DNA of 64,000 nucleotides from the NCBI GenBank assembly GCA_964016885.1, contig OZ024742.1, forward strand, positions 227,416,001 through 227,480,000, read 5' to 3'. Origin of the DNA: Eledone cirrhosa. Lineage: Eukaryota. How positions within the stretch are numbered: position 1 is the first letter of the stretch; each line of letters opens with the position of its first letter. Below the pieces are notes generated by a model. That model saw only the letters and a list, made by a program, of their open reading frames with translations, made no database searches and was not told where the DNA came from. Both the position numbers and the translations under genes were made by a program. Shown here piece by piece: positions 1 to 64,000 of this stretch.

Positions 1-675
1 AAATTCCATTGCAAAATACCTCTATAATAAGCGCCATCCATTCTTCCTTCTATTATTTCAATATTTCCTACACCTGTGGCACTAAAGCAACCCCAGACCA
101 TGACTGATCCACCTCCAAATTTTACAGTTGGAATAGTATTCTTCAGCGAATATTCAGTACCTTTCTTTCTCCAGACTTTTGTCACAGCATTTCGACCAAA
201 AAGTTCAATTTTTGTTTCGTCTGACCAAAGTACATCTTCCCAAAATGACGCAGGTTTGATGAGATGCTCATTTGCAAAGTTTAATCGACGAAGAACGTGT
301 TTCCTCGTAAGAAGTGGTGTTTTCCTTGGAGACCTCGAGAAGATATCATATCGATGTAGTGAACGACTAATTGTATCTGCTCACTTTTACTCCACTTTCT
401 TCTAGGTCATCCTAAAGATTTTAATGAGTACACCGGGGTTCGTTGCCAACCTTTCTCGTCAATAACCGAGCTGCACGTTCCGTTATCTTTCTAGGACGAC
501 CAGAACTAATTAGAGGACAGATGGAATGATGAGATTTCCAGTGACGAATTATAGTACTAACTGAACTCAATGGCACATTTAACTGACAAGATATCTTTCT
601 ATAACCAACACCATTTGTATGAAGGTCTACAATGCGTTTACAGAGGTCTTGATCAATCAGTTTATTTTTCCCCAT
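1..675 (-). pseudogene. Tc1 transposase, disrupted
   Basis: Minus translation gives MGKNKLIDQDLCKRIVDLH...GYRKIS...SGRPRKIT (paired-like HTH with GRPR). After a disruption it continues RKTPLL...[16 protein letters not shown]...[17 protein letters not shown] (first D of the DDE triad). Confidence 0.93.
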
Positions 676-1030
676 ATTGTCAATGTTTACAGGATGGTTG
701 TCAGACAAATAATGACGTAATGTTTTTAATAGTCCTTAGAAGTTACCTTAAACCTAATCTAGAACATTCTACTGAATTTTAAATCTGAAAATTTAAGAAT
801 TTTCTTGAAAAAAAGCGATAAATATAAAATGTGTTGTAAACTTTTGCGTTATAAAAATATTGATTTTTCTTCATGAGTTATTTCCTTGTTATTTTTTTTA
901 AAATATGATTGTATCATTAAATGCCTCACTATATGTTCTATCAGTAGTTACATTTTCATTACCCTAACTTTATTAAAAATACCTAAAACCGCATTTTTCC
1001 TAATGTGTTGTAAACTTTTGCGGGGCATTG
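1..1030 (-). mobile_element. Tc1-family DNA transposon, IR/DR type, left part (runs off window start)
   Basis: Terminus reads CAATGCCCCGCAAAAGTTTACAACACATT on minus from 1030, next to TA. An inner direct repeat of the same binding motif lies at 828-848. The transposase is internal. Confidence 0.92.
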
Positions 1031-1061
<31 letters not shown>

Positions 1062-1068
1062 ATAATAT

Positions 1069-1146
<78 letters not shown>

Positions 1147-1200
1147 CACACACACATACACATATATATATATACAGTGCCCCGCAAAAGTTTACAACAC

Positions 1201-1508
<308 letters not shown>

Positions 1509-1990
1509 TGTGTGTGTGTATAAATAAGGCCTCCAATTACCCAAACCTGAATGTGAATACATCTAGAACAAACCAAAGCTATCCACAATTTCAAGCAAAC
1601 ATAACTCATAAAGCCACATACGACCTCACACAACAGTCACCCACCACATAAGGAAAGTAAACCATACTCGACCTTCTAAACCACACCCCAACCTTCCCGG
1701 CAAAACAACCGCCGACCTGCCACAATACTGGTGTGGGGATGACGGATGTCATAAGGCTGCAACCGTCGAGTTACGTAGTTCAATGAAATAATCTGTAATA
1801 TATAAGGAATTACACCAGTCCAGCCTCCTGCTATTTTATAATAATTAACTCCGTACTCCCACCACCAACTACACAAACGAAGACGGGGGAGTTGCATTAC
1901 GTTGGGTGCTCTCCATAATATTACATCGGGGTTGACCATACGGAATGACCAATTCTATCCAGTGGTAAACCAACAAACCTAAATAAATAA

Positions 1991-2033
<43 letters not shown>

Positions 2034-2057
2034 AACATATACATATATATGTGTGTG

Positions 2058-2139
<82 letters not shown>

Positions 2140-2336
2140 AACATATATGCCCTACATATATTCTTTTACATTCGTTTACACACACACACACACATATATA
2201 CACACACATGACTGACTTCATATCATGCTCTTATTTGCTCCTTTATTTTATATATATAAATTTAAATAACTCTTATAACGTGTACGTAACTGTCAAAAAT
2301 TAGTTTCACTTTTGAGACCGGCCGTTTTGACGTATG

Positions 2337-2424
<88 letters not shown>

Positions 2425-2487
2425 AAAAAGTATGACCCCAACGGCTATTGGTTATGGTCCATCTGGTTCCTTACCACTATTCCTACG

Positions 2488-2549
<62 letters not shown>

Positions 2550-3584
2550 TCATTTGATTTATTGATTTATTGATTTTTTATCTGAGTGTCCCGAATCTTC
2601 CAGATCGCAACTTTTCGATCGTACGGTTGATTATAGACTTGTTCTATGTGTGACGGTATTTTAACGATAGTTATAGCTCTGATTTATCTAAATTATGGAG
2701 CCCTCTGCCGCTCATATCGAATTTTGTTTATCGTGAACTTGTGCGCCGATTTTTCGATACTCGATTATTCTACTATATATATATATATATATATATATAC
2801 ATACATACACATTCAAACATATATATGTGTGTGTGTGTGTGTATAGGCAGGCTATTTCTAGTTACCCTGTACTCATTGCTCAACAATCCAATCTCTTTAG
2901 TGTCGGTTTATAAGACTGGAGGAGGGGCGGTGGAATATATACTTCAAAGTCTATTCGAAGTGTAATGATATTTATGTATTCACAGGATACAAACAGCAGC
3001 GCACGTCCACTTAAACATGTCGTCTGTTGAAACTTTCTCTCTCTGCTTCATTACTGTTGAGTTTATATAATATAACAGAGCCTGTGTGATGTGATGTATG
3101 TGTGTATATATATATATAATATGTATATTTAAGTATTATTATAGGAATTTCATTTCACGTGTTTATATAACGCAGCATGCGGTGCCGTGATATCTAAATG
3201 CATATATATATATATGTGTGTGTATGCTAACACACACACACACATACACACACATATATATAGAGAGAGATAGATAGATAGATGCTAAAGACATGTGGTG
3301 GTAGACCTCACCGAAGTTGAGTATTAATGAAGGCAACCTTCAACATACTATTCCTGAGATAACTTTCGGCAGACAGGATACCACAGATCTCAGTAGTTAG
3401 AAATAATATTCAATACATACATCAAATAATCGAAATAAAGCGAAGCCTTATTCAGAAATATGTCCTGATTAATTGGAAGCAGTGGCCCATAACTCCAGAT
3501 GGAGTCGTAAGGGCGCAGTGATATCATATAACGTCTCTTGGGCATTTTAAACATGGCTGATCTGAACACAACCGATTTCTTCCA

Positions 3585-3742
3585 CAGAGAGAGGAGGGAA
3601 TTGAGAAAGAGATATAAAGGAAGAGTATGAAAGGCTAAATTGACCTCGGCAGGATTTGGGCTGAGAGAGAGCAGAGAACCAAAACGAATACCGCAAATCA
3701 TTCTAACCGACGTTCTAATTGACTCTGCCAATTTGCCGCCTC
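3585..3742 (-). mobile_element. tRNA-derived SINE, diverged
   Basis: Minus strand reads ggcggcaaattggcagagtc...aaatcctgccgaggtcaatttagcctttcat, matching the SINE family clustered at 57.6-58.85 kb. Confidence 0.7.
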
Positions 3743-3797
3743 ACTGAAAAACTACTTCACTGAATTAAGTCTCTTCTGGGCAACATGTAATCTGAGG

Positions 3798-4046
3798 CAG
3801 AGGTCCCTAACCACCGGGCTGCGGATCATTTGTTACCGAGCCGCAAAAAAATAATTAACTTGTTTAAAATTATATAATAGATAAATTGAATTTTGGACTT
3901 TAATTTTAGAAGATTTGTTTAGATATTCAATATTCATCTACTTTAATAAATTGCTCTTTTTATTATGCTCTCTTTATCGAAATGTACTTAAATAACACAT
4001 ATGTCCAATTACCGGTCCGTGGTATAAAAAAGGTTGGAAACCACTG
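3798..4046. mobile_element. hAT (Charlie-like) MITE with 8-bp TSD
   Basis: Ends CAGAGGTCCCTAACC and GGTTGGAAACCACTG are imperfect TIRs. Flanks ATCTGAGG (3790-3797) and ATCTAAGG (4047-4054) form an 8-bp TSD with one mismatch. A similar lone end, CAGCGGTCGCCAACCT, lies near 59604. Confidence 0.8.
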
Positions 4047-4064
4047 ATCTAAGGAATACACTGA

Positions 4065-4135
4065 AGCCCAGCAAATGTCACCAGTGGTGTACAACAAGGT
4101 ACTGCGTTAGGACCCACTTCTTTTAATCTTTTATA
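4065..4135 (+). pseudogene. CR1/L2-type LINE reverse transcriptase fragment
   Basis: Translates as ANVTSGVQQGTALGPTSFNLF, matching the SGVPQGSVLGP RT motif. Confidence 0.7.
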
Positions 4136-4233
4136 AGTGATTCTTTGTGGGTCGCTAGGAGACTGAAGTGGGCACGTGTGTTAGGGTGAAGGAGGCAAAG
4201 GGGGCGCGTAATAAAGTTGTTAAACTGATGTAT

Positions 4234-4490
4234 ATCAACGATACCAACGACATCATCAACGATACCACCTCCAATGACGCTACCAACGACACCACCATCG
4301 ACACTACTAACGGCACTGCCAACGACTCCATCAACGACACCAACAATAATACCACCAACGACACCAACAATGTCACCAACAATGAGACTACAACTAATGA
4401 CACCACCAACGACATCACCAACGACATCACCAACGACATTATCAACGACACCACTAATCTTACCAAAGTCATCAACGCTATCGCCAATAT
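4234..4490. repeat. Degenerate 12-bp (ACCAACGACATC-like) tandem repeat
   Basis: Repeated caacgacacca/caacgacatca units; these explain the N/D/T-rich ORF. Confidence 0.75.
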
Positions 4491-5166
4491 TGTTAATGTT
4501 TTTGCATGTAAATCGATAAATAGACCGCGTGTTCTGAGTTTGCCAACTGATCTATGTGCAACGCATCTTCTAATGGTTTTCTGACAGCCGATCTTATTTC
4601 AATGTATTTACGAATGTTTTTGCTAATATAGTGTCACGATTCTTCCTGATATCAGTCGTTTGAACAAATAGTAATGTTATCCTCAGAGTTATAATTTAGG
4701 AATCTTTATCTCCTAATAACACACACACTCTTTACTTTCTGTATTGAGTATATTTCTCTTTGTTTGTATATAAAAATGTTCACAAATTAATCAATATGTG
4801 TGTGTGTGTGTGTGTGTGTGCACGCGTGAGTGTATGTGCGCGTTTGTGATGTATGCATGCATGCATATATACATACATACATTCATATATAGAAAGACAC
4901 ATACATATATATACACACATACATTTGTGATATATATATATATATATATATAAATTCAGCGAGAATCGCATTTCGGCGGGTAGAAAAAGCGAAACGAAAC
5001 ACAAACTCAGAGTTATGCTGGCAAGCGCTCAATAGTTAAAAAAACCAGAGCTAAACATATATGTTAAAACGCCATACAAAACTGAAAAGGTGGTCAAGAA
5101 GGCATTAACCACCTAAGCCAAAAAAAACAAGTCAAGCTAAACAGGTCAAACAAAATAAATGATAAA

Positions 5167-5217
<51 letters not shown>

Positions 5218-5615
5218 CCGACCTGGATCCATTGGAATTGATGGTAAAATCCAAATGCAGGGTTTCTATGACACCTAAATCTATAATACTGTCTGCTTAA
5301 AACTATAAGCTTTAGGTATAATGATCGAACAAGGAATATCAGGTTATCAACAGGTATTTTGCTCTGCACCAACTTTGTGAATGACGCAGAGCTTTGTAAA
5401 AGCACATGCGTAACTCTCAAGGGGAAAAACCCCAGGTTTTGGCAAATGAATTCAGTATGTGTAAATCATGCAAAAAATTGCATAAATAGCACAAATGGAA
5501 TAAGCTCTCGACCGGGTAGTTTTTAAATAAACTTATGCAATTAATCTGTCAATAGAATTATTAACAGGTTAATTGTAAGACACAACAGTTAGTTCCACAA
5601 CAGTTAGTTTACCAT

Positions 5616-5658
5616 ACCGAAAACAAATGTTTCACCTTATTCGGATCCTCAGCTCAGT
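5616..5658 (-). ncRNA. Degenerate minimal type I hammerhead ribozyme
   Basis: Minus: ACTGAG-CTGAGGA-TCC gaataa GGT-GAAA-CATTTG-TT-TTCGGT. Stem I has 6 bp with two G.U pairs and stem II is weak. It lies inside a short inverted repeat (5591-5613/5668-5690). Confidence 0.5.
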
Positions 5659-6081
5659 CTAGACCGAGGTGAACTAACTGGTGTGGAACTACTACTACTA
5701 CCAAACTCGTCCCATGGACCGAGTGCTCTACTACTACGGATATAGCCCACCAGTGTTCTACTATATATATACATATATATATATATATAAATATATGATA
5801 TAACTAGTCAGTCGAATAGTAAAATAGGTCGCTCCACCATCCATTTTTCTATAAAAAAAAGTATATCATACACAAAACCTAAGCATCAACAGTTTTCCAA
5901 GAGATGGCAACATGAATGGACCTGTTATTTTTCTCTAAAAATATTTTTTCCGTTTCCACCCTGCCCATGCCCATCCTTTCTAATTTTTCATTCTTTTTTC
6001 TGCTGAAAGACTAGCGTCCGCAACGTTTCGACCTTCTTCCTGCTATTTCAAGCGTTAAACTAGTATATTCTTCAGAATATA

Positions 6082-6324
6082 GTGTACATAGGTGAGACAG
6101 CTCGTAGTATAGGGGAACGGATAAATGAACACTGGCGAGACCTTCAAGATAGTAAAGAATCATCTGTACTCTGCCAACATGCTAAAATAGAACATAAGGG
6201 TAAATTAGAGAACATAGAAATAAAAATAGAATCTACACACAGAAAAGACGCAATGTTTAGACAAATCACAGAGGCAATAAACATAAATGAACTCCAACCA
6301 AAATTAAATAGAAAACATGAATGA
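6082..6324 (+). pseudogene. GIY-YIG endonuclease domain fragment of a PLE
   Basis: Has the YIG-ET-R..ER..EH motif, the catalytic E in ITEAI and the terminal P.LN typical of PLE endonucleases; 5' truncated. Confidence 0.9.
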
Positions 6325-6550
6325 AACAGCAACATCACAACTTACAATTAAGGACAAAATGAAAACACACACGCACATAGAACAAACAACCAACCAGTAA
6401 CATGTAAATAAACAAATAAATAAACAAATATAAACACACACAGACACCCGGATGTAACGCATGCGCAAACTAAGCACACAACACACACAAAAACAAGATG
6501 GCGTAGGACAGAACAAAGGAGAGGCACAAAAACAAAGAAAAGAATCCCCA

Positions 6551-6593
6551 GTCACTGAAGAGGTCACAGAATGTGTGACGAAAGAACTTTGAC
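6551..6593 (+). ncRNA. Minimal type I hammerhead ribozyme
   Basis: GTCA-CTGAAGA-G-GTCACA gaatg TGTGAC-GAAA-GAAC-TT-TGAC. Stem I is GTCA/TGAC, stem II has 6 bp and stem III is minimal; predicted CUU site. Confidence 0.85.
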
Positions 6594-6736
6594 AATATAT
6601 AAACAATCATCTGGTTGTGGAACCAACCAACCGGAAATTTATAAATTCCTAAATTTATAAATTTATTATAATAAATTGAAGTGAAAGCAACTGGTGCGTA
6701 TGTTTCTTATTGGTTGGCAACATGACCCCAAAGTAT

Positions 6737-6774
<38 letters not shown>

Positions 6775-6780
<6 letters not shown>

Positions 6781-7397
6781 GAAAAGTATAGAAATTATTG
6801 TGAGCAAGAAGCACACAGTATTTCATAATATATAAGTGACTATAGTGTCAAAATGGGAAGATAGTTAACGTAAGATGTGGGAAAAATAATTCAAACTCAA
6901 TTCAAAAAGAATCAGGATATAGATTCATCCACAGAATTTAGTGAAATCCAGGGAAAAATCAATAGAGCCTTAACTCAGAATAAAATAAAGTTTAAAATAC
7001 TCATCCTTCAATTTGGAAAAACTACAAATGCTCTGTATAGTCTTAAAAAAGACTATTTCACGAAACTTTCAGTGGGGATGGTCACGGTTGGAATCGATCA
7101 TCAGCAGAACTCAAAGACACGATAACCAAAGTGTCACTGTTTATAATATGCCAAAAAGGGAATTTAAAAGCAGGCTAGTTCAACATCATGCGTAATTATG
7201 AAAATAAACGCACATGTAGAGACAGGGCTGGTGACGTCAGAATGAGACGAATGTCTGTTTACATGAAATAACATTTACCCACTGGTAAATGAAATAATTG
7301 CCTTATGAAATAACAGTCAAAAACATTCCGAAGAAAACTCTACAATATAAGGAGTTCAGCAAAAGCAATATTATCGCGTTTATTTTTAAAAAAGACC

Positions 7398-7400
<3 letters not shown>
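6775..7400. mobile_element. ~600-bp (TA)n-flanked interspersed repeat (family F)
   Basis: Homologous copies at 43610-44197 and 56545-56850, all adjoining TA tracts. No coding motif recognised. Confidence 0.75.
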
Positions 7401-7430
<30 letters not shown>

Positions 7431-7435
<5 letters not shown>

Positions 7436-7705
7436 TAGAAAATATATAGCTTTCACCGTATTTTTTACTAAAGGAATTTTAGCCTGATAATGGGGTTTAG
7501 AACCCTCAGATAAATGGAAAAAGATGAGTATTGACGTACATGGGAGTCGAACCATGTACGTCAATGTACGTCAATACTCATCTTTTTCCATTTATCTGAG
7601 GGTTCTAAACCCCATTATCAGGCTAAAATTCCTTTAGTAAAAAATACGGTGAAAGCTATATATTTTCTAATTTCGAAACCTGCTCACTGTTTCAAAAAAC
7701 ATACT

Positions 7706-7710
<5 letters not shown>
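7431..7710. repeat. Fold-back element between TA tracts, 111-bp perfect arms
   Basis: 7431-7541 is the reverse complement of 7564-7674. There is a 10-bp tandem duplication (atgtacgtca) at the turn. Confidence 0.9.
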
Positions 7711-7758
<48 letters not shown>

Positions 7759-7838
7759 TAAATGGAAACTATATTTATAAAACCATAAGTTGTTTTAGAA
7801 AGTCCTTATTCTTAGGTAAAGGTATGTCTTTTAGAGAA

Positions 7839-7973
<135 letters not shown>

Positions 7974-8085
7974 TGCGTGCGTGTGTGTGTGAGTGTGTGT
8001 GTTTATCCCGGGTTCAATCGGGGGTAACCACAGTAAGTAAGGTACTCAATACATAGCAGAGTATAAATATTTAATATAGAAATGG

Positions 8086-8132
8086 CTTCTACAGAACTAA
8101 AACTGTTTCATTCGGAAGAAATCATCAGGAAA
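8086..8132 (-). ncRNA. Type I hammerhead ribozyme (family B copy)
   Basis: Minus: TTC-CTGATGA-tTTC ttcc GAAt-GAAACAG ttttagtt CTGT-A-GAA. The host element spans ~8005-8132 and ends in TA just upstream of the core. Confidence 0.7.
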
Positions 8133-8660
8133 TATATATAAGGCATAGCATGTCTCTACCTATTTTGTTATGTCCCAATGTGCACTGAAATGAAAGGTAT
8201 CGACCTAAATTAACCGAAACCGTAGTTATTTCTAGAGGTTGACTGAGATGGGACTGTCCGTCTTTCCGTTGTTGTTTTTCCATTGTCCAAGGTGCGCTCC
8301 CTATATATATATGCATATACACATACACACATATATATATATATATATATCTTTGCATACACACACATACACACACATATATATAAGAGAGATGTTTATT
8401 GGTTGGTTGGCGTCTTCGCGCATCACACAAAAACGAAAGCTGTGGAATAATGGTATACTCAGGAAGATTTATTGATACTCATTTTATAAAATCAAAGTGA
8501 CAAACCATCCGTAAGGGATTTTCTCTGCCTTGTCAGCGATACTCGTGTTTCGCGACCAGCATCTCCATGGATTCGAACGCTGGTTTACACACACATACAC
8601 ATGTACACACACATACACACGCACACAAACACACGCACACACACACATTTTTATATAATT

Positions 8661-9065
8661 ATCTATATCTATATATAATATAAAAGATTGGAATTCAAAA
8701 TCCTTTTGAGAAACGTCTATGCAATGGCACACATTTAACAGTCAGGCGAATGGCGAACCATCTCCTAGAGGCCACTATTCTTGGAGGCTATCATCAAAGA
8801 AGCAATGCATTTATTCCCAAGATTCCTCTCATCCCTTTCTCTACCGAGCTGCCATTCAAATTCTCAAGACTTCAAGTTTTGCTATCACTATAAATAAAGC
8901 TCAGGGTCAGAGTCTCAAAGTTGTAGGATTGAATATGAGAGAATTGGTTTTTACCCATGGATAGTTATATGTAGGCTGTTCACGAGTGGGAGTAACTAGA
9001 AATCTTCGTATACTCTGCACGAACGGTAAAATGAAGAATATGGTGTATCTGGAAGATTTTTTACT
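8661..9065 (+). mobile_element. Helitron, internally deleted, with PIF1 helicase C-terminal remnant
   Basis: 5' end is TCTATATCTATATATAATATAAAAG. Translation FAITINKAQGQSLKVVGL...VFTHG*LYVGCSRV contains helicase motifs V/VI. Confidence 0.88.
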
Positions 9066-9108
9066 GTTTTTTTTTTTTGTTTTTTTTTGTCAAACACAAC
9101 TACACTAC

Positions 9109-9139
<31 letters not shown>

Positions 9140-9159
9140 AGAGAGAGAGAGAGAGAGAG

Positions 9160-9206
<47 letters not shown>

Positions 9207-9871
9207 ACACACAAACTCACACACTCACAAACACAAACATACACACAGACACACACACAGACGCGCGCGCGCGCACACACACACACACACACATACACAC
9301 ACGCGCGCACCCGCACATCAACCAGACAACGCACCCAGTACAGTCGTTTTCTCTTCTATCAGTCTTCTCTTATCATGGTGCCTCATATATCTATGTGGGG
9401 GTATATACTTATGTACATATGTGTAACCTATAAACACCCAAACCTCTATTCAAGTTTATCTATCAGATCTTGCTTCCTTCTTAAGTACGTCTTTTTATAT
9501 AACTTCACCCAAACGATTTCTATTTGGGAGAGTTTTCTGGTACAATCTGATATCTCATCTATTCTGGTACCTACACTCCTGTAAATTACAGGTGTGTATG
9601 TAGAACTTTAGAGGTGTAAGAACACAGAACACACTTCCTGTACCAATTACTTGAGTAGTTTTTACTTCCAATTCCCAAAGCATTGTTGTAGTCTTGATAA
9701 TTCTTACCTGTTTTACTGCGATGTTGATGTTGTTGTTGTTGTTGTTGTTTTTTTTTTGTTCCAAGTGTGGTTCACGTAAACAGATTTATTAACTGTTTCC
9801 GTCAACCCAATTTCACACACGGTGTTTTGACACTTACCCAATATGCACTACTATTACTGTTGCTGCTGTTG

Positions 9872-9934
<63 letters not shown>

Positions 9935-10083
9935 GGTAGAATAACAACCGAATTAATTTGAGTTCACTAATTAGTATTTTCAAAGATGACGTGATGGGCA
10001 CGGCTGGAACCCTTCTTCACATCCCTGGTCAATTCGGGCTGATCTAACATACAGAAATATGTCTCAAAGCAAACATTATACAT

Positions 10084-10932
10084 ACTAGCTGACGTACCCA
10101 GCTTCGCCCGGTTAAACAGATGATAAGAGAAGACAGGTAAAAGAAAAAATGACTGTATTGGATGTTTGTCTGGTTACAGTATGAGGCGAGTCCGTGATGT
10201 CTGTGTGATACAAAAAACAGTAAAAAAGATCTTCCAGATATACCAGATTCTTCGTTGTACGGGTTGTGCATAGTATATGAACAATTCTAGGTGCTCCCGC
10301 CTAGAATAGTGACCTCTAGGAGATGGTACATCTTCTGCCTGACTGTAAAACGTGTATCATTGCATAGACGTGGTTATTCCACGTTTCTCAAAAGGATGAT
10401 GGAAGTTCCAATCTTTTATATTATATGTAGATATAGATATAGATAATTAATATAAAAGATGATGCTCAGCCAGTTCGTCTTCAACAATCGCAGCACGCCG
10501 TCGCTGCTTGGCTCCAGTGTTTCGTTGGCGTTGTTCAGCCAGCTCCTCTTCATTCATGGCGGCACGTCTTCGCCTCTGAAGTTCGGCGGTCCGATGGCGT
10601 TGTTCAGCCCGTTTTTCTTCATTCCTGGCTGCACGCCGTCGCCGTTGTAGTTCACTGTTTGATAAAGTCGAATTGCTTTTACTTTCTGTGGAACGCTGTA
10701 CGCACGCACACACACATAAACATACGCGCACGTACATACGCACACACACATGGTTATAGTTACAGCGTTCACTTTACCTCTCTGTTTCTTACTCTCCCCT
10801 CATTGGCATTATGCATATTGATTTAAGTTTGGCGTCGTTGAGGTGGGCGGTGTCGTTTGAAACCTATGAACCAATGATAATCGAGAATTATGACACACGG
10901 AATACTGACACTGTTGAAATTAATATATAGAT
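10084..10932 (-). mobile_element. Non-autonomous Helitron(s), composite with two 5' ends
   Basis: 3' end on minus is CCGGGCGAAGCTGGG (hairpin) followed by CTAGT. 10084-10445 is homologous to 8661-9065 in the opposite orientation. A second TCTATATA 5' end lies at ~10932, followed by a remnant of ELQRRRRAAMNEEE repeats resembling Helitron N-termini. Confidence 0.8.
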
Positions 10933-11018
10933 ATACATTATATATATTATATACATTATACTTAGCATCCCTAATGTATATATATATATATATAATGTCT
11001 ATCTATCTACCCCCCCCC

Positions 11019-11061
<43 letters not shown>

Positions 11062-11065
<4 letters not shown>

Positions 11066-11228
11066 ATATAGAAAGGCTTCTACAAGACTACAACTATTTC
11101 ATTCGGGAGTAATCATCAGGAAACCCTGATGATTTCTCCCGAATGAAACAGTTCTAGTCCTGTAAAAGCCTTTCTATATTAAACATTTATACTCTGCTTT
11201 GTATTAAGTACCTTACTGTGGTTACCCC

Positions 11229-11230
<2 letters not shown>
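11062..11230 (+). mobile_element. Family B element with 5' fold-back turning just upstream of the hammerhead core
   Basis: Arms at 11062-11120 and 11125-11183. CTGATGA at 11126-11132, then TTC tccc GAA and GAAACAG...CTGTA. Flanked by TA tracts. Confidence 0.8.
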
Positions 11231-11301
<71 letters not shown>

Positions 11302-11529
11302 TAGAAGTGGTATTTAATTTGTTGGAAGTCCGACAAACATATATGTTTATAACTGATTTAGAGCACTCAACATTTACTGGAGTAAATATTCAATGATATT
11401 AAATAAATGGAAACTATATTTATATGGTTTTATAAATATAGTTTTATATATATGGTTTTATATATATGGTTTTATAAATATAGTTTTATATATATGGTTT
11501 TATAAATATAGTTTCCATTTATTTAATAT

Positions 11530-11580
<51 letters not shown>

Positions 11581-11666
11581 TAAGTTATTCCGGGTTGACT
11601 CGGGGGTAACCACAGTAAGTAAGTTACTCAATACGTAGCAGAGTATAAAAGTTTTAATATAGATGA

Positions 11667-11715
11667 GATTCTACAGGACTAGAACTGTTTCATTCTTTAG
11701 AAATCATCAGGAATC
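11667..11715 (-). ncRNA. Complete type I hammerhead ribozyme (family B)
   Basis: Minus: GATTC-CTGATGA-tTTC taaa GAAt-GAA-ACAG ttctagtc CTGT-A-GAATC. Stem I has 5 bp, stem III has 4 bp, GUA site. Confidence 0.85.
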
Positions 11716-11719
11716 ATAA

Positions 11720-11795
<76 letters not shown>

Positions 11796-11905
11796 AAGTA
11801 TAATATAACAATATCTGTTTTAAAAAATTATTTCGCATCAAGAATCTTGGAAAACAAATGCATAAACAAAATATATATACATGTGTGTGTGTGTTGTGTA
11901 TGTGC

Positions 11906-12003
<98 letters not shown>

Positions 12004-12407
12004 AGATAATGAAGTAGAGAGGTAGAGTAGTAAAAGACTCTCCCTCCGTGTCTTTCATCTTCAGTGACGTCAACATTTCCCAGCATGCAACAGCATCAAC
12101 AGCAGTAGCAGTAACAACAGTCACTTCCTCTACTTCGACAGATGGATGATTCATAGATATTTAATGGAGTGGGGGGGGGAAGGAAGAGATGGTGATGGTG
12201 GTGATGATGATGATGATGATGATGATGACGATGATGATGATAATAGTGGTGATGGCGGTGAAGATAGTACTAATGATGTTGGTAATGATGGTGATGGTGG
12301 TGGTGGTGGTGGTAGGGGTGATGTGATGGTGGTGGTGACGATGGCCACCACTATCATCACAATGCTTGCATTGATGGATGATCGCAAAAGCAACAATAAG
12401 CAGAACT

Positions 12408-12680
12408 GCATCATCACCGCACCTACCATCACCATCATCATCACCGCACCTACCATCACCATCATCATCACCGCACCTACCATCACCATCATCATCACCG
12501 CACCTACCATCATCATCACCGCACCTACCATCACCATCATCATCACCGCACCTACCATCATCATCATCATCACCGCACCTACCATCATCATCACCGCACC
12601 TACCATCACCATCATCATCACCGCACCTACCATCACCATCATCATCACCACATCTACCGTCACCATCACCATCATCATTT
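12408..12680. repeat. 21-27-bp minisatellite (catcaccgcacctaccatcaccatcat)
   Basis: About 10 tandem units; source of the ITAPTITII ORF. Confidence 0.85.
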
Positions 12681-12722
12681 TCACTTTCATCATCTTATAC
12701 ACACACACGCGCGCGCATATAT

Positions 12723-12756
<34 letters not shown>

Positions 12757-12795
12757 CTGTGTGTGTAAGTATATATATATATATATATATATACT

Positions 12796-12850
<55 letters not shown>

Positions 12851-12852
12851 AA

Positions 12853-12886
<34 letters not shown>

Positions 12887-13041
12887 TTACACACACATAT
12901 CTACATATATATATATATAGAATTTGTTGGAAGTCCGACAAATATAAATGTTTATAACTGATTTAGAGCACTCAACAGTGAATTTCCAACCGATAAGGTA
13001 TGTTTTTCATGTGTACGTCTCTATTTATAAAACAAACTTTG

Positions 13042-13105
13042 TATTTTATCTGATGAAAGCGTACCAATGTTGTCTTGGTACCCTTGAAATATATATAATA
13101 AAATA
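13042..13105 (+). ncRNA. Complete minimal type I hammerhead ribozyme (family C)
   Basis: TATTTTAT-CTGATGA-AAGcGTACCAA tgttgtc TTGGTACcCTT-GAAA-TATATA-TA-ATAAAATA. Stem I has 8 bp, stem II has 11 bp with 1 mismatch, stem III is palindromic, AUA site. The host element is ~12920-13150, with relatives at 11310-11535 and 7755-7790. Confidence 0.9.
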
Positions 13106-13149
13106 AATATGGTTTTATAAATATAGTTTCCATTTATTTAATATCATTG

Positions 13150-13237
<88 letters not shown>

Positions 13238-13379
13238 TGAGTGTGTGTGCGTGTGTGTCTCTGTGTGTGTAAAAATTGCCTCCTGTGTTTTGTTTGTTTC
13301 ATTTATTAACTATATGTATATCCGTTAAGCAGATACGCCCCAGCCTCAGCTCCAACTCATTGCTTATATACACACATAT

Positions 13380-13640
13380 ATCCCAAAAGTCAGCTCAAAA
13401 GTGACACAGATGAAACTGAGGTTGGCTGGACATGCTCACCGACATCCAGAGTTGACATTGCACTCAGTGCTCCTTTGGGAGCCCCTACATGGACACACTA
13501 GAAGAGGAAGACCAAGGTTAACATATGGACAGACACTGGTCTGTTGGAGATGCAGGATATGGCAGCGATAATGAGGGACAGAGACCGCTGGAGAGAACTC
13601 GTCCATGGATCTCGGGAATTTTACCCGCCTTAGATAGTTA
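13380..13640 (+). mobile_element. RTE-clade LINE 3' end with (TAGA) tail
   Basis: PKVSSKVTQMKLRLAGHAHRHPE...LLWEPLHGHTRRGRPRLTY...MRDRDRWRELV. A near-identical 3' piece lies at 36063-36232. Confidence 0.85.
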
Positions 13641-13791
13641 GATATATATATATATAAGCAATATATATATATATATATATAAGGAATATTTATATATATA
13701 TATATATATTTATATAGATATATATATATATATGTATATATATTGTTGAAGAAATAACACAATACAGAGATAAAAAAGTCTTATTGGCATC

Positions 13792-13860
<69 letters not shown>

Positions 13861-13865
13861 TGTGT

Positions 13866-13946
<81 letters not shown>

Positions 13947-14022
13947 GTAAACAGATATAACAAAGCAAACTTCACAGTACAATGAAAAATGTTAGTTTAA
14001 CGCTTGAAATAACTGGAAAAGG

Positions 14023-14058
14023 CTCTTAACGCTTCGGACACTAGTCCTTCATCAGATG
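14023..14058 (-). ncRNA. Decayed hammerhead motif (family D)
   Basis: Minus: CTGATGA-A-GGAC tagt GTCC-GAAGCGTTA. Homologues at ~5999-6035 (+; CTGCTGA-AAGAC tagc GTCC-GCAAC) and ~28075-28110 (minus). Confidence 0.55.
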
Positions 14059-14289
14059 GTAGAATGAGAAATAAAAGATGAAATAGAAAAATAAAAAGTG
14101 AGAAGGGGAAGGAACGGAAATTTTAGGAAAAAACACACGTGCGTATTCGGTCATCCATATATATATATATGTGTGTGTGTATCTGTGTGTGCGTGTGTGT
14201 GTGTGTGTGTGTGTGAGTGTGTATGTAAGTGTGTGTGTGTCTGCGTGTGTGTGCATGTGTGTGTGCGTGTGTATGTGTGCATGTGTGCG

Positions 14290-14340
<51 letters not shown>

Positions 14341-15069
14341 ATACACACATATATACACACACACACACATAGTTGCTTCTGTCTACCAAATTTCATTCAC
14401 AAACCATTAATCAACCCAAGGCTACAGAACTACAAAGGTAGATACCTGCTTAAAGTGCCATAAAGTGGGCCTGAACCCAAGACCACAAGGCTGCTTAGTG
14501 AACTAACAAACAAAACCAAAGTGAATCAAAAAAATTTCACCCAGCAGTTTTCTCCATTAACTGATGTTGTCTGTTTATCTGAGCGAGGTTTATAATTTGG
14601 GCACAGATACATAGACTTTCAAGGCGGTAAATTGGCAGAGCCGTTAGAACGTCGGATAAGAATGCTTTATGGTATTCGTTCCAGCTTTCTGCTCTCTGAG
14701 TTAACCCCCCCCCCCCCCAACCAACTTTGCCTTTCATCCTTTCAAGGTCGATAAAAAAAAGTACCAGTCTAGTACTGGGATCGATTCTTCCTCTATATCT
14801 CTTTCTCATTTCCTCCCTCTTTCTTTCTATCTTTCTCCGCAAGAAATCTGCTGTACTCAGGCCTGGAGAGGGACGGGCTCCGCCAGGCTTAAAATGCCCA
14901 AGAAACGCTGTATGTCAATACAGCGCCCCTACAACTCTATCTGGAGTTACGGAATTGACCATACATATTGACCATACATACATAGACTTTCAAGTAGGTT
15001 ATGGTCGATTTAATCGTATTAGATGTTAGCCTGTACTTAGTCTATCTATAAGTAAAATTGTTGAATGAT

Positions 15070-15940
15070 TACCAAGCTTGCTTCGGAATCATAATGTTCC
15101 GGGTTCAATACCACTGCGTAACATCTTGGTGCAACTGTCTTTACGATAGTCTTGGGGCGACCCAAGCTACGTGAGTGAAATGTGGTAGACGGAAACCTTT
15201 TAGAAGCCCGTCAGATGGACTGTCACATATTGTGCTATGCTGATTCAGCTTTGGAAGTATAAGAGTTCACTGTGAAATACTCAGACACTTAAACTATAAC
15301 ACGTGAGATACTGTACTTGTAATTCAAAGGGCCAGCCTTGTCACTCCCTGTAAATCTTCCTGAGAATTACGTTGAGAGTGCGCCTGTCTGTTGAATGGTC
15401 AGCGTTAATTTCACGAGTAGGTTGTTCTGTTGATTGAGCCCACTGGAACACATTGTCGAAACTGATGGCGGGCCATTTCCTGCAGACTTTTTTTTCTAGT
15501 TCAGAACAAAGTATGAAACGAAAACAAAAAATGGATCTCCGTCGGTTTCGACTATGAATGTTACAGTCGTTCGATCAACAGAACAGCCTGCTCGTGAAAT
15601 TAATGTGTATGTCGTCTTAGCTGTCAACCTCCAAAAACTCAAACGAGGAGTACCATGAAAAAAAAATGCTCCAAAACAGGAAGAAATGAGGCAAAATGGG
15701 GATATTTTACTTAATGAAAGCTATACCTATTTTCACAAGAAAAGACATCTTTAACCCACCCTAAAGTGGGTGGGTGATCTCCCCGTCGGACGGGGAGAGT
15801 TGACAAGTCTGATGTAGTAGTTGAGCATTCCATAGACACGTGTAGTGGAATGAACCGCCACTTTACATGTTGGTATCACGGGTAGGCTATTCCGTTGTTC
15901 GAACAACTGGAACATTCATCGTCGAAACCAACGGAAATCC
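15070..15940. mobile_element. Cluster of SINE fragments (second SINE family) in both orientations, interrupted by a LINE-tail repeat at ~15620-15810
   Basis: Shared tcaacagaacagcctgctcgtgaaattaa core recurs at 33135-33570, 34670-35000 and 47985-48270. Confidence 0.7.
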
Positions 15941-16289
15941 ATTCCATATTTCAATATCTTGAGTTTAAAACATTTTTTTATTTCTTTTAAGACAAAATGG
16001 GGAATGGTGACCACTTGGTCTTTTTGCGCAGATGGCCAATAAAGAAATCGTTATTTCGTGTTAGAATAAATCAAACGTACCAAGTTGACCTATAACTATG
16101 ACTGTGATGTCATCGTCCCGCTTCTTTGATCTTGGAGTGAATGGACCAAGCCTTTACTCTCGCAATTATTACTCATAAATTAGCATTTGGTCATGCATAC
16201 GTACACGCATACATACATTCATATATACATACATTCTTACATACATAAACACATACGTATATACATACATATATACATGCATACGTACA

Positions 16290-16660
16290 TACATACATAC
16301 ATACACATACATACATACATACATACATACATACATACATACATACATACATACATACATACATACATACATACATGGTGGCTGCCAACTCGTTTTCGAG
16401 TACGGCCACTACTTTATATCCATGTAGGAGAACCCCCACCGATGCGCTGAACGAGTGTGACTTTTTAGTCCAGCCAGCGACTTGAAAACTCTGGAACAAA
16501 CACTACACTTGTGACAATTATTGACACATAGTGCTGGGCCCATGGTACCCTGTGACGACAAGTGCAGAGAGATCTCCAGATATAAAGCAATGCCTGTGCC
16601 GTGAAGCTTTTATAGTGAGCAAAGGCACTGCACAAAGCCAGTCCCACTCTCTTAACCATA
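16290..16660 (-). mobile_element. LINE 3' end with C2H2-like motif and (TATG)n tail
   Basis: HKCSVC.RVFKSLAGLKSHTRSAHR. Copies on plus at 56850-57065 and 57140-57420. Confidence 0.75.
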
Positions 16661-17565
16661 CATACATACATACATACATACATACATACATACATACATA
16701 CATACATAAATGCGTACGTACATGCATACACACATGCATACACACACACACATACATACATATATACATACATATATATCTACATACACACATATATGCA
16801 TATAATGCATATATATATATATATATTATAACACGAACTGGCGCGAAATTTATTATACTTATTGACCAACCAATCAAATTACTTCTCTAAAAACCTGGCG
16901 TTTCGAGCCACTTTTTTCCATATAAAACAAGTAACAATCAAAGACCAACAAAGACCAACCAGATGTGAGAAAAACCACAGACCCTCCATCTCAACTCTAC
17001 TTTTGAAAAGCAGAAGAACTGCGAAACCGGTAAAGGAACCAAATAAATATATAGATTTTTTTTTTTTAATAAGACTCCAGTTGCATTTTCGATTTCATCT
17101 TTTTTTCTTTATACTTTCACTCGTGTAGGACACCTCTGTTATTTTTCATTTTGTAAAATAAAACTCACTTTCTAATATATATATATATATATATATTCCT
17201 TGTTGAGAATCCAAGTACTGGCCACTGTCGTTTACCAATCGATTAATTGGTGAAATATATTTCTTTAATGGAATATATACAAGGAAAATTAATCATCTTA
17301 TATTTTTGAAGTTCTAGTTAACTTTAATTAGTTACCTACCTAGCTATGTGTGATTACACACTTGTACAAATTATCCCCTGTGATTGTTTCATATCTTTAT
17401 TTATATGTTAATCAATTTCTAGTTGTTATAAAATGCTCGGACCTATTCATTAGAATCTTAGAGCTTATTTTACGGGTGATATGGCGCATGTCTTTCTGGC
17501 ATGACACCCATAATTTGGGTGATTGTTTCATATGTTTATTTATATGTTAATCAATTTCTAGTTGT

Positions 17566-17667
<102 letters not shown>

Positions 17668-18409
17668 TACACATATATACATACGTATGCACACATGCAT
17701 GCAAACGTACATATATAATTACGCATACACACATAAGTACTCATACATACACTTTCACACACATATGGGTCGGAATTAAAATCTATAGAAAATTTGTTTT
17801 TCATAAGTGTGAATCAGAGAGCTCTAGGGAAATCTTGTCACGTTTATTTTTGTCTTTCAGCCATCCTCGATCATTTAATCTATATATAAATTTGAGCGAA
17901 TTCCGTCCGTCAAATAATGTGTGTGGGTGTGTGTGAGTGTTAGGCGGGGGGTATTCGTGCGTGCGTGTGTAAAAGGAAAGAAGGGGATGGTAAAAAACTA
18001 TAGCAAAACAGCGGCTGGTGTTCCATTTGCTACGCTGTGTGAGTGCATGTGTATTTGTGTAAATGTATGTGCGTGTACGTTTGTGTGGATGTATGTGTGT
18101 GTTTGTGTGAATGTATGTGTATTTGTGTGCATGTGTGTAACTTTGTAAGTGTGCCTGTGTTTTCTCGTTTATATTTATATACTCATACATATAAATGTAT
18201 GCATATGCGCGCGCACACAGGCACACGCATAAACACATACGCGTTAGCGTGTAACAAATTTCTAGTATAGATATAATGGACGAATAGCCAAGCGGAAAAG
18301 TTAAGACATTTTATTTTTCTATCACGTTTCTACAAGAACAAGCGAAAAAAATAATCTTAAAAAAAAATGAAAGACTTTGCTCAAGCTCTATTATTAATAT
18401 ATTCTCATC

Positions 18410-18830
18410 CCAATCTCATATCTGAATATCGGAGGTCATGGACTTATGGACCAGCCCACTCCATCTTTTCCTGTCTCTTACCATTGCTGTACATTCCGCC
18501 AAACTCCTTCCTGTCCATTCCTTAATATCATCCGTCCATCTCCTTTTCTGCCATCCCCTGGCTCTTTTCCCCAGTATTCGTCCCGTCATTCGTTACATGA
18601 CAAAGTTACTGAGGTTTCTTTTTCCTTACTGTTTCAACTATCTGTCAATTGGCTCCAATCTCTTCCAAGACAGATTCATTTGTTCTGTGAGCTGTCCAGC
18701 TAATTCTAAGTGCACGCCTATACCATGACATTTCAAACTCACTCAGTCGTTTCAAGTCAGATGCCTTTAAAGTCCATGACTCACAACCATATAGAGCTAC
18801 CGGCCACACTAATGTTTTGATTACTTTCTT
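18410..18830 (-). pseudogene. RTE (BovB-like) LINE ORF C-terminal fragment
   Basis: Minus translation KTLVWPVALYGCESWTLKASDLKRLSEFEMSWYRRALRISWTAHRTNESVLEEIG...GRILGKRARGWQ. Confidence 0.88.
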
Positions 18831-19044
18831 TTTTTCATAATCTAAACATTGACTCGCGGAATTTGGTATTAAACATTTATCGCACTCAATCTCGTGTCAC
18901 CAGAGAGTTCACAATCAAGAATTATTGTAATATAACTAACATTTTATTTATTTATCTGGTGGTTGGAACATATCTTAACAAAGGTTCCTACATAAAATTA
19001 TATTGGAAGTTTTATTTAGATAGAAATAAACATTTTACAGTTTC

Positions 19045-19235
19045 AGACCTGTCAACTCTCCCCGTCCGACGGGGAGATCTCCCACCCACTTTGGGGTGGG
19101 TGAGAGATGTCTTCACTTGTGAAAATGGATATAGCTTTCATTATGTAAAATCTCCTCATTTTGCCTCATTCCTCCCCGTTTTGAGGCACTTTTTTTCATG
19201 GTACTCCCCGTTTGGGTTTTTAGAGGTTGGTAGGT
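19045..19235 (+). mobile_element. ~190-bp interspersed repeat with twin hairpins (probable LINE 3' UTR)
   Basis: Hairpins ctccccgtc/gacggggag and cccaccc/gggtggg. Copies at 15620-15810 (minus) and 26440-26630. Confidence 0.7.
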
Positions 19236-19524
19236 CTGTACCTTAGAATCAAGTGGCAGTTTCAGGCACTTTGGAATCAAAAGGACTAAGGAAGCAAGTG
19301 TTTGTGGAATATTCAGTCACTTTAAACGTGAATTCATCGAGTAGGTAGGTCATTCGGTTTATTAAATAATTAGGACGCTAATACGTCGTTCTCGACGGAA
19401 GAGCCCATTACATATGCTAATTAACTAGTAGAATCTCGATGTGTAGACTTCAATTAGTGGGTAAATCATTAGTATAACAGCCAGAAAACACGACTGTTGC
19501 ATGTGAAGAGGAAAAGAGAGGTGT

Positions 19525-19525
19525 A

Positions 19526-19558
<33 letters not shown>

Positions 19559-20005
19559 GGTGGTGGTGGTGGTGGTGGTGGTGGTAGTGGTGGTGGTGGT
19601 GGTCGTCGTCGTCGTCGTGATGTTGGCGGTGGTAGCGTTGGGGGGGGGGGGCACAGTTGCTGCTGTTGCTGTTGTTGTTATTGCTACTGATGCTGTTGTT
19701 GTTGTTGTTGGTGGTGTTGGTGGTGGAGATGGTGGTGGGGGTGGGGGAGCTTCTGCTGCTGCTTCTGCTGTTGTTTTTGTTATTGTTGTTATTGTTATTG
19801 GTGGGGGTGGGGGTGGAGGAGCTGTTGCTGCTGTTGTTATTGTTGTTATCGTCACTGTTGTTGTTGTTGTTGGTGGTGGTGGTGATGATGTTGGCGGTGG
19901 TGGTGGTGGGGGAGCCACTGCTGTTGCTGCTGTTGTTGTTGTTGTTGTTATCGTCACTGTTGTTGTTTGTTGTTATCGCTGTTGCTGCTGCAGCTGTTAT
20001 TGCTG

Positions 20006-20037
<32 letters not shown>

Positions 20038-20248
20038 GGTAGTAGTAGTAGTAGTGGGGGGGGGGGGGGGGTTACTGCTGCTGCTGATGTTGTTGTTGTT
20101 ATTATTGTTATCGTCATTGTTGTCGTGTTGTTGATGTTGTCGCTATTGCTGCTACTGTTGTTGTTTGTTGTTGTTGTTGGTGGTGGTGGTGGTGGTGCTG
20201 CTGCTGCTGTTGTTGCTGTTGTTGTTTGTTGTTGGTGGTGGTGGTGCT

Positions 20249-20279
<31 letters not shown>

Positions 20280-20292
20280 TTGTTGTTTGTTG

Positions 20293-20324
<32 letters not shown>

Positions 20325-20385
20325 GGTGCTGCTGCTGCTGCTGCTGTCGTTGCTGTTGTTGTTTGTTGTTGTTTGTTGTTGTAAG
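19525..20385. repeat. Long compound triplet repeat (GTT/GGT/GCT)
   Basis: Visible directly; gives homopolymeric ORFs in several frames. Confidence 0.95.
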
Positions 20386-21519
20386 TCATATATATTAATG
20401 GAAAAAAAATCTGAGATGCGACGAAAGAAAAGATATGGAATTTAATTTGGTTAAAATGTTCAGTGAATTCAAAAAGTTGCTGGCACCATATTATACTAAA
20501 TTACACCGAGAAGCAGTAAGTTTAACCCGTTCGAGACCCTATTTCTACTGACATACATTCTGTTTCAGTTAATTTTTGAAGAATTCTTTGAGGATTTACT
20601 AAATTTATTAATTATTTCATTATTAAGGTATTAACTTAACACATGGTTCTTATATAAAAATACAGAAGATTTTTCTTTGTACAGTAACACCTCAAGATGT
20701 GTGGTTGTGTTTCATAGAACTAGATCCGGTTATGCTGGGTTAATGGAGAATTCTGAAGGGTTTATGAAAAATTATTAATTATGTTATTACTAAAATAAAG
20801 ACTTAGGCAAGTGTCGAAACCAGTTTTAAGATATTACCAATATCGAAAACAGTTTCCCAAACAAGCCAACAATAGAAATATGACCTGATAGAAATAGTAG
20901 CCAAATCTCCATCAATTCTCACTCAACGATATGTTTTTAAAAAAGCGATGGATATATCGAATAAAGTAATATTTGATGTGAAAAAAAAATTGCGATGGTC
21001 CGTCCATATATATGAACGACTTGAACTTTTCAGAGAATATTCGAGATGGATTTCTCTTCTCATTTAACCAATTCATCGACAAAGCCAAAGAGGGTATTAA
21101 ATATACCAAGACGACGTTTCAATTCTCAACAAAACCTTAATATCAAAAATATTTTCAAGAATAGTCTAAGTTGGCAATTTATACCCTGACTAACCTCCCC
21201 CCCTTTCCGGAGTGGATCGTTTTAATTTCTTCATGTATCAAACAATAGCGGATTAAAAGACTGGAGTGTAGCCAGAGACCCGCAATATTTAAATGGATCC
21301 TAGATTAATTTGTTTTGCTATCATAAATAATACATAAAGACCCCTATGAAATATTAATCTAGGAGTCCCATACAAGCTTAATCCACCACTGGCTTCTAGT
21401 GTGCAATGTATATATAATTGTTTCTACCTTTGGCACAAGGCCAGCAATTATCCCAGTGCATATATAATGACAGAACGTTTCAGTGACTGATAGTATTGAA
21501 ATATCGGGTTTAAACATCT

Positions 21520-22440
<921 letters not shown>

Positions 22441-22456
22441 ATATATATATATATAT

Positions 22457-24100
22457 CCCTCGAAAGAAAAGAGGGTTAATCCGTCGGGACACTTGTCATC
22501 GCCACGGTCGTGGCCAGCCGGCTCCAATTATGTCGTTCAGAGCAACGTGACGGGGAAGCCGACCTGCACTAAGGCGACAAGATGTCGGGTACAACCGAAC
22601 ACGTCGACCATTGCTACACAACATCTGTGTGGCTTGCACACGTGGAGGCCGAGGGCAGTGTCACTCCATCGCGGACGCACTCATCATCAAGACGAGTACC
22701 GGTTGATAAGGAAGGCACCGATTGGAGCCAAGCGCCACTGTGTGGTTGCGAGGCAGAGCGTAGGCAGGCGAGACGGTATTGGTCCGAAGAAAATTCGATC
22801 ATCCTGATGGCAGACTTGCACTTGACATTGTACCAGTTACGTTGGACGTCAGTACACTGGAGGATTCAAGGCCTTCGGCGATATAATCAGCCAAGGCAGA
22901 TATCAGTTTTGGGGCCGCGTCAGGTTCTGTCGTCTTGCGGAGGAGCTCGTTGATGAGGGTGCGGATGGAGGAGACTGGGGAGAGATAGACCGACAGTACC
23001 AAGTCAAGTGTGGATCGGAGGCCAAGGCTGCCGAATCTCACAGGGAGTTTCGCCTGTTGTCAGCCGGCACTGTCAAAGCAGATGAGTTCGGCACAGCGTC
23101 GGGTAGTGGCATCGTATTCGACGAATCGATCTATTAGAGCGTGGCAAGGCGCACCGCGAAACGTGAAGAGGAATTTGGGGAAAGCGAAGCAGTTACTCAA
23201 AAGGAAGAGCGCCTCGTTAGGTCTCCAGGCACTGACGTATGGCTTTCAAGAGGATTGGAGATCCGAGAAGGTAGACGGCGTCCTTCGAGGTCAGCTGAGC
23301 CCGTCTGGAAAGGATCGATGCTGAGTACGGTGTCTTGGAATTTGACTTCACCGTAGCTAACATTGACAACCTCGGACTTAGAAGGGTTAATCCCCACTCC
23401 TAGGTGCCTTAGGTCATGGATGACCCGTTGGAGGTCCTCAGCAATAGACTCAATCGAGCCTCCCAGAGTTGTGTCGTCTTAGTACCAGACATTGAATGGC
23501 GAGCGGACTGAGTCGGCGATGTCATCAACAGTGAACGCGAAAAGTAGCGGGTCGCGTGAGTCCTCTTGATGGACGCCATGAGTGTACTGGGTGTTTCGTA
23601 AGAGAGGTATGTGAGAGGGTGCAACGAGGGAGCACGTCTTAGACACATCTCAAAGACACGATCCCATTTAATGCGAAGGCGTTACGCATGTCCAGCTTCA
23701 CAAGGTAAGGTGACGAAGGAGGCGCATGCTCTATGAAGTGTCTGACCGTACATCCTCACTTCACTCCCACTCCTAGTTGGACATGGCTGAATACCTTGGC
23801 CACAAGTTGCCGAAAGACGTTGCCCATTGCCGTGGGCCATATGCCACCATCATTCTTCTTCAACACCGACAAGTTGGCTGAGAAGAGATCACGGGCATGG
23901 CGGATGAGGTCGGCACGAAGAAGCTTGTTGGTGAGAGGGATAATGGATCGGAGCAGTCGTGCTCCCGCCTCAGTGGAATGTAGCGAGTTTGATCTCTGGG
24001 GTGGCTGGGTCGCAAGTCATCCACTCCGCTGCTGCTGCTCCCTGGGAAGGACCCCACAGTTACTGTCGCATCCTCGTCAGACGAGAACAAGGCAGTAACA
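22457..24100 (-). mobile_element. CRE-type (restriction-like endonuclease) non-LTR retrotransposon, degraded
   Basis: Minus-strand fragments include ..KNDGGIWPTAMGNVFRQLVAK, LVKLDMRNAF, GVGINPSKSE, GSLGLRST, SGAWLQSVPSLSTGTRLDD and a terminal ..RGDDKCPDG. Multiple frameshifts; 3' side abuts (TA)n. Confidence 0.8.
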
Positions 24101-25389
24101 CTGTCAGAGATCTGGAAGGCCCTAATGTTAGCCGGCGACCAGGGCCCAATTTTGACGCTGGGGGCCCCTCATACACACAAAAAAAAAATACACAGTAAAC
24201 AGTAAACCCACAATTCTACGTCTCAAAGTTAGCTTGGCACAAGTAATTTGAATTGAAAAGTTATACATACAGGTATTAAATTAAAAAAAATCTAACCATC
24301 CTCATTTTACGCCCACTTTCCACATTGGCATGTGTTGGGCGGGTTGTGATAGTTCAAGATTAGACATATCAGAGCGACCTCATCTTGCTCATACATTACA
24401 TATTTGGCATGGTTTCTATGGCTGTATGCCCTTCCTAACATAGCCACTTTAGAGTGTTTGATGAGTGCATTGTTTTTGCGATACCAGCCCAACCACTTTA
24501 CACAGTTGACTAGGTATATTCTATCAAGGCGCATACACCAACAATTTACAGAATGCACTGAATGCATTTTATCGTAGTACTAATACTAAAGAGGTCGTCG
24601 CATACTCGACCAGACTAAAGTGTTCCCTTAAACACTATATTGTTTCCATTCGATCTCTCATCACACTGCTAGTGCTGATGGGCATGTCTTTTGTATTATG
24701 ATATCATCAATCAGCTCTGTCCTGTATCATCTCCTTTGTTTCTTGATGTCATTCTTCAGTTTCTTGATGATATCCTTCAGTTTTCTTGATGTCATTCTTT
24801 ACAACTTCGTCTCATGTTTTCCAAATACTTTTTATTAGAATATTGCTCTAATAATGATCTGATATCTCTAAAGTTAAGAACATTTGATGAATTTTCCCAC
24901 AGTAAGGACATTAAATACTTTTTGTTTAAAATATAGTTTTCGTTGTCAAACGATTAAAACTAAAAAGCCTAGCAAAGAATACATTGCTACTGCCGTCGCT
25001 GGTGCCCCCCCCCCCCCTGATAGAGTGTCCACCCCAATTAAATCCGACCCTGCCGCTGGATCCGACAGAGGGCGGCCAGGACTTCCGGTGTGGGTTGGAG
25101 TACCGTGTTGCTTGAAACCAACAGCTGAACGTCGCCCTCGATTAATTTCCAATTGACTCACCCATGGAGCCGTGGGCTATTGTTTAAGGATCTCGCAGGG
25201 AGTATTTAAAGTTGGAATTGGGCAGGAAACAACAATGCCTGTAGCGAGGGTGAATATGGTGTCGTCATCAAATATAGAAACGTTTCTACAGAACAATGTA
25301 ATCAGAAGAGAGAGAAACCACATCGCTATTACATTATTATATTGTCAATGATCGGTGAAAGCGCGAAACACCTGTGTGAACGTGTGTGT

Positions 25390-25537
<148 letters not shown>

Positions 25538-25722
25538 GAGAGCGTGTGCGTGCGTGCGTGCGTGTACTCACACATGAATAAATATACAAACAGGCAGGCA
25601 GATAGCTAAATAGATAAGTAGTTAGATAAGAAGATAGATAGATAGATATGTTTCTTTATTAGCCACAGGGGCACGAAAGAAGGGGACAAATACAAAGGGG
25701 GAAGTTTACATACAATAAAAAA

Positions 25723-25769
<47 letters not shown>

Positions 25770-25925
25770 TATTTCTTTATTAGCCACAGATCAAATAGAA
25801 AAGACTTAAGAATAAATCAAAATAGAGACACGTCTTCCTGTGGATGGCAGACATGTAAGAGGAAAGCGGCATTGATAAATGTTACTCTTCGGTTCAAATA
25901 AATTATTCAGCTTGTATGGAACGAT

Positions 25926-25957
<32 letters not shown>

Positions 25958-26147
25958 GAGGGTGTTTTTTGGCGTGCTGTCTATCACAGTATCTGACATA
26001 ACCTCTCTGCTGGGTCAGGATGGGGAATAGATTTTGTAAATGACTGGTAGACCACACACTGAACTATAAATGAACAGGTAGACTGCACACTAAACTGTAA
26101 CTGTGCAGGTAGACTGCACACTGAACTGTAGATTATCAGGTAGTATA

Positions 26148-26341
26148 TATGTATGGACCCCTAACTCCTGGTGGGGTCATAGTAGCGTAAAGGGAGTCTT
26201 GGGCACTTTAAACTTGGTGGAGCTCATTTCCTCCCCCAAATAACCAAATAGACCAAATGCTGAAGTGGCACCGAAAGAAAGAAAGAAGGAAAGAATTAAA
26301 GAAAGAAAGAAAGAAAGAAAGAAAAGATAAAGAAAGAAAAA

Positions 26342-26430
<89 letters not shown>
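26148..26430. mobile_element. Interspersed repeat end joined to a (GAAA)n tract; second copy 27126-27265
   Basis: gtatggaccc...ccaaatgctgaagtggcaccGAAAGAAAG is shared by both copies. Confidence 0.65.
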
Positions 26431-26433
<3 letters not shown>

Positions 26434-27710
26434 CAGACCTATCAACTCTCCGCGTCCGACGGGAAAATCTCCCACCCACTTTGAGATAGGTGAGAGGAGA
26501 GATGTCTTCTCTTGTGAAAATGGGTATAGCTTTCATTATGTAAAATCTCCCCATTTTGCCTCATTTCTCCCCGTTTTGGGGCACTCTTTTTCATGGTACT
26601 CCCTGTTTGGGTTTTTAGATGTTGGCAGGTCTACTCGTTTAAAAACATCAATTTTATTCAAGCCATTATTTCAGACATTAAGTTCACTATAAACTAGTAA
26701 AACTAATATTTTGTATGTTCATCTTTTGCCTCCTTGACCGCTTGATTACTACGGAGGATGTTGAATATAAGAGTCTAGTAATATTCCTATGAAAGTTATT
26801 TGATCAGTACATCCTTAAGTAAGAAGTTTGCACTGGGTGGCTATTTGTCTACCAACCCATTTTAACATAAACCTCACCGTCTGAGTAATATGTGTCACAT
26901 CAAGGTACTATCTGGGTTCTTTGAATATCAGAAAGTAATGGTGTTTAGTCCACTCTTGACGTATGTATATTAACAAAACAAAAAAAATCCTCTAGAATAA
27001 CTTCATAGCCACATACATATACACCAGGTCCGAACACAAAGGAACCAAACACCCACTATCACTGTCTCCGTCCCTCCCGATTTCCCCATCTCTCACTATT
27101 AGGAGCAATTGGGGCCCACGTGCTGTGTATGGACCCGTAACTCCTGGCGGAGTCATAGTACCGTACAGGGAGTCTTGGGCATTTGGAACTTGGTGGAGCT
27201 CATCTGCTCCCCCAAATAACCAGATAGACCAAATGCTAAAGTGGCACCGAAAGAAAGAAAGAAAGAGGTAAAGAAAATACTAAGATGAATGAAATTAGAG
27301 AGGAAATATAAATATATATAAAACGTGTTTCTCTTGAAAAGCTCTCTATTACTTCAATCAGTCATTAACAACTTAACTTCGATCAGATGAATTGATACTT
27401 GATTGCTACGTGTGTATAATAAATACCAGTTGGGTTGTGATTCTTGTGAATCAATGGAGTAAATAAATAAGTGTTTAATGTTTAATGTTAAATATTTACA
27501 TTATCAATACCATGTGTTGACGTTACCTTTTAATATCATTTACAATATAAAGTGTGAGAATACCAGGCTTATCAGTCATATCGATTACCGTTATCATTCA
27601 TTAAAGGTTAATTAAGTTTATCTCTATAATAATGACTGCAATGGATTTTTTGTCTGTCCGTCACACGAGCGCTATGCCCTTATAAATACGGAGTTGATTG
27701 GCATCGGTGT

Positions 27711-27769
<59 letters not shown>

Positions 27770-27842
27770 ATCTATCTATCTATCTATCTGTCTGTCTATC
27801 TATCTCTGTTTTTCTCACTCTCCTCCTCTCTATTTATCTATA

Positions 27843-27917
<75 letters not shown>

Positions 27918-28338
27918 CCGTCTGTCTGTGTATGTATGTATGTCTCTGTGTGTATGTGTGTGTGTCTGTCTGTGTGTGTCTGTGTGTGTCTGTCTGTCTG
28001 TGTGCGAAAAATAAATGAAAAAAAAACACAAGGAAACGATACAGTACAATGAATATATATCTATATTAGTTTAACGCTTGATGTTTCCGAAGTCAGTCAT
28101 TCATCAGAAGATAAAATAAGAGATAAAAGAAAAATAGAAAAATAAATGAGTGTAAGAGGAAGAAGCAGAATTTGTTTTTCCCGGAGGGAAAGCACGTCTG
28201 TGTTAAGTCAGTTATTATGGCAGATTATAAGTGTGAACACAGAATCTCTGCCTTCACCCTTACAAAGGATCTCCAGACACTAAAATCTGTAGGCACAGAT
28301 ATGAGCATTTCAAAATACTACTGGCAAATATTTGTTAT

Positions 28339-28369
<31 letters not shown>

Positions 28370-28375
<6 letters not shown>

Positions 28376-28842
28376 CGTTCTCTCTGTTTTTCTTACTTTC
28401 TTTCGCCCCCTCAGTCATGTCAGTTAACACTTTCTCTCTACTGACCTCTTCCTCACACTTCCACTCACTCACTCACTGTTTCTCCCCTTCTCACTTCACC
28501 CCGTTCGCGACGAAAACAATTTCCTTCTTTCTTACATTTGGATTCATCTCGAAAGGTCTTTTTTCTACGCGCTCATATATTCACCCAGCTTAAGCTGACA
28601 GAATAGCTATGAAGCTTGTGCCCTTCCTATCTACGGTTAGCTCTCCTATTTGTTGTTACTTGTCTCACTCGCTTTACGCGTTTTAATTGTCCTAATAACT
28701 TAATTTAGTTATTATTGCACCAACGTGAGGTATATGATTTTTAATGCAATGAAATATCTATGATCGTTGGCAAATCACTGATGAGGGACTCATTTTATAA
28801 CATGTTATCCATGTGCAACCTGCAGTATTCTTCTCCCCATTT

Positions 28843-28850
<8 letters not shown>
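28370..28850 (+). mobile_element. ~480-bp (TA)n-flanked interspersed repeat; second copy 30730-31210
   Basis: The two copies are collinear, e.g. ctcactcgctttacgcgttt...gcaatgaaatatctatgatc...atcactgatgagggactc. Confidence 0.8.
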
Positions 28851-28899
<49 letters not shown>

Positions 28900-28928
28900 T
28901 GTAATAAACAACATAAGATAATTATTTA

Positions 28929-28980
28929 ATTTACCAGTGATTTCTTGAAAGCAGATATATCTGTTTTCAGTCGTCAGAAT
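28929..28980 (-). ncRNA. Type I hammerhead ribozyme candidate
   Basis: Minus: ATT-CTGACGA-c-TGAAAACAGAT at ATCTGCTTTCA-a-GAAA-TCACTGG-TA-AAT. Long stem II, GUA site, between TA tracts. Confidence 0.65.
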
Positions 28981-29089
28981 GAATAAAACATGGTGTTTTT
29001 ATTAAATATGGATTTGAAAGCAAAATATAAGAAATATGAAAGTGAAGCTGAGGAAAAAACGGGCGAAGAAGAAGAGGAGAAAAAAGAAT

Positions 29090-29137
<48 letters not shown>

Positions 29138-29265
29138 AATGAATATATAAACATACACACACTCAACCAGGCGCATATACTTAAAAAGTACGTAGACGTC
29201 TACTTTATCACATAGCACTCTTTTTTCCTGTACCTTTCCGACGGAATTACTTCATTCACACACAC

Positions 29266-29396
<131 letters not shown>

Positions 29397-29508
29397 CTGA
29401 AACAATTGTTCTCGGTATGGCGAACTAACTGTTGTGTTGCTACTTCTGCCAATTCGTCCCATCGACTGAGTGCTCTAACACTACAGATATTATCTTCCAG
29501 TGTTCTAC

Positions 29509-29649
<141 letters not shown>

Positions 29650-30049
29650 AATAAGGGCGCTGCAGAGTTGCAAATGGGTTACATATGAAAAAAGTTTGTC
29701 CTTCATCAGTGATCTTCCAACTATCATAGGCATTTCATCGCTTTAAAGACCATATACCTCCGGTTGGTGCGAGCAACGGCTAAAAAAAAGTCGTTGGGAC
29801 ACGTAAATAAAGGGGACGCGAGGGTAAACAAACAAAATGGTGAAGCAACAGAAATTGAGGAAGAAGGAGACAAGTCCCAGATTTCTATGAATTTAAGTTC
29901 GGTGAAATCGTGAACGAGAGAATAAAGACCATCAAACCTGGTTGAAATGTGAGCAAGGAAGGAATTTCGCACAGGTCTAACGGGAGGAAGAAGGGGTCTG
30001 GTTTGCGAATTCGGTAAACATAAGTTCTGTGAAATCGTAGACGAGAGAG

Positions 30050-30141
<92 letters not shown>

Positions 30142-30400
30142 GAGATAATTATATATATATATAGATTCATTAGTTAAGCAAAACAAGACCACAAACTTCA
30201 CAAGGAAGACATTATTAAAAGATTGTCAACATATTTTAGTTTGATGTATAATGAACCCAGCTACCTAGCTGCTTTCTACTGCATATTGCACATTGAGCAC
30301 ATGCCTTTACGCTTTGGCTTCTAACTAACTCACCAATCTCTCCTCTCATATCTCCTCTACTATCTCCATCTCTCTCTTTAAGATTGGTTACTCTTGAACT

Positions 30401-30583
<183 letters not shown>

Positions 30584-30586
30584 CAT

Positions 30587-30685
<99 letters not shown>

Positions 30686-31405
30686 CATCCATATATATAT
30701 ATATATATATATTTTATACATATATTTACCACTGCGATTCTGTGTTTTTTTCTCTCTCTCTTACTGTTCCCCCATTCTCTCTGTTTCTCCCCCTCTGTCA
30801 TGTCAGTTAACTCTTCCTCACACTTTCACTCACTCACTGTTTCTCTCTCTTCTCTTCATTTCATCCTGTACACCACGAAGGCTATTTTTCTCTCTCCGCT
30901 CATGGCCTTCGTTCGTGTATTGTCTGTTCTAAAAACGCTCATATATTCACCTAGCTTATGCTAAACAGAATAATTTTTGAAGCTTGTTTCTACCCCCTAC
31001 GGTTAGCTATACTTTTTGTTGTTCTCCTGTCTCACTCGCTTTACGCGTTTCAATTGTCCTAATAACTTATTTTGGTTATTATTGCACCGAGGTGAGGTAT
31101 ATGATTTTTAATGCAATGAAATATCTATGATCTTCGGCAAATCACTGATGAGGGACTCATTTTATTACATGTTATCCATGTGCTACCTGCAGTATTTTTC
31201 TCTATATTTTATATATATATATATATGTATATAAAGAGGAAAATGTGAAGTTGTAGATTTAGTCTTTTATTCATTGAGCCGTTAAAGACTCTAACATCTA
31301 CAACATTTTCCTCTTTATAAATATACTCCGCCATCCTTATTTTAAAAAAGTAATATGACGTCACGTGCTTGAAGTGAATTGCATCCCTGTATATCGAATA
31401 TACAT

Positions 31406-31513
<108 letters not shown>

Positions 31514-31736
31514 AAAGAGTGCAGAATACCGTGGCCGGCTGTACAATAGGGTCTATTTAAAGTATTGTTTCATTAGTCCGGTGTGTCTAAAAATCGGTGA
31601 TCGCCAGAAGCTAAATCACTCGATTTTAATTACAGTTGATATCCGACAAAATCATCAGAATACTGATCTGTGTACATGGTGCAGTGCGATAACCTGTACA
31701 TGATACAGTGGATTACCTTAAACGATATCTTGTTAA

Positions 31737-31796
<60 letters not shown>

Positions 31797-32075
31797 TACT
31801 TGGGGAGGGTCATATTTGTGTAATATTGCCAGAATTAATAACAGAACACACTCACTGTTTGGTTGGTTTTCGCTTTTCGCTTCTGTGTCTTTTATATCGG
31901 TAATCTAATATACTCGGTCCTCAATGTTGCCATTGACTGGCCGACGGTCAAAAATAAGGCAGATACAATATAGACACAAACACATATATATAGTTTATCA
32001 TAAATCTTTCGTTGCACATCTGCAACATCGTCAGTGGTGCTATTGTTTCCTCCTGTTGAATTGTATGGCTACGCC

Positions 32076-32133
<58 letters not shown>

Positions 32134-32424
32134 CTCTGATCGATCGACAAGATCCCAGACCTCATTTGCTTGCCCAATGTTTCCATTGGTCTTTCCATTG
32201 CTGATACTATCTACCTACCAGTCGCAATTCCTGACAAAAGTAGCAACGTGAAATAAAGTCTGTTGCTCAAGGACACAACGCATCACCGGGTCCGAGAATT
32301 GAACTGGCAACCTCACGATTGCGAATCCAACTCTCTAACTGAGTTGAAGCACAAGTGTATTAGAATTGATAGAATGAGAAAACTCAACGCAAGAATAGCT
32401 GTGGTGGTTTTTTTTGACGGCGAC

Positions 32425-32458
<34 letters not shown>

Positions 32459-33134
32459 GCCGAAAAATTCTCCAAGAAGAAGATTTATCAACAACACTGC
32501 TAACTAAACAATGGACTTGGTAGTCATTGCTTTCCTGACATTCTGCCAATTCAGTCGATCTTAAGATTTTAATCTGAACTTTCTAATTGTTTCCCGTGAC
32601 AATTATGTAATTTCTTCGTTGAAATTTGGTTGAAGACCGTCTCAGAGGAAGAATCGTCTAATTTTGGATATTATCGATCTGTTGTTCATATCTTTGTCTG
32701 GAAATATTTTGGTTCAGTTTAGTAAAAGTGGCCATCACTAAAATAGATATGGCTGCTAATATTGGCAAAGTTATGAGACTAAAACGAGATCACGTTTTTT
32801 TAGATTTATATCCGGTTTATTTACACACTTCACTACTTCACTGATTGTGCGATATTCACACATACCGTCTCTGTTCTTATGAACTATTATATGTTGGTAT
32901 ATACTAGCAGGTCTTAGTGTTGTACTTAAGAAGGGTCTATCATGTCCTTTACATCCACCACCACTATCTCTTTCTCGGCTTCATCGCTAACCTATCACGT
33001 ATCATAAGAGAGAATAGTGTTGTTCATATGAATTATTAAGAGATATTGTGGGTGAAATAATTGTTTTGGGGAAAGCCAAGTACACCGTAAGCGCTGGAAA
33101 GAATGGAATGAAAACACAAGCAAAATACTGGACC

Positions 33135-33570
33135 TCAGTCGATCACGACGACGAGTATTTCAGTTGTTTGATCAACGGAACAACCTGCTCGTGAAATTAA
33201 CGTGCAAGTGGCTGAGAATTCCATAGAAACGTGTACCCTTAATGTAATTTTCAGAGACATTCAGCGTCTCACACTGTGTGACAACGTTGGCCGTTTTCCT
33301 GTTGTTAGAACAACGGAACTTTCAACTCCTGAAATTAACGTGCAGGCGTCCGACCTTCCACAGATACGTGTATTCTTGACGTAATTCTCAATGAGATTCC
33401 GCGAGACGCAGTGTGTGAATTACAGATGCAACTTATTTTTTGCTAGCTCAGTGATCTGGAAAAATGTGAAATAAAGTATCTTGCTCAAACATACAGCGCG
33501 CCGCCGGGAATCGAACTCGCGTCCGCAAGGTCGTGAGTTGAAGACCCTAATCACAAAGCCAGGTGCCTTC
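33135..33570 (-). mobile_element. tRNA-derived SINE (second family)
   Basis: Minus 5' head with B-box-like gagttcgattccc, plus the body shared with the 15.2-15.6 kb and 48.0-48.3 kb copies. Confidence 0.75.
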
Positions 33571-35955
33571 ACAAATGAGTGAGCACGCAAGTACATTTTT
33601 GCCTTATGTATCAATGTGGATGCAGCATGGCTGAATTACGCTAAAGGTACACTCTTCTGCGGAATGCTCAGTCACTTACATGTTCATTTCATGAGTAGGC
33701 TATTACATTGAGCCAACAACTGGAACATCTGTCGTCGAAACTGACGGAGGTGTATTCTATGTTTCAATATCTTGAGCTTAAAACAGTTTTTTTGTTTGTT
33801 TTTTAAGACAAAATGGAGAATTGTGACCACTTGGTTTTTTGCACAGATCTAAAAGAGACCAGCTCGTCCAAAACAAGCCAGCTGTTGAAAAACCTGTCAT
33901 AACGCCGAAATATTTTTGAAAAATAAGATAAAAGTGTTCAACAGAAATCAAAGATGTAAGAATTTTTAAAGAGGTTGAGATTTATTTCAAAGAAAATAAC
34001 ATTTAATTCAGAAGTAATCTTGTGGTGGCTCTGATGTGTCTATCGTATGATAGCGTTGTGTCTATATGGTTGATAATGTGATGGTGTTGGGTCTATGATA
34101 GGATAGTGTTGTGTATATGGTAAAGTAGTGTTATGTCTATGTGGCAGACACTCCATTGTGTTCTTATTGTGTCTATGTGGCTGGCAGACAGAGGAGATTT
34201 GTTGCTTTCTAAAGTGTCTTTGTATATACTGTGTGGTCTTCCTTCAACGTTATTTGGTTTTAAATCAATTGAGAAACGTCTGCAAGATGTCGTTGCCATT
34301 GTGAGATAAAAGCTGTCAACCTTATCAAATCAAATGCACTTCAAGATCATCTTTTATCGAGAACTTTCTAAGAAAAACTAGGAAAACTTTAAACGTCTAG
34401 TGATGCATACAGAGATGCAATGGCTATGAAAGGGTTAATTGTCTTCGTCACTTTGTTATATTTTGTGAGAGTATTGTGCCATTTGTGAACAGTAAGCAGC
34501 TTGGTGAACAGTTGCTTACTGAGAGGTATATAGTTTTACCTCTCAGATATATTTGAAAAGTTTAATTTAATTTTTTGAACAAAACATTACAAAGAGAAAA
34601 TTGTAATTTTATATCTTGCAATAAAGCTGTTACTGCTTTCATTGGAAAACTGAGACGATTCAGAGAGGATGCAGCGTGGCCGAATTGTTGAGATGTTTGT
34701 TTCACAACCATTAGATCCTGGGTTCGATTCCACCACGTGACATCTTGGGCCAGTGTCAATTACCATAGCCTCGGGTCGACCCATGCCTTGTGAGTGAAAT
34801 TGGGTAGACGGAAACTGTTTGGAAACTGTCAGTTGAACTGTATCTGCAATTTAAAAGATCAGCCTCGCCACAAGCTGAATCATCCGAAGAATTACGTTTA
34901 AGGTACAAATATTTGCGGAATACTCAGCCATTTACACGTTAATTTCACGAATATGCTGTTCTGATGATAGGACAAATGAAACACTCATCGATAAAACGAT
35001 GGAAGTCCATTCTAGAGTCATTCAGAGTCATGGTGTTGTTTGTTGGTAAATCTTCCGACTACAGCTATCACTGACATGAAACTGTGTGAACTGAACATTT
35101 GTAGCATTTGTACAGTATTATTTGTATGCCGAAGGGCGATGGTGGATTAGTGCGACGCACAAAATACTTTGCGGTATTTAGTCACGATCCTTTACGTTAT
35201 GAGTTCAAATCCGGCCGAGTCCAACTTTGTTTTCATCCTTCCAATGTGGATAAAGTAAAGTATCTGTCAAATACTGAAATCGATTTAATCGATTTCCCCT
35301 ACCACCACCAAAATTGTTGACATTGTGCCTAAATTAGAAATCATTACTTGTATGTCGAGTGTTTGACCAATAAGTACAGTGACTTACTAAAGGTGAGTAC
35401 GGTGGCGTGCTAAAGGTGAAAGTTTGAACAATAAATGCAGTGCCTTGCTAAAGGTAAATGTTTGGACAATATGTACAGTGATGTGACACTTGTGTTCAGT
35501 GACCTTCTGTAGGTGAACATTACCTGTTAAATGGTGGATCCATCTGATGTAAATGTGACTGATGTTGATATTAAATTTACAGCAGAGTCTGACAAAGAGG
35601 TATAGAGTAGTGAAACACGTGAAGCTAGATTAAAACATTTATTGGGGAGAAAAAAAGAAATTTATAGGAGGTTTCCGCTGGTGTGGGATAAAGCAAGAAT
35701 ATGTTATTGCTGTTTCTACTTCTTATCTTGTTGGCCAGGTCAGATAAAGGTATACGATGGTTAGGTCAGATCGAGCCAGACTAGGTCAAGTTCTACCATA
35801 TCAAAATAGAACACGAACAAGAGGTAACCATTTGCCCTGCCCTGTCTCGGAACGTGACAAGTCGACCAACCCATGGCAGTATGCAAAACGGACGTAAAAC
35901 GGTCATGATGATGATACACTCACATAGACAGAGGGACAGGCAGACGCGCGCAGAC

Positions 35956-36308
<353 letters not shown>

Positions 36309-36482
36309 AAACATCACGGACGCTCTATCTCAAAATTATTTTTGAAAAGCATTAGAAATGCGCAACCGGTAAAACTTAAAACCAAAACTGAATACTAACC
36401 AATACTATTACTAATTCTCACTTATTCCTAATTAAACTATTTTTCACTGTGAACAATTTGTCAGCATTTTCTTTTCCGTTTA

Positions 36483-36566
<84 letters not shown>

Positions 36567-36683
36567 TATATAATAGGTGAATGATGGGTTTAGCCGGAAT
36601 TTTATTATGCAATTCAGCCTAACTCATAAATAACACGAAAGCGAGTATAACCATGGAAACAAATGTAGGAAACTTCATTTCTG

Positions 36684-36729
<46 letters not shown>

Positions 36730-36766
36730 ATAATACATGTGAAGACTAAAATCCAAAGAGGGCTCG

Positions 36767-36803
<37 letters not shown>

Positions 36804-36976
36804 AGTGTGTATCTATGTATGCATATGTGTGAGTGTGTACGCATATATATATTTGTATGTACTCATGTATCTATGTGTGAGTGAAACGTATGTGTATGCA
36901 GCGTATGAGTGTGTGTGTGTGAGTGTGTGTGCGTATCTGTGTGTATGTGTGTGTGCCTATATGTGTGTGTGCGCGC

Positions 36977-37033
<57 letters not shown>

Positions 37034-37189
37034 GCGGTAGCACATGATTGTGTGTTCGTGTGTTCGATTCATTGATCCTGATGATTGGGTATTGAACTGA
37101 CACATGTGTCGAATGGAAAGTATAAACAGATTCGATTTGTTGTGTGGGGTTGAGTTACATCTTGTGATAGATCGATATATCGATAGATC

Positions 37190-37264
<75 letters not shown>

Positions 37265-37276
37265 GGATGGATAGGT

Positions 37277-37337
<61 letters not shown>

Positions 37338-37573
37338 TGTTAGAAATTTAAGAAGAGAGAAACAAGAAGGAAGAAATGAGAAAATGAATCACGAGATGAA
37401 GGAAGAGTAGAATTAGGTTAAATATTTGTAAATGTGTAATATGTCATTGGAAGTTGAAGGGTGAGGGGTCTCGTGTCAGGGTCAGAGGTAAAGCATAGGT
37501 GTTTAGGTATTTAGAAGGCTCAACATGTTGTACACCATATGTTGGCTGTCGTTGTTGGTGTTTAGCTGTACGT

Positions 37574-38232
37574 CAGACCTATGGTTAAATATATTCCAGC
37601 CGTGACTATCACGTCCATTCTTGTTTAACCCTTGGTCAGACATATGGTTAAATATATTCCAGCCGTGACTATCACGTCCATTCTTGTTTAACCCTTGGTC
37701 AGACATATGGTTTAAGATGTTCCAGCCGTGACTATCACGTCCATTCTTGTTTAACCCTTGGTCAGACCTATGGTTTAAGATGTTCCAGCCGTGACTATCA
37801 CGTCCATTCTTGTTTAACCCTTGTCAGACCTATGGTTAAAGATGTTCCAGCCGTGACTATCACGTCCATTCTTGTTTAACCCTTGGTCAGACCTATGGTT
37901 TAAGATGTTCCAGCCGTGACTATCACGTCCATTCTTGTTTAACCCTTGGTCAGACCTATGGTTTAAGATGTTCCAGCCGTGACTATCACGTCCATTCTTG
38001 TTTAACCCTTGTCAGACCTATGGTTAAAGATGTTCCAGCCGTGACTATCACGTCCATTCTTATTTAACCCTTGGTCAGACCTATGGTTTAAGATGTTCCA
38101 GCCGTGACTATCACGTCCATTCTTGTTTAACCCTTGGTCAGACCTATGGTTTAAGATGTTCCAGCCGTGACTATCACGTCCATTCTTGTTTAACCCTTGT
38201 CAGACCTATGGTTAAAGATGTTCCAGTCGTGA
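37574..38232. repeat. 63-bp minisatellite, ~10.5 copies, with 188-bp trimeric higher-order period
   Basis: Unit cagacctatggtttaagatgttccagccgtgactatcacgtccattcttgtttaacccttggt. A 62-bp variant recurs near 37823, 38011 and 38199. Confidence 0.95.
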
Positions 38233-38960
38233 CAATACCATGTGTTGTTGTTTAAACCTAGATCAGACCTACCTATGATCAAAGGTACTCCAGTCGTGAC
38301 CATCACATGTGTTGCTCTTGTTTAGGCCCAAGTTAGTCCTGATTCAGAAGACCTATAATCAAAGATATTTCAGCCATGGCCAACACGTCTGCAGCTCCAG
38401 ATCAGTCCTTATCTAGTAGATCTATGGCCAATGGAGTTACAGCCGTGACCAGAGCCAATGAAAGGGGGTCCAAGTACTTTGTTCCGGGAGCCCAAAAGCT
38501 AAGAAGGCCCCACAGCAACCATGCAATGTCCATTTTGAGAAAAACCTTTGCCTGGTTCGGGACCCAAAAGGGTCTTGTACCGCCTTGCAAAATTTCTCTT
38601 GGAGGCCCTAGCCATGACTATCATGTCAGCTGTGGTTATTTAGCCGCAGGTCAATCTTGACACAGTAGATCTATGATCAAAGACCGTCCAACCGTGCCCA
38701 TCCCGTTTTTCGTGTTGTTGTTGTTGTTGTTGTTGTTTAGCCCCATGTCAGTCTTCATCCAGCAGAACTCTGATTATAATCATATTAATAATTGATTAAT
38801 AAATATTAAAGACACTCCACTATATATCCACTATATACACTTATATATACCCTACTATACATACCCCATCACTCTACCCCCACCATACCCCCAGTATACA
38901 CCTATATATACACTAATATACATACATCTCTACTATACAATTATATAGATCCATACATCA

Positions 38961-39039
<79 letters not shown>

Positions 39040-39043
<4 letters not shown>

Positions 39044-39339
39044 TTAAAAGAATAGAGGTGTAACATAAAAGTTATGATATATTGGTAAACGGAATAGAAA
39101 ATGCTGACAAATTGTTCACAGTGAAAAATAGTTTAATTAGGATAAGTGATAATTAGTAATAGTACCGGTTGCGCATTTCTAATGCTTTTGATCAGAGCAA
39201 ACATCACGGACGCTCTATCTCAAAATTATTTTTGAAAAGCATTAGAAATGCGCAACCGGTACTATTACTAATTATCACTTATTCCTAATTAAACTATTTT
39301 TCACTGTGAACAATTTGTCAGCATTTTCTATTCCGTTTA

Positions 39340-39349
<10 letters not shown>
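39040..39349. repeat. Fold-back element between TA tracts, ~113-bp arms
   Basis: 39077-39189 pairs with 39235-39349. A single-arm copy lies at 36304-36490. Confidence 0.9.
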
Positions 39350-39420
<71 letters not shown>

Positions 39421-39710
39421 ATAATAATAAATGTGAAGACTTTGCTTAAACTTTAATCTGTTATTTTAATAAATATATATATATATATATATATATAAGT
39501 ATGTATACGTACATACATATATGTATACAGACGTACAGTAGTATGTATATACATACATACATACACACATATATATATATATATGTACGTATGGGTTTAC
39601 CGAACATTTATTATAATGCTCGGTTTTTTTTGTAAACAAACAGCCCGAAATTATTAGCCGTACAGTGTTCGGCAACCATCGTTGCCCTTTTGTTCAACAC
39701 TGACAAAGGA

Positions 39711-39753
39711 ACGATGAACTAGTTTCAAGCTTATTAGCTGTCATCAGCACCGT
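39711..39753 (-). ncRNA. Complete minimal type I hammerhead ribozyme (family E)
   Basis: Minus: ACGGTG-CTGATGA-c-AGCT aata AGCT-t-GAAA-CTAG-TT-CATCGT. Stem III is the palindrome ACTAGT. Confidence 0.85.
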
Positions 39754-39995
39754 ATACCTTCCTGTCAGTCGATTGAACGTTTGAAAGTATATATTTTCCT
39801 TATGCATATTAACGGCTGAGCAGCCTAATTTGCATATCGAGTGAGTTAGTCGGCCGGGTGTACCGAAAACGATAAATGAAAAAATGAAATTTCATTTCTC
39901 ACTCTTAGTACGGCTGATACTTAAATATAAGTATGTATACGTACATACATATATGTATACAGACGTACAGTAGTATGTATATACATACATACATG

Positions 39996-40036
<41 letters not shown>

Positions 40037-40401
40037 GTATGGGTTTACCGAACATTTATTATAATGCTCAGATTGTTTGTATAATTTCGGGCTGTTTGTT
40101 TACAAACAAATCGAGCATTATAATAAATGTTCGGTAAACTCATACGTACATATATATATATGTGTGCATGTATGTATGTATATACATACTACTGTACGTC
40201 TGTATGCGTATATGTATGTACGTATACATACTTATATTTAAGTAACAGCCGTACTAAGAGTGTGAAATGAAATTTCATTTTTTCCATTTATCGTTTTCCG
40301 GCCGACTAACTCACTCGATATGCAAATTAGGCTGCTCAGCCGTTAATATGCATAAGGAAAGTATATTCTTTCAAACGTTCAATCGACTGACAGGAAGGTA
40401 T

Positions 40402-40444
40402 ACGGTGCTGATGACAGCTAATAAGCTAGAAACGAATTCAACGT
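40402..40444 (+). ncRNA. Hammerhead ribozyme (family E), stem III mutated
   Basis: ACGGTG-CTGATGA-cAGCT aata AGCTa-GAAA-CGAA-TT-CAACGT. Confidence 0.65.
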
Positions 40445-40745
40445 TACTTTGTCAGTGTTGAACAAAAGGGAAACGATGGTTGCCGAACACTGTACGGCTT
40501 AATTCGTGCTGTTTGTTTACAAACAAACCGAACATTATAATAAATGTTCGGTAAACCCATACATACATATATATGTGTGTGCATGTATGTATATATATAC
40601 ATACTACTGTACGTCTGTATACATATATGTATGTACGTATACATACTTACATTTAAGTATCAGTCGTACTAAGAGTGAGAAATGAAATTTCATTGTTTCC
40701 ATTTATATATATATATACACACACTACTATATATAGATCACCTAG

Positions 40746-40814
<69 letters not shown>

Positions 40815-41538
40815 TGTGTATACCCACTATACATACATCACGATACAGTAATATACACCCAGGACACTTATATCGGCCGAAATTGCTGGAAAATGGAGAA
40901 AATACAATCAGGTTCACGTGTACTATTAATGTACTGACACAACATCGCGTGGGTGTGTGTGTGCGTGTGTGTTTATGCTTGGTAGTGTATGTGTGTATAT
41001 ATGTATTTATATATATGCATGTGAGTGAGTGTGTATGTTTATATGTATATATGTGTATATGTAAGTATATGTATGGTTTTTTGTGTGTTTGTGTTTGTAT
41101 AAATATAAATGTGCTTCTATATGTGTATATATATTTCTGTATGTGTATGTATATGTGTATGTATATGTATGTATGTGTATGCGTATTTATATATGAGAGT
41201 ATGTGTGTGTGTGTGTGTGCGTGCGTACGGTTGTACGTGTGTGTGTCCGTCTAGAATCAGTCATGTTCCAGTTTGATTTACGTGCGTGTGTATGAGTGTG
41301 TGTGTTTGAGTGTGTGTGTGAGTGTGTGTGAAAGTGTGTGTACGTGTGTGTGTGTGTGTGTGTGTGTTTCTACAATCAGTCCATTTTCAGCTTGCCTCAC
41401 TAAAATGGCCGCTGTTATGCTCCAGTGCACACTTCACCGAATTTCACGTTGTTTAACTCGAGTTGCCTATCTTAGCCAAATCTCATAACATCACTGATAC
41501 ACACCCATATATACATACATACATGCATACATACATAG

Positions 41539-42195
<657 letters not shown>

Positions 42196-42196
<1 letters not shown>

Positions 42197-43030
42197 CTAG
42201 CCGAATTACCCGCGCCTTGCTGCGTGTCACACATTTTTTTTTTTTTGTAAGAAAATGGTGATTGATTTTAAATCAGTGATATAATTTATGGAGAAAAACT
42301 CTGCATTTCAATATTACTCAATGTAAAATGTAATGCATGAAAAATTGGAAAACATCGGTAGAGGGTCGGATGCCATGCTTTGACGTATAGAGTTACGGCC
42401 CTTGCCATTCTGAGTTCAAATCCCGCCGAGGTTAACTTTGCCTTTCATCCTTACGGCGTCGATAAAATAAAGTACCAGTAATGCACTGGATAATTGCTGG
42501 CCTTGTGCCAAACGTAAAAACAATTATTTTTTGTAATATATCAAATCAAAATTACATTATTAAATCTTATTCTTAATTTGTTTCTTGTAAATTTTTTTTT
42601 TCAAAATATCAATTCAAAACTTTTGTGAATAGACATCATATTTTATCATTTACCTGTGGTTTAAATTTCATATAAATCGAAGGGAAAAGGTTTTCAGCGG
42701 ATGTTGTAACCCCGGGGAACCCTAATAGGGGGTTTATCCCCCATTAGGTTGTCTTAATATTATTGAAATTTGCTGAAATTTTGTGAATAGGCATTATATC
42801 TTGTCATTTACCTATGGTTTAAATTATATAAATCGAAGGGAAACATTTTTCAGCGGGGGTTTGTGCCCCGGGAACCCTTTGATTAAAATGAAATATACTT
42901 ATCCAAGTACCCTGTAGTTTCAGAATATATATGGTTCTGGGGGTCTATCTCGAAAACTATAGGAGGAGTTCGTGAACAAACAAACAAACAAACAGACAGG
43001 AACTACAACTTTATATATATAGATATAGAT
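42196..43030 (-). mobile_element. Non-autonomous Helitron with nested SINE (42353-42527)
   Basis: Minus 5' end TCTATATCTATATATATAAAGTTGTAG..(TGTT)n. 3' end has a GC-rich hairpin (cgcagcaaggcgcgggt) followed by CTAGT. Confidence 0.8.
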
Positions 43031-43563
43031 ATAATTCTAATAGGGACCAGGATGTGCAGTCAACACTCAAGTCCGTCAACGGTGATGCAGATAAAATGAA
43101 GCGTTCAACGATAAGTATAAATGGTACAAGGCGGATCATTGAGGAGTATTAAATACAGCGAATGCCATATGCAGTTGTGTGTAAGTTTATTCGTAGATCC
43201 ATGATATATATTTTGCTGGGGTCGATGACTAGTGCTCTTCCTACCCATGGTCCGAGCTCGTCAGATGGTATAAACATCGAATTTTTTATGATACGAGAGC
43301 CAAGAGATTGGGTAGGAAGAGCACTAACTTGCCGTCGATCCCCAGCGAAATATATATCATGGGTATAGAAATAAACTTAAACACAACACAACTACACATG
43401 GCCTTCCCTGTATTTATATATTCTATATAGATAGACAGATGGATAGATAAGGATTTTACCAGTTTTAACTAGTAAGACCATTATTCAGCAGACTACTCGA
43501 TACTTGTGATAGTAGAATGTAAATATATTAGAGAGTCGGGGCTGAGCTCTTATCGTTTCGACA

Positions 43564-43613
<50 letters not shown>

Positions 43614-44195
43614 GAGAGGTATAGAGATTGTTTTAGCAAGAAGCTAACGGCATTCTATAACATATATGCGACTATAACGTCAAGATGGGAAAAGTAGTTA
43701 ACGAAAGATTTAGGAAAAATAACTCAAACTCATCTCAAAAGAGAATCAGGATACAAATTCATCCACAGAATTTAGTAAAATCCAGGGAAAAACCTATAGA
43801 CCTTTAACTCATGATAAAACAAAGTTTGAAACACTTATCCTTCAATTTGGAATAACATCAAATGCTCTGTATAGTCTTAAGACTATTTCATGAAAACTTT
43901 CAGTGGAGATGGTCACGGTTGGAATATCATTCATCAGCAGAGCTCAACAGAAAACCAGGGCTCTCACAGTAATATAGTCCGAAAAAGGGAATTCTAAAAC
44001 TGGCTAGTTCGCCTTCATGTGTATTTATGAAAAAGCACATGAGGAAAAAACGGGGCTAGTGACGTCAGGATGGAAGTGAATGTTTATTTACAAGAAATAG
44101 CAGTCAAATACATTCTGAAAAAAAACTCTACAAAGGAGTTCAGCAAAATAGCAATAATTATCACAGTTTTTATGAAAAAAACCGGGATTAGTCAC

Positions 44196-44834
<639 letters not shown>

Positions 44835-45199
44835 AGATTAATATCCCCACAGGTACTAAGTACCTACGGAAATATATAGGGTGTCTATAATACATTTGTT
44901 ATTCAATGGTACTAATTTGAGATACCAGAACTATAATATTGAGATGAGCAGAACAAGCAAACATTAAACAATCTTTTAAATAAATTAAAATACGATTTAA
45001 ATATTCACCTGTCCAAAATGCTATTACCAACGAAGATCAACTATTATCACAAAAGATTGGAAATTCAGAGAATTTCCAACGGAAAGAAACTGTGAGACTT
45101 TACGTCCTGTAGAATGGAAATAGCTATCTGAAGAGCTGATCTTTCCGTTGGAAAGTGGGTAGTGGTTGATGGGTGGTGATGGTGATGGTGTTGTTGGTG

Positions 45200-46292
45200 G
45201 CTTTAAACCCAGTCGCATATTACGTCTACCACCCGTCGACTAGGTAGTGGTGGTGGCGGTGGTGTTTGCGTTAAACCGGATGGCATAGTAAGTCTACCAC
45301 CCAAAGACTAGTTAATGGTGGTGCTGTTAAACCCGGTGGCATATTAAGTCTACCTCCTAAGGTGATGTTATATCGGATGACATATCTGGTCTACCACCCA
45401 AAGAGGAAGTGTTAAACCGGGTGGCATATTCAGTCTACCTCCTAAGGTGATGTTATATCAGATGACATATCTGGTCTACCACCCAAAGAGGAAGTGTTAA
45501 ACCGGGTGGCATATTCAGTCTACCTCCTAAGGTGATGTTATATCAGATGACATATCTGGTCTACCACCCAAAGAGGAAGTATTAAACCGGGTGGCATATT
45601 AAGTCTACCTCCTAAGGTGATGTTATATCAGATGACATATCTGGTCTACCACCCAAAGAGGAAGTATTAAACCGGGTGGCATATTCAGTCTATCTCCTAA
45701 GGTGATGTTATATCAGATGACATATCTGGTCTACCACCCAAAGAGGAAGTATTAAACCGGGTGGCATATTAAATCTACCTCCTAAGGTGATGTTATATCG
45801 GATGACATATCTGGTCTACCACCCAAAGAGGAAGTGTTAAACCGGGTGGCATATTAAGTCTACCTCCTAAGGTGATGTTATATCGGATGACATATCTGGT
45901 CTACCACCCAAAGAGGAAGTGTTAAACCGGGTGGCATATTCAGTCTACCTCCTAAGGTGATGTTATATCGGATGACATATCTGGTCTACCACCCAAAGAG
46001 GAAGTGTTAAACCGGGTGGCATATTCAGTCTACCTCCTAAGGTGATGTTATATCGGATGACATATCTGGTCTACCACCCAAAGAGGAAGTATTAAACCGG
46101 GTGGCATATTCAGTCTATCTCCTAAGGTGATGTTATATCGGATGACATATCTGGTCTACCACCCAAAGAGGAAGTATTAAACCGGGTGGCATATTCAGTC
46201 TATCTCCTAAGGTGATGTTATATCAGATGACATATCTGGTCTACCACCCAAAGAGGAAGTGTTAAACCGGGTGGCATATTCAGTCTATCACC
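45200..46292. repeat. 85-bp minisatellite (~11 copies) built from 41+44-bp related subunits, preceded by diverged monomers
   Basis: Period is 85 (gttaaaccgg at 45411 and 45496). Subunits share gtta.a.c.g.tg.catat...gtctacc. Confidence 0.95.
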
Positions 46293-46648
46293 GCTTCGTT
46301 TTAATCACTTCCACATGTCAGCAATCAAAATAAAGTATATGCAAACCATAAATTCATCAAAATGCAAATTTCCTAGTTTGTATGATGTTCATATATTTGG
46401 TAATCTTGGTGTATATGACATGCCAATACTGGCACCAAAAATTAAATTGACGGCACCGGACTACTAGTTTTGAAAATAATCAAGAAATTGAAAAACTTTA
46501 AAAAACAAAATTTGTTTTCGCTCTTAACGTGGTGGATACCTAAATGTATTCTTCAGTGAATGATAATAATATTATAATATCATCATTTTATTAATATTCG
46601 TGCTGTTTTATGAGGCTGTTTACTTGTAAACAAACCGAATATTAATAA

Positions 46649-47040
46649 CTGTTTCTACTTTTGGCACAAGGCCAGCAAATTAGCCAGTACATTACTGGCA
46701 CTTTATTTTATCGAACCCGTAAGGATGAAAGGCAAAGTTAACCTCGGCGGGATTTGAACTCAGATCGTAAACTCTTTGCGTAACTCTTTGCGTCAAAGCA
46801 TGGTATCCGACTCTCTACCGATACTGCCAATCCACCGAATATTAATAATATTATGATGGCAGTATCGTTAGAGGTTCGGACGCCACGCTTTGCAGCATAG
46901 AATTACGTCCCTTTACGGTCTGAGTTCAAATCCCACCGAGGTTAACTTTGCCTTTCATCCTTACGGGGTCGATAAAATAAAGAACCAGTAATGCACTGGG
47001 ATAATTGCTGGCCTTGTCCCAAGAGTAGAAACAATTATTA
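46649..47040. mobile_element. Head-to-head pair of tRNA-derived SINEs; the minus copy has a 15-bp TSD
   Basis: ACCGAATATTAATAA at 46634-46648 and 46834-46848. Plus copy at 46855-47040. Confidence 0.85.
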
Positions 47041-47238
47041 TTCACTCACGAATATATGAAAAACTTTAGAACTATAACTAACTATCCTTCGAATTATTTA
47101 TCTATGCTTGGAGTACAACTTAACAGCGGTCCTTATATAAAATTATGTTGGAAGGTTTTTAGATATAAACATTTTAAAACAAACATCTTTACGTATACGT
47201 AGCTATCTCTCGGACTTTTACGAAGCGCTAAGGGGATA

Positions 47239-47487
47239 AATTTATATAAAGGTGGTGTGCTCGTACGCGGAGATGCTATAAAATAATGTGAAGACCCTTA
47301 AAGACGGAAAAAGAAGTTGTCATCAGCCGCTACGAGGAATCAAACCTCGTAGGTATCTGGGAGATCGAGGCTCGATTTCTCGTAGCGACCTATGACAATT
47401 TCTTTTGTCGTCTTAAGGGTCTTCACCCTATTTTATAAGCTATTTGATAGCATCTCCGTGCTTGAGCATACCACTCTTTATATAAAT
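47239..47487. repeat. Older imperfect fold-back (~110-bp arms)
   Basis: atttatataaag...gaagacccttaa...gctacgag pairs with ctcgtagc...ttaagggtcttc...ctttatataaat. Confidence 0.8.
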
Positions 47488-49393
47488 AACTTTGCATCAT
47501 AGAACCAAGGGTGGTTTCTGGTGGTTTAATATGAGAAGGGTTATGGCGCAAAAGGCAGCAAGCTCACGCCAGCACGATCGATCCATCTCAGTTTTCAGCT
47601 CACCGTCCAACTAATTTCTGTATTTGGAGTGCTCTTGAATTGTTCGGCACTTGATATTTTCGGTTAACTTAATGTAAAATCAAATGTACTGATTGAACGA
47701 TAATGTATAGTTTATTGACATAAAGAGTTATTGACAGCGAAGAGATTGATGGTAGAATCGTGAGAACGTTGAACAAAATGGCTGCGATATTTACTTACGG
47801 ATATTTACATTCTGTGTTCAAACCCAGCTGACGTCAACTTTGCTTTTCATCATTCTGGGTTGATAAAATAAACTACCAGTTAAATAAAACATCTTAGATT
47901 TGAATAAAATTATAAAAGATTACTAACACAAGACATCATTTGTTCAACTCTTCCAGGGTCGATAAAATAGAGTACCATGGCTTAGTGTTACGGTATTCGG
48001 CTCACGATCGTAATGTCGTGAGTTCGATTCCTGGTGGCGCACAGTATTTCACATTGCCCTGTCCACTCAGGTGGTAAAAATGAGTTGTACATATAATTCG
48101 AAGAGCCAGCTTTGTCGCATTCTGTGTCATGCTGAATCCCCCTGAAAACTACGTTAAAGGTACGCGTCTGTGGAATGCTCAGCAACTTTCACGTTAATTT
48201 CACCAGCGAGCTGTTCCGTTGAACGTATCAACTGGAACACTCATCGTCGTAACCGACGTAGTGCTAGTTAAAAAAACCAGTCAAATACTTGAGGTTGATT
48301 TACTCTTCCTATTAAACATCCTTGATCAAAAAGATTAAGACTAACTTTACCTTTCGTCTTTCTTTCGATTGACAAAAGTACCAGTGAAATTATTGGGTTA
48401 GATTTGATGTTCCTATAAAACATATTGTTAATAGATGACTAACAACACACGTCATTTTTTTCACCCCCTCCAGGGTCGATCAAATAAAATACTCGTCAAA
48501 TGCTGGGAGTTAATATAATTCCAATAAAACATCATAGATGTAAATTGAATTATAATAGAAGACTAATAGGTCAATGACGAGATTTGAACCCGAAAACCAG
48601 ATGTACGAAATCCCTTTCTGTAAAAGTAAAGTTGTATGTCGTTAGAAGTTCTGTATTGTTTGCTAACTTCTCATTCCACAGAATATAGGAATAACAGAAC
48701 GAATAAACACGAAGCAAAGGGTCTTGCTGAAGGACATAACGCGCCGCCTGGAATCGAACTCATTTCCTTAGGTTCGTGAGCCGATCTCACTAAATATAAG
48801 CCACGCACCTTCACATATGCTTACATACACACAGATACTCATATATACATTTATACCCACAGGCATGCATTACATGCAAACGCACAAGATGCATATCACA
48901 GGCACAAGATACACACGCTCACGCATAAGATGCACACACGCACGAACAAGATGCACACACATACCTACATGCATGCGTGTTTGCTAGAAAAGCGTTTTGT
49001 TTCGTGTCTGTGTGTGCTGTCCGTGCATCTTTTAAGTAACTGTTTCTGCGTGCACAAACAATGCACGTGAGTCGTATGGTATTGCAACACAATGCATGTA
49101 AATAGTATTGCAGCACGGTAGGTCTACGATATTACAGCATTGTGTATGTATGATATTGTGACATAGAGCTTGTATAGCACTATACATATGAGCACGGTTG
49201 ACGTGGTGTAACAGCAGTAGTGATTAAAGTTCACACAAACGAAATGACTTTACACTGATACACACACACAAACAACACTACAAAAGATCTTTCTGGAAGA
49301 CTTTTGTCATTTCAAGAGTTGCCATTGTTATAAAACAAAAGCTAGTCGCTTACACAGACAAAACTTCAGCGTGTATATAATGTGTGTATATAC

Positions 49394-49446
<53 letters not shown>

Positions 49447-49463
49447 TGTACACACACACGCGC

Positions 49464-49561
<98 letters not shown>

Positions 49562-50867
49562 GCTTCTTACTGACGGTCGTAAAAATAAATACTCAATGCC
49601 GCAGTATAGATATTAAGATTAAGGCCAAGTTTGAATCTTGTTACTCTGGAGTTTATAGACTGTCTTGTCAGGTGAACATGAGAGTATACAGCAGAAACTC
49701 CAGATTAACAAAACTCATAGTTGTTCTTGAAGAATATATATATATATATATCAATACATATATAAATAAACATACGTATATTACGTCTATCGCTCGTATG
49801 AAACGTGCATACATACGCATGTCAATCTGATATGCAGAAGCAGATCTGCTGTATATGCTCTTCAGTGTACAGGAATACTTTATTGGTGGTGGTGGTGGTG
49901 GTGGTGGTGGTGGTGATCGCCGCCGTCGTCGTTGTCGTCGTGTTGCTACTGCTGGAGCGGCGGCGATGGTGGTAGTGGCGGTAGTGGTGATGGTGGTGAT
50001 GGAAGTTGTGGCGGCGTGGTGGTGTGATGGCGGCGTGAAGAAGGATTTGGGGTAACAGAAAGAGAAACGATAATGAGAACAAGGTAGCGAAATGGGTAAA
50101 GATGGGGCTATGGGTAAAAAGGGGGTCTGTTAATAGTGTGAGAGGAATTTAACCTCTTTTTCAACCAATCGGCGATCGTTAGAGCCTTGTAAGTACAGCC
50201 AATCAACAAGTAGTATGCGTCAGAAGGGTTTAGGTGGCAGACAGAGGGGTATATCGAGAAGACGTAAATATAGTGAGTGAAAAAGAGAGAGTGAGTGAGT
50301 GATTGAGTGAGAGAGTGTTTGAGTGAGCGAGTGATTGAGTGACTGAGCGAGAGAATGACTTCAGCCATTCACTTAATTCAAGGCTAATTTGGACGACTTT
50401 TCTGAATGAGTAAAAATATATCGTCGTAGCCGTCGTGTGATGATAGAAGTGGGTAAAGTAATGATGATAGCGGTGGCGGCGGCGGCAGCTGTGGTAGTGG
50501 TTGAATTGATGTTGGTGGTGGTGTTGGTGTTGGAGGTGATGGTGGTGGTAGTAGTGTTGGTGGTGCTGGTGGTGGTGGTAGTGGTGGTGGTGGTGGTAGT
50601 GGTGTCGGTGGTGCTGGTGGTGGTGGTGGTGTTGGTGGTGGTGGTAGTGGTGGTGGTAGTGGTGGTGGTGGTTGTTGTTGTAATGATGGCGGTGGAGATC
50701 GAATAGGGCTGCTTGCTGTATATATCGATAACAGGAAGAGGGGGAGAAAGTACGGAAGTAAATGTGTCCAGAGGAAGAGGAAGGGAAAGAAATGCGGAAC
50801 AAATATAAAGATGAAAGATTACGAAGGATGAGGAGGTAGAAGAGGAAACAGAAGAAGAAAGAATTAC

Positions 50868-50870
50868 AAA

Positions 50871-50916
<46 letters not shown>

Positions 50917-50930
50917 TTTGGTGGTGGTGA

Positions 50931-51009
<79 letters not shown>

Positions 51010-51065
51010 TTTGGTGGTGGTGATAGTAGTAGTAGTAGTAGTAGTAGTAGTTTTGGTGGTGGTGA

Positions 51066-51101
<36 letters not shown>

Positions 51102-51119
51102 AAGCAGCAGCAGCAGCAC

Positions 51120-51173
<54 letters not shown>

Positions 51174-51188
51174 AAGCAGCAGCAGGAC

Positions 51189-51245
<57 letters not shown>

Positions 51246-51260
51246 AAGCAGCAGCAGCAC

Positions 51261-51295
<35 letters not shown>
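50868..51295. repeat. (AGT)n microsatellite with repeated interruptions
   Basis: Visible directly. Confidence 0.95.
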
Positions 51296-51508
51296 CACAC
51301 TATTACTCTGATTGAGTAATAGTGTGTATGTGTTTCAATACTTTGGTATCTCGTCAGTAGTTCAACATTGAGAAAAGTTGGGTGACAGAGTTTAAAGGAA
51401 GATGATGATGACAGGGTAGAAGGAAGAAGGTGAAAGAGAGAGAGCGTATGTGTTTTGTGTGTAGTATGTGCGTGTGTGTTGTGTGGTGTATGTGTGTGTG
51501 AACGAGGT

Positions 51509-51578
<70 letters not shown>

Positions 51579-51975
51579 AGGCAGGAACAGATGGTGGAAT
51601 AGAAAAGGAAGATAATAGAGATTAATAAAGGGGTAGATAGTAGGGTGGCAAGATAAGGGAAGAGAGGGGGGAAGAGTTATTCTGAGAAGGAGAGCAAAAG
51701 AAGAAAAGAATTATGAAATAAACAAATAACTAAAAAGAGCAAATCAAAGTCAGAAGGAATTCTTCACATTTTCTCGCAGAACTCTCTGTAATTTGTGAGT
51801 AAAGTTAGGTTTGTATGTTGTTGAGATGATTTAGGATATTTAGAAGCAAGGACGGGGTCTACAGTCTACTATATGTTTAATATGTTATATACGGCAGTAG
51901 TGGTGGGTGATTATACCTTTGATGATAAACAATCATCGAGAGATTATCTCATATTATAATTGATTTGGGATAAAG

Positions 51976-52363
51976 AACTTAGAAACCTATTCTTGAGTCT
52001 AGTATCAGTATTGAGTATAACTAGAGTACATAACTTAGAAACCTATTCTTGAGTCTAGTATCAGTATTGAGTATAACTAGAGTACATAACTTAGAAACCT
52101 ATTCTTGAGTCTAGTATCAGTATTGAGTATAACTAGAGTACATAACTTAGAAACATATTCTTGAGTCTAGTATCAGTATTGAGTATAACTAGAGTACATA
52201 ACTTAGAAACCTATTCTTGAGTCTAGTATCAGTATTGAGTATAACTAGAGTACATAACTTAGAAACCTATTCTTGAGTCTAGTATCAGTATTGAGTATAA
52301 CTAGAGTACATAACTTAGAAACATATTCTTGTGTCTAGTATCAGTATTGAGTATAACTAGAGT
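51976..52363. repeat. 56-bp minisatellite, ~7 copies
   Basis: Unit aacttagaaacctattcttgagtctagtatcagtattgagtataactagagtacat. Confidence 0.95.
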
Positions 52364-52757
52364 TTAATACCCAACACACCCTCGTAATTGTATAACTACT
52401 GTTCAATACCCCACCACCACCACCACTATATCTCCAACATACTTTGTTTCCTCATAACTTTCTTAATAATGTATACTTTTTAATGAACCTTTTGCTGAGA
52501 TACGTTTCCCTGTGATGTGGAGATGAAATGTAGTTCAATCTCACCGAGGTCAACTTTGTCATTCATCCTTCAGGGTTTAATAAAATAAAGTACTAAACAA
52601 GTACTTGGTTTGATATAATCGATTTTCCTTCTTTGCAAATTGCTGGCCTCATGTCTAAGTTAAACAACTTTTTTTCTCTCTCTCTCTCGTAACTCTTAGT
52701 TGTAGAAATTACATTTAAGTTGCTGTAGAAAATCTGTGGCACTAGCCTGATTGAACT

Positions 52758-53312
52758 CTATACATCCACATCCCTATATATTTATACACACACATACCTA
52801 TATATTTATACATCCACATCCCTATATATTTATACACACACATACCTATATATTTATACATCCACATCCCTATATATTTATACACACACATACCTATATA
52901 TTTATACATCCACATCCCTATATATTTATACACACACATACCTATATATTTATACATCCACATCCCTATATATTTATACACACACATACCTATATATTTA
53001 TACATCCACATCCCTATATATTTATACACACACATACCTATATATATATACATCCACATCCCTATATATTTATACATCCACATCCCTATATATTTATACA
53101 CACACATACCTATATATTTATACATCCACATCCCTATATATTTATACACACACATACCTATATATTTATACATCCACATCCCTATATATTTATACACACA
53201 CATACCTATATATATATACATCCACATCCCTATATATTTATACACACACATACCTATATATTTATACATCCACATCCCTATATATTTATACACACACATA
53301 CCTATATATATA
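52758..53312. repeat. 48-bp (2 x 24) minisatellite derived from TA/CA microsatellite
   Basis: Unit tatacatccacatccctatatatttatacacacacatacctatatatt. Confidence 0.95.
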
Positions 53313-53495
53313 TATTCATATAAAGAAATTCGTTTTCAAATATAAAGAGTGGAAATATATAGGTTAAAAAGTTATATCAGCTCAAAATACGCTGAATTAT
53401 TATAATAAACCGTACACACGGTTACACGAGGATGAAACAATTGTAAATTAAATTATGATATAAATATATATATATTTTCTCCACCATCCAACACC

Positions 53496-55090
53496 TTGTC
53501 TCCTCCTCCCTCATCCCTCCCACCATCTACTTCCTCCCCAAATTCCGACAACCCTGGCCGCCCCATCGTCTCCGCTTGCAACTGCCCCACCGAACTCGTC
53601 TCCGCCTTTCTTGACTCCACCCTCGCCCCACCTCGTCACCACCCTCCCCTCTCACATCTCCGACACCAACCACGCCCTTCGCTTGTTCGACTCCCTCACT
53701 TTCCCACCCGGCCCACACCCCCTCCTCTTCACCCTAGATATCAAGTCCCTCCTATACTGTCTTCCCCCACGCCGACGGCCTACGTGCCCTCCGGCACTAC
53801 CTCGACCTTCGCCCCTCCACCATCCCCTCCACCCCACCCCCCTTCGCCTCACCGAGCTGGTCCTCACCCTCAACTGTTTCTCCTTCTCGGGTGAGTTTTA
53901 CCAACAGGTCACGGGGGTAGCCATGGGCACAAGAATGGGCCCAAACTATGCCAACCTTTTCGTTGGCCATGTTGAGGCCCAAATCTTTGCCCAGTACACC
54001 GGCCCCACGTCCGAACTGTACGGTCGTTACTTCGACGACTGCATCGGAGCCACGACCCTCACCCGAGAACAGCTCGACTCCTTTCTCTCCTTCTTCTGCT
54101 CCTTCCACCCCTCCCTCCACTTCACCACCTCTATCTCCACCACCCATGTCCACTTCTTAGACATCTCCGTCGCCATCGACCACTCCCACCGCTCCCTCGT
54201 CACCTCCGCCTTCTTCAAACCCACCGACTCCCACTCCTACCTTGACTTCACTTCTTCCCACCCCATACACACAAAACACTCTATTCCCTACTCCCAACTC
54301 CTCCGGATCCGCCGCCTCTGCAGCCGAGATGCTGATTTTGAGTCCCAGGCCCTGTCCCTAGTCAGCCATTTCATCCAAAGAGGTTACCCCCCTCCCTCGT
54401 CCACACCGCCCTCACTCGCGCCCGTGCTGACCACCGCTCCACCGCCCTCATCCCACGCCACCGCACACCCACCCACCGTCTCCTCTTCTCCATCACCTAC
54501 CACCCCTCAACCCTACCCCTCCACCGCACCATCCTCCGCCTCATCCGACGCCTCCAGTCTGACCCCTCCACCTCCCCTATCTTCCCATCCCCACCCCTCC
54601 TTCAAACGCGCGCGTAATCTACCCCCTCTCATGGTCCGCAGCTCCCTACACCCAACCCACGCTATTCTCCCCCCCCTTCGGTTCCCTTCCTTGCTCCAGG
54701 CCTCGCTTCCATACCTGCCCCCACATCACCAACACCACCACCTTCCAGAGTCCCAACGGCCTCTCCCTCTCTGTCCGGCACGCCTTCCGCTGCACCTCCT
54801 CCAACCTAGTCTATGGACTTCGCTGTACGGAGTGCAGCGCAACCTACGTCGGACAGACTGGACGGCGCCTGGCGGACCGGTTCAAGGAACACCTCCGGGA
54901 TATTCGTCGCGGCGGGAGTTCCCCCATCGCCCGCCACTTTGGCTCCCCTGGACATTCCGTCCCCCACCTCACAGTCTGTGGCCTGCTCCAATGCCATGGA
55001 TCACTCGCCACCCGCCTCACGGTCGAACAACACACCATCTTCACCCTACAGACCCACACACCCCTATTCCTTTAGTCTTCGACCGCCTAC
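53496..55090 (+). pseudogene. PLE reverse transcriptase-GIY-YIG ORF, frameshifted
   Basis: PGRPIVSACNCPTE, LFTLDIKSL, YQQVTGVAMGTRMGPNYANLFVG, YGRYFDDCI, FKPTDSHSYL, SIPYSQLLRIRRLCS. In another frame: CTSSNLVYGLRCTECSATYVGQTGRRLADRFKEHLRDIR. Confidence 0.93.
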
Positions 55091-56239
55091 CTTCCCCCCA
55101 CATACACATCCCCCACTAACACCACTAACACACTCCTCCATTTCACCGCCTCATCCTCTTGGCCCACCCCGCAACTAATAATACTAACGCCGCCACTCCA
55201 CCCGGCCCTCCCCCAACTAACAATAATAACATCCCCACCCCTCCCCTAACACCCGCGCACCCACACGCACACACCCACCTGTACATATATACACGCACTC
55301 ACACTATCCACACACTCTACTACCACCACTAACCCTTACCCACACATCCACTCCGACCACCCACAACTAATATCACTAACATCCCCCCGACCCCACGCAC
55401 ACGAAAACACACCATTACACACACACACACACACACCCACACCTACGTACACCACCCACTCCACACACCCAATCACCACTAACCCCCACGTACACACCCG
55501 CATTCAACCCTTTCCCCACCACCAGTAATACCCACTAACACCCCCTCTACCACACACACACACCAGTACACTACACTCCCTCCTCCGTCCCCAATACCTT
55601 TTCTCTCCCTCTCCCCCTCCCCGCCCCACCTACACCCCTTCACACACACACATCCCACTAGCACCTCCACTAATATACACCCCATCCCCCAACATCACCA
55701 CCTTCCCCTTCCACCTTTCACACCTACCCATCCTCTCCCCTGTCCACCGCACCTCCACACACACAGACACACAGTCCACACCACAGACAGACCATTTCTT
55801 CACCTGTCATCCTCCTCTACTACTATCTCTTCACCCTGCCTTGACCCTCTAACCACTTCCTGTTGCGCGCGCACCCCACATATCTCCACTTCCGACCACC
55901 ACCATAAATGGATTTCACACCATCCGGTCATCATTCCAGCTATCCACTCTATAACATGAGAAATATCCAACATCTTATCGCACACTCCACGGAACTACTT
56001 TAGGAACTTACCCACGAACAAACACTCACATTTTTTTTCGAACCACCACGTATAAACACAAACACACACGTGCGTATCTCCACATACACACACTCAGCCT
56101 CCAGAATCCCCTCTCTCCCCACCCCTCTGACCCCCCCCCCCTCCATCCACACGCGCGCACACACCGGTTCCCCTTTTCCTGCCACTCCCTGTCTTTCCAC
56201 CATTGCCCCACACACCCTCGGAACTCTCCTCCTACTCAC

Positions 56240-56270
56240 TTTTCTGATGAAGGGCTTATGCCCGAACGTT
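56240..56270 (+). ncRNA. Hammerhead motif in PLE 3' terminal repeat, one A missing from GAAA
   Basis: tttt-CTGATGA-A-GGGC ttat GCCC-GAAC-GTT. Confidence 0.6.
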
Positions 56271-56355
56271 CCACCCCCACCCCCCACTCTCAAAAGCGTG
56301 AACCTAAAAAACTCATATTTGTACTGCCTCTCTGGTTTTCTTCCCGTCTAAGATT

Positions 56356-56390
<35 letters not shown>

Positions 56391-56395
<5 letters not shown>

Positions 56396-56532
56396 TCCAG
56401 AAATAGCCGTCGAAACGGCTTGAGCTCTGCCGTCGGGGTTAAACATTTTCCTATTACCCACTCTACTACTCTAAGTATTGAGTACTCTGGTGCGTTATGG
56501 TCCATCTGGTTCCTTACCATACCTCCTTCGTT
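56391..56532 (+). mobile_element. Family A element starting inside the hammerhead core
   Basis: (TA)n-ATGAG...GAA-ACGGC ttgagctct GCCGT-C-GGGG, followed by the same 3' tail as 1326-1403. Confidence 0.75.
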
Positions 56533-57060
56533 ATATATATATATATAAATGAAAGGTATAGAAAGTATTGTAACAAGAAGCCAACAGTATTCCATAATAT
56601 ATAAGTGACTATAGCGTCAAAATGGGAAAATAGTTGACGTAAGATGTGGGAAAAATAATTCAAACTCAATTCAAAATGAAACAGGATATAGATTTATCAA
56701 ACAGAATTTAGTGAAATCCAGGGAAAAATCAATAGAGCCCTAACTCATGATAAAATAAAGTTTAAAATACTCATCCTTCAATTTGGGACAACTACAAATG
56801 CTCTGTATAGTCTTGAAAAAGACTATTTCACGAAAACTTTCAGTGGAGATCTCTCTGCACTTGTCGTCACATGGTACCATGGGCCTAGCACTATGTGTCA
56901 ATAATTGTCACAAGTGTAGTGTTTGTACCAGAGTTTTCAAGTCGCTGGCTGGACTAAAAAGTCACACTCGTTCAGCGCATCGGTAGGGGTTCTCCTACAT
57001 GGATATAAAGTAGTGGCCGTAATCGAAAACGAGTTGGCAGCCACCATGTATGTATGTATG

Positions 57061-57097
<37 letters not shown>

Positions 57098-57599
57098 ATG
57101 TATGATGTTGACTTGTTCTTCTTTTTGGTAAATATCATCTTGGTTAAGAGAGTGGGACTGGCTTTGTGCAGTGCCTTTGCTCACTATAAAAGCTTCACGG
57201 CACAGGCATTGCTTTATATCTGGAGATCTTTCTGCACTTGTCGTCACATTGTACCATGGGTCCAACACTATTTGTTAATAATTGTCACAAGTGTGGTGTT
57301 TGTACCAGAGTTTTCAAGTCGCTGGCTGGACTAAAAAGTCACACTCGGTTCTCCCACATGGATATAAAGTAGTGGCCGTACTCGAAAACGAGTTGGCAGC
57401 CACCATGTATGTATGTATGTCCACATCTCGATATATACACCCTGTATAAAATCTATGACATTATTCTGATTGATATTATTCATGATCAACATGAAATTAG
57501 AAGTTATGATGAACATATTTCCCAGTTTATTGTTAGCCTGTCACAAACACAGATCGAAAATATTCAGTAAATGAAGGCATTAACGAACAGAACTATATA

Positions 57600-58847
57600 C
57601 AATAATTGTTTCTACTTTTGGCACAAGGCCAGCAATTAACCAGCACATTACTGGTACTTTATTTTATCGACCCCATAAGGATGAAAGGCAAAGTTAACCT
57701 CGGCTGGATTTGAACTCAGAATGGCAAGGGCCGTAACTCTATGCGTCAAATATGGCGTCCGACCCTCTACCGATACAGTATTTATTTTTAAATAAATCAT
57801 TATTGAACGCATGTTTAGAAAAAGGCGAGTGGAATTTGAAAATTTGTGTCGTCATAACTTTCTTAATAATGTATTTGTTTTAATGAAATATTTGGGAAAA
57901 TAATAATAATTTAAAATTTAGAAGATTTCGCCGTAACTTTGACTAAATAAAATAGTTTAATAATAATAACTGGTATGGGTTCGACTCCCGTGTGTGCTGA
58001 TGCCCATCTTTTCTCATCCAGTAGGTTTATATGCCCCGTTATTATTATTAGGGCGGGGAATTGGCAGTATTGGTAGAGCCTCGGACAACATGCTTTGCAG
58101 CAGAGAGTTACGGCCCTTTACGGTCTGAGTTCAAATCCCGCCGAGGTTAACTTTGCCTTTCATCCTTACGGGGTCGATAAAATAAAGTACCAGTCCGGCA
58201 CAGGAGTCGATTTAATCGACTTTCCCCTCCCCAAAAATGTCTGGCCTTGTGCCTATATAAGAAACCATTATTATTATTATTAGGGCGGTGGATTGGCAGT
58301 ATCGGTAGAGGGTCGGACGCTATGCTTTGACGCATAGAGTTACGGCCCTTGCCATTCTGAGTTCAAATCCCAGTAATGCACGGGGTAATTGCTGGCCTTG
58401 TGCCAAAGTAGAAATAATTATTAGGGCGGGGATTGGTAGTATCGGTAGAGCGCCGGACAACATGCTTTGCAGCATAGAGTTACGGCCCTTTACGGTCTGA
58501 GTTCAAATCCCGCCGAGGTTAGCTTTGCCTTTCACCCTTACGGGGTCGATAAAATAAGGCACCAGTAACGTACTGGAGCCGATTCAATCGATTTTTCCCT
58601 TCCCCCCAAATTGCTAGCCTTGTGCCTATATAAGAAACCATTAATATTAGACTGGGCGGTGGATTGGCAGTATCGGTAGAGGGTCGGACGCTATGCTTTG
58701 AAGCATAGAACTACGGCCCTTGTCATTCTGAGTTCGAATCCCGCCGAGGTTAACTTTGCCTTTCATCCTTACGGGATCGATGAAATAAAGTACCAGTAAT
58801 GCACTGGAAAAACTGCTGGCCTTGTGCCAAAAGTAGAAACAATTATT
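57600..58847. mobile_element. Cluster of tRNA-derived SINEs (MetaSINE-like): one minus copy (57600-57777) and four tandem plus copies (58050-58847)
   Basis: A-box-like tggcagtatcggtaga, B-box gagttcaaatcc, central gcctttcatccttacggggtcgataaaat and (ATT)n tails. Confidence 0.88.
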
Positions 58848-58960
58848 TGACTGTTTTATTTAATCAAAGTTACTGCGAAATCTTCTAATTCGATTTATAT
58901 TATTATTTTCTCAGCAACATTTCATTAAAATATATGCATTAATTAAGAAATTTATGATGA
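57850..58960. mobile_element. AT-rich fold-back/MITE arms enclosing the SINE array
   Basis: 57850-57962 (cataactttcttaataatg...ttagaagatttcgccgtaactttgactaaataaaa) is the reverse complement of 58845-58960. Confidence 0.7.
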
Positions 58961-61142
58961 AACAAATTTGGATGGCACTAAACTATAGTTATGACCAGCG
59001 ATTGTGGTGAATTGGTAGAATTGTTAGAGAGACGAACAAAGTGTCTAACGGTATTTGTTCCTGACACTATACAAAGCATTTCTCCAATTCCTTCGCCGCC
59101 AGAACTACAGCTCTCTGCAATTTCTTCCGCGCCCACGCCTTTCCTTTAAAAAAAAACATTGACCTATAAATATTTCAGCTAAATATTGGTTTCTGATTTA
59201 AGCGCAATGCTGGAAAGATTAGGGCGAAGAGCAAAGTTGATTAAATCAACCCCAGTATTTGACTGACACTTTCTTTATCGACCCCGAAAGGATAAAGGTA
59301 AAGTTGACCTCTGAGGGATTTGAACTCAGAATGTAAAGAGCCAAATCAAATACCGCAATGGCATTTTATCCGCCATTCGACCAAATCAGCCAAACTAGCA
59401 CCTTTAGTCATAAATAAATATGAACCACACCAATCACATCACTCTAGATGGGGAAAAATGTTTTAATGATTTAATCAATGAAGGCACATAGCCCAATGGT
59501 TAGGGTGTTGCGCTCGTATTTGTAAGGTTGTGGTTTCGATTTCTGGTCCGGGCGATGCATTGTGACCCTAACCAAAACACTTCATTTTCACGTTGCTCCA
59601 GTACAGCGGTCGCCAACCTTTCGGACTACTAATATGAATTTTTTTTGGAAAAGATAACTACATTAACATTTTTCTGCGGACTACCAACATTCTCTCTCGG
59701 ACAACCCGTTGCAGCAATAGCAGCTATAGGCCTATCTTGCGATTGACTGGTGTCCCGTTCGTGGTGGGATCTATCAGAGGCGGTGGAAGCATTTCTGAAT
59801 TGTAGGTTGGGGTGGGGGTGGGGGTGGGGGGTAAATTTAGTTGTAGTGATTAGTTTAGCTGTTATTATCAAATGTCAACCAGGATATAAACAACTTCGAT
59901 GTACATAAATTGTAGCGTATATACAAATGTGTGTTTCGGTAGTTTGAGGAGAAAAATATAATTATTGGAGGGTGCCCCCCCCCCCCCCCCCCACCACCAC
60001 CACCACCACCACCACCACCACCACCGACAGTTCCACCAACCCTGCTTATACGGTCAATCACCTAACGCCAATGAATCCGGCACAAGCTTCGGCCTGGTGA
60101 GCCTCTGGTCTCCAAACTGACTTTAACATTCAACTTTTAATCAGAAGAGAACAGGCAACATTGAGGATTATCTACACTGCATCTGAGACTGGGGGGGGGG
60201 GGGGAGTAAGACGGGAGGCAAAGTGGAGTTAGGGAAGGGAGGGAGGGAGGAAGGTAAGAAGGAAGGAAGGATGGGTGGAAGGAAGGAAGGTAAGAAAGAA
60301 AGAGAGGAAGGAAGGAGGATAAGCAGTAAAGAAGGGTGGAAGGATGGAAGGAAGGAAGAGAGGAAAGTAAGAAGGAAGGAGGGAAGGAAGGGGGGAATGA
60401 AGGTAAGAAGGAAGGAAGAAAGAAAGGAAGATAAGAAAGTATAAATAAAGGAAAGGAGGAAGAGTAAAAAAGAAGAAAGGAAGGAAGTGAGAGTGGAAAG
60501 AAGGAAGGAAATGAGGGTGGAAGGAAGGAAAACAGGAAGGAAGAAAGGAAGGAAATGAGGGTGGAAGGAAGGAAAACAGGAAGGAAGTGAGGGTGGAAAG
60601 AAGGAAGGAAGAAAGGAAGGAGAAAGGAAGGGGAAAGGGCAGAATCAAGGAAGAAAGGAAAGATGGTAAGAAAGGAAAAGGAAGAGCAGAAGAAAGGCAG
60701 GGTGGAAAAAAGGAAAGAAGGGTGGAAAAAAGGAAGGAAGGAAGGAAAGAAGGTGGAAAAAAGGAAGGATCTAAATATATAAAACACTGAGGACTTTCGT
60801 GGTGAGTTGTTAGGGTTAAACTTGATCAGGACAGATTAAGTTTGCTATCCCACAAGGGGCTCATAGACCCTACAACTCCAGTGGGACTAGATTAAATTAC
60901 TAACACCCTTCAGATAGTCGTCCCCTTTCTCTCTTTCTCTCTCTCTCTCGCTCTCTCTCTCTCTCTCAATCTCTCCTTCGCTCTCTCTCTCAATCTCTCT
61001 GCCTTCCTCTCCCACCTCTCTCAATCTCTCTCCCTCTCTTTCTCAATCTCTCTCCCTCTCCCAATTTCTCTCTCTCCCTCTCTCAACCTCTCTCTCCCTC
61101 TCTCAACCTCTCTCTCCCTCTCTCGATCTCCTCTCTCTCTCT

Positions 61143-61188
<46 letters not shown>

Positions 61189-61924
61189 CTCTCTCCCTCC
61201 CTCATAAATGTAAATATTCTGTCTACTTAAAAGAAAAAACATTAAGACTCACATTTTAGCAGGGAGACAATTTTATGTTAAAATATAAATTTCTGCCAAA
61301 ATTTCTCCAGTTTCTTACATTTCTTCATTCCTTTTCAGTTTTTCTTTCTATTTATTTTCTTTTTTCTGTCTATTCTTTCCGTTTTCTTTCTACAAGTTAT
61401 CAAGTACGACATCGCAGACATATTTGTAAGGAAAATGCTTGGTTCCGGATAATTATGAGAAAGTTTTAAATTTCACACATTATAATTTTCATAGCATCTC
61501 ACAAGTTCCACATTTTTTTATTTTTTTAGTGCGTCTTCAATTACTGTGAACCAAAGTTTCTGGTAGTTTCCACAAGAACCGGTTCCATTCAACCACTTCC
61601 TGCCAATTTCTAAAGAACATCTGTAAAAGCTTACGTAACAATTTGTCTCTGGTTTAGTTTTCTTAGAATTTTTCTCTGTCTTCGAATCTAGTTTCTCGCT
61701 AAAAGGAGAATAACTCTACTGTAACACGCTTTGCTCTTTTTTTTTAAGCCGCCAGAACGCTGATAAACTATAAAAAAGGTGGGTAAATTACCACCGGAAA
61801 CAGAAAAGAGTGGACAGAATCGTCTGCGTAAATCGAACCACGTAGTTGTCATATACCGATGATTGCGTTTAACCATTTTGTGATTCGATCCTGCAATGTC
61901 CAAATTTTCTATCTCCAAGGGTGA

Positions 61925-62592
61925 TTTACTCGATATAGGCAGGGTAGTGCTCTTAGACGAAACCGTTTTGTTCGCACTCATCCGGTACCCGCGTATTGCT
62001 GACTTATGGAGTTATGTAGAACGGCTGTTGTCGCGTGTGGGACGGATCCGGCTATCGACCGAGTCCATAGTGAAGATCGCCCCACCACTTTTGGCCGGGA
62101 AGGGCAGGCAGCTTTTCTCTGTCTGATAGCTGTAGCGAAAAAGGTTGTGTGGTGGACACATCTGAAAGGTCTGAAGACAGACACTTTCCTCTTCAGTCAA
62201 GCTCTCGTCAACTTTTTCAAGTTCCACTTGGAAAGGAAGGTGAGAGTGAAGAGGGAAATGCTGCCACCCCGGATAATTTTTAAAAGGTGGTTGATTGATG
62301 AAAGATGGCTCGTGTGAATGGGCCCACTCTGAGCATGCACCTGTAGGCTGGACAGATGGAGGGAGAGAGGGGTGCCCTTCTAGGGTGCTCTTAGCGATGA
62401 GGGTAGGTTGTGATTTGTGGGATTCCTAACGTCAACCCTGGGTGGTATCCCACCCCCATTGGGGTATTCTGTTGTTGATATTTTTTTGTTAATTTTTTTA
62501 ATATTGCATGTAAACCCCCACCGTCCCCGTCTTTGTAGTGTCCTCAATGTTCGGCCCTTGTGGCCAATAATAAAGAAATCATTATCATTATT
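61925..62592 (+). mobile_element. Tx1/L1-clade LINE 3' end
   Basis: ETVLFALIRYP..DLWSYVERLL.. and FLCLIAVAKKVVWWT...FKRW, followed by a 3' UTR ending gtggccaataataaagaaatcattat. Confidence 0.75.
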
Positions 62593-63421
62593 ACTGTGTC
62601 TCCCAATTATCTCTTATTTATCTTTTGTCTTCTGTCTTCCTTTTCTATTTTTCTTCTTCTTCTTCTTCTTCTTCTTCTTCTTCTTCTTCTTCTTCTTCTT
62701 TTTCTTCTTCTTCTTCTTCTTCTTCTTCTTCTTCTTCTTCTTCTTCTTCTTCTTCTTCTTCTTCTTCTTCTTCTTCTTCTTCTTCTTCTTCTATATCCAC
62801 ACATTCCTTTCTTCATTGACTAACATGCAATCATCACCATTACCAACAGCACTCCCAAACAGCTCTACCTCCTCGCGCTCTCTCACTCTTTAGCGCTCTC
62901 TCACTCTCTCGTGCACTTTCACTCTCTCTCGCTCTTTATCCATTCTCCACCATCACCGTCACTATCTCTCTTCCGCTTCTCTCTATCCATTATCCATCAC
63001 CTACCACCACCACCAACACTCGACCTCGTTCTCTCTCTCTTTATCCTATCTATTAATTATTTAATGTTAAAGTTATTTTTATGTAAAACCCCCGCCATCA
63101 CGTCGTGTAATGTCCCATTTTTGCACGCCCCTGTGGCAAATAAAGTAAAATATCTATCTATTAATTCTCTACACTCCTGCCACCACCATCTCCTCCTGTC
63201 CCTGTCTCATCATTCTCTCCTCTCTCTACCACGAACCATTCCATAAATAGCCCCACTTCTATGTCTTAAAGCACCGGGGTTTTTCTGATCTTTTTCGTCA
63301 TATTTAAAGACAATCATCGGAATTTATACAATTTCACTCCTCCTCCACACCTGCCCCATCTTTTTCTCAGTATCATGTTATCCCTCCTCTCCTCTCTCTC
63401 TCTTTCTCTCTCTCGCTCTCG

Positions 63422-63469
<48 letters not shown>

Positions 63470-63519
63470 ATCTCTCTATCTATCTATCTATCTATCAATC
63501 GACTAACTTTTTAAATTCC

Positions 63520-63725
63520 ATTTGTGATAACATTTTACACGTTTTTATTGTATGTAAACTTCCCCCTTTGTATTTGTCCCCTTCTTTTGTGCCCCTGTGG
63601 CTAATAAAGAAATCTATCTATCTATCAATCTATCTAACTATCTACCTACCAACGTATCCATTTATCCATCATCATATATCTACCTATATATATATATATA
63701 TATAGGCATATATATATATATAGGC

Positions 63726-63776
<51 letters not shown>

Positions 63777-63935
63777 TATATCAATCTAGCCATCTACTCT
63801 TCTATCTGTCTATCTATCTATCTTAATTTTATATTTGTTATTTGTTTTCTTTACTCGCCTTTTTGTGTAAACTCCCCCCTTGTATTTGTCCCCTTCTTTT
63901 GCGCCCTAGTGGCAATAAATAGAAATCTATCTATC
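63520..63935 (+). mobile_element. Two short LINE 3' tails joined to (TATC)n; similar minus tails at 25645-25790
   Basis: cccctttgtatttgtccccttctttt..gcccctgtggctaataaagaaatctatctat occurs twice. Confidence 0.65.
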
Positions 63936-64000
63936 ATATACAGTATATATATATATATATAACGAAGGAAGTGTGGTATGGAACCAGATGGACCATAACA

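Follow-up and report, generated by a model that had tools for sequence, protein, structure and literature searches.

The 64,000-nucleotide stretch of the Eledone cirrhosa genome analysed here (the window; contig OZ024742.1, positions 227,416,001 to 227,480,000) contains an inverted repeat at 39490-40655, whose arms are 88% identical in self-alignment when microsatellites are included and 96% identical for 39656-39857 against 40298-40499. Each arm is a partial tandem of a short unit. The left arm (39494..40081, minus strand) comprises 1.39 units with a period of ~427 bp, and the right arm (40082..40706, plus strand) comprises 1.5 units with a period of 417 bp. The arms are joined 5'-to-5' in the sense of the ribozyme, with the inversion junction at 40081/40082 lying within a short palindrome of the unit (40060..40110), and both 3' ends point outward into TA tracts. 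The left arm has a 'short' 3' end at the (TA)n target tract 39476..39497, and the right arm has a 'long' 3' end at the tract 40704..40717, preceded by a tail of ~50 bp that is present at this end only (40650..40706, plus strand) and contains the first run of four or more T residues past the predicted transcription start. A hammerhead core, CTGATGA, occurs once per arm, at 39747 (minus) and 40408 (plus). There is no reading frame of at least 120 aa within the locus, and among the Rfam matches listed for the whole window only microsatellite-driven miRNA matches appear. The self-alignment bears out the first-pass annotation, which had described a non-coding unit of ~430 bp in ~1.4 head-to-head copies each way, forming a fold-back with ~600-bp arms bounded by TA tracts.

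Outside the microsatellite block the arms are 4.4% apart, so the structure is not a mirror-image assembly error. The family is present at high depth in sequencing runs X1, X15, X4 and X6, which represent organisms A and B, and no read or contig listed for these four runs spans the arm junction. Pieces of the unit also occur, at a small or low share, in runs X5, X8, X9 and X12 (depth 2-40 in the last three); as the kind of these four runs is not recorded, nothing about expression or host range follows from them. Since each strand has a single ribozyme, unit-length RNA cannot come from the locus itself, which makes it a product rather than a source. It is likely an inactive daughter insertion of a protein-free retrozyme family with a unit of ~425 bp.

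The left arm contains a type I hammerhead (39699..39769, minus strand) with an intact core and a palindromic 2-nt loop III, and its predicted cut follows GUU, between 39717 and 39716 on the minus strand. Its counterpart in the right arm (40386..40456, plus strand) has lost the pair in stem III as well as one in stem I and is predicted to be inactive. Of the one hammerhead per side proposed earlier, the core is indeed found in each arm, but only the left ribozyme escaped such mutations. In this architecture, proximal stem I has five pairs, stem II has four and is mismatched at the base, and the minimal stem III has a palindromic loop. Rfam assigns the left-arm hammerhead to HH9 with 20.8 bits, under the gathering score of 52, and returns no hammerhead match on a family C unit. 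Across 15 copies each of families A and B, 96.7% of hammerhead cells are paired and five compensatory pairs separate the two families, against 0-1 in slid controls; this number is reached in 134 of 500 shuffles, and one family split is counted many times in it. Loop III switches from TA to AT between families with the palindrome kept, and PMC4209133 describes a self-complementary loop III as needed for paired (dimer) cleavage. Taken singly, the hammerheads are no more stably folded than shuffles (z of -0.8 to -1.5), and the fold of one array unit reaches z of -4.8, a score aided by self-complementary microsatellites. GUU, previously named as the cleavage site, holds for the left arm, but most copies in this species, including family C, read GUA. 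For Xenopus retrozyme dimers, cleavage is reported for one of nine (bioRxiv 10.64898/2026.07.22.740005).

Two related copies lie elsewhere in the window, where the first-pass annotation had placed them. The proposed diverged relative at 21520-22440 is a partial tandem of family B at 21529-22440 (plus strand, ~70% identity, core at 22087), interrupted at ~21553-21745 by a ~190-bp repeat that we take to be a tRNA-type SINE. The piece 5' of this interruption matches at 23 of 24 nt, and stem II of the hammerhead at 22087 is broken. The remnant suspected near 46600-46650 spans 46596-46653 (plus strand), with a local score of 55 against a maximum of 28 in 500 shuffles. The window also contains further hammerhead-like cores, in several other repeat families (6555, 8128, 11119-11126, 11710, 14055, 28778, 29709 and 31145), fold-backs between microsatellites at 41617-42027 and 44308-44752, both matching repeats near PLE loci elsewhere, and minisatellites of 63, 85 and 24 bp at 37572-38233, 45325-46287 and 52663-53340.

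Genome-wide, the unit has a period of 417-435 bp and falls into four related families, A, B, C and D. Searches of the 3.0-Gb genome gave 2128 first-look candidates for the unit studied here, 3832 for family B and 6591 for a multi-unit query, with 40 candidates scored per query. Forty evenly spaced 10-kb stretches (400 kb) contained six match clusters, namely four of family A or C, one distant D and one short piece. Extrapolation from these four in 400 kb gives ~30,000 insertions for families A and C, with a Poisson range of about 8,000-77,000. Pure head-to-tail arrays without a coding gap reach ~48 units over 20.6 kb (array C2), ~25 (C3), at least 21 and 12 in two arrays (both C4) and 15 units (C1), and the long arrays are mostly of family C. 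Units with intact core, stem II and stem III, counted by a strict pattern for all three, number 13, 13, 9 (in part of an array), 5 and 5; the core is damaged in most array units, with 13 intact of ~48. A count of 5 intact in 127 was dropped, as the family A pattern behind it does not apply to family C. Recurring variant sets in the C2 array, that is, higher-order repeats, indicate that duplication has also taken place at the DNA level.

Consecutive intact hammerhead units are found at three loci (L092, L100 and L101). The longest ATG frame in two array stretches tested is 126 aa, and the unit has no LTR, PBS or PPT, the last two judged by eye. The DNA thus combines a short tandem unit, a type I hammerhead in consecutive units and a lack of coding capacity, as in non-LTR retrozymes. 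Together, thousands of copies, four families and arrays with a hammerhead per unit make this a stand-alone non-LTR retrozyme at the DNA level, and the pure arrays without a coding gap support the earlier suggestion of a retrozyme or non-autonomous PLE family. Family D (L159:9283-10000, L230-L249; 2623 first-look candidates) is a second, shorter retrozyme-like family with a different hammerhead, which shares the octamer/TATA module, the tail and the inverted layout. A further subfamily (L141:6100-7000, L230, L265) has AACA in loop II, altered hairpin stems and long and short inverted ends.

All four families carry TATGCAAAT(G/T)AG, followed by a TATA box and then the ribozyme. In the left arm the octamer-type motif TATGCAAATTAG (39825..39836, minus strand) matches the -77 element of U6, U6atac and MRP genes, and a TATA-like box (39788..39793, minus) lies 42 nt past it at the centre of a palindrome. 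In the right arm the two elements are at 40319..40330 and 40362..40367 (both plus), the latter with one substitution. Thirty nucleotides past the TATA box, 39 of 40 scored copies have C|A, 14-26 nt ahead of the core. With one mismatch allowed, the same motif is present at -76 to -78, with TATA at -30, in three distinct U6 promoters, the best U6atac and the RNase MRP gene, and absent from eight U1 and four U2 loci. It is also absent from the U6 loci L208 and L209, from five of six U6atac loci and from SINE-interrupted copies in a U6 array; motif-less U6 and U6atac loci were taken to be pseudogenes or disrupted. The 400-kb sample contains the motif five times, four of them in retrozyme elements, against an expectation of 0.63 occurrences in the sample. 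Judged by its sequence, this putative promoter module with a U6/U6atac/MRP motif ahead of the ribozyme is the new element of the family. As far as the literature consulted in part extends, it mentions neither an octopus or other cephalopod retrozyme nor a U6-type promoter in any retrozyme; Repbase, Dfam and the supplements of PMC7229834 and bioRxiv 10.64898/2026.07.22.740005 fall outside that scope and may contain the family.

Four properties of the module weaken a U6-type Pol III interpretation, which would otherwise be suggested by the motif match. The octamer-to-TATA spacing is 4 nt shorter in the units (42-43) than in the host Pol III genes (46-48), and families A-C also contain TCAG at a U1/U2-like spacing. 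The TATA palindrome may be kept as an RNA hairpin, and a T run at the long end would halt Pol III short of the next promoter. In all four families this is the first run of at least four T residues past the predicted start, with no earlier run in 12 of 13, 4 of 4, 14 of 16 and 5 of 7 copies. As for the host snRNA genes themselves, Pol III-type promoters have an octamer-like motif at -77 (L195-L197, L250, L256) and those of U1 and U2 have TCAGT near -57 (L215-L218, L257-L264); both types carry a TATA-like box near -30, many share a motif near -260, and the U6, U2 and U1 genes lie in long tandem arrays.

The insertions have scattered 5' ends, with no clear clustering at the cut site or the predicted start, and two preferred 3' ends ~50 bp apart. 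Measured from the cut site, these lie 220 and 270 nt downstream, and none of the preferred 3' ends of mapped copies is at the cut itself. Most copies are 1.2-1.5 units long and most insertion ends are followed by (TA)n. Among 26 inverted loci, 16 pair a long with a short end and two a long with a tailless end; the other eight show truncation or rearrangement, and a pairing of two long ends does not occur. Variable 5' and fixed 3' ends, partial tandems, an inverted 5' copy, a tail at one end and a microsatellite target are all PLE-type insertion features, and PMC8557442 describes partial tandems, adjacent inverted copies, one-end tails and a (TA)n bias for PLEs. The head-to-head layout is an ordinary PLE integration footprint and nothing peculiar to the retrozyme element. 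Opposite arms of a locus are closer to each other than the between-locus average (0.034 versus 0.050 in family A, 0.058 versus 0.091 in family C). At one locus, L030, one arm belongs to family A and the other to family C, which points to two templates in a single event. The first-pass annotation had read copies longer than one unit as the product of reverse transcription around a circular or concatemeric RNA. Such copies are real, but they do not prove a circle, given that a linear RNA of several uncleaved units would produce the same pattern.

Next to the locus, the fold-back at 39040..39345 is the inverted 3' end of a coding Neptune-type PLE, a separate insertion with the same geometry. Elsewhere in the genome, L134 (774-4061) contains an uninterrupted Neptune frame of 1096 aa (RVT_1, E 7e-10) with an upstream partial copy and an inverted end, and is a candidate for a recently active family. 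Both L134 and L142 have long and short inverted ends, as in the retrozyme unit. At least six Neptune-type families (L102-L151, L266-L295) were seen, without a 3' hammerhead by our descriptor. The GIY-YIG loci examined, 50 of 10,597 candidates, are mostly Neptune-type by a cysteine motif ahead of the nuclease. The retrozyme tail is most similar to that of the L134-type Neptune, a weak resemblance with p of 0.008-0.018 among 16 comparisons and no BLAST match. A match of 24 nt linking the unit to a GIY-YIG region of Neptune was rejected as being at chance level (E 0.025). An apparent chimeric insertion at L036, in which a Neptune fragment stands head-to-head with a family B copy, was likewise rejected: its junction contains unrelated filler, and 29 further copies from the same Neptune family include no such junction. 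The window itself contains a broken PLE (53464-56300) whose frames are RT-like and GIY-YIG and which has a short hammerhead of its own at 56244; as a partner of the unit it was discarded, with a different hammerhead and no link found.

We consider it probable, at roughly 60%, that the family spreads by array transcription from an internal promoter, cleavage by paired hammerheads, formation of a circular unit RNA and copying of that RNA into (TA)n by the reverse transcriptase and endonuclease of a Neptune element. At the DNA level, this is supported by the unit, the arrays, the compensated hammerhead, the promoter-like motif, the TA targets, the two fixed 3' ends and the inverted arms. In detail, arrays or any intact dimer would be transcribed from the promoter-like motif inside the unit, starting about 14-26 nt ahead of the core and reading through at least one further unit, and the palindromic loop III would let neighbouring hammerheads cleave as a pair. 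The predicted cut-to-cut RNA would be of unit length and would likely circularise, as demonstrated for the retrozymes of coral, mussel and axolotl (PMC7229834); such an RNA would include the promoter of the next unit, so that the promoter would be inherited. A Neptune-type enzyme would nick (TA)n and copy the RNA through more than a single round, frequently from both strands. With cDNA primed on each strand of the cleaved TA target, one cDNA would have a long end and one a short end, and the two 5'-truncated cDNAs would be joined head-to-head. Very long arrays would also grow at the DNA level.

The unit could instead be the terminal repeat (pLTR) of a coding PLE outside our sample, its copies being 5'-truncated ends that were locally amplified in tandem. 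Such hammerheads are known from the terminal repeats of PLEs (PMC4209133), a Xenopus survey links 24 of 57 retrozyme families to known elements, 21 of the 22 being PLEs (bioRxiv 10.64898/2026.07.22.740005), and our GIY-YIG sample is small. However, the unit is a terminal repeat at none of the 50 GIY-YIG loci, and none of 99 element loci has a sense RT or GIY-YIG frame directly upstream; two of the 99 have a PLE protein match nearby, neither of them a sense fusion. Longer copies all run on into another unit and never into a reading frame, among the 5' flanks of 26 direct copies the sole shared sequences are unrelated repeats in two pairs, and the sampled Neptune 3' regions contain neither the unit nor a hammerhead detectable by our descriptor, which may miss variants. 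The case that the copies are termini of a long coding PLE, raised at the outset, was thus not encountered at these loci, and we regard it as improbable. Even less credible is a purely DNA-level fold-back or satellite, formed by replication snap-back, as a MITE-like element or as an assembly mirror, with an incidental hammerhead match. It would account for the higher-order repeats of the long array and for the rare variants common to opposite arms (eight in L015, ten in L174), as expected from snap-back or conversion, but it is at odds with the asymmetric arrangement of fixed 3' and scattered 5' ends, the compensatory changes in the ribozyme, the 4.4% divergence of the arms, the two families combined in L030 and the fact that coding Neptunes share this geometry.

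A stronger competitor, although still on the unlikely side, keeps the same element and helper and makes the template an uncleaved linear Pol III read-through RNA ending in the U run of the long end, in which case the circle is unnecessary and the ribozyme either serves for trimming or is a passenger. Under this model the long end would coincide with the first T run past the predicted start, as it does in all four families, insertions would end away from the cleavage site and mostly span 1.2-1.5 units, and a core that is dead in both units by the same mutation, as in L087, would be tolerated. The confinement of the -77 motif to host Pol III genes fits as well, and the T6 run of the long end would stop Pol III ahead of the promoter, which counts against a circle that inherits its promoter. 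Against the linear template, the T-free stretch is not significant alone (P about 0.5 for families A-C and 0.14-0.4 for D), and inverted insertions of up to 3.7 + 1.9 units with both PLE ends (L081, L088, L080) would need repeated read-through of T6-T7 runs. The pairing of the hammerhead, moreover, is kept across families.

Returning to the circular-RNA cycle, a more far-reaching version of it is tentative and, in our judgement, doubtful. A host U6/MRP-type promoter might have been captured inside a self-cut circular RNA, rolling-circle insertions with two intact units might act as new self-sufficient sources, Neptunes without a ribozyme might be parasitised, and head-to-head copies might record two templates primed at two offset ends. 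If true, two templates at offset ends would explain both the PLE 'tail' and the inversion. Transcription of animal retrozymes and the origin of tandem and inverted PLE copies are treated as open questions in the literature consulted in part. The family offers ~30,000 insertions, a predicted start site, a motif matching U6/MRP genes and two sharp ends, its family markers show which RNA made which arm, and each step of the proposed cycle is directly testable.

The retrozyme class itself is already known and the inverted layout is ordinary PLE behaviour. Like the metazoan non-LTR retrozymes of coral, mussel and axolotl (PMC7229834; bioRxiv 10.64898/2026.07.22.740005), the unit falls within the 150-450-bp range of non-coding tandem units with one type I hammerhead each, without LTR, PBS or PPT, with low GC, multimers of up to tens of units and co-occurring PLEs. 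Its basal mismatch in stem II resembles axolotl HHR_Amex2 and its palindromic minimal stem III resembles HHR_Amex1 (same sources). In contrast to those retrozymes, for which circular RNA is reported, the unit is known here from DNA, and it has no matching PLE terminal repeat in the sampled loci. The putative internal promoter, TA targeting and inverted long and short ends are not described for metazoan non-LTR retrozymes in the available portions of these two sources, and no mollusc was sampled in the bioRxiv survey. With EN+ PLEs of the Neptune type (PMC8557442, PMC4209133) the family shares partial tandems, an inverted 5'-truncated neighbour, a tail at one end, (TA)n targets and no visible target duplication; it differs from them in lacking a reading frame and in a tail of about 50 bp versus 30-40, and the Neptune copies sampled here have no hammerhead by our descriptor. 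For Schistosoma Sm-alpha and newt satellite 2, tandem repeats are also reported in which a hammerhead comes after a promoter (PMC6765202, PMC2220036), an arrangement in which the upstream unit drives the next; the promoter is of Pol III type in Sm-alpha and of snRNA-type Pol II in newt satellite 2, according to the same sources. Unlike either of these, as described there, the unit carries a motif that matches the upstream element of host U6, U6atac and MRP genes, and its PLE-type ends are mapped.
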